Assembly: GCA_029262065.1 (NCBI GenBank)
Contig: JAJDAC010000041.1
Coordinates: 1,430 to 65,429 of the forward strand
Direction of reading: 5' to 3'
DNA: 64,000 nucleotides
Source: Candidatus Krumholzibacteriota bacterium
Lineage (GTDB): Bacteria; Krumholzibacteriota; Krumholzibacteriia; JAJRXK01
Both the position numbers and the translations under genes were made by a program. Below, in pieces: positions 1 through 64,000 of this stretch. The stretch's first letter is position 1, and each line of letters starts with the position of its first letter. The notes under the pieces were generated by a model. It saw only the letters and a list, made by a program, of their open reading frames with translations. It was not told the origin of the DNA and searched no databases.

Positions 1-1209
1 ACCCCACTGAACGGGCGTCTCGCGGCGCAACGCGCAGCTCACGACGTTCTCGGCATCGGCCGCAGAGGATTCCCATCCCATGGGCGGAGAATTCACCAGG
101 CCAACACCCACGATCGGCGCCGATGAGTGCGGCCGAATGACGCGATAGAGAGCCGTTTCGGCCGCCGATCGAGCCTGTAGGTCAGCCGCGGTGGTGCCCA
201 TCCAGTGTGAGCCCGCTCCGGCCGCGGAAAATGCGAACGCCAAGGTGGCCACCAGAACCGCCAATTTGCCCGGTCCTCGCGCGACCGCAAACGCCACCAA
301 CATTCCCAAGCCCAACACAGGTACCAACAGGTAACGACCGGCCGGGGCCCAGGGCACCAGACACCCAGCCATGACGGGAATGGCCACCAACAGCCAGGCG
401 CCGCGCACGGCGCCGTCTTCGCGCTCGTGACCCGTGCGGCCCACGGCAATCCAAAGCAACAGGGGCGGAACAATCATGCCCACACCACGGGCCAGGTCCG
501 ATGGCAGCGGCGACCCCCACGGAAGCCACAAACGGCGCATCAGGCGACCACCGTGCTCAGCGCGCCACCCCCACTCGCCACCGCCGGACTGCATGACCGC
601 CAGTGCAACAAGGCCAAGAACCACCGCCACCAACCCCGTGGCCACGGACCGGCGGTTCACGCGGCGCCCATCGGTAAGACTCCACGCCAGTAACGCCAGC
701 GCGACCGCATCGGCCCGAGCCATGATGGCCAACACGAACAAGGCAATTGCCAGCTTCTGCGACCGCCCGCCCTTCAGGAACAGAACCAGCGCCCACACCC
801 CCAAAGCGCCAGCCCAGAGACCATTGCTGGCGCTGGCCCACACCCGCAGTTCCAGTAGGGCCGCATGGGTGCCCACCACGGCCACGCCGGCCGCCACCGC
901 CAAAGGTGATCGGGGCAGCAATACGCCGAACAGGCGTACCACGCCCATCAGCAGGAGCAGGGCGCCCAGCAACATGAACGCGTGCATGGCGAACGGATCG
1001 TCACCGAACAACGTGGTGACCGACCGCCAGAGAAACGTGGCAAAAGGTCGGGCGAATACTCCGGTGGCTCCAGCGGGAGCCGAGGCCGGGTCCATGGCGT
1101 TCCAAAGGAACAGCCAGTCTTCGCGGGCATAGCCCATACGGAATGTGCTCGCCGCCGCCAGCAGCGATAGTATCAGCGAAACGGCGAGCGAAGCGCGTTG
1201 GATGGGCAA
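1..1209 (-). CDS. Multi-pass membrane protein, GT-C (PMT/TMTC-like) glycosyltransferase candidate; truncated by window edge
   Basis: Not in the ORF track because it runs off the window. I translated it from TTG at 1209: LPIQRASLAVSLILSLL...GYAREDWLFL...FARPFATFLW...GRYLLVPVLG. Acidic first loop, RP motif and RYLxxP are typical of GT-C. No stop seen down to base 1. Confidence 0.6.
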   Translation of the reverse strand, partial: MPIQRASLAVSLILSLLAAASTFRMGYAREDWLFLWNAMDPASAPAGATGVFARPFATFLWRSVTTLFGDDPFAMHAFMLLGALLLLMGVVRLFGVLLPRSPLAVAAGVAVVGTHAALLELRVWASASNGLWAGALGVWALVLFLKGGRSQKLAIALFVLAIMARADAVALALLAWSLTDGRRVNRRSVATGLVAVVLGLVALAVMQSGGGEWGWRAEHGGRLMRRLWLPWGSPLPSDLARGVGMIVPPLLLWIAVGRTGHEREDGAVRGAWLLVAIPVMAGCLVPWAPAGRYLLVPVLGLGMLVAFAVARGPGKLAVLVATLAFAFSAAGAGSHWMGTTAADLQARSAAETALYRVIRPHSSAPIVGVGLVNSPPMGWESSAADAENVVSCALRRETPVQWG

Positions 1210-1215
1210 CAGGGT

Positions 1216-3342
1216 TTAGGCCGGTTCGGGAGAATCGCCGCCCACGCGACGCGACACCAGGCTCTCTACCACCAACAGGATTCCCGCCAACATCAGGAAC
1301 AGCTGGTGGATACCTTTCCCCTGCCGGGCGTCCCGCAAGGAGTCGACGGTCGAGTCGCCCTCGAGGGCGCGAAACCGCGCGGTGCCGCTGGTAAAGCGAT
1401 CGCCAAAGTCTTCCGCTCGCTCGAACTGTCGGATGGATTCGCTCGTCGAAACGTTGACCGCGCATTGCGACCAGGTTTCTCCGTCCACCTCGAACGAGTA
1501 CACGCCCGGTCGATCGGCGCCGTCCCATTCCAACCGGGCCGGAGTGGTCGATGCGTCGATGGTCGCCACGGCTACTGTTCCGTCGGGACGACGAACCTGT
1601 ACCTGCGCTTCGGCCGAGGCCGCGTCGGGCGCCTCGACCACCAGTTGGGCGCCAACCTCGTAGTGTCGTCCAAAGCGCCCCCAGCCCGCGGTCGCCAGGT
1701 ATCCGGTGAGGCGCTGCACGAGCGGCAGAAACATGGGCGAATACGGAAGCGTGCCGGCGGCCGCGGCGGTGTGGAAGCCGCATAGGATCAGCCGTCCCTT
1801 ACCGGTTTCCACCTCGACTACCGCGGCACCCCGATCGGCGAAACGGATGAGCGGCCGTCCAATGTCGTCGGGCAGTCGGAAGAAGTTACGCAGTCGTGCC
1901 TCTTCCAGCGTCTGGATTTCCTCGTCTTCGAAGCCCGCAAACACCGGATGGTCACGATCGGCGACCACCAGCCTCTCGTGCACATCTGCTTCGCCACGGA
2001 ACTCGCCCAGACGCAGGTTGGTCCAGGCCGGCAGTAGACGCTCGTTCAAATAGGCTCGCACGCGCGGATCTCCGGCGAACAGCAACATGGTTCCGCCGCC
2101 CTCGAGAAAATCGGTGATCGACGAAAGGCGCGCGGCGCCGAGATTGCGCAGATCAACCGCCACCACCACATGGGTGGAGGGAAGCCGGTTTACATCGAAG
2201 GCGCTGGCGTTCTCGACCACCAGGTCGAAGTTGCCATCGCCACGACCGCCCGGGTCGAGCGCGGCCAGCAGGAACAACAACGGATCGCGCTCGCCCTCGG
2301 TGCCCACGACCCCCCGCAGAACCAGCGCCGGAACCTGCTCGCCCACCGACAACACGAAGAAACGTTCGTCGTCAGGGGGGTAGCGGTCGGGACGCAGTCG
2401 AATCGAGCCACCGAGATCGCCAGCCTGGGGCAAGGTGATGGGAAACACATGACGTCGGCTACCGCCGCCGGCCAGCTCCAGTTCGGTTTCGCCCACTGCG
2501 TTCCCCGCCACCTGTAGGAACAGTGGCAGCGGCAACGTGTCCGCCCCGTCCTGTCGCACGGTGGCCGCGACCCGCGCCGTCTGGCCGCTACGCAAAAGAG
2601 TGGCCGGTCGCTCCACGTCGGCCACCGATCGGTTCACGAACGGATCCGATTGCACCCGGCGCAGAAAAATGTTGGTGGGCGGGGATTTCTCCAACCGCGC
2701 GCGGAAACGCGATAGCCGCAGACTATCGGCTTCGACCATCTGGAAGTCGCTGACCAGGTAGATCTCACGATGATCGCGCGACGAACGACCGAGAAAATCG
2801 AGCGCGCCTTCCAATGCGTTGAAATAATCGGTGCTGCGATAGCTGGGGGTCGTCTCTTCCAGCTCGGCCAACACCAGGTTGGGATCGCGCACGAATTCTT
2901 CGAACAGCGGCTGGAAACCGTCGGTGAACAATGCCACCGCTACTTCGTCTCCCGAACCCAGCTCGCCGGCAATTTTCACGGCTTCCGAGCGCGCCAGATC
3001 GAATACGGTTCCGCCCGCCACCTGGCTGTGCATGCTGGCGCTCGCGTCCACGAGTATGACCGCGCTGACGCCTTCGCCGGCCGAGACCAGACTGGCCAGC
3101 CCTCCCGTCAAGGTGGGTCGGGCCATCGCCATGACCACGAAGGCAATGATGGCCACCCGCAGCAACAACAACAGCAGTCGCCGCAGATTGAGCCGCCGAT
3201 TCTGCTTTTCCTGCGTGGGAATGAGGAATCTCAACGGCGCAAACGGAATATCCTCCACGTTCCGACGACTAAGAAGGTGCAGCACGATGGGAATCGCGGC
3301 GGCCGACAATCCTATGAGATAGATGGGATTGAGAAATTGCAT
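1216..3342 (-). CDS. BatA-N/vWA domain membrane-anchored protein (MoxR partner)
   Basis: N-terminal F.NP...PIVLHLL BatA domain, MIDAS DASASM, SDFQ, C-terminal TM; downstream of DUF58 and MoxR. Confidence 0.85.
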   Translation of the reverse strand: MQFLNPIYLIGLSAAAIPIVLHLLSRRNVEDIPFAPLRFLIPTQEKQNRRLNLRRLLLLLLRVAIIAFVVMAMARPTLTGGLASLVSAGEGVSAVILVDASASMHSQVAGGTVFDLARSEAVKIAGELGSGDEVAVALFTDGFQPLFEEFVRDPNLVLAELEETTPSYRSTDYFNALEGALDFLGRSSRDHREIYLVSDFQMVEADSLRLSRFRARLEKSPPTNIFLRRVQSDPFVNRSVADVERPATLLRSGQTARVAATVRQDGADTLPLPLFLQVAGNAVGETELELAGGGSRRHVFPITLPQAGDLGGSIRLRPDRYPPDDERFFVLSVGEQVPALVLRGVVGTEGERDPLLFLLAALDPGGRGDGNFDLVVENASAFDVNRLPSTHVVVAVDLRNLGAARLSSITDFLEGGGTMLLFAGDPRVRAYLNERLLPAWTNLRLGEFRGEADVHERLVVADRDHPVFAGFEDEEIQTLEEARLRNFFRLPDDIGRPLIRFADRGAAVVEVETGKGRLILCGFHTAAAAGTLPYSPMFLPLVQRLTGYLATAGWGRFGRHYEVGAQLVVEAPDAASAEAQVQVRRPDGTVAVATIDASTTPARLEWDGADRPGVYSFEVDGETWSQCAVNVSTSESIRQFERAEDFGDRFTSGTARFRALEGDSTVDSLRDARQGKGIHQLFLMLAGILLVVESLVSRRVGGDSPEPA

Positions 3343-3360
3343 GGGCCGACCTTCCTTCGC

Positions 3361-4269
3361 CTACTGCATGGCCGCGCGCTTGTTGAGATAGGCAAGCAGC
3401 GCACGCTCAAAGGGAGTATCGGTGGTCAGGGGCACGTAGTCGATCTGATGCTGGCCGCACTCGCGGTTCAACCGATCGCGCCACTTGGCCACTTCGGCGG
3501 TGTAGGTTTCGCGCAGATGCCAGGGCTGCGCTTTTACCGGATCGAGTTCCTGCTCGGGGTCGATGAACCTGGCCTCTTTGGACAGGTTGAAGTCAACCTC
3601 GCGCGGATCGAGGACGTGAAAGACGATGACCTCGTGCTTGCGGTGACGGAAGTGCTTGATCCCCCGCAGTACCGACTCAGGATCGTCGATGAGATCGCTG
3701 ATGATGACGACCAGGCCACGTCGCCACATGCGATCGGCCAGCTCGTCGAGCACGCGACCCACGTCGGTCTTGGCGCCGGCCTTTGCCTCGTGCAACACCT
3801 TGAACAGGTGATTCAGTTGACGCCGACTGCTGCGGGGAGGAACGATCTGCCGCGGTCGTTCATCGAAGGTCACCAGGCCCGCACCGTCGTTCTGCTTGAT
3901 GAACAGATACGACAACGCGGCGGCCAACGTGCGGCCGTAGCTCAACTTGCTCAGCCGGTCCTTCTCCAGGGAGGTTTCCATGCTGGCCGATATGTCCAAC
4001 AGGATGCGCGCGTGAAGGTTGGTTTCTTCGTGAAACAACCTCACGTAGTGGCGATCGGTCTTGGCGTAGACCCGCCAATCGATGTTCTGCGTGGACTCAC
4101 CCGGCAGGTACTGGCGGTACTCGGCGAACTCCACCGAGAAACCGTGGTAGGGACTGCGATGCAGGCCTACCAAAAAGCCCTCCACCAACGTGCGGGCGAT
4201 GAAATCGAGCCCACCGAGGCGGCTGACCACCTCTGGCTCGAGCAGTCGCGTTGACTGCCGCGTTGCCAT
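3361..4269 (-). CDS. DUF58 family protein
   Basis: GLHRSPYHGFSVEFAEYRQYLPG...IDW, DISASM, ISD motifs. Confidence 0.92.
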   Translation of the reverse strand: MATRQSTRLLEPEVVSRLGGLDFIARTLVEGFLVGLHRSPYHGFSVEFAEYRQYLPGESTQNIDWRVYAKTDRHYVRLFHEETNLHARILLDISASMETSLEKDRLSKLSYGRTLAAALSYLFIKQNDGAGLVTFDERPRQIVPPRSSRRQLNHLFKVLHEAKAGAKTDVGRVLDELADRMWRRGLVVIISDLIDDPESVLRGIKHFRHRKHEVIVFHVLDPREVDFNLSKEARFIDPEQELDPVKAQPWHLRETYTAEVAKWRDRLNRECGQHQIDYVPLTTDTPFERALLAYLNKRAAMQ

Positions 4270-4282
4270 TACAGACCGGCCA

Positions 4283-5266
<984 letters not shown>

Positions 5267-5442
5267 GGGAACCTCACCTTGCATTTCGTTGACATTCGCG
5301 AATGTTGGGACCGCGTTCAAGGAACCTAGCCCAGAGCGACGCGTTGCACAAGCTGGCCGCGTTGTCGGACTCCTGGCCTTCTGCTATCGTCGCGATCTCC
5401 GAGTAACCTCTCATCCAACGGGTCAGATACCCGTCGTGTTCC

Positions 5443-6774
5443 ATGTACAATTCGAAACTTCTTTTCTACGTCTCGTTCGCCCTTTGCCTCGCGGGCTGCG
5501 GCGGCCAGGAACGGCCGGGCCCGCCCGCCCAGGAAGGCACCCGACTCCCCAGCCGAATCTACCTTATCGGCGTGGACGGGCTGACCTGGAACCGGGTGGA
5601 CCCCCTGCTCGAAGCGGGAGAACTACCCCACCTGGGCGGCCTGATCGATTCCGGGGTTCGCGCGACGGCCCGGGGCTCGGACCCGCTCACTGGCTCGAGC
5701 CTGTGGACCACGGCCCTGACCGGCAAACTCCCCGCCAAGCACCGGATCCTGTCGCACATGATCACTCTGCCCAACGGTCCCAGGGCCATGGCCCCCTCCT
5801 CGGCCCGGCCCACCAAGAACCTGTGGCAAATCCTGAGCGACGGAAACCACCTCGTGGCTTCCGTGGATTTTCCCGGCACCTGGCCCGCCGAGGTGATCAA
5901 CGGATTCCTGGTGAGCCCGTACTATTCGAAGAGTCGTTGGACCGAGACCGAGGAACACACGTTCGACCCCATCTACGGCTTCCGCGACACGTTCCCCAGT
6001 ACGCTCTACGATGAGATCCAGCCACTCACGTTGGGCATGGCCGATTTTCGCCGCGAGTGGGCCGGCCGGTTCTTCACGTTGCGCGAGAACGAATATCAAT
6101 TGCTGTACGACGAACCCCTGGGATCGGTGGCCAAGCTGGGAAACCCGCTCAAGGACTTCGCCCTGACCATGGTGCACGACCTCAGCAACGTGGAGATCGC
6201 GCGATACATAGATCGTGAGTACTCGCCCCGCGTGATCGGCGTTCACCTGGAGCTGCTGGACACTCTGCAACCCGTCTACTGGCCGTTTACCTACGCGGCC
6301 ATCTTCTCGCCCCCGGGCGAACACCACCGCCGCTTCAAGCGCAGCGTGGATGAGGGTTACCGCTGGATCGACGAACAGATCGGCCGGCTTTTGGAGGGCG
6401 CCGACGACGGTGCCGCGGTGATCGTAGTGGGAAGCTACGGATTCAAGACCGGCGAATCGATCGCCACCGATACCAGGGCCGCCCTGCCGGTACCGCAGCG
6501 ATCCGAGGAAACCGTGTTCATAGCCGCCGGACCCGGCCTGAAGTCGGGCCACGACCTGGGAACGGTAAACCTGACCGACGTCACCCCCACCGTGCTCCGA
6601 ATGGTGAATCAGCCGATCGCCGACGACTTCGACGGCGTACCCCTGAAGGCCGCGTTCACCGATGACTTCAGCAAGGCATTCCCCGCCGCGGCCCGCGAGA
6701 GCTACGACACCGGCTGGGATCCTACCCAACGATTCCCGCAGGTGACCCCTCCTCCCGTCCAGGAGGATCGCTGA
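5443..6774 (+). CDS. Alkaline phosphatase/nucleotide pyrophosphatase-fold lipoprotein, metal ligands degenerate
   Basis: Lipobox LAGC; IGVDG, LPHL..L...G, WTT..TG, TWPAE.ING, D.TPT.L motifs; SDHG appears as GSYG. Confidence 0.75.
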   Translation: MYNSKLLFYVSFALCLAGCGGQERPGPPAQEGTRLPSRIYLIGVDGLTWNRVDPLLEAGELPHLGGLIDSGVRATARGSDPLTGSSLWTTALTGKLPAKHRILSHMITLPNGPRAMAPSSARPTKNLWQILSDGNHLVASVDFPGTWPAEVINGFLVSPYYSKSRWTETEEHTFDPIYGFRDTFPSTLYDEIQPLTLGMADFRREWAGRFFTLRENEYQLLYDEPLGSVAKLGNPLKDFALTMVHDLSNVEIARYIDREYSPRVIGVHLELLDTLQPVYWPFTYAAIFSPPGEHHRRFKRSVDEGYRWIDEQIGRLLEGADDGAAVIVVGSYGFKTGESIATDTRAALPVPQRSEETVFIAAGPGLKSGHDLGTVNLTDVTPTVLRMVNQPIADDFDGVPLKAAFTDDFSKAFPAAARESYDTGWDPTQRFPQVTPPPVQEDR

Positions 6775-6776
6775 CG

Positions 6777-7952
6777 ATGACCCGCCGCGCCGACGTGCTT
6801 GTGGTAGGTGGTGGCGTCATGGGTGCATCCATCGCCATGCATCTGGGTTTGGCCAAGGCAGGACGGGTATGGTTGATCGAGCGAACCCATCCAGGGGCCG
6901 GATCATCGGGCAAGAGCGGCGCGATCTTGCGACAGCACTATTCCCACCGTGAAACGGTGCGCATGGCGAAGACCAGCCTGGAATTCTTCGAGCACTTCGA
7001 ATCAACGCACGGCATCGACATTGGATTCGAACGTCACGGAATGGTGTTCATTACCGACGCCACACAACGCGAACAACTGGCCGCGTTGGTGGCCATGCAG
7101 CGCGAAGAGGGCGTCCCCACGCGCATGGTCGACGCCACCGACCTCGCCGCAATCGAGCCGCGGGGCTTCTACCCCGACGACGTAGCCGCCTGTTACGAAG
7201 AAAATGCCGCGACCGTCCAGCCGCTGGCCACCGTGTTCGGCCTCCTTGAGGTAGCTCACAACGCGGGCGTTTCCATTTCCACGGGCGAGGAACTCCTGAG
7301 CCTGAAGCGGGAGGGCTCGCGCGTAACCGGGGCCACCACGTCGCACGGCGACATCGAAGCCGACCACGTGGTGCTGGCCACCGGTCCGTGGTCGGTGCGC
7401 CTATTGAAGGAACTGGGCTGGTCGCTACCGCTGGAGGTGGTGCGCCCGGAAACCACGTACCTGCGCACGCCACCCGCATTCGCCCCACCCTCGACCGTGT
7501 TCGCCGACCTTAGCCTGGGCACGTACTGGCGGCCCGAAATCGGCTGCACGCGGGTGGGGAGCGTCGATACCGACGCCGATGATCGGGTGGACGACCCCGC
7601 CAACTACGACGAGACCGCGAACCCCAACACCGCGCAACACCATCGCCGGCAAATCGCGCAGCGCATTCCGGGATTCGAGCACAGCGTGGTATGGGCGGCG
7701 GGTGGGGCGCTTTACACACTGACTCCCGATTCGCATCCTATCGTGGGCCCCCCGGCCGACGCGCAGGGAGTGACCCTGGTAACCGGATTCAGCGGGCACG
7801 GATTCAAGCTTTCTCCCGCTATCGGCGACGGAGTGGCCCGATGGATCATGCACGGCGACCCAGGCCGTTGGCCGGCGCCGTTCTTCTCCCCCGAGCGATT
7901 CACACGGGGCGAAATGCATGGCTCGGGCTACGGACGCGGGCTGCTGGGTTGA
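6777..7952 (+). CDS. FAD-dependent oxidoreductase (sarcosine oxidase beta/DAO family)
   Basis: GGGVMG, GSSGKSGA, TPDSHPIVG, GFSGHGFK motifs. Confidence 0.9.
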   Translation: MTRRADVLVVGGGVMGASIAMHLGLAKAGRVWLIERTHPGAGSSGKSGAILRQHYSHRETVRMAKTSLEFFEHFESTHGIDIGFERHGMVFITDATQREQLAALVAMQREEGVPTRMVDATDLAAIEPRGFYPDDVAACYEENAATVQPLATVFGLLEVAHNAGVSISTGEELLSLKREGSRVTGATTSHGDIEADHVVLATGPWSVRLLKELGWSLPLEVVRPETTYLRTPPAFAPPSTVFADLSLGTYWRPEIGCTRVGSVDTDADDRVDDPANYDETANPNTAQHHRRQIAQRIPGFEHSVVWAAGGALYTLTPDSHPIVGPPADAQGVTLVTGFSGHGFKLSPAIGDGVARWIMHGDPGRWPAPFFSPERFTRGEMHGSGYGRGLLG

Positions 7953-7960
7953 GCCAACGA

Positions 7961-9247
7961 CTACGTCGATTCGGCTTGGCGTAGCTGCAGCTCGCCACTG
8001 CGCACATGAAGATCGCGCTGCGGAAACGGTATCTGCACGCCTTCCTCTTTCAGACCATCCCAGATGGAAAAGTAGAGTTCGCTACGCACGCGCGGCAAGA
8101 ACCACGCATCGTCGATCCAGGCCCGCAGCTGAAAATCCAACGAGCTGTCACCGAAGTCCATGAACAAGACGGTTGGTCGCGGGTGTCGGAGAATGCGCGG
8201 GTTCTCTTCGGCGACCTTCAGGAGAATTTCTTCGATCTTGCGCGGCTCGCTCTCGTAGCTGACGCCCACGTCCACATCGACCCGCTTCAGTCGATCGCGA
8301 AAACTGTAGTTGGTGACCTGATTGCTCACCAGATCGCTGTTGGGAACAATGATGTCATCGCCGCCGCGGGTTCGAATGATGCTACTGCGCAGCCCCACGC
8401 TCATGACCCGACCATCGGTTCCCGCCACGGTGAGTACGTCGCCCTTCTTGACGGATCGTTCGAACAATAGAATGAGACCGCTGGTGAAGTTGTTCACCAC
8501 GTTCTGTAGGCCGAAACCAATACCGACACCCAACGCACCAAATGCGATCTTCACCGTGGTGAGATCGAAGCCCATGGTATCCAGGCTCACGACAATGCCG
8601 AGCACCACGAGCAGGTATCGGAGCACGGTGCCGATGGCCTCGGCCAACGACAGTTCGATTCCCACCCCCGGCAGGAACTTGCTGCCTACGAATCGAGCCA
8701 GAAGCCGGCCGCCCACCACGAACAACACCAACACACCCAAAGCGCTGGCGATGGAAAACAGTGATACCGGCACCCGCCCCATGGGCCACAACGGTTGGCG
8801 CATCCACTCGATGAACGGGCCCAGGAAGTCGAGCTGCTCGGCCGCCGCCAGCACGAAGAACGATGGGATGAAAAGGCGCCGAACCTGTCGGCGCCGGTCG
8901 CCGCGCGGCACGAACTCGAGCGCCAGGACGTTGAGAACCCGGTAGGCCATGAGGAACAACAGCAGCGGCAGGACCCGGAACGCCTCGGTAGAGGCCTCGG
9001 GGTTGAATCGCGCGTAGATGCGACAGCCCAGCACGAACAGGCCCATGGCCAGCACCGGCCAGACCACGACCTCGAGCGCGTTGCGAAGGACCCGAAGATC
9101 GCGTGGCTCGTCTTCGTGGCGCTTCTGACGCAATGCATTGGTGACAAGACGCGCGGGAACCAGGGCTACCAGGGCGGCAGCCAGCAGAATTCCCACGTCC
9201 CGTACCCAGGGCGTGTTGAGTTCTTGAAGTAGCGATTCCACCGGCAC
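7961..9247 (-). CDS. mscS: Small-conductance mechanosensitive channel (MscS family)
   Basis: GALGVGIGFGLQNVVNNFTSGLILLFE, IIVPNS, FGDSSLDF, IPFPQRDLH. Confidence 0.93.
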   Translation of the reverse strand: MPVESLLQELNTPWVRDVGILLAAALVALVPARLVTNALRQKRHEDEPRDLRVLRNALEVVVWPVLAMGLFVLGCRIYARFNPEASTEAFRVLPLLLFLMAYRVLNVLALEFVPRGDRRRQVRRLFIPSFFVLAAAEQLDFLGPFIEWMRQPLWPMGRVPVSLFSIASALGVLVLFVVGGRLLARFVGSKFLPGVGIELSLAEAIGTVLRYLLVVLGIVVSLDTMGFDLTTVKIAFGALGVGIGFGLQNVVNNFTSGLILLFERSVKKGDVLTVAGTDGRVMSVGLRSSIIRTRGGDDIIVPNSDLVSNQVTNYSFRDRLKRVDVDVGVSYESEPRKIEEILLKVAEENPRILRHPRPTVLFMDFGDSSLDFQLRAWIDDAWFLPRVRSELYFSIWDGLKEEGVQIPFPQRDLHVRSGELQLRQAEST

Positions 9248-9260
9248 CTCGGTGGCGGGG

Positions 9261-10601
9261 TCAGCTATCTGCGGTCAGTTGGCGATAGCGCACGCCAATG
9301 GCCACGGCCAGCGCAAGCCATACCACCACCAGGCCCAGGTTGAACAGGGCGAAGTGTTTGGTTTGGAACGCCAGCCAGTTCGTTCCGGCGTACACGAGGC
9401 CCGCGGAAAGCACGTCCCCCGCCCGCACGAACACGGTATCGATGGCCTGCTTGGCCTTGTATTTCTGTTCGCGCGTAGTGGGCAGGAACAGAACGTTTCG
9501 CACGGTATTGTTCAACGAATAGTCCGTGGAGTTCTCGGCGGTCTTGGCCCACCGCACGGCGGTGAGCACGGGGTAGAAGACGAGTAGTGCGTACCCACCC
9601 AGAGCGATTATGGGCAGTATGAGAAGCGCGACACGTACGCCCATGTACTTGATGATGCGTGATACCAGGAACAGCTGGATGATCACCCCAGCCAGATTCA
9701 CCACGCTGAAGAAGTCCGCGTAGAACTTTCCGATGTAGGCGCCCACGCCCAATCCACCGGCGGTGCCGGCCGCCACGGCGTCTTCGGCGGCCGCGGTGAC
9801 CACGCGTCCCAGAATGTACTCGCCGGTGGTATTGACCCAGTTCAGGAACAACAACAGGAAGGCGATCAGCAACAGATAACGGTTGTTCCATACCAGCCCA
9901 AAGGCGCTGCCCTCACCGAGGGGTTCTTCTTTGGCGGGCTTGGAATCGCCGGCCGCCAGCTGACGATTCGCCTGGGCCAAGGACTCTCGATGCTCCACCA
10001 CATTGGTGACCCACAGACTCACGGCCAGAATGCCGCCGGCCACCAGAAGCATCTGGTACACGCCAAGTGGCTCGATCAGTCGACCCGTAACCCAACTTCC
10101 AAACACCGCGCCGATCGAAGCACCGAAGCCGACGATGGCGAAGAGCCTCTCGCCTTGCTCCTTGGTATACACGTCGTTGGCGAACGACCAGAACTGGGCC
10201 ACGACCATCAGGTTGAAGATGCCCACCCAAAGGAAGAAAACGACGCCCAGCGGCACCTTGATCTGCGCCAGCAGATAGAAAACCCCCAGGCAAGCAATGA
10301 AGAACAGCGTGACAAGGTTGATCAACCGACGCCGCGACAGGCTACTGGCCATCCGTGAGTACAGCGGCACCGTAATCATCAACAACGCCGCCTGCCCGAC
10401 GGAGGCGTAGCTCTTCACTTCGGCCCCGCCGCCCGCCAGTATCAGCGCCTCGCGCACCGGCTTGATGACGTAGTACGCCGTCAGGATCAGGAACACATTC
10501 AGCGCCAGCAAGAGCGCGGTACCGCCTTCTCCCTGACGGACCTCGGTGAACAGTCCCAGGAAACGCTCGAGACCGGTAGCCTCGGTCTTTGAGTTACTCA
10601 T
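9261..10601 (-). CDS. Npt1/Npt2 (NTT/Tlc-like) nucleotide / ATP-ADP translocase, MFS fold
   Basis: ~12 TM; YYVIKPVREAL, QFWSFAND, DYSLNN, KYKAKQAID motifs typical of NTT-like carriers. Confidence 0.82.
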   Translation of the reverse strand: MSNSKTEATGLERFLGLFTEVRQGEGGTALLLALNVFLILTAYYVIKPVREALILAGGGAEVKSYASVGQAALLMITVPLYSRMASSLSRRRLINLVTLFFIACLGVFYLLAQIKVPLGVVFFLWVGIFNLMVVAQFWSFANDVYTKEQGERLFAIVGFGASIGAVFGSWVTGRLIEPLGVYQMLLVAGGILAVSLWVTNVVEHRESLAQANRQLAAGDSKPAKEEPLGEGSAFGLVWNNRYLLLIAFLLLFLNWVNTTGEYILGRVVTAAAEDAVAAGTAGGLGVGAYIGKFYADFFSVVNLAGVIIQLFLVSRIIKYMGVRVALLILPIIALGGYALLVFYPVLTAVRWAKTAENSTDYSLNNTVRNVLFLPTTREQKYKAKQAIDTVFVRAGDVLSAGLVYAGTNWLAFQTKHFALFNLGLVVVWLALAVAIGVRYRQLTADS

Positions 10602-10610
10602 CGAGTGGCG

Positions 10611-12296
10611 CTACTTTCGTTTCATGGCTACAACGCGGCCGCTGCCGCGCGCCACATAGGCGGTAACCGAGCTACTCCAGCCAGAGCCGCGATCGACCTG
10701 ACATTCGACGGCCAGAAACGGATGACTCTCCGCTGCGTCACCGGAACTGGGGACCGCAACTTCGGTCCGCGTGCTTTCGTTCCAGTCGCTCCAATCCAAT
10801 GCTCCCCGGTTCTCGTTCACAAAACTCATTCGGGTGCGATACCGCGCGGTCGTACCCGGGTACAGATTCCGCTCCTGCCCCAGGTCGTGATAGAGCAACG
10901 TGCCGTTGGCGTGCGTAAAGAAATCGAGCGGCGGAATCTGATCGAACCACGCCCGGGCGATCTTGTCCCGACGTTCGCCAAGCGTACGCACCATGTAGGC
11001 GGCCGCTTCAGGCTCCTGATACTGAGCTTGTTCGACGATTGCCTCGAGCTGCTCGTTGGTGAACGCCGAAACGATCTTCGCGCCCCAGTACCCGTCGCGA
11101 TCGGTGATTTCGCTGAACCCCGGGTTCGGATAGTGCGGCGAGAATCCGCGCGGGCTGAACTGCTCGCTCTCGAAGTACCCAACTTCGTCGAAGTCGGGCC
11201 GTTGTTGCTGACGCCAATCGTCATCCCAGAAGCCGAGGTTTGCCGTCCGACGCACAACGGCCGCCGGATCGAACGTGTGCTCCCAACCAAACCTCTGGGA
11301 GGGTCCGCTGGCGCCCGCGCCGAGGGTACTGGCAAAATCGATGAGATAGTGGCGGACGTAACTCTTGCCGTCGTCTTCCACGAACATATCCAACGAGTTG
11401 TGCTGCTTGGTATCGAAGTGATTCAACCACGCCGCAAACACCTCGAGACCGCGAATTTCACGTCGCTCTTCGTGCTTGATGTGATCGTTGGGGTCGTCCT
11501 TGCGCCGGCCCTTGTAGTCAAACGGACCAATGGGCTTGCCCGAAAGAAACGAACTGGAGATCGCGCGCCATTGCTCGCCCTTGCGCGCCACCGAACCCAG
11601 AATGTGGTCGATGTCCGCCTCGGTCATGTTGCGCTTGGTTCCATTGGGCTCGGACATGCGCACCCCCTCACCCAACGTGAGATCACTGCGATCGAAGTAC
11701 ACGATGTTGTCATCGGGGACGTTGTAGCCCGCGAGATGGAGGATGCGCTGCGAAACGACCCCGGCCGCGGTGACCATGCCTTCGTGCTCGGGAGGATCGA
11801 ATTTGATGAGGTAGCGACCTCCGCGCGCATCCTCGATGGTGAACCCCGGCGTGACACCCTCGGTCTTGGCGCCTACGACTGTCCATGTTCCACTCCGATC
11901 AGGGCCAACACCCTGCCCGGGTCCACGACGCACTTCTTCCATGGGAATCGGGAACATGCCGATGCGGTTGGTAAACCAGCTGGAGTTGACCGCTTCGTCC
12001 AACGAGTTCACGTTGGCCGCGGCCTTCACGTGGTCACCGCCAAAGAGCGTGCCCACGCGCCTGACGATGCGATTGGGCCGGGTATAGCGACCCAGAGGTC
12101 GGGAAACCGACTCGTTGAGGTAGTCCCAGTAGAGGTTGGGCTCGCGCTCGGCTGGCGCCACGGTGACGTGACGTTGGTCGTCATCGAACCAGTTGACCGG
12201 AGCGTCGACCAACGGCTCTGCCGCCAACGAAACCGCCGACGAAGCCAGCAACGCCGACAGAACAAGTCCGGCTTGTAACAGTAGAATGTTTTTCAT
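10611..12296 (-). CDS. Secreted protein with atypical (HipA/PI3K/CotH-like) kinase fold
   Basis: Signal peptide from ATG 12296 (MKNILLLQAG...SLA-AE); KTEGVTPG, YLIKFD, WLNHFDTKQHN, YLIDFASTLG resemble Gly-loop, ATP Lys, catalytic loop and DFG-like motifs. Confidence 0.6.
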   Translation of the reverse strand: MKNILLLQAGLVLSALLASSAVSLAAEPLVDAPVNWFDDDQRHVTVAPAEREPNLYWDYLNESVSRPLGRYTRPNRIVRRVGTLFGGDHVKAAANVNSLDEAVNSSWFTNRIGMFPIPMEEVRRGPGQGVGPDRSGTWTVVGAKTEGVTPGFTIEDARGGRYLIKFDPPEHEGMVTAAGVVSQRILHLAGYNVPDDNIVYFDRSDLTLGEGVRMSEPNGTKRNMTEADIDHILGSVARKGEQWRAISSSFLSGKPIGPFDYKGRRKDDPNDHIKHEERREIRGLEVFAAWLNHFDTKQHNSLDMFVEDDGKSYVRHYLIDFASTLGAGASGPSQRFGWEHTFDPAAVVRRTANLGFWDDDWRQQQRPDFDEVGYFESEQFSPRGFSPHYPNPGFSEITDRDGYWGAKIVSAFTNEQLEAIVEQAQYQEPEAAAYMVRTLGERRDKIARAWFDQIPPLDFFTHANGTLLYHDLGQERNLYPGTTARYRTRMSFVNENRGALDWSDWNESTRTEVAVPSSGDAAESHPFLAVECQVDRGSGWSSSVTAYVARGSGRVVAMKRK

Positions 12297-12300
12297 GTCG

Positions 12301-13719
12301 CTACCTCGCCGGAACCGGGTTGCGGCCGTGGTAGAGGCCCCGTTTGCCAAACTGGAACAGCTGGTCCCCGCGCAACCGGATGACCGTGTCCTCATCACTG
12401 AAGCCAATTTCGAGTCGACCGCTGAACCCGCGCCCTCCGGCCAGACGCACACCCAAACCATACGACTCGGTCAGATTCGTCAATGCGATCTGTTCACGTT
12501 GGCCAAAAACCTGGCCCCAATCGAAGAACAGGTAAGCATCGAGGCCGGTGCCGGTAGTCTCGCTGTAGGCCCAGATCGGGTAGCGATACTCAGCCGTGAA
12601 TGCCAACATTCCTCGATCACGCCACCGGAAGTCGGAGTAGCCGCGAAGCACGTCGGGGTCGTCGTTCACCATCAGTCGCTGGAAATTCACATCGGTGCGA
12701 TCGGCGTCGAGCCACGACCAGTAGCCACGGACGGCCAATACGCGGTCGAACCACAGCGGCAAGAACTGCTGCACCTCGGCGCGGTACCGCGTGAATGAAG
12801 CATCGCCGGTGTTGGGTGAGAAGTGCGAAGCACCCAATCGTTGTACGCCCCCCGAGTTCGGGCGGCCGTCGGTCAGGGTGTTGTCCCGGACGAGCCCCAG
12901 CGATACCACCCACCCGTCCGAACGTTGGGTGTAACCCGAGGGTCGGTCCTCTTCTTCGTAGACCTCTTCCAACGAAATGTCTTCTTCTGGCTCGCGTGGG
13001 CCGCGGCTGTCCACGACGCTGAAAACGGCCGAGCCCTCGATCGCCACCGGCCCGTTGATCGGAACGTGGTAGTTCAACCCGCCCCAGGTGGCCTCACTGG
13101 TAAAGTGACTCTCGCCGGACTCCAACGCTCCTGGACCGACCCCGTAGAACCTGGCGTTCGGTCGGCGGCGGTAGCCGCCCCCCAATTCGAGCCGGTGGTC
13201 GGGCGACCCAAGCTCGCGAATAAAACCCGCGGTTGCCCGGGTATGACGCTTGGAAGAATCCGAGAATCTGGCTTGGAACTTGTTGGATGGTCCGAATATC
13301 GAGTCGTGGTAGACACCGAGACTTCCGCCGATGCCCACGAGGTTGCCGGCCGCGCCGGTAACTGTGAATCCGTAGGGGAGATCCACCGGGCCCAACAGCC
13401 GTTGAATTCGGTAGAGGGTGCCGCTCTCGTCCAGAAAGCCTACCGTGCTTTTGAGGCCGAATCTAAGCACTTCGAACGGTACGGAAGCAACGACCCAGGG
13501 CGCCAGGAGCGGGTATTCCCAGGCCGACAATCCATTGGACTCGTAGGCGGCCTGGACCGGTTCGCCTGGCGAAGCTATCGTGCCCCAGTAGCTTTGCCCC
13601 GTACCATCGCTGACCTGCGCAGCGACCGTAGCGGAACCAGCCAACATCAGGACGGCCGCGATGAGTGTGGCGAGTTTCCAGGCGGTAAGCCAGCCTGCGC
13701 CGCCGGTTTCCATTTTCAT
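12301..13719 (-). CDS. Omp85/BamA-TamA family outer-membrane beta-barrel without obvious POTRA domains
   Basis: Signal peptide, alternating aromatic beta-strands, LRGY..FRWRD loop motif, AEYRYPI, FFDWGQVF, YGLGVR; start taken at ATG 13719. Confidence 0.78.
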   Translation of the reverse strand: MKMETGGAGWLTAWKLATLIAAVLMLAGSATVAAQVSDGTGQSYWGTIASPGEPVQAAYESNGLSAWEYPLLAPWVVASVPFEVLRFGLKSTVGFLDESGTLYRIQRLLGPVDLPYGFTVTGAAGNLVGIGGSLGVYHDSIFGPSNKFQARFSDSSKRHTRATAGFIRELGSPDHRLELGGGYRRRPNARFYGVGPGALESGESHFTSEATWGGLNYHVPINGPVAIEGSAVFSVVDSRGPREPEEDISLEEVYEEEDRPSGYTQRSDGWVVSLGLVRDNTLTDGRPNSGGVQRLGASHFSPNTGDASFTRYRAEVQQFLPLWFDRVLAVRGYWSWLDADRTDVNFQRLMVNDDPDVLRGYSDFRWRDRGMLAFTAEYRYPIWAYSETTGTGLDAYLFFDWGQVFGQREQIALTNLTESYGLGVRLAGGRGFSGRLEIGFSDEDTVIRLRGDQLFQFGKRGLYHGRNPVPAR

Positions 13720-13733
13720 GAGCGTGATCACCA

Positions 13734-14903
13734 ATGGGTTATTGTTTGCCAAGGCTGCATGAGCGCGGCCTGCCTTTGTTTTGGGCCGTAGTACCCGCGA
13801 TCTGTTGCCTGGCGTTGACGCCGAACGCGAGAGGCGGCACATGGCCTGACTCGTCGCAATTTCCAGTACAGACACTCTCGCACCCCACGGTCGAGAGTCG
13901 CGTGGCCAATCTGGAGTATCAGCTTGAAAGCGGATACCGGTTTGCCGTATTCGGTGACCAACGAGCGTTGGCGAATGGTGAGTGGCAACTGTTGTTGAAC
14001 GAAATCGCACAGCTCGAGACTCCGAGTTCCCGAGAACTGCCGCTCTTGTTCCTGCTGGACACAGGCGACATTGTACAAGATGGCGCGCACTCCGACCAGT
14101 TTCGACTACTGCAGAACATCCTTCGCCCAGTGGAACACCTTCCCTACTTGATCGGCGTGGGCAATCACGAAATCAGCAACAACGAGCCGGGGCCCGCGCG
14201 CGCGAATCTCGCCACATTCGCGGCCTATCTTGATCCGCAGTTCAGCGCCGAACGGATGTTCTATCGCAAGGACCTGGGCGGTGTCGCCTACCTCTTTCTG
14301 AACACCAGCGATCTGGTGTACGACGTCCCCGAGGGGGCCAATGCCCGGGCTGATGGTCAGCTTGCTTGGCTGGTAGAGGAACTGGCCAACCCCCGCGGCA
14401 CCAAGACGACGGTAATCGTCATGCACCACCCCTTCATCCAGACCTCGAAAAAGCACCGTCCGACCGCCAGAGACCTATGGAAGCTCGAATACCAGAACAA
14501 GACGTTGCCCAACATCCTGGCCGATGGCGGCGTGGATGTGGTTCTGACCGGGCATACGCACACGTACGAGCGATTCGAGCTTACTCGGCGTCACGATGGG
14601 CGCCGGATGCACGTAGTCAATGTGTCGGGACGACCCCGCAATGCGTTCCTGTGGTTCGGCGCGGGAAGCCGGCGCCCGAAGGATGTGCGCGGCAAGGAAG
14701 ACAGCTGGTTCACCGATGAAGGCTGGGAAGACGCGAGCGATTGGGAGATTCGCCAACGCGAGTTCATGGACAAGGACTCCGAGCGAAACCAGACGGTCGT
14801 GTTCACGGTGGACGATCGAGCGCAGCTATCGATCGAGGTCCACTATCTGACCGATCCTGAGGATGGCGGTCTCACACCAGGTGGACAGTTCGAACTTCAC
14901 TAG
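13734..14903 (+). CDS. Secreted calcineurin-like metallophosphoesterase (purple acid phosphatase-like)
   Basis: FGD, TGDIV, GNHE, HHP, GHTH motifs; hydrophobic N-terminus; exact start uncertain. Confidence 0.85.
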   Translation: MGYCLPRLHERGLPLFWAVVPAICCLALTPNARGGTWPDSSQFPVQTLSHPTVESRVANLEYQLESGYRFAVFGDQRALANGEWQLLLNEIAQLETPSSRELPLLFLLDTGDIVQDGAHSDQFRLLQNILRPVEHLPYLIGVGNHEISNNEPGPARANLATFAAYLDPQFSAERMFYRKDLGGVAYLFLNTSDLVYDVPEGANARADGQLAWLVEELANPRGTKTTVIVMHHPFIQTSKKHRPTARDLWKLEYQNKTLPNILADGGVDVVLTGHTHTYERFELTRRHDGRRMHVVNVSGRPRNAFLWFGAGSRRPKDVRGKEDSWFTDEGWEDASDWEIRQREFMDKDSERNQTVVFTVDDRAQLSIEVHYLTDPEDGGLTPGGQFELH

Positions 14904-14983
14904 CCCCAAGCTTGTGCGACGGAGCCTGAACCGCTAGCCTCGCGGGACGCTTTTCCTTTCCCTTCGGACCGAGAAACTATTTC

Positions 14984-16015
14984 ATGACCAATCGCCGGCC
15001 TCTCGACCTCGGCATCTGGGCGTTCGCCTTCGGCTATTTCGCCTGCTATGTCCCGTACTCCGCGCTGACCAAGGCGCTGTCGCGCGGAATGCTCGAGAAG
15101 ATGACCGAGGCCCCCAGCTCGGGCTTCGTCCTGCTCCCCGTTTCCGCATCGGCATCGTTGGTGGGCATGCTCACGTTCATCACGCTCATGGGATGGTGGA
15201 AGTACGCCGGACGACAAACGCTTTTCGGCTTCAACTTTCCGTTTCCAAACCGTTGGACGCTGTTCTCGGGATTCTGCACGGCGTGCATCATCGGCACTAC
15301 GACGCTGGCCTACACGTTCCAAGGCGTCTCCATCGTGTTCATGATGCTGCTCATGCGAGGCGGTGTCCTGATCCTCGCGCCCGTGGTCGACGCGCTGAGC
15401 CATCGTAAAGTGCGCTGGTTTTCGTGGGTGGGGCTGGCCTTCAGCATGGCGGCGCTGATCGTGGCCTTCATCGAACGGGCCGATGCAGGTCTGGCCTTGA
15501 AAACGGTAGCGGTGATCGATGTGGCCATCTACCTGGCCAGCTACTTCGTACGACTCCGATTCATGAGCCGGCTCGCGAAATCGGATGACCTGGAAGCACG
15601 CACACGCTACTTCGTGGAAGAACAGATGGTGGCCACGCCCATTGTAGTCATCACCCTGATCGTGTTGGCGCTCATCAACAACGGAGCCATAACGGCCGAC
15701 GTCCGGGCCGGCTTCACCCAGATCCCGGGCAGCAATATCTTCTGGGAAGTGGTTCTGGTAGGCCTGTTTTCCCAAGGCACCGGCGTCTTCGGCGGGTTGG
15801 TGCTGTTGGATAAGAGCGAGAACACCTACGCAGTTCCAGTCAACCGAAGCTCAAGCATCATGGCCGGCGTGGTAGCCACCTACAGTCTTCATCTTCTGCT
15901 CGGTGCGCGGGTACCCAGCCGGTACGAAGGAGTCGGTGTGGTGCTGATCATCGTGGCGATCCTGTTTTTGACGGTGCCCACTTTGATGGCCAGGAAGAAC
16001 GCTTCAGCCTCCTAG
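14984..16015 (+). CDS. ~10-TM DMT/EamA-like membrane transporter of unknown substrate
   Basis: Two ~5-TM halves, 343 aa. Confidence 0.55.
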   Translation: MTNRRPLDLGIWAFAFGYFACYVPYSALTKALSRGMLEKMTEAPSSGFVLLPVSASASLVGMLTFITLMGWWKYAGRQTLFGFNFPFPNRWTLFSGFCTACIIGTTTLAYTFQGVSIVFMMLLMRGGVLILAPVVDALSHRKVRWFSWVGLAFSMAALIVAFIERADAGLALKTVAVIDVAIYLASYFVRLRFMSRLAKSDDLEARTRYFVEEQMVATPIVVITLIVLALINNGAITADVRAGFTQIPGSNIFWEVVLVGLFSQGTGVFGGLVLLDKSENTYAVPVNRSSSIMAGVVATYSLHLLLGARVPSRYEGVGVVLIIVAILFLTVPTLMARKNASAS

Positions 16016-16079
16016 GTTACGGCCGGCGCATGACACCAATAGGTTACGGGCCGGCGCATGACACCAATAGGTTACGGCC
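16013..16079 (+). repeat. Tandem copies (27-28 bp unit, about 2.4x) of the palindromic element arm TAGGTTACGG(G)CCGGCGCATGACACCAA
   Basis: Units start at 16013, 16040 and 16068; the first overlaps the TAG of the upstream CDS. Confidence 0.9.
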
Positions 16080-16184
16080 TCACTAAGCTTCCCCCGGCGG
16101 ACTAGTTCAGCTCGCATTCAGGCATCGGGGCGCCGGGGTCCAGAATCGTTCGGCCGTAACCTATTGGTGTCACGCGCCTGCAGC
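16053..16184 (-). repeat. Palindromic ~130-bp element, copy 1 (REPIN/MITE-like)
   Basis: 27-bp inverted arms 16053-16079 and 16152-16178 (1 mismatch); core is the reverse complement of the cores of copies 2 and 3. Confidence 0.88.
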
Positions 16185-16350
16185 TCGATGCATGGGAGCA
16201 GGACAGGCCAACTAGTCATCTCGATTTGTCCAGAACAGCTTGCTATCAACCCTGCAACGTCAGACAGGTCGCGAGCGAATGTCCAATGCCTTGTTGCCAG
16301 CCTTCACGGAACGCCCTACAAGATTGGCGACCGGGCTGCGCCTGAGCATC

Positions 16351-16531
16351 GCTGCAGGCGGGGTGACACCCAATGGTTAAGGCTGAACGATTCTGGACCC
16401 CGGCGCCCCGGTGCCTGAATGCCAATTCGGAACAGTCCGCCGGGGGAAGCTTAGTGAAGACGTATCCATTGGGTGTCACCCCGCCGGCACCGAAGCCCAC
16501 GTATCCAGTGGGTGTCACCCCGCCGACACCG
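16351..16531 (+). repeat. Palindromic element copy 2 (16351-16488) plus an extra right arm (16499-16531)
   Basis: GGCGGGGTGACACCCAATGG...CCATTGGGTGTCACCCCGCC flanking core TGAACGATTCTGGACCCCGGCGCCCCGGTGC...CGCCGGGGGAAGCTTAGTGAAG. Confidence 0.88.
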
Positions 16532-16548
16532 GAACCAAGGATGGTCGA

Positions 16549-17655
16549 ATGTTCTCGGGAATTGCACACGTCAGAACACGATGCATTGCCATTTGCTGCA
16601 CGACCCTCGCACTCGCCGGGTGCGCCAAACCAGAACCGGTTCCACCACAACCACCCACCACACCGTCGGAAGTGCGAACGTACCTCGAGGGCTTTCTCGG
16701 GCAGGAGAAGTCGCCGCCATCGCTGTCCCTGGCCGTGGCTTTGGGCAGCGAACTCGAGCTACTCGAAACTGTGGGGCTACACAACCGCGACGGCGGTGAC
16801 GCTACGCCGGAGACCCCGTATCGCGTGTACGCGTTGTCCATGGGTGTAACCGCAGTTGCCATCATGCAGCTCTGGGAAGCCGGCACCATAGAACTCACCG
16901 ATCCCATCCGGCGCTACGTACGCGAACTTCCACCTAGCTACGAGCAGGTTCAAATCCAACACCTACTGACGCACACCGCCGGAGTACGTCATTACCGCGA
17001 GGGATCGGACGAAGCCGCCTCCAAGCGGCAATACACTTCCATCGGCGAAGCCAGCGCAGTGTTTCGCGACGATCCGTTGTTGTTCGAACCGGGCACGCAG
17101 CACCATTTCTCGGCGTTCGGGTTCGCCTTGTTGGAAGGCGTTATCGAAAATGCCTCGGGCCAACCGTTCGAAGACTACCTTCGTGGCTACATCTGGGGTC
17201 CGGCACAAATGACCCAGACGCAACTTCACGCGCCCGGCCGTTCGATTCCAGGAATGGCGGTGGGCTACTCTTTTCAGGGATTCTGGTTCCTGAAGAAACA
17301 ACACGCGGTGAGCGTACCTGGCGAAACCGGCCGCTACGCCGCGAGCGGAATGGTGAGTACGGCCCAAGACCTGGTTCGCCTGTTCATTGCCCTGCAGTCC
17401 GGCACGCTTCTCGAAAGAAACTCGATCGCCACGATGTTTGAGGCAGCGTTCCCCGACGTTGCCCCGACCCAGGCTCTGGGATGGACCGTCGAAGACGACG
17501 GTGCGTTGATCACGCTATCGACCGACGGCATCGGTTACACCGGTATAGTGATGCACTGGCCACGAGAAAACCTGACGGGGGCTTTGCTGGTGAATCAAAC
17601 GCCGTTCGACGAGCGAAGTGAAACGCTTCTTGGAGCTCTGGCAACAGTTCGATGA
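16549..17655 (+). CDS. Serine hydrolase/beta-lactamase-fold lipoprotein, catalytic motifs degenerate
   Basis: Lipobox LAGC; TPETPYR, HLLTHTAG, LLFEPG, GM.STA.DL; SxxK position reads ALSM. ATG 16549 (the longer ORF start runs through the repeat). Confidence 0.82.
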   Translation: MFSGIAHVRTRCIAICCTTLALAGCAKPEPVPPQPPTTPSEVRTYLEGFLGQEKSPPSLSLAVALGSELELLETVGLHNRDGGDATPETPYRVYALSMGVTAVAIMQLWEAGTIELTDPIRRYVRELPPSYEQVQIQHLLTHTAGVRHYREGSDEAASKRQYTSIGEASAVFRDDPLLFEPGTQHHFSAFGFALLEGVIENASGQPFEDYLRGYIWGPAQMTQTQLHAPGRSIPGMAVGYSFQGFWFLKKQHAVSVPGETGRYAASGMVSTAQDLVRLFIALQSGTLLERNSIATMFEAAFPDVAPTQALGWTVEDDGALITLSTDGIGYTGIVMHWPRENLTGALLVNQTPFDERSETLLGALATVR

Positions 17656-17714
17656 ACGCTCGTCCCTACGCGCTGATCGCAAACGGGTGCGGTCACCGTC
17701 CAGGACTCCAGCTG

Positions 17715-17723
17715 TGCTACAAT
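17715..17723 (+). promoter_or_regulatory. Putative extended -10 promoter (TGcTACAAT)
   Basis: About 30 nt upstream of ATG 17755. Confidence 0.35.
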
Positions 17724-17754
17724 GTGGTCGCACACCCTCCCAAGGTCGTGAGCC

Positions 17755-19290
17755 ATGATCGTTCTCTCCCGCTCGATCCCATTCCTACTGCTCGCCATCT
17801 GCACCAGTTGGCTCACGCCAGCCAATGCCACTGCTCGCATTTGGTACGTCAAGGTCGATGGAACCGGAGACGTCCCGCGTTTTCAAGATGCGGTGGATGT
17901 TGCCCAACCGGGAGACGTCGTATTGGTGGGACCGGGGCGCTACACCTGGACCAACCAGGGTCCCGCCAGTGAACGCGGGCACGGCCTGATCGAACTGTGG
18001 ATCGATCGTCCCCGTGGCGTCACCTACATTTCCGAAGAAGGACCAGAGAACACCATCCTGGACGCCGAGGGACAGAATCGGGTGGTGTTTGCGAACGGCA
18101 ACAACGATCCACGATTTCCCGTCGAGTTTGTCTTCTCGGGCTTTACCATTACCGGCGGCGTGGCACCCGAAGCGCCACCAGAACCGCTGACGCAAGGCGG
18201 CGGCCTGGTGTTGCACCTTACCTACCCCATTATCGAGAACTGCATCTTCATAGACAACGAAGCCGAAACCGGCGGCGGCGCCTTCGTGGGAGGAATAAAC
18301 GCAGCCCTGTTCCGCGACTGCCAGTTCATCGACAACCGGGCCCTGGCCGGTGCGGGCATGCTCATCATGCACAGCTTCGAAGAAACGGTAGTCGAGGACT
18401 GCACATTCATCGGTAACCTGGCCTTCGAGTACGACACCGGTCAGGGCGGCACGGGCGGCGGCCTTTTTTGCCTCAACAACAAATACCGAGTCGAGCGTTG
18501 CACATTCTACGGCAATCGCTCAGCCGACACTGGCGCCGCGTTCTACAGTTTCAATTCGAAGCCTGGCATAGTGCGTTACAACTCCTTCCGGGACAATCGG
18601 AACGAGGATTTCTCGGTGGGGGCCGCGGTCTACCACCGCGTGGATACCGACTACCTCGATGGAGCATCGCAGATCGAGTTCTCAAACAATCTCATCGCAT
18701 CCAACAACCCCGCGAAGGCGATGGTATACGAGACCGCCGTGGTCATGGACATGGCCTGCAACAACATCTACGGCAACTCCGGCGGAAACTGGATCGACAA
18801 CCTGGCGTCGCACCTCGAACGAGACGGCAATATTCAAGAGAACCCGATGTTCTGCGTCGACGATGGCGGATACACGTGGACCGTCTCCGAATATTCTCCG
18901 ATGCTGGCCGCGAACAACTCGTGCGCAACCAACATCGGCCGAATAGATGATGGCGGCGCCTGCGGCAACTTCGAACCACCGGAAATCGAACCCGAGATCC
19001 GAAACTTCCTGGTTCACACGCCCGCGCCCAATCCGTTTCTACCCAGCGCGAACAACGCGACGACGCTCAGCTTCGAACTACCGCTAAGCGGACCGGTAAC
19101 CGTGGTCGTCTACGACATCAGTGGCCGCAAGGTAAAGGAACTGGAGTCCAGTTTCCGCGCGGCGGGAGCCAACACGGTGGCGTGGTCGGGCCGGGACGAG
19201 TCTGGATCGGCCGTGGCCGCCGGCGTCTACCTGATGCGGGTTCAGAGCGAAGCGGGGACAGCAAGCGAGCGGGTTGTGGTGATTCGGTAG
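17755..19290 (+). CDS. Secreted right-handed beta-helix protein with C-terminal FlgD-Ig/T9SS-like domain
   Basis: Signal peptide, repeated C.F..N.A..GGG units, PNPF...VYDISGRKV...WSGRDESG.AVAAGVY C-terminus. Confidence 0.85.
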   Translation: MIVLSRSIPFLLLAICTSWLTPANATARIWYVKVDGTGDVPRFQDAVDVAQPGDVVLVGPGRYTWTNQGPASERGHGLIELWIDRPRGVTYISEEGPENTILDAEGQNRVVFANGNNDPRFPVEFVFSGFTITGGVAPEAPPEPLTQGGGLVLHLTYPIIENCIFIDNEAETGGGAFVGGINAALFRDCQFIDNRALAGAGMLIMHSFEETVVEDCTFIGNLAFEYDTGQGGTGGGLFCLNNKYRVERCTFYGNRSADTGAAFYSFNSKPGIVRYNSFRDNRNEDFSVGAAVYHRVDTDYLDGASQIEFSNNLIASNNPAKAMVYETAVVMDMACNNIYGNSGGNWIDNLASHLERDGNIQENPMFCVDDGGYTWTVSEYSPMLAANNSCATNIGRIDDGGACGNFEPPEIEPEIRNFLVHTPAPNPFLPSANNATTLSFELPLSGPVTVVVYDISGRKVKELESSFRAAGANTVAWSGRDESGSAVAAGVYLMRVQSEAGTASERVVVIR

Positions 19291-19475
19291 CATCGCTGTA
19301 GGCGGGCTGACATCAAATGGTTAAGTCACTAGGCTTCGCTGCAGGCGGGGTGACATCAAATGGTTGCGGCTGAACGATTCTGGACCCCGGCGCCCCGGTG
19401 CTTGAATGCGAGTTTGAAACAGTTCGCCGGGGGAAGCTTAGTGAAGCCGTAACCATTTGATGTCACCCCGCCGGC
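19291..19475 (+). repeat. Extra left arm (19291-19324) plus palindromic element copy 3 (19338-19475)
   Basis: GGCGGGGTGACATCAAATGG...CCATTTGATGTCACCCCGCC with the same core as copy 2; supplies the TGA of the convergent NUDIX gene. Confidence 0.88.
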
Positions 19476-20092
19476 CCAAAGCCAGAAATCGCCAACGACG
19501 CCCACTCTTCCCAAGCTCCACCTTCCGGCGCTTCCTCAAGCGAGTCGATGTTTCGCCAAGCCGATCGGTGCGGCTCGGCCTGGGCGTCAACGCGCTCGGT
19601 GATCTCTTCGCGAGATAGCCCCAGCAATGCCACGTTCACGGAGTAGAGAATTCCCACGTGCACACTGCTCACATCGGTAGCGTCGCTGTTGATGAACCCG
19701 CGCATGGTGAATTGGCCCGGGGGAACCTCGAGGCCGGTTTCCTCATGCAGCTCGCGCAGCGCGCAGGCCAGAAATAGTCCCACTTCGCGCGCCTCGGGAG
19801 CGGTGCGATCGATCGGTTCGATATGACCGCCGAAACCAACGGTCCACAGTCCACCCAAGCGAGACTCGCTGTGCTTGACCTGTCGCTGATAGCAAAGAAC
19901 TTCGTCACCAAGGGTCAGTACCAGGTAAGGGATGACCTGCTTGAAGTGGCTGCAGTGCTCCATGTATTCGCGCTCGGCGAAGAACGCGGCCTGTTCCACT
20001 TGCTCGAGGTCGATGGCCGACATGTCCAGCAGGCCCTGGGGAGACAGACGCGGAAACAACTGGCTGCGGGGCACGACCATTACGAATTTCAA
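19463..20092 (-). CDS. NUDIX-fold hydrolase (predicted phosphoesterase)
   Basis: KQVIPY, ESRL, GFGGHIEP, ALRELHEETGL Nudix box, VSSVHVG. Confidence 0.85.
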   Translation of the reverse strand: MKFVMVVPRSQLFPRLSPQGLLDMSAIDLEQVEQAAFFAEREYMEHCSHFKQVIPYLVLTLGDEVLCYQRQVKHSESRLGGLWTVGFGGHIEPIDRTAPEAREVGLFLACALRELHEETGLEVPPGQFTMRGFINSDATDVSSVHVGILYSVNVALLGLSREEITERVDAQAEPHRSAWRNIDSLEEAPEGGAWEEWASLAISGFGPAG

Positions 20093-20113
20093 AAGTAGAC
20101 CTCGCTCAGGGCG

Positions 20114-21136
20114 CTACCAGTACAAGGACCGGTGCTCCTTGTAGAACTCCACCGTCTTGGCCAGACCCTCTTCCATGGTGGTCAGAGGCTTCCAACCGGT
20201 GGCCTTGGTGAATTTGGTGAAATCGGCCACGTAGTCGCCGGTTTCGATGACCTTGCGCTCTTCGGGCCAGGGAACCAGCTCGTACGAGCCGCTCCCGGCG
20301 TACTCGATGACCATTTCGGTGGCTTCGCGCAGGGTGCGCGGAACGCCGCTGCCCAGATTGAACGCCTCGCCGTCGCACGCATCTGGTCTCGAACCAGCAC
20401 GAAGAAAGGCGTCGGTGGCGTCATCCACGTAGTTGTAATCGCGCTTCTGACCACCATCGCCATATAGCTTGATGCTGCCACCGTCCATGGCCAGGCGAAT
20501 GAACCAATTCAGGATTCCGTATTTGGCGTGGCGCATCTGATGGCGCGGACCATAGCAGTTGTTGACCCGTAGACTCGTGAACTTCATGCCGTACGCGCGG
20601 TGATACACCAAGCCGTAGCCTTCGGCCGCGACCTTGTTCACGCCGTAGATGTCGGTGGGCTGCATGCGGTGTGTCTCATCCACGGGAATGGTGTCGAGCA
20701 CGCCGTATTGGCCGCGCGTGCCGGCGTACACTACATGGCAGTCGAGGTTGTTGTGACGCACTGCTTCGTATACGACCATGTTGCCACGACAGTTCACGTC
20801 GATGTCCCAGAATGGCTCGGTCATGGAATCCACGTGGCTTGTCTGCATGCCAATGTGGAACAGTACGTCCTTGCCCTGCACCAGGTGGTTCATGGCGTCC
20901 GCATCGCGGATGTCACACACGTTCACGTTGACGTCGTCGCGCACGGATTCCAGGTTGTTGTAGTTGGCGCCGAACAGAGGGTGGCAACTGTCGATCACCG
21001 TCACGTTGGCCCCCAGATGCACCAAATCGATGGCAACATGGCTGCCCAAGCACCCAAGTCCACCGGTAATGAGCACGTTCTTGCCCCGGTAGAAACCGGC
21101 GTAGTCGTTCTGGTTCGTGGTCAATGGAATCCCCAC
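20114..21136 (-). CDS. NAD-dependent nucleotide-sugar epimerase/dehydratase
   Basis: TGGLGCLG, YGVNK (YxxxK), NCYGP, GDGGQKRDYNYVDD. Confidence 0.92.
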   Translation of the reverse strand: MGIPLTTNQNDYAGFYRGKNVLITGGLGCLGSHVAIDLVHLGANVTVIDSCHPLFGANYNNLESVRDDVNVNVCDIRDADAMNHLVQGKDVLFHIGMQTSHVDSMTEPFWDIDVNCRGNMVVYEAVRHNNLDCHVVYAGTRGQYGVLDTIPVDETHRMQPTDIYGVNKVAAEGYGLVYHRAYGMKFTSLRVNNCYGPRHQMRHAKYGILNWFIRLAMDGGSIKLYGDGGQKRDYNYVDDATDAFLRAGSRPDACDGEAFNLGSGVPRTLREATEMVIEYAGSGSYELVPWPEERKVIETGDYVADFTKFTKATGWKPLTTMEEGLAKTVEFYKEHRSLYW

Positions 21137-21182
21137 CGCGTGTGACGCAACCTTGAGCGAGGGCGTAGTCTACACCAAAGCG

Positions 21183-21740
21183 TCAGGGCTTACAGCAGGG
21201 ACAGTCCTTGGCGTGGGTCCGGGGCCGGTAGTCCAGCACGTTGCCGCTGCCATCGCGCTCCAGTTCGCAACATTCCAACAGCATGGAGCGGAGTTGGTGC
21301 CGTCCTCGTTGCACACGGGACTTCAGGCCCGATGGCGAGAGACCCAGCTCCGCCGCCAATTCGCTCTGCTTTCGCCCCTGCAGATCGGCCAGCCGCACGG
21401 CCTGCGCCTGATCGGAGGGCATCTCGTTCAGGAAACCCTCAAACCAACCCCCCACCACCTCGTTCAGATTGCTCGCCGATTCGGGCTGGGCGACCGGCTC
21501 GTCTTGCAGCGGTGTCGTTGGCCGGGCGGCTTCGCGTCGCCCGTGATCGATCCAGACGTTGCGCGCGATCTGGAACACCCAGGCCGCCACGCGATCTTCG
21601 TCGCGCAGGCGGCCCAGGCCCTGATGGATGCGTAGGAACGTCTCCTGCGTGAGGTCGTCGGCCGTGGTCGAGTCGGTCCGGGTTCGGAACCACGCATGGA
21701 TCCGAGCCTGGAACTCGTGCCACAGGCGCTCGCTGGTCAC
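21183..21740 (-). CDS. sigZ: ECF RNA polymerase sigma factor, SigZ-like
   Basis: DDLTQETFLRIH, AWVFQIARN, KSRVQRGR..LR..L.ECC, C-terminal CPCC; GTG 21740 follows the arsI stop. Confidence 0.82.
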   Translation of the reverse strand: MTSERLWHEFQARIHAWFRTRTDSTTADDLTQETFLRIHQGLGRLRDEDRVAAWVFQIARNVWIDHGRREAARPTTPLQDEPVAQPESASNLNEVVGGWFEGFLNEMPSDQAQAVRLADLQGRKQSELAAELGLSPSGLKSRVQRGRHQLRSMLLECCELERDGSGNVLDYRPRTHAKDCPCCKP

Positions 21741-21744
21741 GCCT

Positions 21745-22182
21745 TTACCCGCAGCAACCGGGCGCGTCGCCACATGCCGTATCGGCCACGACGGGGTCGG
21801 ACAGGATGGTGTAGATCTCCCACTCGTGTCCGTCGGGGTCGGTGACCCAGGCCTTGTCCTGCTTCGAATAGCAGCAGTCCGTGCCCAGCTCGAGTCTTGG
21901 CTCCAGGCCGCGTGACTTCAACCGATCGATAGCGGCGGCCACCTGGTCGGCATCGGCCAGTTGGACGCCCATATGATGCACCGCGCTGCGTGCCAGCGGA
22001 GCATCGGTGACATTCAACGACAGCTGAAGGGGTGGGTTGGCCACCACGAAACGTGCGTAGTCGTGGTGCACCGGATCGGGCGCCTGATCGAACAGGGCGC
22101 GGTAGAAGTCCATGCTGGCGTCCAGATCATTCGTGGCCAGGGCCAGATGCACGCGGGCCGTGGAAGCAAAGGTCGTAGTCAT
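21745..22182 (-). CDS. arsI: ArsI/CadI family VOC metalloenzyme (C-As lyase-like)
   Basis: RVHLAL, HHMGVQ, TDCCYSKQDKAWVTDPDGHEWEIY, C-terminal CC; ATG 22182 after AGGAGG. Confidence 0.82.
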   Translation of the reverse strand: MTTTFASTARVHLALATNDLDASMDFYRALFDQAPDPVHHDYARFVVANPPLQLSLNVTDAPLARSAVHHMGVQLADADQVAAAIDRLKSRGLEPRLELGTDCCYSKQDKAWVTDPDGHEWEIYTILSDPVVADTACGDAPGCCG

Positions 22183-22235
22183 TCTCAAATCCTCCTGAAG
22201 GGACGGCTCGATTGGCCGGGCTCGCTGTATGGGAA

Positions 22236-22265
22236 GAGACGCAGCGGGTCCCAAAAGGACGCAGC
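22236..22265 (-). promoter_or_regulatory. Putative SigZ-type ECF promoter (GCTGCGTCCTTTT...GCTGCGTCT)
   Basis: Direct repeat GCTGCGTC about 55 nt upstream of arsI-sigZ; spacing compatible with ECF -35/-10. Confidence 0.45.
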
Positions 22266-22320
22266 TTTTGTTCATCCAAGCGAATTAGGCGCGGGGCCGC
22301 CAGGAGAAAGAACGCCTGGT

Positions 22321-23442
22321 TCACGGGTTACGCAGCCGGAACATCTGTTCGGCCGCCAGCAGCACGGCGCCCGCGCCGTACTCCATGGAAGTGTCCAGCC
22401 GCGCGGGCCTGGGTTGATCGCTGGGCAACTGGACCCACGCCACGCGACCGTCGGGCTGAATCGCCGACACCACTCCGCTCCAGGCACGATCGAGGACCGG
22501 CCCAAATTCGGCGGCTGACAACAGTTCGTGCCGAATCCCCCAGGCGATGGCGGCACAAAACAGAGCCGACGCGCTTGTTTCGGGCGTGTTCCACGTATCC
22601 GGCTCGAGCAGGCTGACGCCCCAGCGTCCATCAACCTGGGCCAGGCTCGCGATCCGCGTGCACATATCGACAAGCAACGCCTCGTAGCGCTCCCGAGACT
22701 CGAATCCAGCCGGTACCGCATCGAGAATGCGCGTGATCGCAACCGCAACCCACCCGTTACCCCGCCCCCAGAACACCGGTCCACCGGCGCGTTGTTCGGG
22801 AAGATAACGCGCGTCGCGATAGAACAGATGCTGGCCGGCGTCGTAGAGGTGGTCAACCACATCCCAGAAACGATCGTCCATGGAGTCGAGATACTCCGGC
22901 TCGCCGGTCGCGTGCGACAGCTTCGCCCAGGCTGGCGGTTCCATGAACAGGGCATCGCACCACGACCACTCATCACGCCCCGGTCGCGGTTGCTCCCGAA
23001 CCGCATCGAACCGCGCACGCAGCGGTTCGATGTCGACACGGGCATCTACACGATCAGCGGCGCCGGTCGCGAACTTGCCGTGCAGCTCCAGGTAGACCTG
23101 GGCCGCGCAATGGTCATCGGCATGACGACGCGGGCCCAGGGCCCATTGGTTCGCCCGCCCCCACTCCATCGCGGCCAAGCGGTAGCGTTCATCACCGGTG
23201 ACCCGATACGTGGCCATGACCCCGGTGAAGAAAACGGCCCGAATCCAGCTGGTGTTTTCCAGGGGAACCTCGCGGCCGCGCAGGGTAGTCCAGGTGGCCT
23301 GCCGATTCGCAAGCTGCCAATCGCAGACGCGGCGCATGACCTCCTCGATCGGCGCCGCCGCCGTCAGTTGTCCGGTACCCTGTCCGTGACAAGCCGCCGA
23401 CATGGTCAGCAGAAACAAGGCGATGGAGACTCGTTTGGTCAT
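22321..23442 (-). CDS. Glycoside hydrolase family 105/88 (unsaturated glycuronyl hydrolase), probably lipoprotein
   Basis: HADDHC, WSWCDALFMEPP, FWGRGNGW, ETSASALF, YGAGAVLLA. Confidence 0.88.
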   Translation of the reverse strand: MTKRVSIALFLLTMSAACHGQGTGQLTAAAPIEEVMRRVCDWQLANRQATWTTLRGREVPLENTSWIRAVFFTGVMATYRVTGDERYRLAAMEWGRANQWALGPRRHADDHCAAQVYLELHGKFATGAADRVDARVDIEPLRARFDAVREQPRPGRDEWSWCDALFMEPPAWAKLSHATGEPEYLDSMDDRFWDVVDHLYDAGQHLFYRDARYLPEQRAGGPVFWGRGNGWVAVAITRILDAVPAGFESRERYEALLVDMCTRIASLAQVDGRWGVSLLEPDTWNTPETSASALFCAAIAWGIRHELLSAAEFGPVLDRAWSGVVSAIQPDGRVAWVQLPSDQPRPARLDTSMEYGAGAVLLAAEQMFRLRNP

Positions 23443-23558
23443 TCTGATTGATCCTGTGGCTATTCAGGCCGAAGCGTCGATGGTAGCATCACGCGCCTGG
23501 CTCGCGGAGAAGGTCGCACATCGAACAATAGCTGACTACGGCAGGAAGAGAGTGGCCC

Positions 23559-24005
23559 ATGTACATCATGGAAACCGACAACCGGATACTGCTCAAACTG
23601 GAACGCGGCGAGCCCGTGATCCACACCATCGAGAACTTCGCGGCCACGCGCCAGATTCCCAACGCCATGGTCTTTGGTATTGGCGCCGTTGACAATGTGG
23701 AGATTGGCGCGTACGACCTGGCTAGCCGGACCTACACACGCAAACAGTTCGACGGGGCCTACGAACTCACCAATCTCACGGGCAACATAGGCTACAAGGA
23801 AACGACTCCCGTGTTCCACGCACACGTAACCCTCAGCGATCACGACTGCCGCGCGTACGGCGGCCACCTCTTCGAAATGAGCGTGTACGCCACGGTGGAA
23901 TTGGTACTATGGCCGGGCAACAATCGGCTACGACGTACCATGGACGACGACATTGGTTTGGCGCTGTGGAATCTGCCGCACTGTGTGACCGAATCGGAAT
24001 TCTGA
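23559..24005 (+). CDS. PPC/DUF296 domain protein
   Basis: GIGAV, ELTNLTGNI, HAHVTLSD, GGHL. Confidence 0.9.
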   Translation: MYIMETDNRILLKLERGEPVIHTIENFAATRQIPNAMVFGIGAVDNVEIGAYDLASRTYTRKQFDGAYELTNLTGNIGYKETTPVFHAHVTLSDHDCRAYGGHLFEMSVYATVELVLWPGNNRLRRTMDDDIGLALWNLPHCVTESEF

Positions 24006-24012
24006 GGAGACC

Positions 24013-24627
24013 ATGAGCCACCCTCGCAACAACACCAAACACGCGGCCGAACTTCTCAACATCTTGACCGCGCCGGTTACCGATTTCGACTGCGGCACGC
24101 TCTGCGCGCCGGGAAACGGTGGGGTGCCGGTGTGCTGCCACGCGGAAAGCGTGGTGCCCGTGCTCTACAAATCCGAATTCGAGGTCCTGAAACGACGCAC
24201 CAAACTGTGGCGTAAGTATCAGCCTCGGACCGCACACCAGCGGGGACTGAACAAGGACATGCGTTCGTGCGACATGCTGGCGGTGTGCAAGGGCGCGGAG
24301 TTCTGCGAACGCGACAACCGATCGATCGTCTGCCGTACGTTTCCTTTCGAACCGTATCTGGATCACGACGGAGTACTGGCCGGCCTGGTCTACAACTTCG
24401 AGTACCTGGGAACCTGTCCGCTGGTGGGCAGCAAACACAAGGTCCTACCGGAGTTCGTCGACCAGAGCATGCAGTTGTGGGATCGGATGTTCGACCTGTG
24501 GCCGACCGAGCAGGACTTCTATTTCCTGATCTCCCAGACCATTCGCCGCTCGTTCGGACAGAGGCGAAAGACCATCCCCGTACACACGCGCACCGGTATT
24601 CGGCAGTTTCGTACGACTCGCGCCTAG
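24013..24627 (+). CDS. YkgJ-like cysteine-cluster (Zn/Fe-S) protein
   Basis: FDCGTLC...VCC, C.G...C, RSIVCRTFPF, CPL. Confidence 0.65.
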   Translation: MSHPRNNTKHAAELLNILTAPVTDFDCGTLCAPGNGGVPVCCHAESVVPVLYKSEFEVLKRRTKLWRKYQPRTAHQRGLNKDMRSCDMLAVCKGAEFCERDNRSIVCRTFPFEPYLDHDGVLAGLVYNFEYLGTCPLVGSKHKVLPEFVDQSMQLWDRMFDLWPTEQDFYFLISQTIRRSFGQRRKTIPVHTRTGIRQFRTTRA

Positions 24628-25643
24628 GGCTCGAAGAACAGCAGCTTCTCTTCTTCTTCCATCTGGGCCAGGCGTCGATGTTTGCGCCAGTAGGCCCTGG
24701 CCGCGCCCAGCAGGAACAGAAACGTCATGGCCGTGAACAACGAGCCGGCGCTGCCGACCGCGGCAATCCAGCCGTAGCGTACGCGCACACTCTTGTCGAA
24801 CTCTGTCGCGAACTGCTGCATCGAAACGCCCGTGACCTCGCGAAACGCCGTGTCGAAGCGTCCGGTTTCGGCCGCGCGATCCACCACGGCCCGCCATCCG
24901 CCTTTTTCCTGTAGTTGCTTCTCCAACTCACTGACCGCGCGCATGCTGATCTGATACGCCAACCCGGCGGCATGACCGCCCGCGGGAAAAGCACGGCTGA
25001 GTTGAGACAACGGTCTGAGATCCTGGGTGCCAGCCGCCCTCACCATGGCAAACGAGTCCAGCAGACGCCACTCGCCCGATTGCCACTGCGCCACACCCTC
25101 CACGAACCAACGCGGCACACCCGCGCCACCTAGTCGCTGGCCCAGGTACACGTGGGACAATTCGTGTCGCAACACCTCGTCCAGGCTCTTGCGACCGCGG
25201 GCAATGGCCTCGACGTTCAAGACGATGGGACCGCCGGGCCAACTGGCGAAGCCAACTCCCCACTCGGGAAGAAAACCGGCGCGCGCCCAACCCGAAAACG
25301 TGCGTTCACTCAGCAACACCACTTCCACCGGCGCCGGATCCGACACGCCCAGCTGGGTAGCGATTTCGGCGGACGCACGAGGCCACAGCTGGGCCACGGC
25401 ACCTACCGCACCCGCCAGCGATTCCTCGGCGCGGATGCTACCGGGAGGATCCTGGAGTGCGCGATGCAGGGGCGTGCGGTCGGTCTGCGCCGCCGCGGCC
25501 GCGGCCGCGACGAGCAGGAGCACCGACACCAGGCCCGCCTTGATGGCGCGCCCAAAGGGCAGGTGGCGCAGCCGGGTCAGCCGCGTCCCAGATCGACGGA
25601 TGGTTCCAGGGAATCGTCCAGAAACCGGAGAATGTCGTTCCAC
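24624..25643 (-). CDS. Peptidase MA-clan metalloprotease, membrane-anchored (start uncertain, likely near 25580)
   Basis: LRHELSH...VPRWFVEGVAQW, C-terminal TM. Confidence 0.8.
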   Translation of the reverse strand: MERHSPVSGRFPGTIRRSGTRLTRLRHLPFGRAIKAGLVSVLLLVAAAAAAAQTDRTPLHRALQDPPGSIRAEESLAGAVGAVAQLWPRASAEIATQLGVSDPAPVEVVLLSERTFSGWARAGFLPEWGVGFASWPGGPIVLNVEAIARGRKSLDEVLRHELSHVYLGQRLGGAGVPRWFVEGVAQWQSGEWRLLDSFAMVRAAGTQDLRPLSQLSRAFPAGGHAAGLAYQISMRAVSELEKQLQEKGGWRAVVDRAAETGRFDTAFREVTGVSMQQFATEFDKSVRVRYGWIAAVGSAGSLFTAMTFLFLLGAARAYWRKHRRLAQMEEEEKLLFFEP

Positions 25644-26566
25644 GCTTCTTTTGCCGCCTCGAGACGCTCCGGCGTATGACGCTCGGGGTCGTCCCAGAAG
25701 ATGAATCCGTGGGCTCCGTGCTCGTAGACTCGACAGACGTCCTGGGTGCGACCGGCGGCCTTGAGGGCCTCGATCATGGTCAACGCCTGTTGCTTGGGGA
25801 CAACTTCGTCCAGGGCGCCTTGCACCAGAAAGATAGGTGCATCGCTCAATTTGCCCACCAGATCCACGGCATTGCGGCTGGCAAACGCTTCGGGCTTGTC
25901 CTTGGGGCCATGGCCGTAGATGCGACGGCTGAGGTCGTCGCTTACGTCAAATTCGTTGTCCAGCAAGTACTGGTACCAGTCATAGATCTCCATGACGCCG
26001 TAGGCGGCAACCACGGCGCGTACCAGATTCCTGGCTTCGGGGCGGGCGAGCGCCTTCACCGAAATCAGGGCGCCGTGGCTGGTACCCATGAGAGCGAACT
26101 GTCCAGGCACGATACCGGGGTGGTTTTCCAGCAGTTTCATGGCCGCCAGAACGTCATCGACCTCCCCGGCCGCCACTTCGATTTCACCCTCGCTGTCGTC
26201 TTCGCCCCGGTAGCTGGGCGCGAAGACAATGTAGCCTTGCTTGGCCAGCCATCGGCACTTCTCGCGCGTGCCTTCGGACACACCGCCAACGCCACCATGA
26301 TTGAAGATGACGCAGGGCTCGACGTCGGCCTCGCTGAACGGGTTCACAAACAACCAACCGGTGACCTTGAGATCACCCGAGGGATAGCTCACGTACGCCT
26401 GTTCTATGTCATCGACCAACCCCCGGTCGAGGATCTCGAATCCGGGCTCCTCGGCCTGGCAGGCCGACGTCCAAGAACCAAGGACCAGCACCACCACCAT
26501 GCTCAGCCACGAACTGGATCCTTGTAGCCGCAATCCATGGCGCGCTAGTTTGTAGTCGTGATGCAT
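25577..26566 (-). CDS. Alpha/beta hydrolase, S9 peptidase-like (start uncertain, 26566 or 26500)
   Basis: NHGG, SYRG, GTSHGA nucleophile elbow, QGALDEVV, GAHGF. Confidence 0.85.
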   Translation of the reverse strand: MHHDYKLARHGLRLQGSSSWLSMVVVLVLGSWTSACQAEEPGFEILDRGLVDDIEQAYVSYPSGDLKVTGWLFVNPFSEADVEPCVIFNHGGVGGVSEGTREKCRWLAKQGYIVFAPSYRGEDDSEGEIEVAAGEVDDVLAAMKLLENHPGIVPGQFALMGTSHGALISVKALARPEARNLVRAVVAAYGVMEIYDWYQYLLDNEFDVSDDLSRRIYGHGPKDKPEAFASRNAVDLVGKLSDAPIFLVQGALDEVVPKQQALTMIEALKAAGRTQDVCRVYEHGAHGFIFWDDPERHTPERLEAAKEAWNDILRFLDDSLEPSVDLGRG

Positions 26567-26578
26567 GAATCGACCTCG

Positions 26579-27325
26579 ATGATTCCGGAAGAACTGATCG
26601 CGCGCCTGGACGAACGCGCGTGCGTCGTGGTGCTCACTGGTGCCGGCATCTCGGCCGCGAGTGGTGTACCCACGTTCCGAGGAACCGACGGCCTCTGGAA
26701 GAATTACCGCGCCACCGACCTGGCCACTCCCGAGGCTTTCGCCCAGGACCCCGCGCTGGTATGGGAATGGTACGGCTGGCGCCGTGATCTCGTGCGCGCC
26801 TGCCAGCCCAACCCCGCCCACCGGGCGTTGGTTGACCTGGCACCAATGGTCGCACGATTAGCCATAGTAACCCAAAACGTAGACGGCCTCCACGAGCGCG
26901 CTTCGGCCGAGGTCCCGGTCCTACGCCTCCACGGCAGCCTGTGGCAGATGCGGTGCGTGGCATGCGGGCGCGAAATCGAGAACCATGAACCAGGCCCAGC
27001 CCCCGGCGAATTGCCTCGGTGCACGAGTTGTGGCGAATTGCTGCGTCCCTCCGTGGTCTGGTTCGGCGAAGCCCTGGACGATTGGGTGCTGGGCCAAGCC
27101 GGACAACTGACCAGTGAAGCCACCGTATTCATGGTCGTGGGAACCAGCGGGGTGGTGTACCCGGCCGCCTCGTTCGCGGCCCTGGCCGCCCAGGCCGGCG
27201 CGTACGTGGTCAGCTTCAACGTAGACGACGGCGCGCGCTCGGACTCGGCCCACGATCATGTCAATTCGCCCTGCGAGGTCTCAATGCCACTCCTCGTGCG
27301 GGAAGTAGCCGCCAGGCGCCCATGA
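26579..27325 (+). CDS. cobB: NAD-dependent protein deacylase (sirtuin)
   Basis: TGAGISAASGVPTFRG, TQNVDGLH, HGS, two CxxC, RPSVVWFGE, GTSGVVYPAA. Confidence 0.95.
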   Translation: MIPEELIARLDERACVVVLTGAGISAASGVPTFRGTDGLWKNYRATDLATPEAFAQDPALVWEWYGWRRDLVRACQPNPAHRALVDLAPMVARLAIVTQNVDGLHERASAEVPVLRLHGSLWQMRCVACGREIENHEPGPAPGELPRCTSCGELLRPSVVWFGEALDDWVLGQAGQLTSEATVFMVVGTSGVVYPAASFAALAAQAGAYVVSFNVDDGARSDSAHDHVNSPCEVSMPLLVREVAARRP

Positions 27326-28680
27326 AATCCACGCTCTACTTCATCGTGCTGACCCTCGTTCTAACGTCGCCGTCTCCAGATGCGCGGGCGCAGCTGCTGG
27401 ACGCGCGATCGGTCGGACTGGGCGGAGCGCTGGCGCCTGACACGCGGAGCGCGGACCGAATCAACCCCGCCATGCGGGGACTGCCGGGCGAAGCCCGACG
27501 ACGGTATTCGATACGCGTACCGTTTTTTCTCCTGCAACAGCTCGACGACCGGCCCACGCTGAACGGGGGCGACAACGACTTCGACCTGAGCCACGTGGCC
27601 CAATGGATGGTCAAGATACCAGCCGGTCTACAATGGCAGCGCCAGAAACCACTTTCGGAAAGCACGGAACTGGTTGACTCCGGCAGCCAATGGCAGGCGA
27701 CGAGATCCGATCTCCAACGCGACCTTCCTCCCACCAGTTTCACGCGGGGCGAGACGATCGACGCTTTCGACCTGGGCTACGAGCTCGACCTTGGCGAACG
27801 CCACGGCGTGGTGTATCTGAGCGCCGTACAGGGTTTCGCGGTGAGCGAAGTCGATGTGGAAGTGTCCGGCGGGTACGAAAGCCTGCTCGCCAACGGCGCC
27901 GGACAGGCGACGGCGACGACCCGAGGGTTTCTGGCCACGGGTTTCAGCTACGGCCTTACGTACGCACGAGAGGTAGCGCTGGGAAACGGAGCCGGTGCGG
28001 GCGATTTCGATGACTACTTCGACCAGGCCGATGCCCGCCCCCGACTGTGGATTGGTCTTGGACTACGTCGCTTGAACGGACTCGCTTACGCCCGCACGCA
28101 GGGCAACACCACCCTGTCATCGGTGACCGGTGACGCGGCTTCGATCGCCGTGGATACCGTCATGGACTACGAGTCCGCGGCGGCCGAGGGCTTGTCTCGC
28201 TGGGGTGGCGGTTTCGCGGCCGACCTCGGCGCGGTTCTGCGATGGCGCGGATTCGAGTGGCGGGCCGGCGTGGCCGACCTGGGTGCGTCTCTCAAATGGT
28301 CTGACGCCGACCGCGCCACGATCTCGCAAGATCCTGCATCCTCTGTAACTCGTTCGCGCGAAGCCAGGTCCCTCGACCTGCCTACGCGTTGGCGGGTGCA
28401 CCTACGCAAGCTTGCAGCGACGAACGAAACCATGGCGTTGATCGAAGCAGGAGAAGACGCGGGTGGTTTCAGTGCCCGATCCGCGATCGAAACCACACGA
28501 GGTCGCCTTGGTGCCCGTGTGGGGGTCGAGTTCGACACGCGCGAAACCTGGCAATTCGCCGGCGGCCTTTCGGTGAATCGTGAGAAACTGCGAGTCGATG
28601 TGGGGCTGCGTACGCACAGTGGCAACCTCAACCAGACACGCGGGGTCGCCTTGACCATGGGCCTATCGTGGTTGCGCTAG
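27322..28680 (+). CDS. Putative outer-membrane beta-barrel protein
   Basis: Signal peptide, DARSVGLGG..NPA start, amphipathic strands, terminal LTMGLSW; ATGA overlap with cobB. Confidence 0.55.
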   Translation: MKSTLYFIVLTLVLTSPSPDARAQLLDARSVGLGGALAPDTRSADRINPAMRGLPGEARRRYSIRVPFFLLQQLDDRPTLNGGDNDFDLSHVAQWMVKIPAGLQWQRQKPLSESTELVDSGSQWQATRSDLQRDLPPTSFTRGETIDAFDLGYELDLGERHGVVYLSAVQGFAVSEVDVEVSGGYESLLANGAGQATATTRGFLATGFSYGLTYAREVALGNGAGAGDFDDYFDQADARPRLWIGLGLRRLNGLAYARTQGNTTLSSVTGDAASIAVDTVMDYESAAAEGLSRWGGGFAADLGAVLRWRGFEWRAGVADLGASLKWSDADRATISQDPASSVTRSREARSLDLPTRWRVHLRKLAATNETMALIEAGEDAGGFSARSAIETTRGRLGARVGVEFDTRETWQFAGGLSVNREKLRVDVGLRTHSGNLNQTRGVALTMGLSWLR

Positions 28681-29870
28681 GGGGCGAGGATCCGAGCCGC
28701 GTGCACCGTCTCGTCCACGCCGACTTCCACATCCGGCGTGGCCGACACCTTCACACCCGTTCGCATGGGCAGGATGAGATAGAACGCCATCCCTTCGTCA
28801 CCCACCGGTCGCACCACGATGGTTCCACCGTGGAATTCCAGAACGTACATGGCAATCGGCAACGATAGGCCGCTGCCGCGTTGGTGATTTTCTATTTCGT
28901 AGGTGAGCTCGAACCGCTGGAACAAACCGGTCAGCTTCGACTCAGGAATAATCGGGCCCGTGTTGAAAATGCGAAGCGCCTTCCACCACCCGCCCGACGT
29001 CGAAGCCGCCTCCATGAACTCCGAGACGGGGACCGCGTCTTCCCTCACATGGTCCACGACCTCGAGTTCGACGCGACCGCCCGCGCCGTTGTGCCGCACT
29101 GCGTTGTCGAAGATCTTCTCGAGAGCCACCTGGAGTAGGGTCCAATCGCCGTCGGCGAACAACTCCCGTTCGACCTCCAAATTGTTCTGCAGGAAGACAC
29201 CGCATTTTTCGGCGAACTCAGCCTGCTCCTGCAATTTGGTTCCCACCAGTTTGGAAAACGAAAACTCTTCAAAATTCGAACGGCTGTGACTGGATTGTAG
29301 TGAGGCCATGAGAATGGCGTCGTTCATGAAGCCGGCGAGTCGCTGCCCACTTTCGTACACGATCTTCATGAATTCGGTCTCCACATCGGTGCGCTCGAAC
29401 GAGTCGTCACACAGAAACTCGATGCCGCCCATGATTGAAGTCAGCGGTGTACGCACCTCGTGACTGACCAGCGCCAGGAAGCTGTCTTTCATCGACTCGA
29501 CGCTCTCGACCTCGGCCAATGCGTCTTGCAACCGTTGGCTCTGCCGTGTCAGGGCCACGTTCGTGGTGTGCAGATCAGCGACCATCGAATTGAACGATCG
29601 GGCCAAGCGCGCGAACTCGTCGTTGCCCTGCACGGGAATTCGCCGCGCCAGATCACCCTGGGAAACCTGATCGATTACCTCGCTCATTTCCGCTACTCGT
29701 CGACGAACCCCACGAGCCACGAAGAGCGCGGCCAGAAAGGCCACCATTCCACCGGCCACCAGACCCCACACGGCTCCCAGGCGCAGGGTCGCGAGAGGGC
29801 CCGCACACGCCAGCAAGGCGATGATCGGAATGACCCGGGGGGCCAAAGAGAGGCGCTGGGACAATCTCAA
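28677..29870 (-). CDS. Sensor histidine kinase (2 TM-HAMP-HisKA-HATPase)
   Basis: DEFARLARSFNSM HAMP, SHEVRTPLT, DNAVRHN, GSGLSL; start estimated at TTG 29870. Confidence 0.88.
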   Translation of the reverse strand: MRLSQRLSLAPRVIPIIALLACAGPLATLRLGAVWGLVAGGMVAFLAALFVARGVRRRVAEMSEVIDQVSQGDLARRIPVQGNDEFARLARSFNSMVADLHTTNVALTRQSQRLQDALAEVESVESMKDSFLALVSHEVRTPLTSIMGGIEFLCDDSFERTDVETEFMKIVYESGQRLAGFMNDAILMASLQSSHSRSNFEEFSFSKLVGTKLQEQAEFAEKCGVFLQNNLEVERELFADGDWTLLQVALEKIFDNAVRHNGAGGRVELEVVDHVREDAVPVSEFMEAASTSGGWWKALRIFNTGPIIPESKLTGLFQRFELTYEIENHQRGSGLSLPIAMYVLEFHGGTIVVRPVGDEGMAFYLILPMRTGVKVSATPDVEVGVDETVHAARILAP

Positions 29871-30081
29871 CGTGGTTGAACCCTGGAAACTGGGTGGATT
29901 TCGGCTCCATCCAGATTTCGGCGGACCGGCCGCCAGTCTGAAGGGGCACTTTCGGCGTCCTCGCAGACAGATCAACCTATCGCGTAACACATTATAATAT
30001 ATCCACTTATCAACCAACCCGGTTATCCCTGACGGCGGGGTCCGGGGCTTTTCGCCCCTGACCGCAGCCGCGGGGCGAGGT

Positions 30082-30107
30082 GGAACAACTGCACCCGCCC
30101 AAGCGTT
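30082..30107 (+). promoter_or_regulatory. Putative ECF sigma (RpoE/SigH-like) promoter GGAAC-N17-CGTT
   Basis: About 60 nt upstream of the PDZ gene ATG. Confidence 0.45.
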
Positions 30108-30169
30108 GAACAGGACAAGGAGACCCGCCAGTTTCCTGGTCGTCGGACTCACCCTGAAGGAGAACTGAA

Positions 30170-31159
30170 ATGCGATTGAGAACATTCCTGACCGCGACCG
30201 GCGTGGCATGCGCCCTGGCGATCACGACGTCAGCCGGCTGGGCCGGCGGATACCTGGGAATCCAGATGCAGGAACTCACTCCGGCTCTGGTGGAAGCCCT
30301 GGATCTGGACGACGACGCCACTGGTGTGTTGGTGTCCGAGGTCGTGGCCGACAGCCCGGCCGAAGCAGCGGGTCTGCGCAACGGGGACATCATCCTGGGC
30401 TTCGATGGCCGCGATGTGAGCTCGACTGGCGAACTACGAAGATGGGTCTCGCGCGCCGACGGCGGCGAGGCCATCAACCTGGAAATCATTCGCCGCGGCC
30501 AGAGACAAACATTGAGCGTGGTGATGGGCGACACCGCCAAGCTCGAACGCCGTCGGGATAGAAACCGCCGCGCGCCCCGTACCTGGACGCTCGACGGCGA
30601 CGACGGCGACCAGAACTCCTGGAGGTTCGACGGCGACGATGGCAAGGGACTGGCTCGGTTCTTTGTCGGCCGCGGCCAACGCCTCGGTATACGGGTCGAG
30701 CCCGTGAGCGACGATCTGGGTCGTTATTTCGGGGCCGAAAAGGGCCTGCTGGTGCTTGAGGTTTTCGACGACACGGCCGCGGCCACCGCGGGCATGCAGG
30801 TAGGCGACGTAATCGTCAGCGTCGCCGGCGACGCCGTGGAAAACGCCGGTGATATCCACGAGATCCTGGCCGACTATTCCGAAGGCGATGAAGTCGCGGT
30901 GGGAATCATTCGCGACCGTAACGCCACGGAATTGGCGGTCACGGTCGAAGAGTCGAGGGGCCTGAACCTGGGCCAGTTCTTCGAGGGTGATGGTCCCAGC
31001 ATGTTCCGGTTCGACGGTCGCGACGGAAACGATTTTCGAGTCGACCTGCCACGGCGGATGCAGAGGCACCACGAAGACGAGGAGTCCCTGGACGAGCTGC
31101 GCGAGGAACTGCGCGACCTCCGCAAGCGACTCAGAAAATTGGAAGAGAACGACGGCTGA
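30170..31159 (+). CDS. Secreted tandem-PDZ protein lacking a protease domain
   Basis: Signal peptide; GYLGI...SPAEAAGLRNGDII and RLGI...AATAGMQVGDVI PDZ domains; coiled-coil tail; AAGGAG RBS. Confidence 0.85.
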   Translation: MRLRTFLTATGVACALAITTSAGWAGGYLGIQMQELTPALVEALDLDDDATGVLVSEVVADSPAEAAGLRNGDIILGFDGRDVSSTGELRRWVSRADGGEAINLEIIRRGQRQTLSVVMGDTAKLERRRDRNRRAPRTWTLDGDDGDQNSWRFDGDDGKGLARFFVGRGQRLGIRVEPVSDDLGRYFGAEKGLLVLEVFDDTAAATAGMQVGDVIVSVAGDAVENAGDIHEILADYSEGDEVAVGIIRDRNATELAVTVEESRGLNLGQFFEGDGPSMFRFDGRDGNDFRVDLPRRMQRHHEDEESLDELREELRDLRKRLRKLEENDG

Positions 31160-31179
31160 TTGACCGTATGCGGGGCGGG

Positions 31180-33768
31180 TCAGCGTATCCGCTGGCTCGC
31201 CCTGGACTCCAACACGCTGTGCAGCACGGCCTGAAGCTGCTCCGACCGGAGTGGCTTTCCAATGCAATCGTCCATGCCCGCGGCGATGCACTGCTCCCGC
31301 AAATCACGCGTAGCTCGAGCCACTACGCCGACCAGGGGAGTTCTGCTGTCGGCGCCTTCGCGACGGCGGATCTGCTCGGCCGCCCGATAGCCATCGGCCC
31401 CGGGCATCATGCAGTCCAGGAGAACAACATCGTAGCTATCGTGGGCAAGTAACTCGAGCGCCTCGGTGCCACTGCCCGCAACCTCAACGCGACATCCCAG
31501 CCGCTCCAGAGTCAGGCTGGCTACCCGTTGATCCACCCGGTTGTCCTCAACCACCAGTACGCGCGCTGAGATCGGCTGGCTGACCCGCGTGGACCTTGCA
31601 TTATCGCGCCCCCGTCCGTGGGCAAGCACGTGATCGAGGCCCTGACGCAGGGCAGTGGCACGAACCGGTTTGGTAACTACCCCATCCACTCCGTGGGCGG
31701 CGAGTTGACCGGTCGGGCGCGGCATTCCGAAAGGCGGCATCAGCAATACCCGCGTGGATTCGAGCGCGGGATCACGCTTGACCAGCTGAGCCAACTGAAC
31801 TCCCCCCACGGGCTCGATAGCGTCGTCGACAATGACCACCTGGTAGGGCCAACCATCGCCATCGGCTTCTCGCAACATCTCCAGCGCCTGATCTCCGCGC
31901 GAGCAGAGATCGGCATGTACGCGCATGTCGGTAAGTTGCCGGTGGAGAATCTGGCTGAGGGCCAGGGTCGACTCGACCACAAGCACCCGCACGCCTCGAT
32001 GATCATGCTGCGACGGAGCAAACTCAGCCTCGGCGAGCGGCTGCTCGAAGGGCAGTGTGCACCAGAACGTGCTACCAGCTCCCGGCTGACTGTCTACCCC
32101 CATCTTGCCCCCCATCAACTCCACCAATCGGTGTGCGATGGCCAAGCCAAATCGTGAGTCTCCGGAGTTGTTTTCGGCAAGAGCCCGCTCGGGGTCGAAA
32201 ATACCATCCAGGGAATGTGCGTCGATGCCGGCGCCATTGTCCCGCACTTCGAATCGAACTTCCCAGGCGCTGGATGCCGCCATGACCGTCTTGCCCAGGA
32301 TCACAACTTCGCCGGCTTCGGTGCTTCGCAACGCGTTGGCCACCAGGTTGACCAGGATCTGTCGCAGTCGACCAGCGTCTCCCGCGACGAGGGTGGGAAC
32401 CGAGGGCTCGATGTAGGAGGCCAACTGCACGCTCTTTCGATGCGCGGATTGCGACATGAGGTCCAGGACGTCCTCGACCATTCGACCTGGATCGAAGTCA
32501 CTGACCTCGACGCTCAAGTTGCCGGCTTCGATTTTCGAGAAGTCCAGAACGTCGTTGATCAACGTGAGCAACGCGTCGGTGGAGGTACGAACCGTCTCGG
32601 TGAACTCACGTTGTTCGCGGCTGAGTTCGGTATCCAGCAGGCGTCCCAACGTGGCCATGACCGAATTCATGGGACCACGAATTTCGCCACCCACCATCGC
32701 CAGGTAGTGCACCTTCACCCTATTGGCGCGGTCTTCGGCCTCGCGCGAGGCCTGCCAACGCTGGTCCTGCCCTACGCGCGACGAACAGGGCACACCCAGC
32801 ATGATCACGCCTTCGACCGCTCCGGCCTCGGAGCGGTAGGGATATTTCGTGATCTCCAAGGAAATCGTTTCGCTACCCCGGGCTCGGTATTGACGCACCG
32901 AGCTCTCCATCGTCCGACCGGTAGCCAGCACATCCAGGTCTTCCTGGTAGCATCGCGCGGCGTTTTCGGGATCGATTTCCCAGAGGTACTGGCCTTCCAT
33001 GTCGCGTTGGTCGACGCCGAAAATACTGGACGCCTGGGAGTTGGCCCGAAGAATTCTATTTTCACCGTCCTTCAACCAGACCACCGCGCCCATGTTGTCC
33101 AACACGGCGCGATCAGTGGAAAAGGCCTGGTCTTGAGGACGCGCCGGCCCGGTACTGAAACTGGTCGCGGGGGATTGTCGATCGTAGGCGGTCAACACAA
33201 TGGCGAGCAACTCGGCAAGGCCCTCGGTCACTGGAAGCACGTGAGACACGAACAACGCATCGGGCTCAACCTGCGCCAAGCCCAACACCCCCAATACGTG
33301 ATCGCCGGATGTAATGGGAACCGCGAGCATGGCCGTACATTCGTGGCCCAGCGCATCGATACCGCGGCCACTCCAGGCCTGGTAGTCGTCCACGACCACC
33401 GCCTCGTTGCGGTCCCAAACGCGACCGGGCAAGCCGTGTTTGGGTTCGCACGCCACGCCCAGGTGGGTCTCGAAGACACCCTGCGCGGCTCGCAAACGCA
33501 TGTACGCGGCACCTTCTTCGACCAGATACACAAACCCGTGTTCGACTCCGGCCGCTCCCGTGGCATGCAAAACGATGGTATGGAGGAACTCGTCGACGCT
33601 CAGACCGTGCGAAAGAGCAAGGTTGCCCTCATGGAGAGCCGAGGCGTATAGGTTGGCGGAGACCCCCGCCTGGGGCGAACCGTGGGGTTCACCCGTAGAA
33701 GATGGTACTTCAGCACCACCCGAATCGGCCGAAATGGGCCGTCGTTCAGATTCGTTTGTAGGATTCAT
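31180..33768 (-). CDS. Hybrid sensor kinase-like protein GAF-PAS-HisKA-HATPase-REC-REC, phosphoacceptor His absent
   Basis: DVLDFSKIEAG, GDAGRLRQILVNLVANA, DNGAGI, two REC domains; H-box reads MVGGEIRGPM. Confidence 0.85.
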   Translation of the reverse strand: MNPTNESERRPISADSGGAEVPSSTGEPHGSPQAGVSANLYASALHEGNLALSHGLSVDEFLHTIVLHATGAAGVEHGFVYLVEEGAAYMRLRAAQGVFETHLGVACEPKHGLPGRVWDRNEAVVVDDYQAWSGRGIDALGHECTAMLAVPITSGDHVLGVLGLAQVEPDALFVSHVLPVTEGLAELLAIVLTAYDRQSPATSFSTGPARPQDQAFSTDRAVLDNMGAVVWLKDGENRILRANSQASSIFGVDQRDMEGQYLWEIDPENAARCYQEDLDVLATGRTMESSVRQYRARGSETISLEITKYPYRSEAGAVEGVIMLGVPCSSRVGQDQRWQASREAEDRANRVKVHYLAMVGGEIRGPMNSVMATLGRLLDTELSREQREFTETVRTSTDALLTLINDVLDFSKIEAGNLSVEVSDFDPGRMVEDVLDLMSQSAHRKSVQLASYIEPSVPTLVAGDAGRLRQILVNLVANALRSTEAGEVVILGKTVMAASSAWEVRFEVRDNGAGIDAHSLDGIFDPERALAENNSGDSRFGLAIAHRLVELMGGKMGVDSQPGAGSTFWCTLPFEQPLAEAEFAPSQHDHRGVRVLVVESTLALSQILHRQLTDMRVHADLCSRGDQALEMLREADGDGWPYQVVIVDDAIEPVGGVQLAQLVKRDPALESTRVLLMPPFGMPRPTGQLAAHGVDGVVTKPVRATALRQGLDHVLAHGRGRDNARSTRVSQPISARVLVVEDNRVDQRVASLTLERLGCRVEVAGSGTEALELLAHDSYDVVLLDCMMPGADGYRAAEQIRRREGADSRTPLVGVVARATRDLREQCIAAGMDDCIGKPLRSEQLQAVLHSVLESRASQRIR

Positions 33769-33928
33769 GACTTTTGCAACGTTCCGAGTAAAGCTCCGGA
33801 CGAAGATTGAGCAAATCCCGGGCCGTCACACGCAACGTTCGGGTTGAGGACAGCCGGAAGATTGCGCCACAATGGGGCTAGCTGGTCCCGACCCTCAGCC
33901 CAACCCGCAGACGAAGGATGACCGAGCC

Positions 33929-35758
33929 ATGACCGTTGCCGCTCCCCGCACTCTTGACCGCCAGGAGATTGCCGACGAGTTCAAGTGGGAGCTTTCCCAC
34001 ATCTATCCCAACTGGGAGGCCTGGGAGGAAGGATTTTCCCGGCTGGCCACACTCATCGACGAAATTGCGGAGTTGAGGGGAACGCTGAGCGATGCCGCGG
34101 CCGTTCTGCGCGCGTTCCAGCAAAGCGATGATATGGAACAGCTTGCCCACCGCGTGTACTGGTATCCGTCGCTCATGCACGATCAGGACATGCGGGACAA
34201 TCAAATCGAGGCCCGACGGCAACGGGTTTCACTTCTGCTTTCCAGGAGCGCAACCGCGGTGGCTTGGCTGAAGCCCGAGCTTCTGACCATTCCGATTCAG
34301 ACCATGCAGCAGTGGCTGCGGGACAACGAAGATCTGGCGCTGTACGCCTTCTCCATCCAAGACCTCTACCGCCAACAGGAGCACGTACTCGACGAGACCA
34401 ACGAACGGATTCTGTCGTTCTCTTCGCAGCTACAAGGTACGCCCAGCGACGCGTACGCCATGCTCACTACGGCCGACGCCCACTTTCCCACCGTGGAGCT
34501 TGTATCGGGCGAGAAGGTCAAGGTCACGCACGCACGCTACCACACGCTACTGAACACTTCGGTGGAACAAGCCGATCGTGCTGCGGCTTTCGGGGGCCTG
34601 TACGACATGTACGGTCGCCGTGCCAATACATTCGCGGCGATCTACAACGGTGTGTGCCAGCGCGATTGGTTCATTGCTCGCTCGCGCAATTACCCCAGCA
34701 CGCTCGACGCCGCCCTCCACGGCAACGACATTCCGCCTACTGTCGTCGAAAACCTCCTGGCCACGACGCGCGCGGGGACCGAACCGTTGCGGCGGTACTT
34801 CCGCCTGAGAAAGCGGATACTGGGCCTCGAGAAAATCCACTTGTACGACGGCACCGTACCGCTGGTGAAGACCCTCACGCGCTATTCGTATCAGGATGCC
34901 ATGGATCGCACGCTGGAAAGCGTGACACCCCTGGGCCATTCGTACCGCACCACCATGGAACAGGGATTCCGGAGCGGCTGGGTTGACGTATACGAGAACG
35001 AAGGAAAACGTAGCGGCGCCTATTCGGCTCCGGTCTACGGCGTGCATCCGTACATGCTGATGAACTACGACGATACTCTGGAGAACATGTTCACGCTGGC
35101 CCACGAAATGGGTCATTCAATGCACACGGTCCTATCGCATGAGCATCAACCATTTGTGTATTCGGGATACACGATATTCGTAGCCGAGGTAGCTTCCACG
35201 CTGAACGAATCCCTTCTACTGAACCATCTGCTGGACCAGACCGACGATCCCAAAGAACGCATGCGCCTGCTACAGCATGCCATCGACAGCATCGTCGGAA
35301 CGTTCTACACGCAGGTACTGTTCGCCGATTTCGAACTACAAGCGCACCAGTTGGTTGAACGCGGTGAGCCGGTCACGGCCGATGCGCTCAACACCATCTA
35401 CTTCGATCTCCTGAAAGCCTACTACGGCGACTCGATCGATCACGACGAGCGGTATCGCTTCACGTGGATGCGCATTCCGCATTTCTTCCGATCACCGTAC
35501 TACGTGTATCAGTACGCTACGTGCTTCGCCTCGGCGGCTCAGATTCAGCGCAACATGGCCGATGCCACCGGAAGTGACCGGGAGGAAGTGGTCGAACGCT
35601 ACCTGAACCTGCTTCGCTCGGGTGGCGACGATCATCCCATGCGCCAGTTGAAAAAGGCCGGGGTCGACCTTACCCAACCGCACACCGTGCAAGCCGTGGT
35701 CGAACAACTGGCGTCCTTGGTCGAGCGGCTCGAACGAGAGACCGACGCAAGCGCCTAG
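33929..35758 (+). CDS. pepF: Oligoendopeptidase F (M3B)
   Basis: GKRSGAYS, TLAHEMGHSMH, FVAEVAST, IPHF..PYYVYQYA. Confidence 0.95.
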   Translation: MTVAAPRTLDRQEIADEFKWELSHIYPNWEAWEEGFSRLATLIDEIAELRGTLSDAAAVLRAFQQSDDMEQLAHRVYWYPSLMHDQDMRDNQIEARRQRVSLLLSRSATAVAWLKPELLTIPIQTMQQWLRDNEDLALYAFSIQDLYRQQEHVLDETNERILSFSSQLQGTPSDAYAMLTTADAHFPTVELVSGEKVKVTHARYHTLLNTSVEQADRAAAFGGLYDMYGRRANTFAAIYNGVCQRDWFIARSRNYPSTLDAALHGNDIPPTVVENLLATTRAGTEPLRRYFRLRKRILGLEKIHLYDGTVPLVKTLTRYSYQDAMDRTLESVTPLGHSYRTTMEQGFRSGWVDVYENEGKRSGAYSAPVYGVHPYMLMNYDDTLENMFTLAHEMGHSMHTVLSHEHQPFVYSGYTIFVAEVASTLNESLLLNHLLDQTDDPKERMRLLQHAIDSIVGTFYTQVLFADFELQAHQLVERGEPVTADALNTIYFDLLKAYYGDSIDHDERYRFTWMRIPHFFRSPYYVYQYATCFASAAQIQRNMADATGSDREEVVERYLNLLRSGGDDHPMRQLKKAGVDLTQPHTVQAVVEQLASLVERLERETDASA

Positions 35759-35780
35759 GTCCAACCAACGCCGGCCGGGA

Positions 35781-36623
35781 CTACGGGCCTTGGCCGGACT
35801 CTCCCTCCAACCAACTCAGGGTGGCCCGCTTCAACTGCTTGAAGTCGGCGGCCACGAACAGCAGCGGCTGAAAATCCGTGGGGTCGTAGGGCGTGGTGGC
35901 CGCCACCTCGGCGTCGAAGGCTTTCAGCGTGGCCTGTGATTCGAACCTCTCCATTTCGCCGGCCGACGAGAGAATCCCCGCGCCCACGACCTTCACATCT
36001 CCGGCTTCGCGTACCAGTCCGTACTCCAGCGTAAACCAGTACAAGCGAGCAATTCGATCGATCTGAGCGTCTTCGGTTGCCACCTGCGCGGCTTGCCCGA
36101 AGGCCCGACTCAGCTCCACGAAGTCATCGTGCGCCAACGTGGGAGCATGCCCCACCAGCTCGTGCACCACATCGGGTTCGGGGGTGTAGGAAGGTCGGCT
36201 GGTATGTCGGATGTACTGGGTTGAAAGGAATACGCCGTCACCCAGCCGCTCCAGAAACGCCCGCTGCGTCACGAGCCCCGCCACCGGTTCCATCTGAAAG
36301 CCCGTGAGCCGCGCCAGATGTGTGTTCACGTCGCACAGCTGGGGAACCGCTGAGGCCGCCAGGGGGAGCCGCGCGTAGGCCTCGAGGACCTGGCGACAGG
36401 CGAAGCGCGAATGCGATTGTTGAAGCCGGGAAAGAAGCTGTCCCCAAAGGACATCTTCCTCGGGCGTGTAGGCAATTCGGGGAACCGGCTGACCGCGGCG
36501 AAACTCGCGAGCCACCCGCGCGATTTCGTTGCGCCGGGCGCGGTACGAAGCGTCGCGGAACCCGGGGTGATCGGCGTCGAGATCGACCAGGTGCTCGGGT
36601 CCATGTCCGTGGGAAAGATCCAT
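35781..36623 (-). CDS. phhA: Phenylalanine 4-monooxygenase
   Basis: DADHPGFRD..YR.RR, TQYIRH, YTPEPDVVHELVGH, YWFTLEYGL, GAGILSS. Confidence 0.92.
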   Translation of the reverse strand: MDLSHGHGPEHLVDLDADHPGFRDASYRARRNEIARVAREFRRGQPVPRIAYTPEEDVLWGQLLSRLQQSHSRFACRQVLEAYARLPLAASAVPQLCDVNTHLARLTGFQMEPVAGLVTQRAFLERLGDGVFLSTQYIRHTSRPSYTPEPDVVHELVGHAPTLAHDDFVELSRAFGQAAQVATEDAQIDRIARLYWFTLEYGLVREAGDVKVVGAGILSSAGEMERFESQATLKAFDAEVAATTPYDPTDFQPLLFVAADFKQLKRATLSWLEGESGQGP

Positions 36624-36692
36624 GGTCCTGTTCCGTCCGGGGTTGCGAAGGGTCCGTTGGTGGGATCCTACCAGTGCAGTACCATCGGCCCC

Positions 36693-38486
36693 ATGGAATA
36701 CGGACCCATAGAACATTTTCAGACCGGCGTGGCGGCGGCGGTCTCAGCGCTGCGCACGCGTGACAGCCTCGGCTGCGGCGAATTCCTCGATCTGGTCGAG
36801 CTGGGCCGCTGGTGCAAATCGGTGGGCATGGACCTCATTCAGATTCTGCCGGTGAACGATAGCGGCTCCGATGCCTCTCCGTACGCCGCCCTCAGCGCCT
36901 TCGCCCTGCATCCCATCTACGTTCGCCTCACGGCCGTTGCGGGGGCTGAAGACATGGCGACTGAATTCCAGGCCGCTCTCGAACCTCTTGAGAATACAGA
37001 CAGACTCGAGTACGAGGCCGTGCTCGAAACCAAGCTCCGATTGTTGAGAATCGTATTCGACCGGGGTCACGAACCCCACGCGATCGACGAATGGATGCGA
37101 CAGCGTGCGTGGGGCCGGACATATTGCGTTTTCCGAACACTCAGCCAGGTCCACCACGGACGGGCGTTCTGGGACTGGCCGCAGACGGACCTCTCGGCCG
37201 CGTTGGTCGAGGAGACCATGTCGAGCCATGCCGCCGATGTGCGCTTCTTCGCCTGGGTCCAGATCCAACTCGAAAACCAGCTGTTGGCCGCGTCACGATC
37301 CCTGATGGAAATGGGGGTTCGGCTGAAGGGTGACCTGCCCATTCTCCTGAACGAGAACAGCGCCGACGTGTGGGAACATCCCGAACTCTTCGACCGCGAA
37401 TGGAAGGCCGGGGCGCCGCCGGACATGTTTGCCCACGACGGACAGAACTGGGGTTTTCCTTCCTATCGTTGGGACAAGCTGGCTCGCGACGACTACCGAT
37501 GGTGGCGCGAGCGATTGCAGCACGCCGACCGTTTCTACCATGCGTTCCGGCTCGACCATGTACTGGGGTTCTTTCGCCTTTGGAGAATTCCCAAAGGCGA
37601 AGAGACCGGGCTGATGGGACAGTTTCACCCGAGCGTCCCCCTGCAAGTCGAGCATTTCACAGACCAAGGGTTCAGCGCCGAGCAGGTCCACGAATTCGCG
37701 CAGGCACGCGAGGATGCGTACGACCGATTGTTGCTGCCCCACGCGTCCCACGCCGACGGATTTCGACCGTTCTGGCACTTTTCCGAGGCGCGCCGTTTCC
37801 AGGATATGGAGGAATCGCAGCAAAACGCTTTCCGCCGCGTAATCGAGCAGGACGAGGCACGCCAGCAGGAATCGTGGGCCAATCACGGCCGCGAGATCCT
37901 GACCATGGTCACCGGCACGACCAACATGCTCGTCTGTGCGGAAGATCTGGGCGCGGTGCCCAATTGTGTTCCCGAGGTACTCAACGAATTGAACATCCTG
38001 GGCTTGCGCGTGGAACGTTGGCAACGTAGATGGGACGACACGGGATCGCCGTTCAAGCCGCCCGAGGACTACGAGCGACTGACGGTGTGTTCGCCGTCGG
38101 GGCACGATACGTCCACGCTGCGCGGATGGTGGCAGGAGAACGAAGACGAGCGTCGAGCCTACATCGAAGCCGCGGGTCTGGACCACGACGCCCATGGCCG
38201 TGAGACCCTGGATCGTGAGACCCTGGGCAGGATCATCCAACGCAATCTGGCCAGCAATTCGCTGCTGTGCATATTCGCGTTGCAAGACCTACTGAATCTG
38301 GTGGACGGACTGGGCCACGACGACCCCGCCGCGGAACGGGTCAATGTTCCGGGCACCCCCAGCAACGGGAACTGGCGCTATCGCATGCGAGTGCCGGTGC
38401 ACGAAGTGTCCGCGCACGAAACATTGCGGAAAAAACTGAACAAATGGTTGGGTCGGCGACGCGAGCGATCCATCGAGCCGGCCTAG
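36693..38486 (+). CDS. malQ: 4-alpha-glucanotransferase (GH77)
   Basis: IQILPVND, SPYAALSAFAL, KGDLPI, GAPPDMF..GQNWGFP, RLDHVLGFFR, AEDLG, HDTSTLRGWW. Confidence 0.93.
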   Translation: MEYGPIEHFQTGVAAAVSALRTRDSLGCGEFLDLVELGRWCKSVGMDLIQILPVNDSGSDASPYAALSAFALHPIYVRLTAVAGAEDMATEFQAALEPLENTDRLEYEAVLETKLRLLRIVFDRGHEPHAIDEWMRQRAWGRTYCVFRTLSQVHHGRAFWDWPQTDLSAALVEETMSSHAADVRFFAWVQIQLENQLLAASRSLMEMGVRLKGDLPILLNENSADVWEHPELFDREWKAGAPPDMFAHDGQNWGFPSYRWDKLARDDYRWWRERLQHADRFYHAFRLDHVLGFFRLWRIPKGEETGLMGQFHPSVPLQVEHFTDQGFSAEQVHEFAQAREDAYDRLLLPHASHADGFRPFWHFSEARRFQDMEESQQNAFRRVIEQDEARQQESWANHGREILTMVTGTTNMLVCAEDLGAVPNCVPEVLNELNILGLRVERWQRRWDDTGSPFKPPEDYERLTVCSPSGHDTSTLRGWWQENEDERRAYIEAAGLDHDAHGRETLDRETLGRIIQRNLASNSLLCIFALQDLLNLVDGLGHDDPAAERVNVPGTPSNGNWRYRMRVPVHEVSAHETLRKKLNKWLGRRRERSIEPA

Positions 38487-38965
38487 GCCTTACCGTTGTC
38501 CTGGATTTGTTCGGTCAGGAAGTTGTCGAGTCCCACTTCTTCGATCAGGCCCAACTGCGTTTCCAGCCAATCCACGTGCTCTTCGCTGTCCACCAGGATG
38601 CGCTCGATCAGGTCTCGCGAAACCGCGTCGCCACGGGATAGGCACTTTTCAACGGCCCCGCGGTACAGCATTACGCCACCGGTTTCCATGGCCAGGTCGT
38701 GCTGAAACATCAGCGGAACGGTGCTACCCACATGGATCTGGTTGTAGCGGGAGATCGCCGGCACCCCTTCCAGAAACAGAATTCGCTGAATGAGCTGATC
38801 GGCGTGGCGCATCTCTCCGATCGATTCCTCGTAGACCTTCTTGCCCAACCCCAGATAGCCCCAGTCCTGCAACATCCGCGCGTGGATGAAGTATTGGTTG
38901 ATGGCGGTCAACTCGACGGAGAGACCGTCGTTCAGCACCTTGATGATTTCCTGGTCACCCTTCAT
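38483..38965 (-). CDS. bfr: Bacterioferritin
   Basis: MKGD...ELTAINQYFIH, EMRHAD, RILFLEG, EEHVDWLETQ. Confidence 0.95.
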   Translation of the reverse strand: MKGDQEIIKVLNDGLSVELTAINQYFIHARMLQDWGYLGLGKKVYEESIGEMRHADQLIQRILFLEGVPAISRYNQIHVGSTVPLMFQHDLAMETGGVMLYRGAVEKCLSRGDAVSRDLIERILVDSEEHVDWLETQLGLIEEVGLDNFLTEQIQDNGKA

Positions 38966-39125
38966 CACACACTCCCCGGGTGGAATCCTGCAACTTACAA
39001 CGCCCAGGTATGGTAGGTCTCCAATCACCCTCGCGTCCAGTAGCGCGGTGGACCCTTGTCAGCCGCGGCGCCGTGTGCGAGCCTGGTTGGCCCTCCGCAT
39101 GCTCTTCCACCCTCAGGATCATCCC

Positions 39126-40358
39126 ATGTCCCAACCCATGGCCGTCGACAAACTGCGGGAACGCTTTCCCGCCCTGGCCACGGAATGGGCCTACCTCGAC
39201 AACGCCGGCGGCTCACAGATGCTGGGCGCGGCGGCCGAACGATTTGCTGAGTATGCGTTCAGCTCCATGGTCTCCTACGGAGGTCCGTACGAAGCCTCGG
39301 TCCTGGGACGCGAGCGGCTGACGCAGGCGGGCGAATCGTTGGCTCACCTGGTCAATGCGGCCCATGGCGAAGAGATCATTCTGGGTTCATCGGCCACGCA
39401 ACTGCTCACCAACCTTACGTTATCGCTCGAGCAGCGGATGCAGCCCGGCGACGAGATCATCGTGAGCCAGGCCGAGCACCAGGCCAACGTGAGTCCCTGG
39501 GAGCGATTGAAATCGCGGGGAGTGGGGCTGAAGACCTGGCCCATGAACACCGATTCGGGTCGCTTGGAGTTCGTCGACCTGGCTCCCCTGCTTACTCCGC
39601 GCACGCGAATGGTGAGTTTCACGCACTGCTCGAACATTCTTGGTGCCATCCACGACGTCCCTGGTCTGACGCGCCAACTACGAGAGACGTACGACGGGTG
39701 GATCTGTGTCGACGGCGTGGCCTACTCGCCGCATCGGGCGGTGGACGTGCAGGCCGCCGGCGTCGATTTCTACGTGGTCAGCCTATATAAGGTGTTCGGT
39801 CCGCACGTGGGACTGCTGTACGGCCGGCGCGAAGTGCTTTTGGACCTCCCGGGCATCAACCACCCTTTTTTGCCAGCCGACGCCATTCCCTACAAGTTCC
39901 AACCCGGCAACGCGAACCCCGAGCTGGCCCACGCCTGTACCGCCATCGTGGACTATCTGGATGATGTGGGCAGCACCGGCGCACCAAAGGCCACGAAACG
40001 AGAAAACATCGAGCGCGCGTACCAGGCGTTCGCGACTCATGAAGCAGAGCTCGCCGAGCAGTTCCTTGACTTTCTCCAATCGAAACCTCGAGTGCGCCTT
40101 CTGGGCCCAGCCACGTCCGACGCGAACGAACGCGTGGCCACCATTTCGTTTCAGGCCGAGGGTCTCGACGCCTCTACTGTTCCAGCCCACCTTGCGCTTC
40201 GCAAGGTGGGCGTGCGAGCGGGCAATTTCTACGCGATGGGCTTGGCCCGCAGCATGGGGTTCGATGACCCTGGCGGCGTGGTTCGTATTTCCATTGCCCA
40301 TTACAACACCGCCAGTGAGATCGAGCGGACCATCCACGGATTGGATGAACTCCTGTGA
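39126..40358 (+). CDS. Class V aminotransferase, cysteine-desulfurase-like family
   Basis: YLDNAGGSQ, HQANV.PW, DGVAYSPH, SLYKVFGPH, VRISIAHYNT. Confidence 0.9.
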   Translation: MSQPMAVDKLRERFPALATEWAYLDNAGGSQMLGAAAERFAEYAFSSMVSYGGPYEASVLGRERLTQAGESLAHLVNAAHGEEIILGSSATQLLTNLTLSLEQRMQPGDEIIVSQAEHQANVSPWERLKSRGVGLKTWPMNTDSGRLEFVDLAPLLTPRTRMVSFTHCSNILGAIHDVPGLTRQLRETYDGWICVDGVAYSPHRAVDVQAAGVDFYVVSLYKVFGPHVGLLYGRREVLLDLPGINHPFLPADAIPYKFQPGNANPELAHACTAIVDYLDDVGSTGAPKATKRENIERAYQAFATHEAELAEQFLDFLQSKPRVRLLGPATSDANERVATISFQAEGLDASTVPAHLALRKVGVRAGNFYAMGLARSMGFDDPGGVVRISIAHYNTASEIERTIHGLDELL

Positions 40359-40384
40359 TCCAAACCAAACGCAAGGAGACTGAC

Positions 40385-43300
40385 GTGCGACGGCTAGGAA
40401 TTCTGATCTGCATCCTATGGGGGGCCGGGTTCGCTTGGCCTGGACAACCGGTTGCGCAAACCCAAGACTCTGCGCCCGAAACCAGATTGCTGCGTTTCCC
40501 CGACTGTCACGAAACCTTCGTGGCGTTCGTCTACGCCGGAGACATCTGGCGCGCCCCCATTGAAGGTGGCACCGCCCGACGCCTGACCTCGCACGAAGGC
40601 TTCGAACTGGTTCCGAAAATCTCCCCCGACGGCAGTCAGATTGCGTTCACGGCCGAGTACTCGGGTACGCGTCAGGTCTACGTAATGCCCTCCAACGGTG
40701 GCACCCCCAAACAGCTGACGTACTACAACGATGTGGGTGTACTTCCCAACCGCGGCGGTTTCGACAACTGGATTCAGGACTGGACACCGGACGGAAAGAT
40801 CCTGGTACGCATGAACCGCACTCCCATGAGCCCGCGCTACGGGCGATATTTTCTGGTGGATCCCAACGGCGGCCTCGAGACCCCTCTGGATCTTCCCCAC
40901 GGAGGCTCGGCCTCGCTCTCTCCCGACGGCAACACCCTGGCCTACACGCCCTACGACCGCGAGTTCCGCACGTGGAAACGTGCTCGGGGCGGCCGAGCGC
41001 AGGACCTGTGGACCTACGACCTGAAGGCCCACAAGTCGACCCAGCTGACGACGTTCACGGGTACCGACAATTTCCCCATGTGGGTCGAAGACGATACGAT
41101 CTACTTCACCAGCGATCGCGAATACACGCTGAATCTGTTTCGGTACACACCCTCCACCAAACAGATCGCCAAGGTTACCCAGTTCGACGACTACGACGTC
41201 CTGTGGCCCGGCTTTGGGCCCAAGAACATCGTCTTCCTGAACGGCGGTTACCTGTACACGTACGATCTGGCCGACGGAAATACGAAACGCTTGTCGATCA
41301 GCATCGAAAGTGAACTTCCCTACACGCTTCCCTACTTCAAGGATGTCAGCGACGACGTGCGGGCGGGGAGCATCTCTCCCAGCGGCGCGCGGGCGGTGCT
41401 GGAAGCTCGGGGCGATCTGTTTTCCGTGCCTGCGTCCGATGGCGCCATCCGCAATCTCACGCTTACCCAGGGGGTACGGGAACGGGACCCGGCCTGGTCG
41501 CCCGACGGCAAACACATTGCCTACCTGTCCGACGAGAGCGGTGAGTACCAGTTGTACGTCCGCAGCCAGGACGGCCGCGAAGCCGCCAGACGCGTAGGAG
41601 ACATTGGCGCCAACTGGCCATCACAACCGGTCTGGAGTCCCGATTCGTCCAAACTGGTTTTCTTCGATGGCGCCATGCGCCTGCGCATGCTCGACGTCGC
41701 CAGTGGGCGCCTTACCGAAGTGGACACCGGCAGTGCACAGGGCGACCTGAACGGAATCAAATGGTCACCCGACAGCAAGTGGTTGGCCTACGACAAGACC
41801 CGGGATGCGCGCTTGTCGGGCATCAGTCTGTATTCGCTCGAGCAGAGCAAGGTGTTCGACCTGGGCGATGGCCTGACGACCGACGTGAGCCCGGCCTTCA
41901 GCCACGACGGTCGGACGCTGTTCTTCCTGAGCAATCGTGACTACCAGATCAACTTCTCCGATTTCGAATTCAATTACGTCTACGATCGCTCGACGCGCGT
42001 ATACGCAGTGGCCTTGGATGCCAGCGAACCCGCCCTGTTCGCCCCCAAGTCCGATGAAGAGGCTGGTAACACCGACGAAGATGGCGACTCCGAAGACTCA
42101 GACGAAAAGGGTGACAAGGAGGACAAACCAGCCTTCAAACTCGATATCCCAGGAATCCCAGCCCGCACCATCGCCCTCCCCGGCCTGCCCGCGGGCGACT
42201 ACTCACAGGTCACAGCCACCGAAGGCGCCGTCTACTACGTACGCAGCGACGATGACGGCAACGCTCTGTATCGCTTCGATCTCGAGGAGCGTGAAGAAGC
42301 CAAGGTCATGGATGGCGTAGGCGGCTACGAGATCTCGGCCGACGGCAAGAAACTTCTCTACACCTCACGAGGTCAATTCGGCATCGCCGATGCCAAGGCC
42401 GGGGCGGAAGGCGAGCCGCTGGACCTGAGCACGATGTCCATGAAGATCGACCCGCGCCGCGAATGGCAGCAGATCTTCGACGAGACGTGGCGTGTGGGTC
42501 GTGACTACTTCTACGACTCCAACATGCACGGCCTGGATTGGGAAGCCATGCGCACGCGCTACGGACAACTTGTCCCTCACGTGGCCCACCGTACCGACCT
42601 GGACTTCATTCTGGGAGAACTCGCCGGCGAACTCATGGCCGGACACGCGTACGTGATCGGTGGCGACCACCCGCGCGTGGAGCGCATCGAGGGCGGCATG
42701 CTGGGCTGCGAGTTCGAAGCCCACAGTTCCGGATACTTTCGCTTCGCGAAGATCTTCCCCGGTGAAAATTGGGACGCCGCGTATCGTTCGCCGTTGACCG
42801 AACCCGGCGTGGACGTGGACGAAGGGGACTACCTGTTGGCCATCGATGGCGTGGAACTCAAGACCACCGACAATCCGTACCGGCTGCTCGAGGGCAAGGG
42901 CAACGCCACCGTCACCATTACGGTGAGTTCCAAGCCCAGCTCGAGCGACTCGCGCGACGTCATGGTGCGTCCGGTTACCAGTGAGCTGAATCTCCGGTAC
43001 CTGGACTGGGTGCGCACACGCATGGCCATGACCGAGAAGCTCTCTGGTGGGCGCGTGGGCTACATGCACTTGCCCAACACTGCCATCGCCGGTAACCGCA
43101 TGCTGCAGAAACTGTGGTACAGCCAATCGCAGAAGGAAGCGTTGATCGTCGACGATCGCTACAACGGCGGCGGCTTCATTCCCGATCGCATGATCGAGTA
43201 CCTCACCCGCCGCACATGGTCGTACTGGGACCGCCGCGACAGAATGACCATGCGTACTCCAGGCTTTGCCCACGATGGCCCCAAAGCCATGCTCATCAAC

Positions 43301-43663
43301 GGGTACGCGGCTTCCGGTGGCGACGCGCTACCCTACTACTTCCGCCTGAACCGCCTGGGCAAGCTCATCGGCACGCGCACCTGGGGCGGCCTCATTGGTA
43401 TTTCGGGTAACCCCACCGGCGTGGACGGAGGCGGGATTCTCTACCCGGTCTTCCGTTTCTACGACACCCAGGGCAATTGGGCGGTCGAGAACGAAGGCGT
43501 GGCACCCGACATCGAAGTGCTCGACCTACCCGAAGAACTTCGCCAGGGGCGGGACCCCAGCCTCATGCGGGCGGTCGACGAGTTGTTGAAGGAGCTGAAA
43601 GAGCGACCGTGGACGCATCCGAAACCGCCGACGCCGCCGAATCTGGTGGAGGAGCTGAAGTAG
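40385..43663 (+). CDS. Tricorn-type S41 protease with signal peptide
   Basis: LLRFP, PD40/WD repeats, PDZ, DDRYNGGG, ASGGD, GTRTWGG, ENEGVAPDIEV. Confidence 0.93.
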   Translation: MRRLGILICILWGAGFAWPGQPVAQTQDSAPETRLLRFPDCHETFVAFVYAGDIWRAPIEGGTARRLTSHEGFELVPKISPDGSQIAFTAEYSGTRQVYVMPSNGGTPKQLTYYNDVGVLPNRGGFDNWIQDWTPDGKILVRMNRTPMSPRYGRYFLVDPNGGLETPLDLPHGGSASLSPDGNTLAYTPYDREFRTWKRARGGRAQDLWTYDLKAHKSTQLTTFTGTDNFPMWVEDDTIYFTSDREYTLNLFRYTPSTKQIAKVTQFDDYDVLWPGFGPKNIVFLNGGYLYTYDLADGNTKRLSISIESELPYTLPYFKDVSDDVRAGSISPSGARAVLEARGDLFSVPASDGAIRNLTLTQGVRERDPAWSPDGKHIAYLSDESGEYQLYVRSQDGREAARRVGDIGANWPSQPVWSPDSSKLVFFDGAMRLRMLDVASGRLTEVDTGSAQGDLNGIKWSPDSKWLAYDKTRDARLSGISLYSLEQSKVFDLGDGLTTDVSPAFSHDGRTLFFLSNRDYQINFSDFEFNYVYDRSTRVYAVALDASEPALFAPKSDEEAGNTDEDGDSEDSDEKGDKEDKPAFKLDIPGIPARTIALPGLPAGDYSQVTATEGAVYYVRSDDDGNALYRFDLEEREEAKVMDGVGGYEISADGKKLLYTSRGQFGIADAKAGAEGEPLDLSTMSMKIDPRREWQQIFDETWRVGRDYFYDSNMHGLDWEAMRTRYGQLVPHVAHRTDLDFILGELAGELMAGHAYVIGGDHPRVERIEGGMLGCEFEAHSSGYFRFAKIFPGENWDAAYRSPLTEPGVDVDEGDYLLAIDGVELKTTDNPYRLLEGKGNATVTITVSSKPSSSDSRDVMVRPVTSELNLRYLDWVRTRMAMTEKLSGGRVGYMHLPNTAIAGNRMLQKLWYSQSQKEALIVDDRYNGGGFIPDRMIEYLTRRTWSYWDRRDRMTMRTPGFAHDGPKAMLINGYAASGGDALPYYFRLNRLGKLIGTRTWGGLIGISGNPTGVDGGGILYPVFRFYDTQGNWAVENEGVAPDIEVLDLPEELRQGRDPSLMRAVDELLKELKERPWTHPKPPTPPNLVEELK

Positions 43664-43709
43664 GCGGGGTCGCGACTAGGTATTCGGGTTGAACCTACTC
43701 GTCCCAGGC

Positions 43710-43742
43710 GGAGGCCGCCCGGGACCTAATAGTCCGGCCTCC
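43710..43742. terminator. Hairpin between convergent genes
   Basis: GGAGGCCG...CGGCCTCC stem; no U-tract. Confidence 0.35.
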
Positions 43743-43749
43743 GGCCGTC

Positions 43750-44016
43750 CTATTGGCACTCCACGCTGGTTGGGGGGACTCGATCACACTCGATCCTCTC
43801 GGCCATGCTTGAAGTAGGAAGCGATCCGCAGGCCGACTCGGTGGCCGAGCGGATCGCATCTTCCTTGGTGCGTCCGCTGCCGGTGCGGCAGACGGTCTGG
43901 TTCTTGTAGGTCATGCACACTTCACAGGTGGCGTCGCTCACGCCGGTCAACGAACTGTAGACGAGCAAACCCACCAGCAGAATTACCACGAGCGACAGAA
44001 TGGCGGACTTGGACAT
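43750..44016 (-). CDS. Small membrane-anchored Cys-rich hypothetical protein
   Basis: MSKSAILSLVVILLVGLL TM followed by 6 Cys in ~60 aa. Confidence 0.6.
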   Translation of the reverse strand: MSKSAILSLVVILLVGLLVYSSLTGVSDATCEVCMTYKNQTVCRTGSGRTKEDAIRSATESACGSLPTSSMAERIECDRVPPTSVECQ

Positions 44017-44110
44017 TTCGAAACCCCGCGTTGGGACGAGAGACAAGGAACTGACTTCCCATATGGTGTACCCTGATGGCACCCCGGCCAAGTGTGGAAA
44101 GATGATTCGA

Positions 44111-44674
44111 ATGAATTCCTTGCGCCAATGGCTCCCCGCCCTTGCCCTGGTTCTGGTGTGGACGGCCTTCTCGGCACCCGCAACCGCTCAATCCGGTGAC
44201 GAAACCGCGGCCCCCGCGGCGCCAACCCCCTGCTCATCACCCGAGGCCAGTCAGTTCGATTTCTGGCTTGGCGACTGGTACCTGACCTGGGGCAAAGGTG
44301 GCGAGGGCACCAACACGATCACCGAACTCTTCGGTGACTGCGGGGTCCAGGAAGACTTCGCCGGCCAGATGCCCACGGGCATGTACTTCGGACACAGCGT
44401 CTCTATGTACGACGTCCCGGCCGGAAAATGGAAACAGACCTGGGTCGATAGCCAGGGTGGCTATCTTCAGTTCGAAGGCGGGATAGAAGGCGATACCATG
44501 GTGCTATACGGTGCCGGTACCCAACCCGATGGCACGCCTTTCCGTACCCGCATGACGTTCATGAACATCACCGACGACAACTTCGACTGGCACTGGGAAC
44601 GCTCGACCGACGACGGTACGACCTGGACGCTGCAGTGGAACATCCACTACGAGCGCATCGTCAACGGTCGCTAG
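44111..44674 (+). CDS. Secreted DUF1579-like beta-barrel protein
   Basis: QFDFWLGDW, WKQTWVDS, WERSTDDGTTW. Confidence 0.7.
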   Translation: MNSLRQWLPALALVLVWTAFSAPATAQSGDETAAPAAPTPCSSPEASQFDFWLGDWYLTWGKGGEGTNTITELFGDCGVQEDFAGQMPTGMYFGHSVSMYDVPAGKWKQTWVDSQGGYLQFEGGIEGDTMVLYGAGTQPDGTPFRTRMTFMNITDDNFDWHWERSTDDGTTWTLQWNIHYERIVNGR

Positions 44675-45327
44675 AAGCGTAGACCACCGGTGATCAGAAT
44701 CGTGCGGTGGTGCACACTGCGCGGCAGGTCTTCGGAGGTCTGCTCAATGGCGTCGGTAAACTCGGTGTTGAAACGCACTTCGACCACGCCCGAAATACGC
44801 GCGGCCAACGGAAACTCCACGCCGATGGAGGCGTTGCCGTTGATCGTCCAGGAGTTGTACGAATTCAGGACTTCGTCGTCGTCGTTGGACAACAACAATT
44901 CCAGACTGGGACCAAACAACACGTAGAGTATGGTTTCGTCGCCGGCGACTTCGCTGCGCAGCATGATGGGAATTGACAGGTAATCGGCGCTCACCGAACG
45001 CTCGGTGTTCACGTCGTCTACCGTAACGTCGGCCTTGTAGCCGCGTCGCATGAAGCCAACCTCGGGTTGCAGGCGCAGCCGGGCCTTGCGACTCCACTCC
45101 AGGATGAGAAACCCGTAGCCGCCGGGCCGGGTACTGGTGCTGGGATCGAGCAGCGGATTGGACGTGTATTGGAAGTCGCCCTGGACGAAACCCACGCCCC
45201 CTTTCGCTCCGCCTCCCAACAGCCGCCACGCCGCGCGGGCCTCGGAGTCGGGGCCTGCCCCAAGAGCCAGTGTCAGCAAGCTCATCAAGCTCAGGGTCAA
45301 TGCGGTACGGGACATTCGGGGAATCAC
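44671..45327 (-). CDS. Outer-membrane beta-barrel (porin-family/PorT-like)
   Basis: Signal peptide, GAKGG, LQPEV, DYLSIP, C-terminal GLRF. Confidence 0.72.
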   Translation of the reverse strand: MIPRMSRTALTLSLMSLLTLALGAGPDSEARAAWRLLGGGAKGGVGFVQGDFQYTSNPLLDPSTSTRPGGYGFLILEWSRKARLRLQPEVGFMRRGYKADVTVDDVNTERSVSADYLSIPIMLRSEVAGDETILYVLFGPSLELLLSNDDDEVLNSYNSWTINGNASIGVEFPLAARISGVVEVRFNTEFTDAIEQTSEDLPRSVHHRTILITGGLRF

Positions 45328-45606
45328 GGGGGTTCCTTTCGGCGAACTATCTTCGGGGTGGCTTCTGGCTGGCGCAGGGCCGGGTTCGCAATCAAGCTAG
45401 CCTGGCGCGGGAAGACCATCAAGCCCAGTCGACCACGAGGCTATGGTATACTCTCCAGACCTCGCACCTACAGCGGGTTTTGCCCATCCCCTACCTAATC
45501 CATGACCATTCTGTTTCTGCCCCATCGCCTCTCATCAAACCGCCGTTCGGCCCCGGACCGGTGCTGGTTGCCATGCCCAACATCGGGCCCAGTATTGAAC
45601 CCAGCG

Positions 45607-46731
45607 TTGAAATTGTTTCTGGGCCTGGTATTGGTCTCGTCGTGGACAAACGTCGGCGCGGAAGCGGCCGACGTGGCGTTCGATCTGGAGACCGTGGACA
45701 GCACGGACCGCGTGGGTGAGTACCTGTGGATGGCGATCGACGCCAACGCCAAGGTCCATCTGAGCTACTACGACCGGACCGCCGGTAATCTGAAATACGC
45801 GGAACAGAACGGCGATAGTTGGGACATCAAAGTCGTCGACGGCGAAACGCCCGGCGACGACGTGGGCGGCTACACCTACATGACGTTCGATGACATGGGG
45901 CAGCCCCACATAACGTACTTCGACTGGGCCGGTGCACTGAAGCACGCGTGGCGCGTGGGTACGGTGTGGCAGAACGAGCCGGTGGACCCGGGTCCCGGCG
46001 TCGGCCGCTACAGCAACCTCATGTTCGACAGCGCCGGCACCATGCACGTGGTGTACTTCGACGAAGGCCAGGACGATCTGAAGTACGCTTTCCACAACGG
46101 CACCATATGGGTGCTCGACACCATCGACTCGGTGGGCCAGGTCGGGATAAAGGCGCGCGCGGTAATCGACGCCCAGGACCGCATCCACGCGGCGTATTAC
46201 GACCAGACCAACGGCGCACTGAAGTACGCGTTGCTCGACGGAAACTGGACCGTGACCACCCCCGACGATGGCACCGGCGACGATGTCGGCTCCTACGCAT
46301 CGATCGCCCTGGACTCGGCCGGGTGGCCGCACATCAGCTACTGGAACGCGACCAAGGGCGACCTCGAATACGCCCGATTCGACGGAGCCAACTGGGCCGG
46401 CGAGCCCGCCGAAGAGAACGCCGCCATCCAGACCGGTCTGTTTACCTCTCTACAGCTCGACTCGCAGGACCACGCATCTATCGCATACTTCGATCTGACC
46501 AACGGCGACCTGCGACTGGCCCGCAAGACGAGTAGCCAATGGGACCGCCAGACCGTGGACGCTCCGTTCGCGGTGGGCCGCCACGCGGCGTTGCTGGTGG
46601 TCAATAATTCGGTGTTTCACGTTGCGTATTGGAACGAAACTCGCGAATCTCTGCGGTACGGCATGGGCATGACCCCGGTGGCCACCACCCGCACGAGCTT
46701 CGGTGAGTTTCGTGCCCGCTTCGCTCCCTGA
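45607..46731 (+). CDS. Secreted beta-propeller-like repeat protein with short C-terminal sorting-like motif
   Basis: About seven repeats of VG.Y.S.A.D....HISY.D...LKYA; tail TPVATTRTSFGEFRARFAP; start uncertain (TTG 45607; ORF from 45502). Confidence 0.72.
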   Translation: MKLFLGLVLVSSWTNVGAEAADVAFDLETVDSTDRVGEYLWMAIDANAKVHLSYYDRTAGNLKYAEQNGDSWDIKVVDGETPGDDVGGYTYMTFDDMGQPHITYFDWAGALKHAWRVGTVWQNEPVDPGPGVGRYSNLMFDSAGTMHVVYFDEGQDDLKYAFHNGTIWVLDTIDSVGQVGIKARAVIDAQDRIHAAYYDQTNGALKYALLDGNWTVTTPDDGTGDDVGSYASIALDSAGWPHISYWNATKGDLEYARFDGANWAGEPAEENAAIQTGLFTSLQLDSQDHASIAYFDLTNGDLRLARKTSSQWDRQTVDAPFAVGRHAALLVVNNSVFHVAYWNETRESLRYGMGMTPVATTRTSFGEFRARFAP

Positions 46732-46766
46732 TCAAATTCACCCGTTTTGTCCCAGGGAGCCAATCC

Positions 46767-47318
46767 GTGGCCTGGATCCGGCAGATTGACGAGGACGACG
46801 CCGAAGGCGAAGTCAAACGCCTGTACGACGCATTGCTGGTGCCCGAATCGGGCAAGGTCGACCACATCCTGAAGATCCACGGACTCCACCCCGCCGGATT
46901 GCGCGGACACCTCGCTCTCTACCGGGCGGTCATGACGGGAAGCGACACGCTGCCCAAGGCCGAACGGGAGCTGGTGGCCTACACGGTCAGCCGCATCAAC
47001 GAGTGCCACTACTGAACGAATCACCATCGACGCGGTCTGCGTCGCGAATTGCAGAACGACACCGAAATGGCCTTCCTGGAAGCCAATCTGTTCTCGCCCG
47101 AAATCGGCGCCAAGCGGGCGGCCATGGTCGAGTACGCTCGCAAGCTGACGGTTGAACCCGCCAAGATGACCAAAGTCGACGTGGATCGTCTGCGTGAAGT
47201 AGGATTCAGCGATCGCGATATCCTGGAGATCGCCGAGGTCGCCTCGTATTTCGCGTTCGTCAATCGCCTGGCCGACGGCTTGGGCGTACAACTGGAGTCC
47301 TGGTTCTCCGAAGACTGA
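46767..47318 (+). CDS. AhpD/carboxymuconolactone-decarboxylase-like peroxidase, selenoprotein (CxxU, UGA 47013-47015)
   Basis: ORFs 46767-47015 and 47049-47318 are in one frame separated only by a TGA in NECHY*TNHH; the halves form one AhpD-like protein (ERELVAYTVSRIN..., YARKLT..P, AFVNRLADGLGV). Confidence 0.88.
47013..47044 (+). promoter_or_regulatory. Bacterial SECIS-like element
   Basis: 12 nt after UGA, stem CGACGC/GCGTCG with GGTCT loop, resembling the fdhF-type apical loop. Confidence 0.8.
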
Positions 47319-47336
47319 TCGCCCGAGGCCTCTCCC

Positions 47337-48059
47337 ATGCTTTGGTTCGTACTGGCCATCCCCGTGGTGTTGGCATTGGCGTCGGCCTGGCGCTCACCGC
47401 GAGGGCCGCGCCCGCTACGCGAGACACCATCGCAGTGGAAGAACCTGCACACGCGACGCAACTTTCTGCGGCTGGGCTTCGGAGTGGTGGGATCCACCGC
47501 GTTGGTATACTCCGGAGTCGATGAGAGCGTGGAGGCGTGGCACGCTGCCGAGGTGAAGAACGAAGCCACCGACGCCGCTTCGCACTGGCTGCATGAAGGT
47601 GGCGAGCGCTTCTGGTTCGCGTATTGGCTGGCCTTCGCCGTCATTGACGGGTCGGTGGGAAGCAGCGGGCTGACGCGATTCGGTCGGCGGTGCTTTCAGT
47701 CGATGCTTGTGGGACTGCCCATGCTGTGGATCACGCAGCGCGTATTAGGCGGCAGCCGCCCGCAAGAAGAACCACACGGCCCCGACTATCGCCCCCTGGC
47801 CGACGACAACGCGGCCTCGGGACATTCGTTCATCTCTTCCGTTCCGTGCTTCGTGGCCGCGCGAACCGTGGAATCCAAGGCCGGGTCGACCGCCGCCTAT
47901 GCGCTCGCGCCCTGGGTAGGTTGGTCGCGGCTGAATGATCGCAAGCACTACCCGTCGCAGATCCTGTTGGGTTGGTTGATCGGGTATATGGCCGCCGAAG
48001 GCGCGGTGCTTGGTGAGCCGGGCACGAAGGTGCCGGCGAAAGCAGGTGATTCAACGTGA
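47337..48059 (+). CDS. PAP2 family phosphatase
   Basis: RP, SGHS, SRLNDRKHYPSQ motifs. Confidence 0.78.
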   Translation: MLWFVLAIPVVLALASAWRSPRGPRPLRETPSQWKNLHTRRNFLRLGFGVVGSTALVYSGVDESVEAWHAAEVKNEATDAASHWLHEGGERFWFAYWLAFAVIDGSVGSSGLTRFGRRCFQSMLVGLPMLWITQRVLGGSRPQEEPHGPDYRPLADDNAASGHSFISSVPCFVAARTVESKAGSTAAYALAPWVGWSRLNDRKHYPSQILLGWLIGYMAAEGAVLGEPGTKVPAKAGDST

Positions 48060-49417
48060 GTGATCCCCATCCCCTGCCTCCGCTGAAGTGGGAAGTACGA
48101 CGCCTGCTCACGTTGGCCGCGCCGGTGGTGGTAACCCAGCTGGCTACCATGATGCTGGGCGTGGTCGACACTCTCATGGTTGGTCATCACAGCGTCGAAA
48201 CCCTGGCGGCCGCGTCGTTGGGACACGTGTGGACCTTCGGAACCCTGATATTCGCCATGGGCGTGGTGTACGGCATGGACCCCATCGTGACCCAGGCCTT
48301 TGGCGCCGGCGATCGCGAACGCATGGCCCTCGCGCTCCAGCGCGGCATCGTCGTGGGTCTGTTGGTGAGCATTCCGGTATCCGCCCTCTGGCTGGTAACC
48401 GCGCCGGTCATGCGTTTTCTCGGCCAGGACCCGGAACTGGCCGCGCAGGCCCAGACCTACGCCGTGCTCCAGATCCCCAGCGTGCCGTTTTTTCTGGCGT
48501 TCACGGCGCTGCGTCAGTACCTGCAGGGGCGCGGTATCGTCAAGCCCGTGATGATCATTGCGATCGTGGCCAACGGCGTAAACGTCGCGCTGAACTGGGG
48601 ACTCATCTTCGGAAACCTGGGATTGCCGGCCCTCGAGCTACGCGGCGCCGGCATCGCTACCGCCTCGACCCGCATATTCATGTTGGTGGCCACGCTGCTC
48701 CTGGTGCGGTTTCTTCAACTGCATCGCGACGCTTGGATTCCATGGAGCAGCCGCAGCTTCCGACCTCGAGCCGTAAGCGAACTGTTGCACTACGGCGTGC
48801 CCATTGGCGTGACCTTCAGCCTCGAGGTCTGGGCGTTCCAGATCACCACGTTGTTGGCGGGACGGCTCGGACAAAACGAGTTGGCCGCCCATACCATCGT
48901 GCTCAACCTTGCTTCGCTCTCGTTCATGCTGCCGTTGGGCATTTCACTGGCCGCTGTGACCCGCGTCGGCAATCAGATCGGCGAAGGCAACTACCACGGT
49001 GCACGACGTTCGGCGTGGGTGGCGTTTGCCGTCGGCGCCGCGGTGCAGACGTTTTCGGCTACGCTGTTCGTGCTGCTGCGCCACGAGCTCCCTGCCCTGT
49101 TCACTCCCGACCTGACCCTCGTAACGCTGGCGGCGGGGATTCTTCCGATCGCCGCTGCCTTCCAATTGTTCGACGGCACCCAGGTCGTGGGCGCGGGCGT
49201 GTTACGAGGCGCGGGATCCACCAAGCCGGCCGCGCTGTTCAACCTGGTGGGCTACTACGCGGTGGCGCTACCACTGGCGTGGTACATGACGTTCCGAGCG
49301 GGAATGGGCTTGAAGGGGCTTTGGTGGGGACTGGCGCTGGGGCTGGCCCTGGTCGCCATTGCGTTGCTGGCCTGGATCTACCGGCGCGGGCCAGGCCGCC
49401 GGCTGGCCACGGCCTGA
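48056..49417 (+). CDS. MATE family efflux transporter
   Basis: VDTLMVG, NWGLIFG, GAGIAT, TRVGN, FQLFDG.Q..GAGVLRG. Confidence 0.93.
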   Translation: MSDPHPLPPLKWEVRRLLTLAAPVVVTQLATMMLGVVDTLMVGHHSVETLAAASLGHVWTFGTLIFAMGVVYGMDPIVTQAFGAGDRERMALALQRGIVVGLLVSIPVSALWLVTAPVMRFLGQDPELAAQAQTYAVLQIPSVPFFLAFTALRQYLQGRGIVKPVMIIAIVANGVNVALNWGLIFGNLGLPALELRGAGIATASTRIFMLVATLLLVRFLQLHRDAWIPWSSRSFRPRAVSELLHYGVPIGVTFSLEVWAFQITTLLAGRLGQNELAAHTIVLNLASLSFMLPLGISLAAVTRVGNQIGEGNYHGARRSAWVAFAVGAAVQTFSATLFVLLRHELPALFTPDLTLVTLAAGILPIAAAFQLFDGTQVVGAGVLRGAGSTKPAALFNLVGYYAVALPLAWYMTFRAGMGLKGLWWGLALGLALVAIALLAWIYRRGPGRRLATA

Positions 49418-49422
49418 TTGCA

Positions 49423-50217
49423 GTGAGCGAGTACGAACGGCTCGACTGGTACGATCTGCCCCACTACTACGACGTGGTGTACGACGAAGACACGCCGCAG
49501 GAAGCCGACTTTCTGCAGGCGGTACACAAGCGCTACGCAAATGCACTACCCGGACCCTGGCTCGAGCCCGCGTGTGGCACTGGGCGGTTGTTGCGCGAGC
49601 TGGCTCGACGTGGTGAAGCCGTTTATGGATTCGATGGCAACCAGGCCATGGTCGAGTACGCACGCGAACACGCCCCTGCCATCGCGGGAAGCACCGGGGT
49701 CTACCGGGTCGAAAAAGGCGACCTCGCCGATTTCTTCCTGGGCACGGGCTTCGCCATGGCTTTCTGTTTGGTGAGCACGTTCAAATACATCCTGCGAGAA
49801 GCCGATGCAGTTTCGCACCTGCGCGCGGTGGCCCGCTCGCTCAGCGTCGGTGGCGTGTACGCCCTGGGCCTACACCTGACCGACTACGCCGATCGCCAAG
49901 CCGACCGCGAGCGGTGGACCGGCGAGCGGGACGGCACTTTTGTCCGGGTCACCCTCAACATGTCAGCGGCCGACGTGCGACGCCGCCGCGAGAAGGTCCT
50001 TTGCCACGTTGACGTGCGAAATCCTGACGGCACCGAACGCCGTCTGGAAAGCTCTTGGGAATTCAGAACTTACGACGCGGCCCAGCTGCGCCGGGTCTTG
50101 CGGGCGGTCCCCGAGTTGGAATTGATAGCCGTACACGACTTCGGCTTTGACCTGGACCGGGCCAACCAACTGGAAGATGACCAGCTCGACTCGGTGTTGG
50201 TGCTTCGGCGTCGGTAA
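49423..50217 (+). CDS. Class I SAM-dependent methyltransferase
   Basis: LEPACGTGR motif I; start placed at GTG 49423 (the 709-aa ORF extension overlaps the MATE gene). Confidence 0.87.
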   Translation: MSEYERLDWYDLPHYYDVVYDEDTPQEADFLQAVHKRYANALPGPWLEPACGTGRLLRELARRGEAVYGFDGNQAMVEYAREHAPAIAGSTGVYRVEKGDLADFFLGTGFAMAFCLVSTFKYILREADAVSHLRAVARSLSVGGVYALGLHLTDYADRQADRERWTGERDGTFVRVTLNMSAADVRRRREKVLCHVDVRNPDGTERRLESSWEFRTYDAAQLRRVLRAVPELELIAVHDFGFDLDRANQLEDDQLDSVLVLRRR

Positions 50218-50321
50218 CTTCCTGCGCGGGCAACCGGTTGCCGCCCGTCTTCACGGCCCGCTTCCTGCTTCCTGCCAGGCCACACTCGCTCACCGCACGT
50301 TGGCTACCAGGAAGGCCCCCC

Positions 50322-51899
50322 TTGCACCCTCAGAACTACGATCTCGTCGTCATCGGCAGTGGACCCGCCGGGCAGAAGGCAGCCATCGGCGCAGCCAAGA
50401 TGGGCAAGCGCGTGGCCATCATCGAACGCGAACCACGGCTGGGCGGCGTGTGCCTGCAAACGGGTACCGTGCCCAGCAAGAGCCTGCGCGAAGCCGTGCT
50501 GTACCTCTCGGGTTACCGGCAGAAGGCCTTCTACGGCAAAGCCTACAGCGTGAAAGACCACATCTGTTTGGACGACCTGTCCAGTCGCACGTCTTCGGTA
50601 GTGCGCCTGGGGACCGAAGTGGTTACGGCCCAACTCAAACGCAACGGCATCACCCTGATCGAAGGAACCGCGTCGTTCGGAGACGCCAACACACTGGCCG
50701 TACGCACCGAGAACGGCGCCATGGCCGTGCGCGGCGACCACATTCTCATTGCCTGTGGCACACGCCCCGCCCACAACCCCAACATCCCCCTCGACGGTCG
50801 CGTGGTATTCGACTCCGATCAGATCCAGCAACTGGATGAAGTACCGCACGAACTCATCGTGGTGGGCGGCGGCGTAATCGGGCTGGAGTACGCCGCCATG
50901 TTCGGCGCCATGGGACGCAAGGTCACCGTCATCGAAGCTCGCCCCACCCTGTTGGACTTCGTGGATCGTGAAATCGTGGAGTCGTTGAAGTACCACATGC
51001 GACGAACCGGCGTGACGTTTCGATTGGGAGAAACCGTCCAAAGCGTCGATCGCGTCGGCGAAGACTGGGTGGAGGCGCACCTGGCCAGCGGCAAGACAGT
51101 TCGCGCACGCGGGCTTCTCTATGCCGTGGGACGCCAGGCCAACACCGATCTGTTGAATCTACACGCCGCCGGAATCGAAGTAGACAGTCGTGGACGGGTG
51201 AAGGTGAACGAGTCCTACCAGACGACCACGCCCCACATCTACGCGGCCGGCGACGTCATTGGCTTCCCTTCACTTGCTTCTTCTTCCATGGAGCAAGGTC
51301 GGTTGGCCATCTGCGCCATGTTTGCCAAGTCGTGCAAGAGTTCTCCGCATCTCTTCCCCTACGGCATCTACACCATTCCGGAAATTTCGATGGTGGGTAA
51401 GACCGAACAGGAACTCACCGACAACCACATCCCATACGAATTCGGCGTGGCCAAGTACGAAGAACTGGTACGCGGTCAGATGCTGGGCGACGAAATCGGC
51501 ATGTTGAAGATCCTGTTCGATCCCGTTTCACTGAAGCTGCTGGGCGTGCACGCCATTGGCGAAAACGTCACCGAGCTGATCCACATCGGTCAGGCCGTCC
51601 TGGCCCTGGGCGGCACAGTCGAGTACTTCCGCGACAACGTGTTCAACTACCCCACGCTGGCCGAAGCGTACAAGGTGGCCGCACTGGACGGTTTGAATAG
51701 ATTGGGGCCGCAAAATCAACCCACGCGACATCAGGCCACAGGCATCACCACGGACGAAATCGCCGACTTGATCATGGACGATACCAACGGAACCACCGAT
51801 GAAACTGACGACTCCACCATGGACACGGTAGAGGCCGAACGAATCGTGGACGAGATCTGCCGCGAATCCGAAGAGCCTTTGGTAGGGCTTCCCAGCTGA
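50322..51899 (+). CDS. sthA: Soluble pyridine nucleotide transhydrogenase with acidic C-terminal extension
   Basis: GSGPAG, GGVCLQTGTVPSKSLRE, GFPSLASSSMEQGR, FNYPTLAEAYKVAALDGLNRL; TTG after AGGAAGG. Confidence 0.93.
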   Translation: MHPQNYDLVVIGSGPAGQKAAIGAAKMGKRVAIIEREPRLGGVCLQTGTVPSKSLREAVLYLSGYRQKAFYGKAYSVKDHICLDDLSSRTSSVVRLGTEVVTAQLKRNGITLIEGTASFGDANTLAVRTENGAMAVRGDHILIACGTRPAHNPNIPLDGRVVFDSDQIQQLDEVPHELIVVGGGVIGLEYAAMFGAMGRKVTVIEARPTLLDFVDREIVESLKYHMRRTGVTFRLGETVQSVDRVGEDWVEAHLASGKTVRARGLLYAVGRQANTDLLNLHAAGIEVDSRGRVKVNESYQTTTPHIYAAGDVIGFPSLASSSMEQGRLAICAMFAKSCKSSPHLFPYGIYTIPEISMVGKTEQELTDNHIPYEFGVAKYEELVRGQMLGDEIGMLKILFDPVSLKLLGVHAIGENVTELIHIGQAVLALGGTVEYFRDNVFNYPTLAEAYKVAALDGLNRLGPQNQPTRHQATGITTDEIADLIMDDTNGTTDETDDSTMDTVEAERIVDEICRESEEPLVGLPS

Positions 51900-51920
51900 G
51901 ATCGAGTCGGCGTATGACGA

Positions 51921-51950
51921 AGCGGGCCCGAACCTGAGTTCGGACCCGCT
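51921..51950. terminator. Hairpin between convergent genes
   Basis: AGCGGGCCCGAAC-CTGA-GTTCGGACCCGCT. Confidence 0.55.
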
Positions 51951-51965
51951 CCGAGGGCCGCTCCG

Positions 51966-54900
51966 TCACTTCAACAGCGTGACCTTCCGAACCTGTTGCT
52001 GGCCACTGGAGCCAAGCAATCGCACGAAGTACACACCGCTAGCCAACGATCTGCCGCTTGCGTCATGCCCGTCGAAGGTGAGCACATGGCGACCGCTTGC
52101 AAGCTCGCCCGTGTGCAGCGTCGTGACGCGCGAACCACGTTGGTTCAACACCTCGACCCGGACATCCTCGCGCCTCGGCAACTCGAACGCCACTTCGGTC
52201 CGTGGGTTGAACGGATTCGGACTGACCTCGAGCTGGGTCCAGGTGGCACCGGGCAACTGATCATCGACCGCGGTGACTGTCCCCGAGAACACCAACTCAT
52301 AGTCGCCGCTCTTGGCCAGCTCACTGTCCTTGGTCTTCCACACCGCGATACAGTGATACCCAGCACCACCCTGCGGTACGCTGAACGAAGCGTTTTCGTC
52401 GCCACCGGCGGGCGCGAACCACGAGGCGGCTTCGGCCAGCGTGTCGCTCTTACCCATCCACGGGCGGTCATCGCCGACGAACGGCGGATGCACGCTGAGG
52501 CCCCAGTCTACGGTACCGGTCACGTTCACGAGAGCCAGGTTCCACGACCCCTCGTCCAGCCACACCTCGTGCAATCGAACGATGCGGTTGGCTGGCATGG
52601 AATAGGGTCCGAAATTGCCGAAGGGCGCATCGCTCAAGAAATCGGAACTGGTGCTATGCACCGAGTAGGTCTCCTGACCCGCGCCTTCCCTCAATACTCC
52701 CACGTCGAACGGACGGGGCGTCTGCCCCCGCTGGTTGATTAGCACGAAGTCCGACTGGGCTTCGCCCCAGGTGGAGTTGGTCAGACTTTCGGCAAATCCG
52801 TTTTCAGGCCCCGTCGACGCCTCGTGGAGCAGAAGCTCGGCGTTGCTCTTCTCGTTCGACATGGCCGCAACGGCCAGCCATTGGTTGTCGTTGCCAACCG
52901 GCGTGACCGTCGGCAGACGTACGCCATCGCAGTTGGGAAACACCGGTGTGATCACATCGCCGCCGCCCTCGGCCGTGCCGTCGCCCGGTGTAATCGTAAC
53001 CGTCACATCGAACAATCCTCCCAGCGGTTCCGGTGGTGCCGCACGCAGCAGCGTGACATTGGGCACCAGACTCGCAGGTTGGAACACCCATTGAGCCCCG
53101 TACGAGTTGTCATCTTCCCGCGCCTCTTCGATCAGCCCAGTTGGATCCAACTTCGCCACCAGTGTATGGCGGCCCCCGCGCACCACGAAGGGGCTTCCAC
53201 CGTTGAACGCGGCGGAACCAAACGCGCCAAGGTCGGGCACCGCCAGCGTGGTCATGGGATTGCCGTCCAGGGTGATCGCAGCCGACGACGCGGGGCTGGC
53301 GATGCTTCGGTCGTTGATCGACGCCAGGTTCAGGTACGTACTCGCTACGTCACCGTTCAAGACGGTGGGAGCGGGCACGCTGTTCGGCGTGCCATCGGCA
53401 GCAGCTCGTGGCACCAACGGAGCCGCCCACGAGGTCAGGCCATCATCGGGACGCAAGTTCGGGGGTGTCGTGCCCGTGCTCAGCGCAATGTCCATGGCCG
53501 CGCTGGCCTTGGCCGGGACGTGCGAACCCTCGCGGTAGATTACCAGGCAGTAGTAGTTGGACGTCGCGACGTTCACGTCGAGTTGAGCGAAACCATCTGC
53601 GTCGGTGGTAACCGCCGCTACGTAGTCGAGGATATCACCCGTGGTGAACGCAGCGTCCAGCCACAACAGCGTCACCGGATCGTCCGTGGGCTCAATCGAT
53701 ACTCGAGCACTGAACGGTCCCACATTGGCCGCGGGTACCCAGATCTCGCGCATTGCGAGGTGCTCTTCGGTGCCCAGAGAAACCGTCACGTCGCTGTCAT
53801 ACGCCAGCCCCGTGGCGCCTACCGTAGACAATCGCATGGACGAGCCCAGATCGAGTACGCCGACATTCATCACGCCGACGTCATAGTTTGTCGTGCCAAC
53901 GTTGTTGCGATTGGTGAACAGGGCCTCCAAGCGCCCCGACGGACGGGCCGAGAAACCCACGTTGCCAGCGAACCCGTCCTGCGGACCCGTTGAGGCCGCA
54001 TGCATCCGCAGCTCGAAATTGTCGTCGTTGTTCGGCGGGAGAAGCACGACCGCGTGCCACCAATGGCCACCGGCGCCGGTGTTCATGCGGTAGCCATCCA
54101 CGTTGAACCAGTTCGTTGAGCCAGAAGGAATGTCGTTCCAGCCCGCCGTGCGCTCGCGTGGAATGGTTATGTTCAAGAAACTCCCAGGGGCCGCGACGTC
54201 GCGTGGCGACCAGATCCATTGGCGGCCATATCGATTGTTCAACTCGCTGGATTCGCCCACGGACTCGGTCGAATCGAGCACGAGCGACAGCGTGTGCCTG
54301 CCGCCTCGCACGTACGTGCCGCCGTTCGAGTTCCACAAGTACTCCTGACCCGCGGCAACAACTCCACCACTATGGGCGAAGTTGTTCAGGTATACATTGT
54401 CCACGCGGAACTCAACGTTCCAGTTGGGAACGATCAGCGAGGAAACACTGGAGTTTCGGTACGCTGCATTGAGGTAGGTGGCATTCGAATAACCCGTCAG
54501 CGCGGTAGGCAGGAACACCTGCCCGGGGTTGCCACCGGTATCGTTGCGTGGCACGGCAATGTCTTCCCAGAACTCAGGGATCATTCCCACGAAGTCGGTC
54601 GCCTGAGGCGAGAGAATGACAATGGGACCGAACGACCGATAGCCCGGGTTCCAACGCCCCGCACGATCGACGGTTCGCAGGTTGAAGTAGTAGCTTCCGG
54701 CGTTCAGGGGGCTCTGGGTGCGGTAGGTGTTGACCTTACCAATGTTCTGGACCGCCGAGGGCAACCCCGGTCCTCCACTTGTAATCGAGATCGCGTAACC
54801 CGAGATGCCACTGGCATCGTCACTGGGCGTGCTCCACGAAAACTGAGGCCAGTTGGCGCGCGTAGAGACACCCGCGGAATGGGTGGAACACTGGATGAAG

Positions 54901-56519
54901 CCGGGGTTGTTCGGAACCGCGGCGTCGAGTTCGTATCCGTTCTGGCGCGCGGTTTCCCACACGTCCTCCAGGGTCGCGGTGGAAGTTCCCAGCACCTTGA
55001 GTCGCGTATAGAAATCGTCCACGAACTCCTGCGCGGTCAAGGTTCCCAGAACGTTGGCCGCTTCCATCAGCAGCATCGGGTCGAGCTGGGTGCGATCCTG
55101 CCAGGTGCCCTCGAGGGCCGTGTCATTCTCGTCGTTGGTGTCGACCAGATCGACCAGGTAGGCCGCGAAGATACCTTCGGTCATGGTGGGGTCGTCGACG
55201 CCACCGCCGGCTGGGCCCTGACCACAGGTACCCAACGATTCGAAGTTATAGGCGCTGGCGGGGCCCACTGCATACGTGTTGAAGGTCCGGGGTATAAAGT
55301 CGCCCAGTGCATCAGGAAATCCCTCGCTCCACGCGGTTCCCGTGGTTTCCTGACACCACAGGCAGTGGAAACAGCGAGGCATGTCGGAATTGCAGATCCC
55401 GTTGCAGTAGTTCGGGTCGTTCTGTTGGGCGAACACACGAACCCAGCGGTGTCCGTGCTCGTGAACCACGACTTCGTCCGAGAACTGATCGCCCTGACCT
55501 ATGTAGATCACTCCGTCAAGCGGGCGGAAGAAGGAGCTCCCATCGGCATTGGGGAAACGGAAGGTTGTCGTTGGCACCGAGAACCCCATGCTGTCGTGCC
55601 AACGCCATGCACGAGCGACGGTGGTCATCACGTACATCGCATCGTTCAAGGCCGGGTCGACAATTGAGAAGGTCCCCACGTCAATATCGGTACCCGTGAA
55701 GTCGTCGATTCGGTTGAACCGAAACGATGTGTTGCCAGACGTGATGTCGGTCGTACGCATCTGCACCCAGCTATTGGCCATCTCCACTTCCAGGACGATG
55801 TCGGGCTGCGGATCAAAGGGGTCGCCATCGTCCCAGGGGAATGTCATGTCGAAGTAGCCGTCGACATTGGTAAAATCTTCTATCTGGGTACTGACGAAGG
55901 ATCCTTCGTCGTCGTGAACCTTGATCTTCACGTTGTCGACACCCAGCGTGGTGATTCCGGTGCTGTCCATGCGACGGCATACGATGCGACCGTGCACCCG
56001 GATGTTGCGTGTCGTCTTGGCAACGGCCGCCACGAACGGCTTGTCAGCCCCCTCGGGTCGCGCTAGTTCAGCGATGCGCTGCGCCGACAAGCTGGGCACC
56101 GGTTCTTGCACCGTTTCGATCTCGACCATGGGCACGGTTGGATTTCCCAGACGAAACTCCTCTTCCACGAACTGGCCGTCGGCGTAGTAGCTCAGCACCA
56201 GTGGTTCGGAAGGGTTCCCGGCCTGAATCGATAGCTCGAAGCTCTGAGCAACAAGATCGTCGATCTTGGCGTTGGCGTGGTTGGGCACGGAGCTCAGCCG
56301 TTGCTTGCTCCAGCCTCGTGGCGTCGATATCGCAACGTCTTCGATTACGACGTCGGGGCGGCTGTGAATTTCTATGGTTGCGCGCGCGACGTCACCGGAC
56401 TTCGCGGCGGTCGTGATCGGTACGACGCGGGCAATCGCGCCGTCGTCGCGAACGGTGGCCCCCGCCGCGGCCGGCAGCAGGGCTAGAAAGACGAATGCAA
56501 GAAAACAACAACGGAGCAT
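51966..56519 (-). CDS. Large secreted zincin-like protein with two CARDB-like repeat modules and C-terminal FlgD-Ig domain
   Basis: Signal peptide, HEHGH...WSEG, duplicated VRGGRHTL...E..E.NN.YG.QW module, PNPFNP...SGVYFVRL...KVTLLK. Confidence 0.82.
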   Translation of the reverse strand: MLRCCFLAFVFLALLPAAAGATVRDDGAIARVVPITTAAKSGDVARATIEIHSRPDVVIEDVAISTPRGWSKQRLSSVPNHANAKIDDLVAQSFELSIQAGNPSEPLVLSYYADGQFVEEEFRLGNPTVPMVEIETVQEPVPSLSAQRIAELARPEGADKPFVAAVAKTTRNIRVHGRIVCRRMDSTGITTLGVDNVKIKVHDDEGSFVSTQIEDFTNVDGYFDMTFPWDDGDPFDPQPDIVLEVEMANSWVQMRTTDITSGNTSFRFNRIDDFTGTDIDVGTFSIVDPALNDAMYVMTTVARAWRWHDSMGFSVPTTTFRFPNADGSSFFRPLDGVIYIGQGDQFSDEVVVHEHGHRWVRVFAQQNDPNYCNGICNSDMPRCFHCLWCQETTGTAWSEGFPDALGDFIPRTFNTYAVGPASAYNFESLGTCGQGPAGGGVDDPTMTEGIFAAYLVDLVDTNDENDTALEGTWQDRTQLDPMLLMEAANVLGTLTAQEFVDDFYTRLKVLGTSTATLEDVWETARQNGYELDAAVPNNPGFIQCSTHSAGVSTRANWPQFSWSTPSDDASGISGYAISITSGGPGLPSAVQNIGKVNTYRTQSPLNAGSYYFNLRTVDRAGRWNPGYRSFGPIVILSPQATDFVGMIPEFWEDIAVPRNDTGGNPGQVFLPTALTGYSNATYLNAAYRNSSVSSLIVPNWNVEFRVDNVYLNNFAHSGGVVAAGQEYLWNSNGGTYVRGGRHTLSLVLDSTESVGESSELNNRYGRQWIWSPRDVAAPGSFLNITIPRERTAGWNDIPSGSTNWFNVDGYRMNTGAGGHWWHAVVLLPPNNDDNFELRMHAASTGPQDGFAGNVGFSARPSGRLEALFTNRNNVGTTNYDVGVMNVGVLDLGSSMRLSTVGATGLAYDSDVTVSLGTEEHLAMREIWVPAANVGPFSARVSIEPTDDPVTLLWLDAAFTTGDILDYVAAVTTDADGFAQLDVNVATSNYYCLVIYREGSHVPAKASAAMDIALSTGTTPPNLRPDDGLTSWAAPLVPRAAADGTPNSVPAPTVLNGDVASTYLNLASINDRSIASPASSAAITLDGNPMTTLAVPDLGAFGSAAFNGGSPFVVRGGRHTLVAKLDPTGLIEEAREDDNSYGAQWVFQPASLVPNVTLLRAAPPEPLGGLFDVTVTITPGDGTAEGGGDVITPVFPNCDGVRLPTVTPVGNDNQWLAVAAMSNEKSNAELLLHEASTGPENGFAESLTNSTWGEAQSDFVLINQRGQTPRPFDVGVLREGAGQETYSVHSTSSDFLSDAPFGNFGPYSMPANRIVRLHEVWLDEGSWNLALVNVTGTVDWGLSVHPPFVGDDRPWMGKSDTLAEAASWFAPAGGDENASFSVPQGGAGYHCIAVWKTKDSELAKSGDYELVFSGTVTAVDDQLPGATWTQLEVSPNPFNPRTEVAFELPRREDVRVEVLNQRGSRVTTLHTGELASGRHVLTFDGHDASGRSLASGVYFVRLLGSSGQQQVRKVTLLK

Positions 56520-56551
56520 GACATTGACCTCGTCGAGAGATGGGGTTGCGC

Positions 56552-57031
56552 TTAGTGCTGGGGCTTGGGAGCAGGGCGGTCCGACGGAACAATGTGGACG
56601 ACCGGATTCAGGATGAGTTGAATAGCAACGTCGATCGCGTCGGCCTGGGCGCGAAGGCCCTGGTCCCGGGCGCTTTGCGCCTGGGCCCGCAGCAGAGAGA
56701 TCTCGGTCGCCTGCTTCACGTCGGCCATCTCGCGCTCGATCGTGCGAATCGTGGTGGGGTCGGTTGCCTGCTTGAGCGTCACGGCCATTTGTCGAAGTAG
56801 TTCGGCTTCCTTGGCCAGGATCTCGCGCATTTCGAGCTGGAGCGGCGTGAGATCGGTCGCCGGTGCGTCCTTCCCCGTCCCTTCGAAGTGCAGCTGCTGT
56901 TCGACCGCTTCCTCACGGTTGATATCGAGCTGGTCTATCGAAACCGGGGGAGGATCCTGGGCTCGTACGGCCAGGGGAAAAACAAGAAGCATCCCGAGTA
57001 GGGTCGGGATGCGCCACATGGGAGAGAGCAT
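56552..57031 (-). CDS. Secreted helical/coiled-coil hypothetical protein
   Basis: AAGGAG RBS, signal peptide ending VRA-Q, helical body; 32 nt upstream of the large secreted protein. Confidence 0.65.
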   Translation of the reverse strand: MLSPMWRIPTLLGMLLVFPLAVRAQDPPPVSIDQLDINREEAVEQQLHFEGTGKDAPATDLTPLQLEMREILAKEAELLRQMAVTLKQATDPTTIRTIEREMADVKQATEISLLRAQAQSARDQGLRAQADAIDVAIQLILNPVVHIVPSDRPAPKPQH

Positions 57032-57077
57032 GAGGTACTCCTTGCGAAGCGGGGTCGGTTGGGTGGTTTCCTCCTCG

Positions 57078-57103
57078 GGTCGGAAGTGCGGGTGGATTGT
57101 GAC
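57078..57103 (-). promoter_or_regulatory. Putative ECF promoter GTCACA-N15-CGACC (copy 1)
   Basis: Upstream of 57031; same motif and spacing at 57130 and 59562. Confidence 0.55.
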
Positions 57104-57129
57104 CAACAAGATGCCCGGATCGGGACCGC

Positions 57130-57155
57130 GTCACAGCCGGTCGCCCAGCGCGACC
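57130..57155 (+). promoter_or_regulatory. Putative ECF promoter GTCACA-N15-CGACC (copy 2)
   Basis: 45 nt upstream of ATG 57201. Confidence 0.55.
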
Positions 57156-57200
57156 TGATCAGCAACAGAGACCCTTGTTCCCTTGCTCGGACGGAAACCA

Positions 57201-57692
57201 ATGAAACTGAACAACCTCACGATCAACTCCATACTCGTCGCCCTGCTTCTCGCCGTGGTCGGTTGCAACAGCTCGAGCCCCACTGGTCCTGGCCCCGCTG
57301 GCGGTGGCAGCACCGGAACCGGTACTTTCTCCGGCCCACAGGGCTACCTCGAAGTCTCAGGCAGCAGCGTGTTCGGCAGCCGCTTTGAGCCCGACGGCGT
57401 TCAGATCAGCGAGATCGGCGTAGCACGGGTTGCCCAGTTCGTATTCGACGACGAAAGCGTCGTAGGCGTGGCCTTCAACGTTCAGCGAATGGTGACCAAG
57501 GTCGGTGCGGTACACGCCAATCCCAACGAGAACTGGAATCTCGACGCCGGAATCGGCGTACCGGTGTCAGGCGTAACCGTGATCCCCGACGGCGACGCCT
57601 GGATCCTGCAGTTCAATCACGTGGAGCTGCCCGGCGCGTTGGGCACCTCGAGTACGCTGACCCTCTACGGTGAGCTGCGAACAGACCTCTAG
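57201..57692 (+). CDS. Hypothetical lipoprotein A (163 aa)
   Basis: Lipobox VVGC, G/S/P linker; paralog of 59631-60122. Confidence 0.8.
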   Translation: MKLNNLTINSILVALLLAVVGCNSSSPTGPGPAGGGSTGTGTFSGPQGYLEVSGSSVFGSRFEPDGVQISEIGVARVAQFVFDDESVVGVAFNVQRMVTKVGAVHANPNENWNLDAGIGVPVSGVTVIPDGDAWILQFNHVELPGALGTSSTLTLYGELRTDL

Positions 57693-57720
57693 TAGCGCCC
57701 TCGTGCGATTGGGCCCGTCG

Positions 57721-57749
57721 AAACCTCCCGCCGGCAAGCGGGAGGTTTT
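57721..57749 (+). terminator. Intrinsic terminator
   Basis: AAACCTCCCGC-CGGCAA-GCGGGAGGTTTT. Confidence 0.75.
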
Positions 57750-57972
57750 CTGCGTGGTACGAAAGTCCGGGCTCCAGGGGCGTCTATCGCGCACCGCCGA
57801 CAGCCTTCCTTGCCAGTACCCCAGAACTGCCGTCTAAATTGCTTATTTTCAATACTTTACGAGTCGTTTCGTGTTTTCTTGTCTTCCCGTGAGGGGTTCG
57901 CGATCTCGAGGACGGCTGTTGGGGTGAAGGCGCCACGGGCGCACACCAACAGACCCGAAAAGGAGACCCACG

Positions 57973-59442
57973 ATGTCGAACTCAACCGCTACCGCCGCCA
58001 ACCACAAGCAGACCATCGCCATTCCGAACGCGCTCGATCGCCTCGTACGATCGGCTCGTACGATGGGCCTGGTGGCCGTCACCCTCACCCTGCTGTTCGT
58101 GGGTGCGGGGTGCAGTGATGATAACCCCCTGGCCCCCGATGCTCCCGCGCCAACGCCCGAGGTCCACTCGGTAGAAATCCAGAACGCTCCCTTCGCCCTC
58201 GAATCCGGCGCTTCCGTCCAGCTCACCGCTGCGGTACAGGCTGACGATGGAGTCGAAGATCACGGCGTGCTGTGGAGTAGTTCTTCGCCGGAATTGTTGC
58301 ACGTGGCCGACAACGGCATGCTGACCGCGGTCGCGCCGGGGAACGTGGAAGTAACCGCGCGCTCGCGCGCCGACGAAAGCACCTTCGACCAGGTACGGGT
58401 CACGGTCACGTCGCCCGACGCGACCATCATTGGGGTCTCGATCGATCCGGTGAGCGAGGAGTTGTACTTCGGCAACCACCTCGCGCTTTCCGCCACCGTG
58501 AGTGGAACGGGATCTTTCGCCCCGGGCGTGAGTTGGCGCAGTAACCGCCCGCACATCGCATCGGTCGACGCGCAGGGGCTCGTCACGGCCGAAGCCGTGG
58601 GAACGGTCGAGATTACCGCCGAGAGCAATAGCGACCCCACGAAGTCCGAGCAGTTGACTCTCGAAGTTCGGCCCGCCCGCATCACCGAGGTTCTCTTGGA
58701 CGCCACGCAGAACGAGATGCTTACCGAAACCACGCAATCCTTGAGCTTGACCGTCAACAGCCTCGGTCAGATCGACACCTCGGTATACTGGGCGACGAGC
58801 GATGCCGCGGTAGCCACCGTCGATGACAGCGGCAACGTGAGCGGGCACACCATCGGTTCGGTGACGATCACGGCCACCTCGAATGCGGATCCCAACCGCT
58901 GGGGTTCTGTCAGCATCTTCGTCGACACGCCCGACCTGAGCGGTCTCGTGAAACTGATGAACGTGGAGACGAACCGTCTGCTCTTCTCGGCCGGCGATCC
59001 GGCCCAGGGTGAGGGTAACGAGGGCGGCTGGCTGCAGAGCCCGACCGTCGTGGGCGCCGACGCCAACTACTACAACCGCGCACTCTGGCAACTGACCAAA
59101 CTCGCGGACGGCACCTACCTCCTGAAGAACAGCGAAACCCAACGCTACGTCTTCGATCCCAGCGACGCGCTCGAGGGTCCCGACGGCAGCGAGGGTGGCT
59201 GGTTGGAGAGCCAGACGATCCTGGGCGCTGACGCCAACTACTACGGCCGCGCAGTCTGGAATCTGGTAGAGACTGGTTCGGGAACCTACTTCCTCCGAAA
59301 CGCAGTCACGAACCGCTACCTGCTCTCGACTGGCAATCCGGCCGAAGGCGAGGGCAACGAAGGTGGCTGGTTGGAGAGCCCCACCATGGTGGGAGCCGAC
59401 GCCAACTACTACAACCGGGCCATGTGGGAGATTGTCCGCTAA
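57973..59442 (+). CDS. Lipoprotein with three Big_2 Ig-like domains and a 3-repeat C-terminal (beta-trefoil-like) domain
   Basis: AAGGAG RBS, GAGC lipobox, W.SS...A.VD..G.VT repeats, three EGGWL.S...GADANYY.RA.W repeats. Confidence 0.8.
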   Translation: MSNSTATAANHKQTIAIPNALDRLVRSARTMGLVAVTLTLLFVGAGCSDDNPLAPDAPAPTPEVHSVEIQNAPFALESGASVQLTAAVQADDGVEDHGVLWSSSSPELLHVADNGMLTAVAPGNVEVTARSRADESTFDQVRVTVTSPDATIIGVSIDPVSEELYFGNHLALSATVSGTGSFAPGVSWRSNRPHIASVDAQGLVTAEAVGTVEITAESNSDPTKSEQLTLEVRPARITEVLLDATQNEMLTETTQSLSLTVNSLGQIDTSVYWATSDAAVATVDDSGNVSGHTIGSVTITATSNADPNRWGSVSIFVDTPDLSGLVKLMNVETNRLLFSAGDPAQGEGNEGGWLQSPTVVGADANYYNRALWQLTKLADGTYLLKNSETQRYVFDPSDALEGPDGSEGGWLESQTILGADANYYGRAVWNLVETGSGTYFLRNAVTNRYLLSTGNPAEGEGNEGGWLESPTMVGADANYYNRAMWEIVR

Positions 59443-59481
59443 GGCACCCCGACTACCGCGTGCGTTCTGCAGCAGAAGACG

Positions 59482-59515
59482 AGGCCGCTCCACACATGTG
59501 GGGCGGCCTTGTTTT
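59482..59515 (+). terminator. Intrinsic terminator
   Basis: AGGCCGCTCCAC-ACAT-GTGGGGCGGCCT-TGTTTT. Confidence 0.75.
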
Positions 59516-59561
59516 GCAACGGGTTACCCGGACGCAGGGCCCTTTTCTTGGCCGGGATCCG

Positions 59562-59587
59562 GTCACACCCAGGTCCCTGGTGCGACC
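59562..59587 (+). promoter_or_regulatory. Putative ECF promoter GTCACA-N15-CGACC (copy 3)
   Basis: 43 nt upstream of ATG 59631. Confidence 0.55.
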
Positions 59588-59630
59588 TGGTCAGCAACAG
59601 AGACTTGTTCCCTTGCTCGGACGGAAACCA

Positions 59631-60122
59631 ATGAAACTGCACAAATTCACAATCAACTTTCTGATCGTTGCCTTGCTCCTGACCACAGCCGGCTGTTTCG
59701 GCTCCAGCCCCACCGGCCCCTCTGGCCCCGGCGGCAGCACTGGAACCACCACGTTTTCCGGCCCCCAGGGATATCTGGAAGTATCGGGAAGCTCGGCATT
59801 CGGCACCCGTTTCGAGCCCGACACGGTAATGGTGCAAGAGACCGGAGTCGCTCGTGGCGTTCAGTTCATCGCCGGTGAAGATCGCCTGGTTGGCTTGTTC
59901 TTCAACACTGTGAACCTGCTGGTCACGCAGATTGGTGCCGTCGAATTCGACGCCGACAAACAGTGGCATCTGGATGACGGCGTGGGCGTACCGGTTTCTG
60001 GTGTAACCGTGCTCCGCGATGGCGACGTGTGGGTACTGCAGTTCAATCACGCCGAATTGCCCGGCGCCCTGGGCACCGTCGGCGGCCTGACCCTTTACGG
60101 CGAATTGCGCACCGACATGTAG
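59631..60122 (+). CDS. Hypothetical lipoprotein A' (163 aa), paralog of 57201-57692
   Basis: Lipobox TAGC; shared TFSGPQGYLEVSGSS.FG.RFEPD and LQFNH.ELPGALGT...LTLYGELRTD. Confidence 0.8.
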   Translation: MKLHKFTINFLIVALLLTTAGCFGSSPTGPSGPGGSTGTTTFSGPQGYLEVSGSSAFGTRFEPDTVMVQETGVARGVQFIAGEDRLVGLFFNTVNLLVTQIGAVEFDADKQWHLDDGVGVPVSGVTVLRDGDVWVLQFNHAELPGALGTVGGLTLYGELRTDM

Positions 60123-60149
60123 GTCGGCGCCAGAAACAGTTGCTTGATT

Positions 60150-60180
60150 CAGCCTCCCGTTAGTCGCGGGAGGCTGTTTT
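60150..60180 (+). terminator. Intrinsic terminator overlapping the stop of the convergent gene
   Basis: CAGCCTCCCG-TTAGTCG-CGGGAGGCTG-TTTT. Confidence 0.7.
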
Positions 60181-61383
60181 CGTTTGGAGTCGCTGCTCTA
60201 GGTGCCCGACTACTCCGGCCACCTGCTCCTGGATTCTCTGCATCAGGAACTGATTGTTCCGCCCGTAGCTCTTCGCCCCAAGAATGAAGAATCCCGGCTC
60301 GGGGTTCACCAGCAACTCCGGCCCGCCCGACTCGATCGTCAAGCAGTCCCCACCCGATTGCGCCAACAACGAGGCCGCCATTTTCATGGGCCCCGAGGTA
60401 GCCCAACACTCGTGGACCTGCAGCTCCGCGTAGAGATCCCGATCGGGGACGTAGCCGATCATGGCAAACACATGACCCACTTCGATCGTGGAATCGATCT
60501 TCCCCTTACGGGCAAGGTGCACAGCCAGGGTGTTGCCGTCTTCGTCAATGCGATCGATCTTGGCAACGGTGGCCTCTGGGTGGAACCGCATCCACGCGGG
60601 CGGTTCGGTCGCCAATCGGTTGGCCAATCGGCCCAGTTCTTCTCGATACGGCAGCGGATCGTCGTCCGCCACGGCCACGGGCGGCGGGGAAGTCGACACG
60701 ACCCAGTCCACGGTGAGCGGTGTACCCGCGTCGGCCAGGCGCTGGCACTGCTCGAGCATGGTGCAGGCGGAATAGCCAGCCCCCACGATCAGAAGCCGCT
60801 GGTCCTGCCAATGCTCGGCCTGGTCGGTCAGATCGATGGGATGGTAGTGGATGTGTTCGGATGCTCTGCGTTCGCCAACCGCTGGCGTCCCGCCAGGGCC
60901 CATCCACCGGTGCCGACCGTACGCGCCCGATGCATCGACCACGCTTCTGGCAAAAAACTCGATCTCGGCGCGCTTGCCATCTTCCACCAGCAGGCGGAAT
61001 CGTAGATCGGCGCGCCGCGCGTCGCCAATCAGCCGATTCTTGTAGGAACCTTCGCGACCAATTCCAACGACGGTTCGAAACGGAAGGATACGATCCCCCA
61101 ACGTTTCCGCGATGGGCTGCAAATAGGTGTCGGCCAACTCGCGGCCCGTCATGAGTTTCTCGAGCGCCACGCCCGCGGTATCTGAAGCCTTCCGCCCCAA
61201 CTCCGAAGTGTTCATCGACCAGGGCGAGAACAACTCCACGAAACCCCACTCGCGCACGTGAGCCGCCACCGCACCCTTCTCCAAAATGAGAAAGTCCAGG
61301 CCGCGCTCCTGCGCCACCAGGCCCATTTCCAGTCCAGCGGGGCCGGCGCCGACGATGATCAAGTCATAGGTTCGCTCACTCAC
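60160..61383 (-). CDS. FAD/NAD(P)-dependent flavoprotein monooxygenase-like oxidoreductase (type seen near ars genes)
   Basis: GAGPAG, WGFVELFSPW, VDASG, VGAGYSA, LGAKSYGR; abuts arsM with no gap. Confidence 0.75.
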   Translation of the reverse strand: MSERTYDLIIVGAGPAGLEMGLVAQERGLDFLILEKGAVAAHVREWGFVELFSPWSMNTSELGRKASDTAGVALEKLMTGRELADTYLQPIAETLGDRILPFRTVVGIGREGSYKNRLIGDARRADLRFRLLVEDGKRAEIEFFARSVVDASGAYGRHRWMGPGGTPAVGERRASEHIHYHPIDLTDQAEHWQDQRLLIVGAGYSACTMLEQCQRLADAGTPLTVDWVVSTSPPPVAVADDDPLPYREELGRLANRLATEPPAWMRFHPEATVAKIDRIDEDGNTLAVHLARKGKIDSTIEVGHVFAMIGYVPDRDLYAELQVHECWATSGPMKMAASLLAQSGGDCLTIESGGPELLVNPEPGFFILGAKSYGRNNQFLMQRIQEQVAGVVGHLEQRLQTKTASRD

Positions 61384-62352
61384 CTAGCAACAACCTCCGC
61401 CGTCGTAGAAATAGGTGGAATCGGTCACGAGAATATCGCCACGCTCCAACGCTTCGAACTGGCCGGCCGTCTTGTCACACACCGACAGGGGAATGTCCCG
61501 CTGCATGATGTGCCCGGCGCCATCATCGAAGTGTTCGTCTTCACCAAAGTAGATGGCCGTTTTTCCGGTGAACACACAGGGACCGTCGGCGGGCGTGGGA
61601 TCCTTGATGGCCGCAACCTCCAAAGATTCGAGCAGCAGGGGCTCGTCCAGACCGTGCCGCTTGGGATCCAGATACCGATACGGCCGCCGCGCGCGGATTT
61701 CGATGGTACCAAAGCCAGCGTCGGTCAGCGCGTCGACGTAGTCCTGGTACGTTTGTGATCCCGAGACACACATGGCGCGCAGAATCTCGTTCTTGCGCAA
61801 AGCCTCAGGCATGGGTCGCGGCGTGATGGGGTCAGACAGGACCAAGCGCCCGTGGGGGCGCAGAACCCGGTACATCTCGGCAATCGCGGTTCGCAGATCG
61901 TCCATCTCGAAGATGTTGAACAGGCAGTTCTGGGCGGCTACGTCGACCGAACTGTCTTCCACCGGAAGGTGCAGGGCATCGCCGGCTCGAAGTTCGACGA
62001 AGTCGGGCGAGAACCAGTCGTTGGTGGCCGCCGCCTCCACGAAGTTGTCGCGACAGGCATCTATCATCTCGGGCACCGCGTCGATTCCAATGACTCCGCC
62101 CGGTTTACGCGAGAAGTACGAGAACTGCAGCAACTCCATGCCACCACCAACTCCTACATATAGAACGGTGGGGCTGTTGGTAAGATCGCGATGATGCACC
62201 GTGGACCCACACCCGTAGTTCATTTCCAGCATGCGGTCGGGAATGGTGAGACCGGGAAATTTCCAGATGGGTGAGGTGGTGCAACAAAGGCCCACATCGG
62301 GGACTTCGGCCGCTTTGCGGTAGAAATCGTGGGTGGTTTCGAGGTAACTCAA
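61384..62352 (-). CDS. arsM: Arsenite S-adenosylmethionine methyltransferase (arsenosugar-pathway type)
   Basis: GLCC, NYGCGS, VGVGGG, AQNCLFNI, RAMCVSG, VCDKTA, terminal GGGCC; TTG start at 62352. Confidence 0.85.
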   Translation of the reverse strand: MSYLETTHDFYRKAAEVPDVGLCCTTSPIWKFPGLTIPDRMLEMNYGCGSTVHHRDLTNSPTVLYVGVGGGMELLQFSYFSRKPGGVIGIDAVPEMIDACRDNFVEAAATNDWFSPDFVELRAGDALHLPVEDSSVDVAAQNCLFNIFEMDDLRTAIAEMYRVLRPHGRLVLSDPITPRPMPEALRKNEILRAMCVSGSQTYQDYVDALTDAGFGTIEIRARRPYRYLDPKRHGLDEPLLLESLEVAAIKDPTPADGPCVFTGKTAIYFGEDEHFDDGAGHIMQRDIPLSVCDKTAGQFEALERGDILVTDSTYFYDGGGCC

Positions 62353-62533
62353 GCGATGCTCCGAGTCAGGAGGGCGGGGGATAGCTGTGGCGATTGTACG
62401 ATACCCATCGGCCAAGCGTGACCCCTACTCACCGCAGGTGGAACCCAGAACCGACCCCTGGTGTACCAGCCCGACCGGGGTGGGGCTAACCCCCGAAGCG
62501 CCCCCTGACCCCATATCTCAGGAGAGAGCGAAC

Positions 62534-63817
62534 ATGCGATTTGCCAAGGTACCCAACCCCCTGGGCCCTATTGCCGTATCGGGCCTGGTACTCACACTGG
62601 CGGCGGCCGCCTCGGTCCAGGCCAACTGGCAGGGCCAGGAGGTCGACAAGGACGGCGTGACGCACGTCATGAACCCCGCGATCGGTATGAGCGAAGACCG
62701 CACGCTGGGGCAAAAGCTTCTGTGGGAGGTGACGGCCGACGAGCAGGAGGTACTGATCGGTCGCGTGGCCGAGATCGTGGCCGACGATGAAGGTAACTCC
62801 TACGTGCTCGACAACCAACTCAGCGAGGTCCACGTCTTCTCTCCCGAGGGAGAGTACATCCGTTCGATCGGTCGCGAGGGCGAGGGGCCGGGCGAGTTCC
62901 GCATGCCCATGAACATGTTTCTCCTGAAAGACGGTTCCGTGGGCGTGGTACAGATGAGCCCTGGCAAGTTGGCCATGATGGACAAAGAGGGCACCCCACT
63001 TGGTGACCTGGAACTACCCGTGGGCGAGGGCGGCTCCCCCCCCATGCTTCTCAACGCCGGCTCGGGAGGAGACAACATCGTCGTCCAGCTCACCGAACAC
63101 GGGTTCGACGGCACCACGGTGCGCACCAAGAACTCGCTACTCTCGCTGGCACGAGACGGCAGCGTGTTGGGAGCATATTTTACTGATGAGACCGAACAGA
63201 AGATGGAGTCCAGTGGTGGCGGCATTTCCATCACGATGGACTCGTCGGCCATGGGTGAATGGAGCGCGGGACCAAACGGTACCGTGTTCCGCTCTCCCCA
63301 CCGTAACCAGTACCTGATCGAGCAATTTGCGGCTGACGGCACACTCGAGCGCATCATCGAACGTGAGTTCGAATCGCGCAAGCGTACCGAGGAAGAGTTG
63401 GAAGAAATTCGCAAACAGAACGAATCCATGCGCGAGCGTTTCGGCGGAGGACCTTCCCGGCCAGCCGAAACCACCAACCGGGACATCGCCGAACTGCATC
63501 CTCGCGCCGATGGCTCGCTGTGGGTCCTGACCAGCTACGGCGACAACGACAACCCAGAAAACACCATGGGCGTGTTTGACGTATTCGATCCCCAGGGGCG
63601 CTACGAGGGCCAGGTAACCGTGCCCGCGCAGTACGATCCCGACGACGATCGCCTGTTCCTACGGGGAAACCGCCTGTACATCGTAAGAAACGGTCTCGAC
63701 GCAATGCGTTCGGGCGGCGGCGGAATGATGATCGTCGTGGGTCCCGGCGGAGGCGAGGAAGACGACGACGACGAGCCCGCGGAGCTCAGTATCGAGTGCT
63801 ATGAATTGACGAACTAG
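62534..63817 (+). CDS. Secreted 6-bladed (NHL-like) beta-propeller protein
   Basis: Signal peptide, YVLD.Q..VHVFSPEG.YIRSIGREGEGPGEF..P, FDVFDPQGRY; AGGAG RBS. Confidence 0.8.
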   Translation: MRFAKVPNPLGPIAVSGLVLTLAAAASVQANWQGQEVDKDGVTHVMNPAIGMSEDRTLGQKLLWEVTADEQEVLIGRVAEIVADDEGNSYVLDNQLSEVHVFSPEGEYIRSIGREGEGPGEFRMPMNMFLLKDGSVGVVQMSPGKLAMMDKEGTPLGDLELPVGEGGSPPMLLNAGSGGDNIVVQLTEHGFDGTTVRTKNSLLSLARDGSVLGAYFTDETEQKMESSGGGISITMDSSAMGEWSAGPNGTVFRSPHRNQYLIEQFAADGTLERIIEREFESRKRTEEELEEIRKQNESMRERFGGGPSRPAETTNRDIAELHPRADGSLWVLTSYGDNDNPENTMGVFDVFDPQGRYEGQVTVPAQYDPDDDRLFLRGNRLYIVRNGLDAMRSGGGGMMIVVGPGGGEEDDDDEPAELSIECYELTN

Positions 63818-64000
63818 CCAACACTTCGCGGAGAATGGTCGTGACGCTGGCGGTGGTGATGGGCTTGGGCATGTACGAATCCATGCCCGCCGCCAGGCAC
63901 GCTTCTTCGTCGGCCTTCAGGGCGTGAGCGGTCATGGCCACGATGGGCGTGTGTTCGCCCGTCGTGGCCTCTTCTTCGCGCAACCGCCGCGTCATCTCCA
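63786..64000 (-). CDS. C-terminal receiver domain of a (hybrid) response regulator, 5' truncated by window edge
   Basis: PIVAMTAHAL..DEEACLAAGMDSYMPKP. Confidence 0.85.
   Translation of the reverse strand, partial: EMTRRLREEEATTGEHTPIVAMTAHALKADEEACLAAGMDSYMPKPITTASVTTILREVLASSSIHSTRY

Follow-up and report, generated by a model that had tools for sequence, protein, structure and literature searches.

An in-frame UGA in an AhpD-like gene of a Krumholzibacteriota bacterium as a predicted selenocysteine codon

In the stretch of DNA analysed here (64,000 nucleotides of a Candidatus Krumholzibacteriota bacterium contig; hereafter the window), a reading frame related to AhpD is interrupted by a TGA codon. 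Is this TGA a lesion, a stop or a selenocysteine (Sec) codon? The original prediction, made from the sequence alone, took the TGA for a Sec codon and described a hidden selenoprotein, an AhpD-like peroxidase with a C-x-x-U motif and a SECIS hairpin. Our analysis points the same way. With a probability of about 0.93, 46767-47318 is a genuinely Sec-decoded gene with a functional SECIS, its product being an AhpD-like thiol/selenol oxidoreductase of 183 residues in the CMD superfamily (TIGR01926/COG2128).

The interrupted gene and its predicted product

In a table-11 listing of open reading frames the gene appears as two, 46767..47015 (82 aa) and 47049..47318 (89 aa, TTG start). When the TGA at codon 83 (47013-47015) is translated as U, the frame stays open until the terminal TGA (47316-47318) and the product has 183 residues. 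The sequence and coordinates given in the original prediction are thereby confirmed, together with its remark that ORF callers split the gene. The GTG start at 46767 is supported by orthologues that open with M-[A/S/P]-W-I at the same alignment column. The features of the locus are collected in Table 1.

Table 1 Features of the AhpD-like locus (coordinates of the window).
Feature	Position	Strand	Remarks and basis
AhpD-like gene, predicted selenoprotein	46767..47318	+	183 codons plus terminal TGA; translation with TGA as U, profiles, structure model
Shine-Dalgarno-like AGGGAG	46754..46759	+	7 nt before the GTG start; read from the sequence
GAG, Glu68	46968..46970	+	12 residues before C80; invariant in 61/61 orthologues; proposed proton-relay Glu of the AhpD core motif
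Redox motif C80-H81-Y82-U83 (TGC CAC TAC TGA)	47004..47015	+	TGC of C80 at 47004-47006; read from the sequence and the orthologue alignment
CAC CAT, His86-His87	47022..47027	+	both invariant in 61/61 orthologues
SECIS-like hairpin CGACGC/GCGUCG, loop GGUCU	47028..47044	+	arms 47028-47033 and 47039-47044, loop 47034-47038; inverted repeat, folding, orthologue comparison
PAP2-family protein	47337..48059	+	18 nt past the stop of the gene; PF01569, E 2.1e-10; context only

The same codon cuts the calls for public protein homologues, of which 38 matched, four of them at full length. Among the 17 that were aligned, 11 are C-terminal fragments whose first codon directly follows the TGA and two are N-terminal fragments ending in C-R-Y; two full-length proteins carry W at the site (P0003 and P0004) and two carry Cys.

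The read-through product is a full-length member of the NCBIfam family TIGR01926 ("peroxidase-related enzyme"), with 127.8 bits against a cut-off of 81.8 and residues 2-175 aligned on positions 1-174 of the 178 in the profile. It also matches the Pfam CMD domain PF02627 (E 5.9e-13) and the CMD-superfamily core domain TIGR00778 (33.2 bits; cut-off 27.8). Its score for canonical AhpD of the M. tuberculosis type, TIGR00777, is 19.1 bits against a cut-off of 191.95, and judged by this profile the product is not a canonical AhpD equivalog.

A phmmer search of the PDB returned 3C1L at E 5.3e-27. In the two alignments shown, the C-x-Y-C of 3C1L and of 2PFX is aligned to the C-H-Y-U of the read-through product. 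The TGA thus falls on the second Cys of the AhpD C-x-x-C, where the original prediction had placed it, in alignments with solved AhpD-like proteins and with Cys-form homologues alike. An AlphaFold2 model computed from 24 aligned sequences (mean pLDDT 92.1, pTM 0.88) is all-helical with nine helices, and C80 directly precedes helix 81-95. Foldseek places the model close to 3C1L, 6K40, 2PRR, 2OYO and 2PFX (TM 0.84-0.88), indicating the all-alpha AhpD/CMD fold.

The catalytic signature of AhpD is spaced E-x11-C-x-x-C-x3-H. E68, C80, U83 and H87 reproduce this core motif with Sec in the place of the second Cys. Residues E68, C80, Y82, H86 and H87 are invariant in all 61 unique orthologues, and 59 of the 61 have Sec or Cys at position 83. 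H87, four residues after U83, would by homology occupy the position of the catalytic His. The AhpD-like character of the predicted protein is therefore well supported by profile and fold, whereas "peroxidase" is a label taken from homology, as is peroxiredoxin-reductase activity.

Conservation of the UGA codon and the selenocysteine machinery

Three independent lines identify the TGA as a probable Sec codon: its conservation, the Sec machinery of the genome and the use of TGA as an ordinary stop. A search of 61 related genomes found 26 protein matches, the one in the window included. The aligned codon is TGA in 20 of the 26 (19 of 25 without the window); the other six have Cys (TGC or TGT) in four cases, GGA (Gly) in one and GCA (Ala) in one. 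One weak TGA match among the 26, L042, is without the Cys at -3. A species-wide scan with one genome per species yielded 49 loci at 38-53% protein identity, from Gemmatimonadota, Acidobacteriota, Chloroflexota, KSB1, Marinimicrobia, Calditrichota and other MAGs. TGA stands at the codon in 48 of them, and the scan was not biased towards TGA, since its search patterns were back-translated with Cys. In these alignments the TGA coincides with the redox-active Cys of homologues, and its conservation at this position is far beyond chance.

The single TGC among the 49 loci (L090) is in a MAG labelled archaeal (Thermoplasmatota); it may be a real archaeal homologue or a product of mis-binning. The Gly and Ala codons belong to two otherwise intact orthologues, L024 (G055:C1:2296267-2296803; GGA) and L028 (G043:C3:388-927; GCA). 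A hairpin remnant is still present at the same offset in both, and selB is above its cut-off in both genomes. They may be 1-Cys variants, or genes in decay.

A nonsense mutation, or a sequencing or assembly error, in an ordinary Cys-type AhpD-like gene would need one TGC-to-TGA change only, and Cys forms of the family exist. Such an accident would not be expected to recur at one codon, yet 19 of the 25 other matches have TGA there, as do 48 of the 49 loci at only 38-53% protein identity. Nor would it leave the downstream frame intact and the catalytic residues invariant, or come with a hairpin and a codon constraint that are specific to UGA forms (see below). We regard the chance of a lesion as close to nil; conservation has in effect refuted it already. 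The original prediction had named relatives with TGC and no conserved hairpin as one finding that would speak against a Sec codon. The relatives keep both TGA and hairpin.

The original prediction implied selA, selB, selC and selD elsewhere in the genome, a lack of tRNA-Sec or SelB being the other finding that would have counted against it, and all four are there. In the source genome (5.77 Mb, 59 contigs, 95.6% complete), selB scores 354.1 bits (cut-off 242.25) over positions 2-577 of the 581 in the profile, selA 467.8 bits (cut-off 268) and selD 336.2 bits, above its cut-off and with one in-frame TGA. The gene for tRNA-Sec (selC) scores 71.6 bits, also above cut-off, with anticodon TCA.

SelD appears to be a selenoprotein itself (...SAAG-U-AAKLSP; locus L010, G000 contig C48:88900-89832, minus strand), and a small hairpin, UCCGGG-CGA-CUUGGA, follows its in-frame TGA. 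A second CMD-family gene (locus L040, G000 contig C15:51420-51806, minus strand) has an in-frame TGA in C-R-F-U, and its protein is 29% identical to the AhpD-like protein of the window. The UGA of L040 is followed by CGCCGC-GGUC-GCGGCG, a 6-bp stem at a similar offset and of the same hairpin design as in the window. The gene content thus indicates a Sec-competent genome with at least three predicted selenoprotein genes, namely selD, the AhpD-like gene and the CMD paralogue.

Among relatives of the same class, selB exceeds the curated cut-off in 59 of 61, and Sec use seems to be near-universal in the lineage. With selB so widespread (59/61), co-occurrence of the UGA form and selB across these relatives is uninformative. 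One genome, G007 (94% complete), has three UGA-type homologues and no selB was found in it.

The UGA might also be decoded as another amino acid, through a reassigned code (Trp or Gly) or through near-cognate read-through (Cys or Trp). Points in this direction are the W in P0003 and P0004 and the Gly and Ala codons of the two orthologues. The Trp in the two full-length database proteins looks like pipeline translation under the Trp-reading code 4. In the window, TGA ends the AhpD-like gene, its upstream neighbour and 22 of the 51 long frames. Since TGA works as an ordinary stop in the same window, the code is not reassigned. Moreover, no tRNA other than tRNA-Sec was found with anticodon TCA, and the position is a redox-active Cys in homologues. 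We consider decoding as another amino acid highly improbable, and Sec remains the preferred assignment of codon 83.

No family support across the TGA was obtained for any of the 12 other CxxU or UxxC read-through candidates tested in the window. An S9/alpha-beta hydrolase and an ECF sigma factor were rejected as read-through candidates, both being normal genes that end at TGA. The latter, an ECF-type sigma factor (20916-21917, minus strand; Sigma70_r2 and r4_2), has a Cys-rich C-terminal tail, CC...C-P-C-C-K-P, directly before its TGA; it was flagged in the CxxU scan and gave no support for read-through.

The hairpin downstream of the UGA

The hairpin described in the original prediction, CGACGC-GGTCT-GCGTCG starting 12 nt after the UGA, is present as quoted. 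It consists of a 6-bp stem and a loop that holds G23 and U24 (counted from the U of the UGA), which we take, following the E. coli literature, to be the SelB contacts. It agrees with the bSECIS consensus and its numeric limits in being a suitably spaced stem-loop just 3' of the UGA that has a G in its small apical loop. The hairpin alone has a free energy of -8.6 kcal/mol and is the minimum free energy (MFE) structure of nt 10-40; the CGACGC/GCGTCG stem is the MFE structure of the local region nt 10-39 (-9.1 kcal/mol).

By itself the hairpin does not stand out statistically. Folding of the 60 nt downstream of the UGA is no more stable than that of shuffled sequences (z -0.51; 57 of 200 shuffles reach the same stability), and the MFE structure of this 60-nt region does not use the CGACGC/GCGTCG stem. 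Compared with synonymous recodings of the same peptide, the window hairpin has a z of -0.25 and 39% of recodings are equally stable, because R-R-G-L-R-R in CGN codons alone gives four of the six pairs. The UGA forms have a mean z of -0.21 against recodings, with 3 of 62 at or below 0.05; for the local region the mean is -0.35, and 4 of 57 reach 0.05 or less. Since GC-rich Arg and Gly codons fold readily, these stability tests do not discriminate, and MFE against dinucleotide shuffles or synonymous recodings was dropped as a test for a SECIS. Rfam gave 0 matches for the whole window at the gathering threshold and two unrelated, chance-level matches for 46950-47120 at E up to 10; the hairpin was not assigned to a SECIS covariance model in either search.

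Support for the hairpin comes from the comparison of orthologues and from E. coli fdhF, not from stability alone. In a pairing test on 57 unique UGA orthologues, the commonest register pairs nt 14-19 with nt 25-30. In this register 88.3% of stem cells are paired, against 30-54% in slid controls. Column-wise covariation scored in the fixed register is not above shuffles (0.130 vs 0.134), and fixed columns under-count compensation because divergent members change register. The arms vary widely among UGA forms, for example ACGGAG/CUCCGU, GGAAAAG/CUUUUCC, GCGGUC/GGCCGC and the CGACGC/GCGUCG of the window. In the loop, G is retained at nt 22-23 and nt 24 is mostly U. The stem of the window sits 2 nt downstream of the commonest orthologue register, a shift that results from the R-R...R-R codons around its loop.

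Codon choice after the UGA is constrained as well. Relative to a background taken from the rest of the same genes, the UGA forms use GGR for Gly at +5 (46/51; background 0.45), GCG for Ala at +6 (39/40; 0.41), GGT for Gly at +7 (32/48; 0.15), CTY for Leu at +8 (53/57; 0.48) and CGT for Arg at +9 (37/51; 0.11).

For a control with Cys forms we used a metagenome scan with a pattern biased to Cys, which gave 80 loci (71 Cys and 9 TGA), and compared 65 unique UGA forms with 66 unique Cys forms. The preferred codons are frequent in the former and much rarer in the latter: GCG at +6 in 40/41 and 8/30, GGT at +7 in 36/54 and 10/53, CTY at +8 in 60/65 and 19/54, and CGT at +9 in 37/52 and 4/27, respectively. 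The synonymous-codon constraint is strong in UGA forms and absent from Cys forms. A hairpin with nt 23 in a small apical loop, a criterion chosen after the data had been seen, is present in 64/65 UGA forms and 9/66 Cys forms. Mean local MFE is -9.4 kcal/mol for UGA forms and -5.0 kcal/mol for Cys forms, which are different subclades with regional GC of 0.64 and 0.59. As the sequences are not phylogenetically independent, p-values of the UGA-versus-Cys comparison overstate the difference.

The two forms also differ in the encoded protein. The +5 residue is Gly in 51 of 57 unique UGA forms (56 of 65 with the metagenome UGA forms included), and 35 of 64 Cys forms have Phe there. Judging from the aligned sequences, this amino-acid difference seems to be dictated by the SECIS stem.

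We conclude from these comparisons that the hairpin at 47028-47044 is the probable SECIS, a register variant that keeps G23 and U24 in place. The original prediction of a SECIS is borne out by relatives that keep a hairpin at the same place and by a spacing like that of fdhF, its stability on its own being unremarkable.

These results also bear on whether the UGA mostly terminates translation, leaving an 82-residue N-terminal fragment and maybe a separately initiated C-terminal piece, with Sec insertion absent or negligible. In every bacterium Sec insertion has to compete with release factor 2, and the window hairpin is in an atypical register and no more stable than its synonymous controls. 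Against termination, the Sec machinery is complete and selD itself requires UGA decoding. The last 100 residues are conserved in frame without need of a start codon or ribosome-binding site, and they contain the active-site His-His downstream of the UGA. In addition, G23 and U24 are placed as in fdhF. We therefore judge predominant termination very unlikely, and favour decoding of the UGA as Sec.

Proposed mechanism and comparison with known systems

We infer a course for Sec insertion, SelB binding and enzymatic activity with a substrate or partner. Following the E. coli paradigm, the mRNA hairpin at 47028-47044 would present its GGUCU loop 12 nt after the UGA. SelB-GTP carrying Sec-tRNA(Sec) would bind this loop, in which G23 and U24 are spaced as in E. 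coli fdhF, and would deliver Sec to the ribosome when the UGA is in the A site, placing Sec at codon 83. SelA would make the Sec-tRNA(Sec) out of Ser-tRNA(Sec), with selenophosphate supplied by SelD. The expected nucleophile of the protein is U83, in a motif predicted at the N-terminus of helix 81-95. C80 would be the resolving partner and form a selenenylsulfide with U83. E68 and H87 may serve as proton relay, the role of Glu68 being one that we presume from M. tuberculosis AhpD. The enzyme would either reduce a peroxide directly or re-reduce a peroxiredoxin-type partner.

The gene neighbourhood yields no candidate for such a partner: among 57 orthologous loci and the neighbours in the window, no conserved redox-partner gene was found beside the gene. 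An NlpC/P60-like gene (assigned by eye from the sequence) is upstream in 20 of the 57 loci and a GroEL-like gene downstream in 9. The PAP2, MatE and 409-aa neighbours in the window are not shared with the orthologous loci, so the adjacent PAP2-type gene is not a conserved neighbour. The 409-aa protein is encoded upstream (45502-46731, plus strand); it has a hydrophobic N-terminus and about seven Y-[YF]-D...G-x-L-K-Y-A-like repeats, and no Pfam match at E up to 0.001.

A different substrate class is conceivable. The UGA subclade, with H-H-G-A-G-L-R after the Sec, an almost fixed Sec and a protein reshaped by the SECIS, may do chemistry that Cys does not serve, on substrates other than those of an AhpD peroxidase or reductase. 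The points behind this reading are Gly in place of Phe at +5, an apparent swap to palindromic Arg codons in the window lineage that moved the stem by 2 nt with G23 and U24 unmoved, and the two SelB-positive relatives in which Sec has changed to Gly or Ala with a hairpin remnant kept. The fold also resembles that of the Cys-dependent debrominase Bmp8 (TM 0.77-0.80). We think it unlikely that the subclade has such a substrate. An AhpD-like thiol/selenol oxidoreductase remains our preferred description of the product.

The value of the assignment lies mainly in correct annotation, and the current understanding of selenoproteins is unchanged. Standard gene callers halve this gene and dozens of its public homologues, or read the UGA as Trp, and with such mis-annotation the active-site residue and the whole enzyme are lost from functional inventories. 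The UGA-versus-Cys comparison also shows cleanly how an RNA signal can impose its own choice of codons, and even of amino acids, on a protein-coding sequence.

Among known proteins, M. tuberculosis AhpD (AhpC reductase and alkylhydroperoxidase) shares with the predicted product the CMD core domain and the motif spacing E-x11-C-x-x-C-x3-H. The window protein differs in scoring far below the TIGR00777 cut-off and in having no adjacent ahpC-like gene. Also comparable are the Cys-type proteins Mlr4105 (3C1L), DR1765 (6K40), 2PFX, 2OYO and 2PRR, with about 30% identity, the same all-helical fold and E...C-x-Y-C...H. These have Cys at the second position, where Sec is predicted for the window protein, and no SECIS. 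The functional data are those for Cys homologues only. As summarized in a review (PMC8945050, citing Zhao et al. 2020), a D. radiodurans mutant without DR1765 is sensitive to H2O2, and complementation needs the cysteines of the CxxC.

The hairpin can be compared with that of E. coli fdhF (formate dehydrogenase H; UGA at codon 140; sequence taken from NC_000913.3). Counted from the U of the UGA, the apical loop of fdhF (GGUC) occupies nt 22-25, and GGUCUG stands at nt 22-27 in the window. A Gly-Leu pair (GGU CUG) encodes the loop in each case, and a short GC-rich upper stem starts about 11-14 nt past the UGA. The stem of fdhF is longer, in two parts and with a bulged U17, whereas the window has a plain 6-bp stem and a 5-nt loop with no evident lower helix.

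The closest known system is the AhpD-like CxxU selenoprotein family. Zhang, Fomenko and Gladyshev (2005; PMC1088965) list AhpD-like CxxU selenoproteins (COG2128) with 27 sequences from the Sargasso Sea. A table of the GOS survey (PMC2398784) ranks "AhpD-like 1, COG2128, CxxU" fourth among its families in abundance (299 Sec and 902 Cys sequences), and a table of a 2026 review (PMC13188914) has the entry "AhpD-like protein, TIGR01926, CxxU". The original prediction was right that such selenoproteins are known; in calling this one hidden it overstated the case, as the family is catalogued and abundant. The gene shares with this family the profile, the C-x-x-U, a bacterial SECIS directly 3' of the UGA and widespread Cys homologues. 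It differs in having R-R...R-R codons at the loop where the common form has G-A...R, and in nothing essential. The gene is a plain member of a selenoprotein family catalogued since 2005, and is already known in kind.
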